A stretch of 11,815 nt of DNA from NCBI GenBank assembly GCA_033764315.1, contig JANRJA010000083.1, forward strand, positions 1 through 11,815. The letters run 5' to 3'. Source of the DNA: Oculatellaceae cyanobacterium bins.114. Its GTDB lineage: Bacteria; Cyanobacteriota; Cyanobacteriia; Elainellales; Elainellaceae. Each line of letters starts with the position of its first letter. Position 1 is the stretch's first letter. The notes below the pieces were generated by a model. It was not told where the DNA came from, ran no database searches, and saw nothing but the letters and a program-made list of their open reading frames with translations. Below are positions 1 to 11,815 of the stretch, piece after piece. The translations under genes and the position numbers were made by a program.

Positions 1-909
1 GATTTACCGTTGGTCTATCACCCCAACTATGTTGCCCCCTTGCCGTCGGGGCATCGTTTTCCGATGGCGAAGTTTCGCCAACTGTATGAGCAATTATTGA
101 CCGATGGAGTGGCGCAGACTAGCCAATTTCACACACCAGAGTTGCCCCCCAGGGAATGGCTGGAGTGGGTACACACGCCAGACTATGTTCAGGGCTACTG
201 CGAGGGAACATTAGACGCCAAAGCTCAACGACGCATTGGCTTGCCGTGGAGTCCGGCATTAGTGCAACGAACCTGCGTTGCCGTTGGGGGAACCATCCTC
301 ACGGCTCGACTCGCTCTAGAGCACGGATTAGCCTGCAACACCGCTGGGGGAACCCATCATGCCTTTCCTAGTTATGGCTCTGGATTTTGTATTTTTAATG
401 ACTTAGCGATCGCCTCTCGCACCCTTCAAAAGCTGGGGTTAGCCCAGCAAATTTTGATTGTCGATCTGGATGTGCATCAGGGAGACGGCACTGCCTTGAT
501 CTTTCAAAACGACCCCAGCGTCTTTACCTTCTCAATGCACTGTGAGATCAATTTTCCAGGCACCAAGCAAACGAGCGATTTAGATGTGCCGTTGCCCGCA
601 GGCATGGAAGACGATGCTTATCTACAGACCCTGGCCGCCTATCTCCCTGATTTGCTATCTCAGATTCGACCTGACCTGGTGTTATATGATGCGGGGGTAG
701 ATCCTCATTTGGGCGATCGCCTGGGTAAGTTGGCACTCACCGACACAGGACTCTATCGCCGTGAAATGCAGGTTTTGAGTACTTGTGTGGCAGCGGGTTA
801 TCCAGTCGCTTGTGTGATTGGGGGAGGGTATGCCGAGGACATGAATGCTCTAGTCTACCGACACTCACTCCTACATCGAGCCGCTAGCAACATCTATCAA
901 CACCTTTGA
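1..909 (+). CDS. Histone deacetylase (HDAC/AcuC/AphA) family Zn-dependent deacetylase; 5' end probably just outside the window
   Basis: Family motifs HRFPMAKF, GGTHHA, GFCIFND, DLDVHQGDGT, YDAGVD and GGGY. The frame is open from base 1 (D-L-P-L-V-Y-H), so the true start is probably upstream of the window rather than the TTG at 10. Confidence 0.95.
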   Translation, partial: DLPLVYHPNYVAPLPSGHRFPMAKFRQLYEQLLTDGVAQTSQFHTPELPPREWLEWVHTPDYVQGYCEGTLDAKAQRRIGLPWSPALVQRTCVAVGGTILTARLALEHGLACNTAGGTHHAFPSYGSGFCIFNDLAIASRTLQKLGLAQQILIVDLDVHQGDGTALIFQNDPSVFTFSMHCEINFPGTKQTSDLDVPLPAGMEDDAYLQTLAAYLPDLLSQIRPDLVLYDAGVDPHLGDRLGKLALTDTGLYRREMQVLSTCVAAGYPVACVIGGGYAEDMNALVYRHSLLHRAASNIYQHL

Positions 910-911
910 GC

Positions 912-1505
912 TTACCGTTGCGTTCCTGCCAGTTCCACTATCTTAGTATGGGATTTGCGGGGGGTTGCTTTTGTTGGGGCAGGGTTACGTGGGGGGCGTT
1001 GAGGAGCTTTGGCAGCTTTAGCATCGGGCGCATTGTCACCCAAACCCAACACCCAACTCATCTCTTCTAACACTGATTGGCGAGCTTGATAGAAATCTAA
1101 CAGCGCAAATCCGCTTCCTACCAACATTGCCCCTGTGCCCAAGGCAAATAGCAACAATGACCCGGTAATCAACCACTGCCAATTGAGCAGCGATCGCAGA
1201 ACCACAATAAAGGCACTTAACCCCAAAAGTAACAACGCCACATAGAGAACTAACAAGCTCAGGTGGGTGATCTGATATCGCTGGCGAAACTGTTGTAGTT
1301 GACCCCGAATCTGTTGCAGGCGATCGCCCCGCAACATCACCGCATGATTTAATAACTCAAAATATTCTTGGTTTAAGCTTCGCAACCGATTATGGATGGC
1401 GATATGGCGCACAGTCAGGACTCCCCAAATCACCACACACGTTGTCAGCATCAAAACCGAATTCAAAATTAACTGGAGGAGTTGGCTAGTTTGATCAATG
1501 CTCAT
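912..1505 (-). CDS. DUF2721-like membrane protein
   Basis: 197-aa ORF with three hydrophobic segments, a helical Q/R-rich linker and a basic Pro-rich C-tail. The N-terminus (QLLQLILNSVLM) resembles cyanobacterial DUF2721 proteins as I recall them. Convergent with the HDAC gene, 2-bp gap. Confidence 0.7.
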   Translation of the reverse strand: MSIDQTSQLLQLILNSVLMLTTCVVIWGVLTVRHIAIHNRLRSLNQEYFELLNHAVMLRGDRLQQIRGQLQQFRQRYQITHLSLLVLYVALLLLGLSAFIVVLRSLLNWQWLITGSLLLFALGTGAMLVGSGFALLDFYQARQSVLEEMSWVLGLGDNAPDAKAAKAPQRPPRNPAPTKATPRKSHTKIVELAGTQR

Positions 1506-1592
1506 ATCACCTCACGCTATAAATAATCCCAAAACAAGCAATAGTCCCAAAATAAGGAGCTACAAAGCTGAGGCTTAGTCGAATTGCGACCC

Positions 1593-1621
1593 CAACCCTA
1601 TTCAGCAACCCTATTTAGCAA
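1593..1621. repeat. 13-bp tandem repeat CAACCCTATTYAG x2 (+CAA)
   Basis: CAACCCTATTCAG (1593-1605) and CAACCCTATTTAG (1606-1618); a degenerate third copy lies at 1646-1663. Confidence 0.8.
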
Positions 1622-1624
1622 AGT

Positions 1625-1638
1625 GGTACAATTGTACT
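1625..1638. promoter_or_regulatory. Putative cyanobacterial LexA box
   Basis: GGTACAATTGTACT fully matches the cyanobacterial LexA consensus RGTACNNNDGTWCB, with a perfect 12-bp palindromic core. It lies ~120 bp upstream of the DUF2721-like start. Confidence 0.55.
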
Positions 1639-1760
1639 GATTCATACCCATTTAAGCAACCCTCTCAACCCCATCTTTTTTGCTCCGTCTTGCACTTAAC
1701 TCCAAGGTCAAGCCGTCATTCTCAGATGGACTCATAGCCCAAGAGCAAATCATAAAGTTT

Positions 1761-2040
1761 TGTGAATAAAGGTTATCGAATTTCCAACTTTATCTCCTTA
1801 CAAGCCTGTGGAAAACCTCGATTTCTCTGTGGAAAACTAGGTAAAACCAGGTGAAAACTAAGGTGTGATCAGTGGAAAAAGTCCTCAGTACATATGATCT
1901 GTGGGTAATTCTCTAAATTTTCCACATGTTTTCCACAGGCTATGGATCAGGCAACAATCGAGTGGCTCGTGATCCCCACTGTTTTCCACAGTTTCCACAC
2001 GCTCTACTACTACTGATCTGGATCAATTTGTTTTTAAGAA
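1761..2040. other. oriC: Chromosomal replication origin (oriC): DnaA-box cluster, DnaA-trios and AT-rich tract
   Basis: Exact TTTTCCACA boxes at 1807-1815(-), 1828-1836(-), 1918-1926(+), 1929-1937(+) and 1982-1990(+). Variant boxes at 1761-1769 (TGTGAATAA), 1871-1879, 1900-1908 and 1991-1999. CTACTACTACT follows at 2004-2014, then AATTTGTTTTTAAGAA. The position upstream of dnaN is typical of cyanobacterial oriC. Confidence 0.92.
2004..2014 (-). promoter_or_regulatory. DnaA-trio repeats (basal unwinding element)
   Basis: CTA-CTA-CTA-CT on + (TAG repeats on -) begins 4 bp after the tandem DnaA boxes at 1982-1999. This is the box-spacer-trio layout described for Bacillus subtilis oriC. Confidence 0.8.
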
Positions 2041-2208
2041 GCCGTTCTTAATCACTTGAACAGGAAGCTCGAAAATTGAAATTGAACCTTTTCGGGAAGG
2101 GTGTTACGATGACCTTCCAAGTAGAATTGACTCAAAGCGATCGCCCTACCCTTAGTGTCTGACTCCTCTTAAGTTTGCCCAAAACACCTAAACCTAGTTC
2201 CTCTCCTC

Positions 2209-3387
2209 ATGAAACTCATCTGCTCTCAAAACGAACTCAACACCCATCTCTCGCTGGTGAACCGGGCAGTTCCCTCTCGACCCAGCCATCCGGTCTTAGC
2301 TAATGTGCTATTAACAGCCAATCCAGAGACTCAACATGTGAGTCTCACCGGATTTGATTTGAGCTTGGGAGTGCAAACAGGTTTTTCGGCACAAGTTGAG
2401 GAAGGAGGAACCCTGACACTGCCTGCTAAATTGTTGAGTGATATTGTCTCACGTTTGCCTGATGGCGACATCACACTTGAGATTGTAGAAGGTGAATCGC
2501 TGGCAACATTAATTTCTGCCTCTGGGCGATATCAAGTGCGGTTTGGGTCAGATGAGTTTCCAGAACTCCCTGTTGTCCACAATGGCGGCATGGCGCACTT
2601 ACCAGCAGAAGCGTTGATTGAGGGGTTAAAAGGGTCACTCTTTGCAACCAGTACCGACGACACTAAGCAGGTTTTGACAGGGGTACACTTGACCGTGACA
2701 GCCGATGGGTTAGAGTTTGCGGCGACCGATGGACATCGCTTGTCAGTAGTGCAAACCCTCAACCCAGAGTCAGACACCCCTCCTGTCAAAAGCAAGGCGG
2801 CTAAGACCAAGCCTGAGGCGGCATCAGACGATCAACAGTTTGATGTAACCGTGCCGGGAAAAGCCCTGCGAGAACTAGAGCGGATGCTGCAACTGCAACC
2901 CTCGTCAGAGCCGATCGCCGTTCAGTTTGACCAGGGACAGTTGATTTTTGAATGGGCAAATCAACGGCTGATTAGTCGTCTGCTAGAGGGGCAATATCCT
3001 AACTATCGCCAGCTGATTCCCCGACAGTTTTCTCGCCAGATGACCGCAGAACGCCGACTATTCACCGGAGCACTCGAGCGAATCGCTGTGATGGCAGACC
3101 AAAAAAATAGCATTGTCAAAATGAATCTAGATAGCGTTAAGCAAGAAGCGGTGCTATCCGTTGATGCTCCCGATGTGGGAAGTGCACGAGAGGCGATCGC
3201 TGCCCAAATTTCAGGGGACGACCTAGAGATTGCCTTTAACGTGAAATATCTATTAGAAGGGCTAAAAGCAGTCACTACCTCTGAGGTGCAGATGCAGTTC
3301 AATACCTCCACTAGTCCGTCAATTTTGACTCCGTTAGGTGGGCTAAAGATGACCTATCTGGTGATGCCCGTCCAGATTCGTAGCTGA
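2209..3387 (+). CDS. dnaN: DNA polymerase III beta sliding clamp
   Basis: 392 aa with typical motifs: RAVPSRPSHPVLANVLL, GFDLSLG, EFPELP, AATDGHRL, SRLLEGQYPNYRQLIP, IAFNVKYL and C-terminal YLVMPVQIR. Adjacent to the DnaA boxes. Confidence 0.99.
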   Translation: MKLICSQNELNTHLSLVNRAVPSRPSHPVLANVLLTANPETQHVSLTGFDLSLGVQTGFSAQVEEGGTLTLPAKLLSDIVSRLPDGDITLEIVEGESLATLISASGRYQVRFGSDEFPELPVVHNGGMAHLPAEALIEGLKGSLFATSTDDTKQVLTGVHLTVTADGLEFAATDGHRLSVVQTLNPESDTPPVKSKAAKTKPEAASDDQQFDVTVPGKALRELERMLQLQPSSEPIAVQFDQGQLIFEWANQRLISRLLEGQYPNYRQLIPRQFSRQMTAERRLFTGALERIAVMADQKNSIVKMNLDSVKQEAVLSVDAPDVGSAREAIAAQISGDDLEIAFNVKYLLEGLKAVTTSEVQMQFNTSTSPSILTPLGGLKMTYLVMPVQIRS

Positions 3388-3875
3388 AATTTAACTGTAT
3401 TCAAATTGTAGTTCTAACTAGATTTCATAATTCAAAGGGTAGAAATTTTCCTGTTAATTAAGCTAGGCTGTGCAAGCAAATTTGAAGCTATTTAAGGGTG
3501 TGCTCGTTTATTCTGGGTGTGTCCGAATAGCTTCTTACAACCCATTTGGGATTGCTATATATGCACCCAAAAAGCGCTAAAGAAGATTTCCCAAAGGGAT
3601 TGCGACTGGTCGCTCTTGTAGACCATACCTTAATTAACTAAAGCTTAAACATTTTTAATCTTCTTATAGTTGGATCATTGATCTAATTGTAGTAAAATCA
3701 CCTGATCTGCTTATATGTAAGCACTCTGATTAATACTTCAGGATAGGTCAACTCCTCTTCTGACGGAAATTCAGTGCCTTCAAGATCTCTAATTCTGTTT
3801 AGCCAATAAACCAAATTAAATGTGTCTACTTAGTAGGATAGGCAATGTTTAGATGTTACAGCAGACTTAAGGATT

Positions 3876-4406
3876 ATGTCAGACAATTTAAGTTTAACTA
3901 AAAAATTGGATGCCTATCGACGGCTACAAATGAAGCATGATGAAATTTTCCATTTTGAAATTCTTGCACTCGGTGTCTCTCGACGGATGAGCCATATCGC
4001 ACTACATCTTATCAAATATCTCAGACCTCTTTCATCCCTACCCGTTTCGGCACCAGAAAATAAAAGGGCACTTGTTGATGCGTTTATTATGGTTATTTCT
4101 GCTAGCAACCTTTTAGGAGTTTCTTTATCGGTAGATCCAATATCAAACGAAGACATTAATCCTGATAAATCTTTTATCAACACTTATGTTCAATTTCTTG
4201 CTGATTTAGCTAAATCTTGCGAAGCGGCTGATCATCAAGAGGATTATCCTATCAGAGCAACTTGGAACAAAGCCATTCAACAATTATTTTTTCTACTGTC
4301 TAAGGAAGCTGCGGCACGTAATATCAATATTTTAGAAGAAGCTGCTTGTCGTTTAACTTCAGTTGAAAAAAGTAATTCACTTAATTATATTTTGAGCGAA
4401 AAATGA
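3876..4406 (+). CDS. Hypothetical all-alpha protein, possibly a divergent tandem MazG-like (NTP pyrophosphohydrolase fold) protein
   Basis: 176-aa ORF with AAGGA just upstream; its stop overlaps the next start (ATGA at 4403-4406). aa65-84 ALVDAFIMVISASNLLGVSL resembles the MazG helix ELADVLxxxxxLANxLGIDL, and aa149-164 NINILEEAACRLTSVE resembles the MazG C-terminal segment. The CDS is likely real; the fold call is tentative. Confidence 0.6.
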   Translation: MSDNLSLTKKLDAYRRLQMKHDEIFHFEILALGVSRRMSHIALHLIKYLRPLSSLPVSAPENKRALVDAFIMVISASNLLGVSLSVDPISNEDINPDKSFINTYVQFLADLAKSCEAADHQEDYPIRATWNKAIQQLFFLLSKEAAARNINILEEAACRLTSVEKSNSLNYILSEK

Positions 4407-5176
4407 GCTTTTGGTCATCACAAACTCTGGAATCTCGCTTACCTGATCTAATTGAACCATTTAGCCCAGAGCGGATAGATTCAGCCTCTTATGAATTATC
4501 TCTGGGAGATGAAATTCATATTTCAGCTCTATTTGATACACCTCATAAAGACCGAAAAACAATCCTTATTAAGGAAAAGGAGACTGTTGTTATACCTCCT
4601 GGTCAATTTGCATTCTTAATAACACTAGAGAAAGTTTCTATTCCTGACAGTGCTATTGCATTCATTTCAATGAAGTTTGGGGCCAAAGCAAAAGGATTGA
4701 TAAATGTCTCTGGATTTCACATTGATCCAGGCTACAAAGGGCGTTTGATTTTTGCCGTATACAATGCAGGTCCACTAAGTTTTCAAATGAAATATGGGGA
4801 GAGGCTATTTTCTCTATGGATAGCCGATCTAGACGCTACTGATGCTCGCGCTCGTAGAAAACCAGGATATGACTCTATACCTACGGCTTTAACAAATGGA
4901 CCAGAAGCAGTATCTTCACTTCCTTCCCTTGTAAAACGCTTGGATGAATTGGAAAAGAAGATAGAGAAATTTAACACCATACAAGCTATTCTCTGGGCGG
5001 TTGCTTTTTCTCTTACTGTTACCGTTGTCAAACCGTGGTTAGATAATTTTTTCTCTTCATTTACAAATCCAAACAACGGTGTAACAACTACTCCATCCCC
5101 ATCCACCTCTCCATCTTTATCTCCGACTCCATCTTTATCTCCGACTTCGACACCCAAAATCAGAACTAACCCGTGA
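4403..5176 (+). CDS. dCTP deaminase/trimeric dUTPase-fold protein with C-terminal coiled coil, transmembrane helix and Pro/Ser/Thr tail
   Basis: Dcd-family motifs IEPF, ASYELSLG, IPPGQFAFLITLEKVSIP, HIDPGYKGRL, VYNAG and YGER. aa173-190 is heptad-like (LPSLVKRLDELEKKIEKF), aa193-209 is hydrophobic (IQAILWAVAFSLTVTVV), and aa221-257 is low complexity. Confidence 0.88.
   Translation: MSFWSSQTLESRLPDLIEPFSPERIDSASYELSLGDEIHISALFDTPHKDRKTILIKEKETVVIPPGQFAFLITLEKVSIPDSAIAFISMKFGAKAKGLINVSGFHIDPGYKGRLIFAVYNAGPLSFQMKYGERLFSLWIADLDATDARARRKPGYDSIPTALTNGPEAVSSLPSLVKRLDELEKKIEKFNTIQAILWAVAFSLTVTVVKPWLDNFFSSFTNPNNGVTTTPSPSTSPSLSPTPSLSPTSTPKIRTNP
5109..5146 (+). repeat. In-frame 18-bp perfect tandem repeat CTCCATCTTTATCTCCGA x2
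   Basis: Copies at 5109-5126 and 5127-5144 encode PSLSPT-PSLSPT in the tail of the Dcd-like protein. Confidence 0.9.
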
Positions 5177-5581
5177 CCAACGGAGACCTGATAGTTTTTG
5201 AAAAATCGCTAAAAGCTAAAAACATTATGTAGCGGAGTTTCAGCAGTTTACTCTGAGCAGTTGGCATCACTGACCAGTTACGACTTTATTCCTGAAGCTT
5301 TATTTTATGCATCTTCATAAAGAATTGATATTACTTAAAAACTAGTCTTTAGTTAGCTTGCCATGATTATTTCAAGCAAAATAGTGAGTGGTTATTTTAC
5401 TTTGAAGATATGTCAATGAAATAAAGCCCTTTTTTGGTAGTAATTTTGGCAATTGCGCTATGACCCAGATCCGTAGCTAGACTCATTAACGATTGGAGGC
5501 TAAAAGATGAATCACAGAGACACAGCACAGATAAGATTTTCAAAGAATACTGTGTCCTTTAAATACTGGGGTGGGTTAAGT

Positions 5582-6208
5582 CTAGCGAACTTTTTTTTCT
5601 TTTTTGGAGACGGCAGGACAACCTGACAAATACCAACGCCAGGGCAAATCAACCCCCTTAGTCAATCCGATGCGAGTGGTTTGACTAAGAGTTAGTTGTC
5701 CTTGGTCAAGTTGCTCTTGAAACGAGGGCGTGCGGTGCTCTAACCAGAGAGGTTGTCCAGGTTGTAATGGAATGGCATTAAGAGACACATCAATCTTTAG
5801 GGCTAAACAGAGTTTGCCAGGTCCTGCTGCAACTCGATGAGGTTTAATCTGGTGTGGGTCAATCCAATCGGGCAGGGTTGCTAGCTCAAGGGCACGAATT
5901 AAAACCGCACTGGGAACGCCATCTTGATCGGTCACAACATTGAGGCAATGATAAAACCCATAGATCTGATACACATAGACTCGACCAGCAACGCCAAACA
6001 TAATCTGGTTACGGTTGGTGCGCCGACGATAGGCATGCATCGCCGGATCGTCTGGTGTATAAGCTTCAGTTTCGACGATCAATCCTCGGAGTGTGACTCC
6101 ATCTGGCATTTGACGAACTAGGGTGCAACCAATCAAATCAGAAGCCACTTGGGTTGAGGGGCGGCTCAACCAAATAGCATCAATTGGGTCAGTAGAGGGC
6201 ATAAACAT
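5582..6208 (-). CDS. mpg: DNA-3-methyladenine glycosylase (Mpg/AAG family)
   Basis: Motifs GLIVETEAY, DPAMHAY, YVYQIYGFYHCLNVVT, AVLIRAL, GPGKLC, TTRIGL and LPWRWY. The start is uncertain: ATG at 6208 or 6202 is preferred over the GTG at 6253. Confidence 0.95.
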   Translation of the reverse strand: MFMPSTDPIDAIWLSRPSTQVASDLIGCTLVRQMPDGVTLRGLIVETEAYTPDDPAMHAYRRRTNRNQIMFGVAGRVYVYQIYGFYHCLNVVTDQDGVPSAVLIRALELATLPDWIDPHQIKPHRVAAGPGKLCLALKIDVSLNAIPLQPGQPLWLEHRTPSFQEQLDQGQLTLSQTTRIGLTKGVDLPWRWYLSGCPAVSKKEKKVR

Positions 6209-6361
6209 TGAGATCCCGGTTTCTCGTTGCGTTGACTGACGTTGCCTGAGCACTTTACCAGAAACCGGAGATCTGGCAATAGTCGCCCATCGGGTTACAT
6301 AACTCCTCCATAATCATGCTGATTCAGAGAGGAGCCGCTGTAGTGTAAACTCACTGATACG

Positions 6362-7615
6362 GTGAGCAGGCGACAGGTTACGATGACAGCCCAGGGGACA
6401 CGACCAGAACCATCTAGCATGGAACCCAACTCAAATGAGTGGTCATGGTCATTTTGGTTTTTAGTGCCGCTCTATCCCTATGGCAAACGCCGAACGTTGC
6501 GTCATGAAGTGGTAAAAGACACCATTTGGACGTTTGAGCAGATTCAAGGCATTTTTTATGTTGTCGTTCCAATTCGGATGACGGTGGTGCGGCTAGAAAC
6601 AGGAGGGCTATTGGTCTATGCACCGATCGCCCCTACCCCTGAGTGCATTCAGTTGCTAAACGAATTGGTGGCTCAGCACGGAGAGGTGAAATACATCATT
6701 TTGCCAACTGTGTCCGGTTTAGAACACAAAGTATTTGTCGGTCCCTTTGCTCGGTTTTTCCCCAATGCTCAAGTGTTTGTGGCTCCTAAGCAATGGAGTT
6801 TTCCGATCAATTTGCCATTGAGTTGGTTAGGTTTTCCGCGTCGTCGGACATTTGTGCTGCCGGATGATAGCCGTAATGTGCCTTTTGGCGATGAGTTTGA
6901 TTATGCTATCTTGACGGTCGATTTAGGACGGCGTTGGTTTGGTGAGGTGGCCTTGTTACATAAGCGATCGCGCACCCTACTGGTCACAGACTCAGTGATC
7001 TCTGTCCCTGATCACCCCCCCGCGATCGTTCAACTTGATCCCTATCCGTTGTTGTTTCATGCCAAAGAAAATGCAGCTGACTTGATTCAAGATACGCCTG
7101 CAAACCGCTGTAAAGGATGGCATCGAATCTGTCTGTTTGCCTTGTACTTTCAGCCTGAGGCATTAGAAACAGTCACGTTGGGTGAGGCATTTCAAGAATC
7201 TTTTAAGGCACCCGATCGCTCCAAAAAAGCCTATTTAGGGCTATTTCCCTTTCGTTGGAAACCCAGTTGGGAGGCTGCATTTCGGCAAATGAGTCGGCAG
7301 GGTCAGTTGTTAGTGGCTCCCATTTTGCAAGCGTTGATTCTCAATCGTGCACCTAAAGAGGCGATCGCCTGGGCAAATCGGGTTGCCAGTTGGGATTTTC
7401 AACAGATTATCCCCTGTCATTTTGATGCGCCAGTCACCGCGACCCCATCTCAATTTCGGCAAGCGTTCGCATTCTTAGAAAAGCAGCCTTTGAAGGGTAG
7501 GCTACTAGAGAGTGAATCTGCGTCTTTGCCCAAAGAAGATGTGGCGTTTCTCAATGAGTTGAGCCAAACCTTGACCAAGGTGAGGGTGGTACCCCCGGCC
7601 CAAGACAAAATTTAG
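6362..7615 (+). CDS. DUF4336 family protein (metallo-beta-lactamase-like fold, conserved in cyanobacteria)
   Basis: Motifs VPLYPYGKRRT, IRMTVVRL, LLVYAPIAPT, GLEHK, TLLVTD and IIPCHFDAP. The exact start is uncertain. Confidence 0.88.
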   Translation: MSRRQVTMTAQGTRPEPSSMEPNSNEWSWSFWFLVPLYPYGKRRTLRHEVVKDTIWTFEQIQGIFYVVVPIRMTVVRLETGGLLVYAPIAPTPECIQLLNELVAQHGEVKYIILPTVSGLEHKVFVGPFARFFPNAQVFVAPKQWSFPINLPLSWLGFPRRRTFVLPDDSRNVPFGDEFDYAILTVDLGRRWFGEVALLHKRSRTLLVTDSVISVPDHPPAIVQLDPYPLLFHAKENAADLIQDTPANRCKGWHRICLFALYFQPEALETVTLGEAFQESFKAPDRSKKAYLGLFPFRWKPSWEAAFRQMSRQGQLLVAPILQALILNRAPKEAIAWANRVASWDFQQIIPCHFDAPVTATPSQFRQAFAFLEKQPLKGRLLESESASLPKEDVAFLNELSQTLTKVRVVPPAQDKI

Positions 7616-7661
7616 TAGATTCAGTTCAATCGTGATGGCTTGCAACTCCCTCAAAAGGGTA

Positions 7662-7699
7662 GAGGGGATGACGATCGCCCCCGCAACGTCATTCCCCTC
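7662..7699. terminator. Strong hairpin between the convergent DUF4336 and tgt genes; probable terminator
   Basis: GAGGGGATGACG (7662-7673) pairs with CGTCATTCCCCTC (7687-7699), 12 bp with one bulge. The U-tails are weak. Confidence 0.55.
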
Positions 7700-7901
7700 A
7701 GTCTTTATAGTAGAAAAATAAGACAGGTACACCGTCCACCAGACAGGTGATTCCCGCTCATCCGAATGGATGAGATAGGGAGCAAGGAAAAGGGAAAAAA
7801 AGCAGAGAGAAGAGGGTTAAGGGTAAACTCAGCAAGTGCTATCCCGTTGCCTCATTCTATTTAACGTCACAACTGTCACAACTGTCTTGACACTGGCTAT
7901 A

Positions 7902-9002
7902 TTACAACCAATGTCCAAATTCATCTAAAAAGCGATCGCCCATAATCGCTTCACGAATCCGTTGAGTAAAGTGAATTAGCTCGGTGATGTTATGAATCGA
8001 GATCAACGTGGCGGCTAGCAACTCATGAGCATGCAACAAGTGACTCAAATAAGCTCGAGTAAATGTTTGACAGGTATAACAAGGGCAGGTTTCATCCAGT
8101 GGTGTAAAGTCTTTGCGAAAACGATTGTTTTTGAGGTTCCAGCGGGTGCCTTGCACTAACGCATTGCCATGTCGGGCTAAGCGAGTTGGGATCACACAGT
8201 CAAAGAGATCGACCCCAGCGGCGATCGCCTGCACCATTTCTTTGTGAGTACCGACTCCCATCAAATAACGCGGTTTATTGACAGGCAAGAGAGGAGCCGT
8301 AGTCTTAACGATCGCCTCGATCATTTCTGAGGGTTCCCCTACACTGACGCCACCAATGGCATAACCATGAGCGTCGATCTCAGCTAATGCTTTAGCCGCA
8401 TTATGCCGAAGATCAGGATAGACTCCTCCTTGGATGATGGGAAAGAGAGCCTGATCAGTTCGTTGGTGAGCAGCAAAACATCTTTCTAGCCAACGATAAG
8501 TGCGATCGGTTGCTGCTTTAACGGCTTCCCAACTAGCAGGATAAGGCGGGCACTCATCAAATGCCATGATCACATCTGCACCCAGCGCATTTTGAATCTG
8601 AATCGATCGCTCTGGGGTAAAGTGAATAGTTTGTCCATCACGAGGAGAGCGAAACGTCACTCCCTCTTCGGCGATCGTCCGAATTTCACTTAAGCTAAAG
8701 ACCTGAAACCCACCCGAATCGGTTAGCATCGGGCCCTGCCATCCCATAAATCGATGCAAACCCCCGGCCTGCGCGACAATATCTTCTCCAGGTTGCAAAT
8801 GCAAATGGTAAGTATTGGCTAAAACCATTTGCGCGCCTGTTGCTTGCAACTGTTGTGGGGTAACAGTTTTAACGTTTGCTAACGTGCCCACTGGCATAAA
8901 CCGAGGGGTCTCAACCAAACCGTGGGGTGTAAAAAAAATGCCAGCTCGCGCCTGAGTATGGCTACAACGAGCTTGGTGTTGAAACGAAAAATGTGAACTC
9001 AA
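7902..9002 (-). CDS. tgt: tRNA-guanine transglycosylase (queuine tRNA-ribosyltransferase)
   Basis: Motifs [59 protein letters not shown] and the Zn site CPCYTC...HN. TTG start. Confidence 0.98.
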
Positions 9003-9012
9003 GCGTTAGGTA

Positions 9013-9471
9013 CTACAGCGAAAAATTTTCTTCGTCATCAATCCGAACATCCCAACTGGCGGAGAGAACTTCGGCAACGACGGCTTCTAGAGCGGCTGCA
9101 TTAAGGGTGCGGCTACTTTGATCTTGAAGTGGATTAGATAGTGGGATCAAGCGCAGTTGACGATTATCTTGAACGAGATCAAACCACGCCTGTTGTTCAG
9201 GAGATTGTTTCAATTCTAAATAATCAAAACTGTGGACATTGATGTAAAGTGTGTGGTTGGCGACTAATGTTGATCGTTGCGGATCGGAAAATACGTCCAG
9301 CACACAGCCTTCATTTTCGCTGAGCAAATTGCCATCTTGAATGTAGCAGTAGCGAACCCGATTGAGGTCGGAAAGTAGTCGCTGCATGTCTTGTTTGTTG
9401 ATCACAATACCCGTGTCAACAATGCAAGGAGCGGGCAGCTTGGCGTTTCCAGAAAGTTGATCGTGACTCAT
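9013..9471 (-). CDS. Conserved cyanobacterial hypothetical protein (152 aa), probably co-transcribed with tgt
   Basis: ORF ends 10 bp before the tgt start. ATG at 9471 (MSHDQLSGNAKLPAPCIVDTG) is preferred over the TTG at 9546. It resembles a cyanobacterial hypothetical family as I recall it; function unknown. Confidence 0.8.
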   Translation of the reverse strand: MSHDQLSGNAKLPAPCIVDTGIVINKQDMQRLLSDLNRVRYCYIQDGNLLSENEGCVLDVFSDPQRSTLVANHTLYINVHSFDYLELKQSPEQQAWFDLVQDNRQLRLIPLSNPLQDQSSRTLNAAALEAVVAEVLSASWDVRIDDEENFSL

Positions 9472-10268
9472 AGTAATGACAAAGCCATGACCTGAGATAT
9501 ATAGGTCTGGTAATGTTGATGAAAAATAAAAAAAACGGAACTTCAAGTTTGCAGCCCTGGTCTTTAGAGGAAAAAACTAGTGGCTAGCGGAACGAGTAGT
9601 TAGTTAATCATGCTGAGGTGATTGCACTACTTCAGGACAAAGCTGGGTTAAAAGACATATCAGCTAGTTATCTTAGAGAACTGTCAGCTCTGCCAAACTG
9701 AGTTGTGTTGCAACTCTATTTAGTAGTGCATGAAACAATCTTATCCTAGATAATTAAATGTATCTCCTACGAAACCCATGAAAAGTAAGCACCTGCAAGA
9801 CCTACAGCGATTTTTGATTTTCAGATTTGAGTGGAAAACATAATTATGACGCTAAGAGGAGTTTAGAAATTCAGCTAAGGTGCTGAATCTTTTTAGATAG
9901 CTTTATGGTATAAGAACGGATCACACGATGCACCCCTCTCACTGTGTCTTAAAAGGCAGCATCGGTGACTAAAGTTGCAGACTTCGACGTGAGCCACCGA
10001 ACGCTACACGAGCAAAACTGGCCTCCGCAGGTTACAAAAAGCCTGGATTGGCTTAAGTCCGCTTCCCGTCGCTAGAGATCGGGGATCTTAGAAAAAAGGC
10101 ATTCAAAGCGTTTCCTCAAAGTCCTTCGGAAGGGGTGAATTTAGGGACTACTAACGCTGCCAGTACTCTCTTCATGCCTGGATTTAGCAACGCCTCAAGC
10201 AATACCTGAGGTTGACTTGGCTGATAACTTTGACTGCGACCCATGATAGTGGAGATAGACGATTAACC

Positions 10269-11042
10269 ATGATGGCGACTGTAATGGCATGGATGGCACA
10301 GTTTGCGGCAGCGATCGCCTTTTATACGACTGTGCCGATTCCTCTTCACTGGACGCTGGAATTTCAGTGGGTGTCTCGTTGGGTGGTGGTGGTTGGGTTG
10401 CTGATTGGTGGCATGCTGGCAGTGTTGAACGGGGGCTTGTGGGCAGTCGGCATGCCTGTTTTAGTACGCAGTACTGTGGTTGTGCTCATTTGGATCAGCA
10501 TCACCGGGGGGTTGCATCTAGATGGGGCAATGGATACGGCAGATGGACTGGCGGTGCAAGATCCACAACGACGATTAGAGGTGATGACCGACAGTGCTAC
10601 AGGGGCCTTTGGGGCAATGGTGGCGATCGCCCTGGTATTTCTCAAAATCGCGGCTCTCGCTGAACTTGGCTCTGTTGCTGCCCCGGCTTTGATGCTTGCC
10701 ACAGGTTGGGGACGATGGGCGCAGCAGGTGGCGATCGCCCGCTATCCCTATCTCAAACCCACAGGCAAAGGGGCATTTCACAAAAAGGCAATTCCCTCCA
10801 TTGGTTACGTCATTCCCAGTGCGTTACTCTTACTGTCTCTCAGCGTGGTGTTATACGCTTTGGGCGTGTCCTGGTGGTGGGCATTAGGTAGTGTTTTGAT
10901 AGGAGGGGCGATCGCTCTGATAGTCCCTGCTTGGTTTCATCAGCAATTGGGAGGACATACCGGAGACACGTATGGAGCTACCGTAGAGTGGACAGAGGCG
11001 ATCGTGCTGGTGGGGTTAACGCTTTTAGGGAGTGCTGAGTAG
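10269..11042 (+). CDS. cobS: Adenosylcobinamide-GDP ribazoletransferase (cobalamin synthase)
   Basis: Multi-pass membrane protein with ITGGLHLDGAMDTADG, RRLEVMTDSATGAFG and LGGHTGDTYGATVEWTE. An ATG near 10269-10284 is more plausible than the TTG at 10212. Confidence 0.97.
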   Translation: MMATVMAWMAQFAAAIAFYTTVPIPLHWTLEFQWVSRWVVVVGLLIGGMLAVLNGGLWAVGMPVLVRSTVVVLIWISITGGLHLDGAMDTADGLAVQDPQRRLEVMTDSATGAFGAMVAIALVFLKIAALAELGSVAAPALMLATGWGRWAQQVAIARYPYLKPTGKGAFHKKAIPSIGYVIPSALLLLSLSVVLYALGVSWWWALGSVLIGGAIALIVPAWFHQQLGGHTGDTYGATVEWTEAIVLVGLTLLGSAE

Positions 11043-11206
11043 CGATTAACCCATGACTTCGCAGTGTCGCAATATCATTAAACAATCTCAAAAATAATCT
11101 CATCGCCTTTTGACACAGCCCTCCTCACCCCTGTTAGTGATTGACGGCTGACGATTAACTATTGACAATTGACCTGGTTCCCTTTTATTCAGTTCCCTTG
11201 GCTAAG

Positions 11207-11641
11207 ATGACTGACTCTGAAACCTCTGCTGCTAACGACGCTCTTGTGACCTGTGCCACAGCTTTAGGAATTCCCCAAATTCAGCGGCATGTCTTTATTT
11301 GTGCTGACCAAACGGTTCCCAAGTGTTGTGATAAAGCAGATAGTTTAGTGGCCTGGGACTATCTTAAAAAACGGCTGAAGGAACTCAAACTGGATATACC
11401 AACTAGCGATCGCCCTACCTGCATTTTTCGGACAAAAGCCAATTGCTTACGAGTCTGTCAACAAGGGCCAATTCTCCTAATCTACCCCGATGGTGTGTGG
11501 TATCGCAGCGCGACTCCAGAGGTAATTGAACAAATTATTCAAAGCCATCTCATCAATCATCAAATTCTCAACGAATATGCTTTTCTAGTGCATCCGCTGC
11601 CTCAAACTCCAGAAATGGTCTTAACCGAAACAAACCTATAG
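11207..11641 (+). CDS. Thioredoxin-like (2Fe-2S) ferredoxin
   Basis: RHVFICADQTVPKCC ... RTKANCLRVCQQGPILLIYPDGVWY ... IIQSHL is the Trx-like ferredoxin pattern. ATG at 11207 is preferred over the TTG at 11162. Confidence 0.92.
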   Translation: MTDSETSAANDALVTCATALGIPQIQRHVFICADQTVPKCCDKADSLVAWDYLKKRLKELKLDIPTSDRPTCIFRTKANCLRVCQQGPILLIYPDGVWYRSATPEVIEQIIQSHLINHQILNEYAFLVHPLPQTPEMVLTETNL

Positions 11642-11815
11642 AAAACTTTGAACTCCGTATTTATTTGATATCGACTAGAGGGAACCTCGAAAAATAGATC
11701 AAGCAGTGTCTTAAATCGAGACAAGTATGAGATCCTAGTGATGGAGCAGTGACGGGGTGAGTTGAGATGAAACAACCTGGCTTTTGGGATTGGGAAGACC
11801 GCCAAACCAAGCTCA

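Follow-up and report, generated by a model that had tools for sequence, protein, structure and literature searches.

Beside dnaN in the cyanobacterium Oculatellaceae bins.114 lie two small genes, and the question they raise is whether such a pair can form an anti-phage system of its own. A preliminary description of this DNA had proposed exactly that: an undescribed, self-contained module made of a MazG-like protein (here gene A) and a membrane-anchored protein of the dCTP deaminase (Dcd)/dUTPase fold (gene B). The window, meaning the whole stretch that was analysed, comprises 11,815 nucleotides of contig JANRJA010000083.1. The reading favoured below, to which we give a probability of roughly one half, is that A and B reached this genome by horizontal transfer as the minimal form of a mobile, nucleotide-centred system of several genes, which is widespread and predicted to act against phages.

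Gene A (3876..4406, plus strand, 176 aa) and gene B (4403..5176, plus strand, 257 aa) were taken from the ORF list. They are co-oriented, as first described, and the sequence reads ATGA at 4403..4406 (plus strand), where the ATG of B shares its letters with the TGA of A. A 4-nt overlap recurs in many related loci, the upstream gene ending at the B start +3, and from its sequence it is taken to couple the translation of the two genes. Both are real genes, since their best homologues were found at E-values of 4e-69 for A and 3e-117 for B. The pair had also been said to stand alone in an AT-rich insert free of HIP1, and this was borne out. The insert (3388..5581) extends from dnaN (2209-3387) to a methylpurine-DNA glycosylase (MPG) gene (5582-6253, minus strand) and contains A and B only; apart from antisense shadows of these two genes, it holds no further ORF of 50 aa or more. 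GC content is about 35-37% across about 3400-5600 compared with about 48-54% in the flanking genes, and amounts to 38.1% for the A-B pair, 37.0% for the insert, and 48.2% for the remainder of the window. HIP1 (GCGATCGC) is present in 15 copies across the window, against 0.10 expected, yet it is absent from 3200 to 6964. AT-rich non-coding sequence borders the pair on both sides, over about 490 and 400 bp. Flanking direct repeats, tRNA genes, and Rfam families were looked for around the insert and not found, and promoter and terminator scans of the locus did not rise above shuffles.

The proposal of a self-contained system was not supported once relatives were considered. Eighty related loci from many phyla were collected through B, and their partner genes were checked with Pfam. 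HMUDK_hel was found in 69 of the 80 loci, MazG-MazG_C in 50, an M78 peptidase in 39, and DUF1643 in 24. Gene A was present in 28 and always lay directly 5′ of B on the same strand. Because further conserved genes (HMUDK_hel, DUF1643, or MazG-MazG_C) accompany B in 78/80 loci, the A-B pair is not self-contained, and A is one of two alternative partners. A and B alone were seen in two loci (L029 and L051), of which L029 is an unrelated alphaproteobacterial contig. Using tblastn, no remnants of HMUDK_hel, DUF1643, or M78 genes were detected in the 11.8-kb window, and the MazG-MazG_C gene was likewise absent, with a 30-residue tail as its single match.

Since partner genes present in 78/80 relatives are missing without trace, and the flanks of A-B in the window are housekeeping genes and not a defence island, the pair could be an inactive leftover. 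Under this explanation, which we consider improbable, a larger island has lost HMUDK_hel, DUF1643, and the regulator, and the pair is a decaying or neutral remnant that would play no part in this genome beyond, at most, redundant dUTP housecleaning. The AT-rich non-coding DNA around the pair would suit such decay, as would the divergence of B. On the B tree the window protein falls inside a cyanobacterial clade (support 99) as sister to L003, with a branch of 0.46 against 0.17 for its nearest relative, and it carries rare substitutions at His39 (Tyr in 77/81 family members) and Ile107 (Val in 80/81). However, neither ORF is disrupted and each still has all residues that are invariant in its family, the ATGA coupling has been retained, tblastn revealed no pseudogene traces of the missing genes, and an A-B-only arrangement is also seen in L029, an unrelated contig.

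Comparison of the loci showed that A and MazG-MazG_C are exchangeable upstream cassettes of B. When partner type was placed on the B tree, at least four changes fell on starred branches, and parsimony required 10 to 13. In Nostoc, loci L009 and L012 are 88-94% identical on either side of a swapped middle, and their DNA becomes homologous again within the upstream gene, 78 bp short of its end. The C-terminal 30 residues of A (147-176; 4314..4403, plus strand) are a tail common to the alternative partner. In tblastn searches five Nostoc MazG-MazG_C proteins matched the A tail with their final 30 residues at 47-60% identity (53-60% in the best four), and outside these residues the five proteins had no match to A. 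AF2 models the tail at low confidence, its two final blocks having pLDDT values of 68 and 48. Such modularity, with two swappable upstream cassettes and a common short tail, offers a tractable case for part-swapping in defence systems.

Gene B was confirmed to encode a Dcd/dUTPase fold. Its residues 1-145 (4403..4837, plus strand) form a dUTPase/Dcd beta-barrel domain, modelled with pLDDT mostly above 90. B matched the Pfam family DCD (PF22769) at 9.5e-17; dUTPase (PF00692) reached 0.001 and 19.3 bits against a cut-off of 22. In PHROGs, B matched phrog_1663 at 1e-15. Foldseek ranked the Thermococcus pacificus dUTPase 8y1w first (E 7.7e-14, TM 0.91 by target, rmsd 1.9), followed by the dUTPase P45 structure 9ln0 and then by Dcd and Dcd-Dut enzymes, with E 1e-12 and TM (by target) of 0.69-0.78 for the Dcd structures. 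In NCBIfam, B scored 72.3 bits with dCTP_deam (TIGR02274), under the cut-off of 92.8, and 24 against 102.55 with TIGR00576. As B remains below the curated cut-offs of both Dcd and Dut models, catalysis is not assured. Relatives of B number 447 in species-representative genomes, and those in the 80 loci are 36-69% identical to it over the full length, including the transmembrane (TM) tail.

Judged by its active-site columns, B has the Dcd/dUTPase fold but is no dCTP deaminase, since the column of the catalytic Glu is Ala, Ser, or Thr in 81/81 family members (A 51, S 29, T 1; Glu in 0/81). In the window this residue is Ala118, which aligns with E138 of E. coli Dcd, the position that the mutant structure 1xs4 (E138A) likewise has as Ala. 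Dcd (E. coli 1xs1; TIGR02274) resembles B in fold and in the ‘DPG’ motif region, but besides the change at E138 the window protein has Phe92 and Ala96 in the columns of S111 and R115 (counted from E138 in the alignment), which we take to be active-site residues of Dcd. Across the family, column 92, which is also that of the dUTPase motif II Ser, contains A 49, F 25, S 3, T 3, and R 1; Phe or Ser predominates in column 96. The Dcd R110 column is K in 42 and R in 39 proteins. Motif II keeps a basic residue in 81/81, and its next Ser is replaced by A or F in 74/81. Motif III is preserved: the window reads H-I-D108-P-G-Y-K-G, which fits the context G-x-[IV]-D-x-G-[YW]-x-G, and both D108 and P109 are invariant. 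The family alignment (n=81) contains 20 invariant barrel residues, including D108, K95, Q68, and E76; S89, S103, and N121 are also invariant in 81/81.

The archaeal dUTPases 8y1w and 9ln0/9ln3 (‘thermostable dUTPase P45’) were the best matches of B in sequence (E 4e-16 and 2e-14) as well as in structure, where B residues 14-145 were covered at a TM by target of 0.86-0.91 and an rmsd of 1.8-2.3 Å. Like B, 8y1w and 9ln0 are without the deaminase Glu and have Met in the E138 column. They differ in motif II, which is Arg-Ser-Ser in the archaeal enzymes versus Lys-Phe-Gly in B. Moreover, the archaeal dUTPases are soluble proteins of 155-156 aa and lack a C-terminal helix, TM segment, and tail. Housekeeping Dcd is soluble too.

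The membrane anchor that had been proposed for B is supported by its C-terminal part. According to DSSP on the model, residues 174-220 (4922..5062, plus strand) are one long helix, in which an amphipathic stretch (174-192) leads continuously into a single TM segment. Hydropathy places this segment at residues about 195-213 (4985-5041, plus strand), the top 19-mer scoring 1.65 at residue 195. A hydrophobic 19-mer of at least 1.6 at about 190-230 was found in 79/81 family members; of the other two, L023 is truncated and L046 reaches 1.31. Residues 221-257 (5063..5173, plus strand) are a Pro/Ser/Thr-rich, disordered, variable tail, with pLDDT below 50 over 222-248, and among relatives this tail varies in length and cannot be aligned. 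With the enzyme domain inside the cell, the tail would be expected on the far side of the membrane, away from the cytoplasm.

On such features the preliminary description had built a model of abortive infection. In the version considered here, a catalytically dead, trimeric B barrel senses a nucleotide that A makes or removes, binding is relayed via the coiled helix to the TM segment, and membrane damage kills or arrests the infected cell. A nucleotide enzyme coupled to a TM effector is indeed the design of many defence systems. The loss of deaminase residues throughout the family, a motif II Ser column that is mostly Ala or Phe, the continuity of the TM helix with a long amphipathic helix kept in 79/81 proteins, and the translational coupling of A and B would all agree with this model. 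Nevertheless, there is one TM helix per chain and no recognisable pore-forming domain, and a dead barrel would have to account for its 20 invariant residues, among them the motif III Asp, Lys95, Gln68, and Glu76. The nearest solved relatives are active dUTPases, which are also without the Glu. Considering this invariant polar set and the active archaeal relatives, an enzyme fits at least as well as a sensor. Nothing specific was found in favour of a Dcd-like ligand sensor firing a TM effector, and we regard the model as unlikely.

Gene A is assigned, at the level of fold and by matches with weak scores, to the all-alpha NTP pyrophosphatases (MazG, dimeric dUTPase). Its AF2 model has a pLDDT of 85. 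Foldseek against the PDB gave nothing at E<=1e-3, and the best TM values, 0.51-0.60, were those of the dimeric dUTPases 5myd, 5myi, and 1ogl; over the staphylococcal phage (5myd/5myi) and trypanosomal (1ogl/4dkb) enzymes the range was 0.46-0.60. In BFVD a protein of Acinetobacter phage Acj9 came first (5.6e-5), ahead of NTP-PPase, MazG-like, and dUTPase proteins, and the fold matches included a putative dUTPase of Delftia phage PhiW-14. Among Atlas structures, TM values of 0.63-0.74 were obtained to viral MazG-like, PRA-PH, and dUTPase_2 clusters. A profile of 98 A relatives matched the MazG-type PDB chains 5ie9 and 2gta in the D68-N78 helix, at E 0.04-0.1. Conversely, no Pfam family matched A, PADLOC and NCBIfam gave nothing meaningful, and no significant sequence match to MazG or dimeric dUTPases was found. 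None of the 98 relatives matched Pfam MazG-type models convincingly; one matched PF12643 at E 0.01. The label MazG-like therefore stands for the fold and not for a curated sequence model. When A, or a profile of 46 sequences, was compared with the sequences in the PDB, the matches were due to chance only (nucleoporin, CodY). In PHROGs, A matched phrog_19333 at 1.4e-8. We discarded the idea that A is a MazG_C domain standing on its own, as hhalign found no global homology between A and MazG-MazG_C (probability 6%).

The residues conserved in A may mark a distinct branch of this fold. A total of 503 cluster representatives match A. In the 98 relatives Q18, D22, K47, Y48, D119, and E122 are invariant, and H21, H26, H40, H44, D68, N78, K113, E116, H120, and R159 are nearly so. 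The acidic residues D22, D68, E116, D119, and E122, candidates for metal binding, are conserved, the D68 helix being the one part that aligns to MazG at the E-values given above. The set is rich in His (H21, H26, H40, H44, H120), unlike the conserved acidic set of MazG, which is presumably EExxE...ExxD. It is conceivable, if doubtful, that A and B are after all a self-sufficient two-gene immune module with a new mechanism, in which a trimeric B, held at the membrane by its coiled helix and TM anchor, cooperates with A as a new His-rich branch of the MazG fold. A special pyrimidine dNTP (dUTP, 5-hm-dUTP) of thymine-replacing phages would then be destroyed at the site of DNA entry, or nucleotide binding would be converted to a membrane signal. 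A and MazG-MazG_C would serve as alternative specificity modules plugged onto B via the C-terminal docking tail.

Returning to the minimal-form reading, its first element is mobility. The B-family system is spread over at least eight phyla, and cross-phylum sister pairs were found on the B tree. In 68/73 related loci the GC content of the system is lower than that of its flanks (median -5.3 points). The A-B pair is thus foreign, as it is AT-rich and HIP1-free, has relatives across phyla, and belongs to a family with GC below that of the flanks. An origin from a prophage was not supported, the phage matches to B being ordinary Dcd/dUTPase genes that cover the barrel only. In the phage collection the TM part of B was never matched, no record spanned 80% of A or of B, and A relatives were weak (4 records, two Acinetobacter T4-like phages, 25-28% identity) and had no B-like neighbour.

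The second element is defence, for which neighbouring genes were surveyed in 15 systematically sampled loci. Of 198 neighbour ORFs, 22 had a PADLOC match at E<=1e-20; these are raw counts, and several of the matches fall on generic methyltransferase or ATPase domains or on genes of group II introns and transposons. Clear named defence systems were present in 6/15 loci, and three (L024, L055, and L073) had no PADLOC neighbour at this threshold. The L003 cluster encloses pAgo and a Cas4-like nuclease, and the L044 cluster encloses AbiEi/AbiEii. Genes of restriction-modification (RM), DruE (Druantia), and HEC-01/IetS adjoin clusters in sampled loci. Defence genes such as pAgo, AbiE, RM, and DruE are thus frequently near or inside the clusters of the relatives, and the window has housekeeping flanks.

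Comparison with known systems addressed the claim that the pair is undescribed. PADLOC-DB 2.0 contained no family for A or for B at E<=1. Literature searches found no name for an HMUDK_hel/MazG-MazG_C/dUTPase-TM system, the relevant match being the DefensePredictor paper. In the text of DeWeirdt, Mahoney and Laub (Science 2026, PMC13092281), defence systems that are predicted but unvalidated include some with MazG, MazG-C, and dUTPase domains, and an earlier prediction is credited to Burroughs et al. (2015, NAR). The pair is therefore not wholly undescribed, as its partner families are curated in Pfam and domains of these kinds are already among the predictions. The predicted cluster consists of HMUDK_hel (PF18723), MazG-MazG_C (PF03819 and PF18722), and a DCD-like dUTPase-TM protein (PF22769), with or without DUF1643 (PF07799) and M78/HTH. 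Based on its legend and the accompanying text, the system drawn in Fig. 6F of PMC13092281 is probably this cluster. Gene B of the window belongs to the same family and is likewise placed directly 3′ of an NTP-PPase-type gene, which in this family it often overlaps. The window differs in having no HMUDK_hel, MazG-MazG_C, DUF1643, or M78 regulator, and its upstream gene is A, which is detectably homologous to MazG-MazG_C in the last ~30 residues only.

A further HMUDK_hel-containing system, DS-4 (‘NTTI’) of E. coli, is a validated anti-phage system that protects this host; Table S8 of the same paper gives it thymidylate-synthase-like, dNMP kinase, HMUDK_hel, NDT/TIR-like, and Nmad2 proteins (PMC13092281). 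It resembles the clusters described here in being nucleotide-centred and in having HMUDK_hel, the commonest B partner (69/80 loci). As tabulated there, however, DS-4 is without a dUTPase-like or MazG-like protein and shares no component with the window pair.

The HMUDK_hel family also suggests a different role for the cluster. Modification clusters of phages commonly include MazG-like and dUTPase/Dcd genes. The full cluster might make a hypermodified pyrimidine in the DNA of the cell itself or of an element, as in phage thymidine hypermodification, with A and B shaping the precursor pool (dUTP or dCTP to dUMP) and being the only genes left in the window. HMUDK_hel (Pfam PF18723) takes its name from a 5-hmdU DNA kinase of phages, the DS-4 protein that contains it is labelled ‘putative DNA base hypermodification protein’ in that source, and A and B have the PHROGs matches noted above, as A has its fold match to the putative PhiW-14 dUTPase. 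On the other hand, the annotated part of the 25 largest neighbour clusters included no thymidylate-synthase-like hydroxymethylase or aGPT-pyrophosphorylase, and the few phage relatives of A are weak and not accompanied by B. DS-4, the one tested HMUDK_hel system in the source above, acts as defence, and modification would give no account of membrane anchoring. We hold this to be the least probable of the explanations considered.

The minimal-form reading instead would make A and B nucleotide hydrolases, and we infer that the system they come from defends against phages. B is its conserved member, with one of two cassettes directly 5′: A, or MazG-MazG_C often together with DUF1643. Most loci add HMUDK_hel and many an M78-peptidase regulator, and the window has A and B alone. 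In the proposed mechanism A acts as an all-alpha NTP pyrophosphatase and B as a trimeric dUTPase-type enzyme tethered at the inner membrane face, and the C-terminal tail that A and MazG-MazG_C have in common may dock either protein on B. Together they would clear a non-canonical pyrimidine dNTP (dUTP, 5-hydroxymethyl-dUTP, or a relative) needed by thymine-replacing phages. Where the system is complete, the matching base in DNA would be the target of HMUDK_hel and DUF1643. Against catalysis in B stand the loss of the motif II Ser and scores under both the Dcd and Dut cut-offs, and hydrolysis offers no account of the membrane tethering of B.

Starving a phage of a deoxynucleotide, the idea favoured here for A and B, is also that of the defensive dCTP deaminase and dGTPase systems, although no PADLOC model of those systems matches A or B. 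Tal et al. reportedly found such defensive nucleotide depletion, and in the described defensive dCTP deaminase a kinase-like domain accompanies the zinc cytidine-deaminase fold. If the cluster does defend, bacterial immunity would gain enzymes of two further kinds, those with a dUTPase fold and those of a new MazG-like family. Thymine-replacing phages evade many restriction systems, and the cluster would point to a defence against phages in which uracil, 5-hydroxymethyluracil, or hypermodified bases replace thymine. The minimal A-B form, as in the window and L029, would be the simplest construct for a first test.

Two minor points concern related loci. No DnaA-box clusters were found adjoining the system in L019 and L020. 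In proteobacterial loci an apparent plus-strand gene between MazG_C and B was set aside, as its ORFs look to be in the wrong frame; the real gene there is an ACPS-type transferase on the minus strand.

Gene A, which encodes a 176-aa MazG-like protein, and gene B, which encodes a 257-aa membrane-anchored protein of the Dcd/dUTPase fold, are open reading frames at 3876..4406 and 4403..5176 of the forward strand. The stop codon of A and the start codon of B overlap in an ATGA at 4403-4406 (+). The GC content of the A-B region is 35-37%, against ~48-54% in the adjoining genes (pair, 38.1%; insert at 3388-5581, 37.0%; remaining window, 48.2%). The cyanobacterial octamer HIP1 occurs 15 times in the window, where 0.1 are expected, and is absent between 3200 and 6964. 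The flanking genes are housekeeping genes, and the order is histone-deacetylase-family gene, DUF2721, dnaN, A-B, methylpurine glycosylase gene, DUF4336, tgt, and cobS. The preliminary description thus observed the pair correctly in all details. The insert borders carry no tRNA, Rfam family, or flanking repeat. Two ORFs elsewhere in the window, at 9013-9546 (-, 177 aa) and 11162-11641 (+, 159 aa), matched no Pfam family at E<=0.001.

Species-representative genomes were scanned with two B-specific peptide patterns, which gave 447 relatives; the analysis continued with the best 80 loci, most of them taken with 10 kb of sequence to either side as far as the contig reached. Twenty-four of these are cyanobacterial; the others come from Alpha-, Beta-, and Gammaproteobacteria, Acidobacteriota, Planctomycetota, Bacteroidota, Actinomycetota, Gemmatimonadota, and other groups. 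Components were counted over the best 80 loci with HMMs made from Pfam-checked seeds. The partners of B were HMUDK_hel (PF18723; 69/80), a protein with MazG and MazG_C domains (PF03819 + PF18722; 50/80), an M78/IrrE-type peptidase (39/80), A (28/80), and DUF1643 (PF07799; 24/80), which we take to be UDG-like and for which no solved relative was found. An Xre-type HTH is present in L035, the single locus annotated for it. The window's pair is very probably a member of this family (probability about 0.9). HMUDK_hel, the commonest partner, is described as a 'DNA base hypermodification' protein, and the genes might be read as a DNA-modification pathway, which we consider quite improbable.

One slot, immediately upstream of B and in its orientation, is filled by either A or MazG-MazG_C, often with the same 4-nt overlap. 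A takes this slot in all 28 loci that carry it, and MazG-MazG_C does so in cyanobacterial loci. Among the best 80 loci both proteins occur together once, in L003, and neither is present in three. Many Nostocales have the order TPR - HMUDK - DUF1643 - MazG/MazG_C - B - Uma2. Typical arrangements of A-type loci are HMUDK - A - B (L006, L007, L012), A - B - DUF1643 (e.g., L015, L022, L024, L026), or A - B - HMUDK (e.g., L028, L030, L032, L033). A large proteobacterial clade has the order M78 - x - HMUDK - MazG/MazG_C - [ACPS, other strand] - B.

In many proteobacterial loci MazG_C and B are thus separated by a minus-strand gene whose product, of ~135 aa, is an ACPS-type 4'-phosphopantetheinyl transferase (PF01648, E 5e-14 to 6e-16; e.g., L057 9471-9890, L041 7782-8162, and L075 9486-9890, all -). 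This neighbour cluster (cluster 5) comprises 24 loci, Pfam confirmed 3/3 members tested, and the transferase may be a further system component. In nine Nostocales loci (neighbour cluster 10; e.g., L004 10841-11626) a Uma2-family gene ('putative restriction endonuclease', PD-(D/E)xK-like, PF05685) follows B after ~100-280 bp; it may be a system member or one among the numerous Uma2 copies that cyanobacteria carry.

A maximum likelihood tree of B (80 rows, with L023 omitted as truncated) places the cyanobacterial proteins in one clade (support 99), in which the window's B is sister to that of L003 (Leptolyngbyaceae, 67% identity). The partner type switches at least four times on well-supported branches (10 to 13 times by parsimony), and different partners stand beside almost identical B proteins. 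The Nostoc loci L009 and L012 share 88-90% identity through HMUDK, and from a point 78 bp short of the upstream gene's end their identity is 94%; between these conserved ends one locus has DUF1643 + MazG-MazG_C and the other has A. In accordance with this early return of homology, residues 147-176 of the window's A share 47-60% identity with the C-terminal 30 residues of five Nostoc MazG-MazG_C proteins (53-60% in the best four). Outside this tail the two proteins have no likeness, and in the monomer model of A the tail is poorly defined. We infer that in function the shared tail goes with B, serving as a docking segment or forming part of a coupling region.

The form found in the window, A-B without HMUDK or DUF1643, occurs in two of the best 80 loci, L029, with flanks of 6.5 + 2.5 kb, and L051, on a 3.4-kb contig. 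No trace of the missing partner genes was found beside A-B within the window. That the pair is a functionless remnant in this genome is unlikely.

A has no Pfam or PADLOC match and no meaningful NCBIfam match, and matches one PHROG of unknown function. A profile of 46 close relatives retrieved 503 cluster representatives at E<=1e-3 from 1.84 billion proteins, and the 150 matches listed are mostly 160-230 aa long. Over 98 diverse relatives Gln18, Asp22, Lys47, Tyr48, Asp119, and Glu122 are invariant, and His21, His26, His40, His44, Asp68, Asn78, Lys113, Glu116, His120, and Arg159 are nearly so. The AF2 model is all-alpha (pLDDT 85). It had no match in the PDB at E 1e-3 or better; the matches with real superposition were the dimeric dUTPases 5myd, 5myi, 1ogl, and 4dkb (TM 0.46-0.56 by query, up to 0.60 by target). 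Among viral models the top match was an Acinetobacter phage Acj9 protein, which tblastn also found, followed by NTP-PPase-like, MazG-like, and dUTPase proteins. In the ESM Atlas A resembled MazG-like, PRA-PH, and dUTPase_2 clusters (TM 0.63-0.74) and, by features, a dUTPase_2 cluster (0.91). The 98-sequence profile matched two MazG-type PDB chains (E 0.04-0.1) over the helix bearing Asp68 and Asn78. These four lines, each weak, agree, and A is probably a His-rich and divergent representative of the all-alpha NTP pyrophosphatase fold. The earlier term 'MazG-like' is apt for the fold and does not hold as a family assignment.

Residues 7-140 of B match Pfam PF22769 'dCTP deaminase-like' (9.5e-17); B falls below the cut-off for the dUTPase model and for the NCBIfam Dcd and Dut models. 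The model of B, built from 40 relatives (pLDDT 81), has a beta barrel (1-145), a linker, a single helix (174-220), and a disordered Pro/Ser/Thr tail. Its closest solved structures are not deaminases but Dcd-like dUTPases of Thermococcales, namely 8y1w (with dUMP) and 9ln0/9ln3 'dUTPase P45' (E 8e-14, TM by target 0.86-0.91, rmsd ~2 A), with Dcd and bifunctional Dcd-Dut enzymes next. When aligned with E. coli Dcd, B has Ala118 in the column of the catalytic Glu138, the residue type found there in the inactive Dcd mutant E138A (1xs4). Counted back from this column, Arg110-Ser111-Ser112 of Dcd become Lys-Phe-Gly and Arg115 becomes Ala, all four being residues to which the literature ascribes active-site roles in Dcd. 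Over 81 B-family members from many phyla the Glu138 column holds Ala in 51, Ser in 29, Thr in 1, and Glu in 0, and the Arg110 column is Lys or Arg in all 81. Invariant in these members are the motif-III Asp108, Lys95, Gln68, Glu76, Ser89, Ser103, and Asn121. By these columns B is not a dCTP deaminase. It would be either a hydrolase of the dUTPase type whose phosphate site has changed or a derivative that binds nucleotides.

The membrane anchor is a defining feature of the B family. A hydrophobic 19-mer (Kyte-Doolittle >=1.6) lies around residues 190-230 in 79 of the 81 members, the exceptions being L046 (1.31) and the truncated copy in L023. In the latter, from a Nostoc bin (10001-10561), B ends at 186 aa with loss of the TM segment, which may reflect decay of the gene or an error in sequencing. 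The preliminary description had proposed that B binds a nucleotide ligand and triggers its membrane module. Such a sensor-effector would fit the changed phosphate site and the conservation of the TM helix, but B has a single TM segment and is conserved in the manner of an enzyme, and we find the proposal doubtful.

Rather than an isolated and undescribed two-gene system, the pair is a minimal, A-type form of a multi-gene system; the other domains of that system have curated Pfam families, and it has been predicted to be a defence. One paper (DeWeirdt, Mahoney and Laub, Science 2026, PMC13092281) reports DS-4, validated in E. coli, with thymidylate-synthase-like, dNMP kinase, HMUDK_hel, NDT/TIR-like, and Nmad2 proteins. 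It further lists eight predicted systems that include aGPT-Pplase, MazG, MazG-C ('a predicted nucleotide kinase'), a dUTPase, and a domain associated with nucleotide modification, of which 'none have been experimentally validated'; the legend of Fig. 6F also names UDG, TPR, and HTH, and Burroughs et al. (2015) are credited with an earlier prediction (PMC13092281). No other paper linking the HMUDK_hel, MazG, MazG-C, and dUTPase domains was found in the literature searched. Within that literature the following are new: that the A family serves as the alternative partner, that cassettes are exchanged and share a tail, that loci with A-B alone exist, and that the whole B family has lost the deaminase residues and conserves a TM anchor.

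The system would defend against phages, with non-canonical pyrimidine nucleotides at its centre. [quoted passage not shown] In the simplest reading A and B would hydrolyse a dNTP that certain phages must accumulate, e.g., dUTP or 5-hm-dUTP, and the DNA-directed parts of the full system would handle its counterpart base in DNA. The mechanism, in which a non-canonical pyrimidine dNTP is hydrolysed, is put forward tentatively. The tether could place B at the DNA entry site or give it a second role as a membrane effector.

Mobility is suggested by phylum-crossing sister pairs on the B tree (Flavobacteriales with Nitrosomonas; Planctomycetota with an alphaproteobacterium) and by Actinomycetota and Gemmatimonadota rows nested in an alphaproteobacterial clade, placements that rest on taxon labels, which can be wrong for metagenome bins. 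The system genes have a lower GC content than the surrounding 10 kb in 68/73 loci with enough flank (median -5.3 points). Every third of 45 fully flanked loci was sampled, and all 198 non-system ORFs of >=150 aa in these 15 loci were compared with PADLOC. At E<=1e-20, 22 ORFs matched, in 12/15 loci; L024, L055, and L073 had no such neighbour. Several matches fell on methyltransferase or ATPase domains of a generic kind, or on a group II intron. Clear named defence systems stood in 6/15 loci: class II pAgo + Cas4-like nuclease and type II RM (L003), type IIG RM (L033), DruE (L039), AbiEi/AbiEii (L044), HEC-01/AriA-like ATPase + IetS beside a type V-K CRISPR-transposon (L015), and Orf5/type IV enzyme (L050). 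In L003, the window's closest relative, the pAgo (E = 0, 1113 bits) and Cas4-like nuclease (5e-134) lie at 5834-8859, between MazG-MazG_C and A-B, with a type II methyltransferase and specificity subunit downstream. AbiEi/AbiEii of L044 (8161-9971; 3e-95, 4e-103) lie between the MazG_C/ACPS genes and B. As the scan covered only neighbours of the system, this is an association and not a measured enrichment. On balance we lean towards a defensive function for the family.

The near-identical locus L041 has a gap equal to that of L044 between the MazG_C/ACPS genes and B. In L015, TnsB, TnsC, and TniQ of the type V-K CRISPR-associated transposon (15922-18992) lie 5-8 kb downstream of A-B-DUF1643, and an AAA_21/HEC-01-like ATPase and a DUF4276 protein are directly upstream of A.

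Seven DnaA-box-like motifs at 1807-1999, five perfect (TTTTCCACA) and two with one mismatch, sit in a 700-bp AT-rich gap upstream of dnaN; the whole window has 11 matches against 4.7 expected. This cluster looks like the chromosomal origin, which would put the A-B insert ~1.4 kb away from it. In the Nostocales loci L019 and L020, perfect DnaA boxes did not form a cluster. Anabaena lutea FACHB-196 and Trichormus sp. NMC-1 have a dnaN gene (L019 8532-9677; L020 11553-12698) at 730-860 bp downstream of B, with 61% identity to that of the window, so that the system adjoins dnaN in three cyanobacteria, on differing sides.
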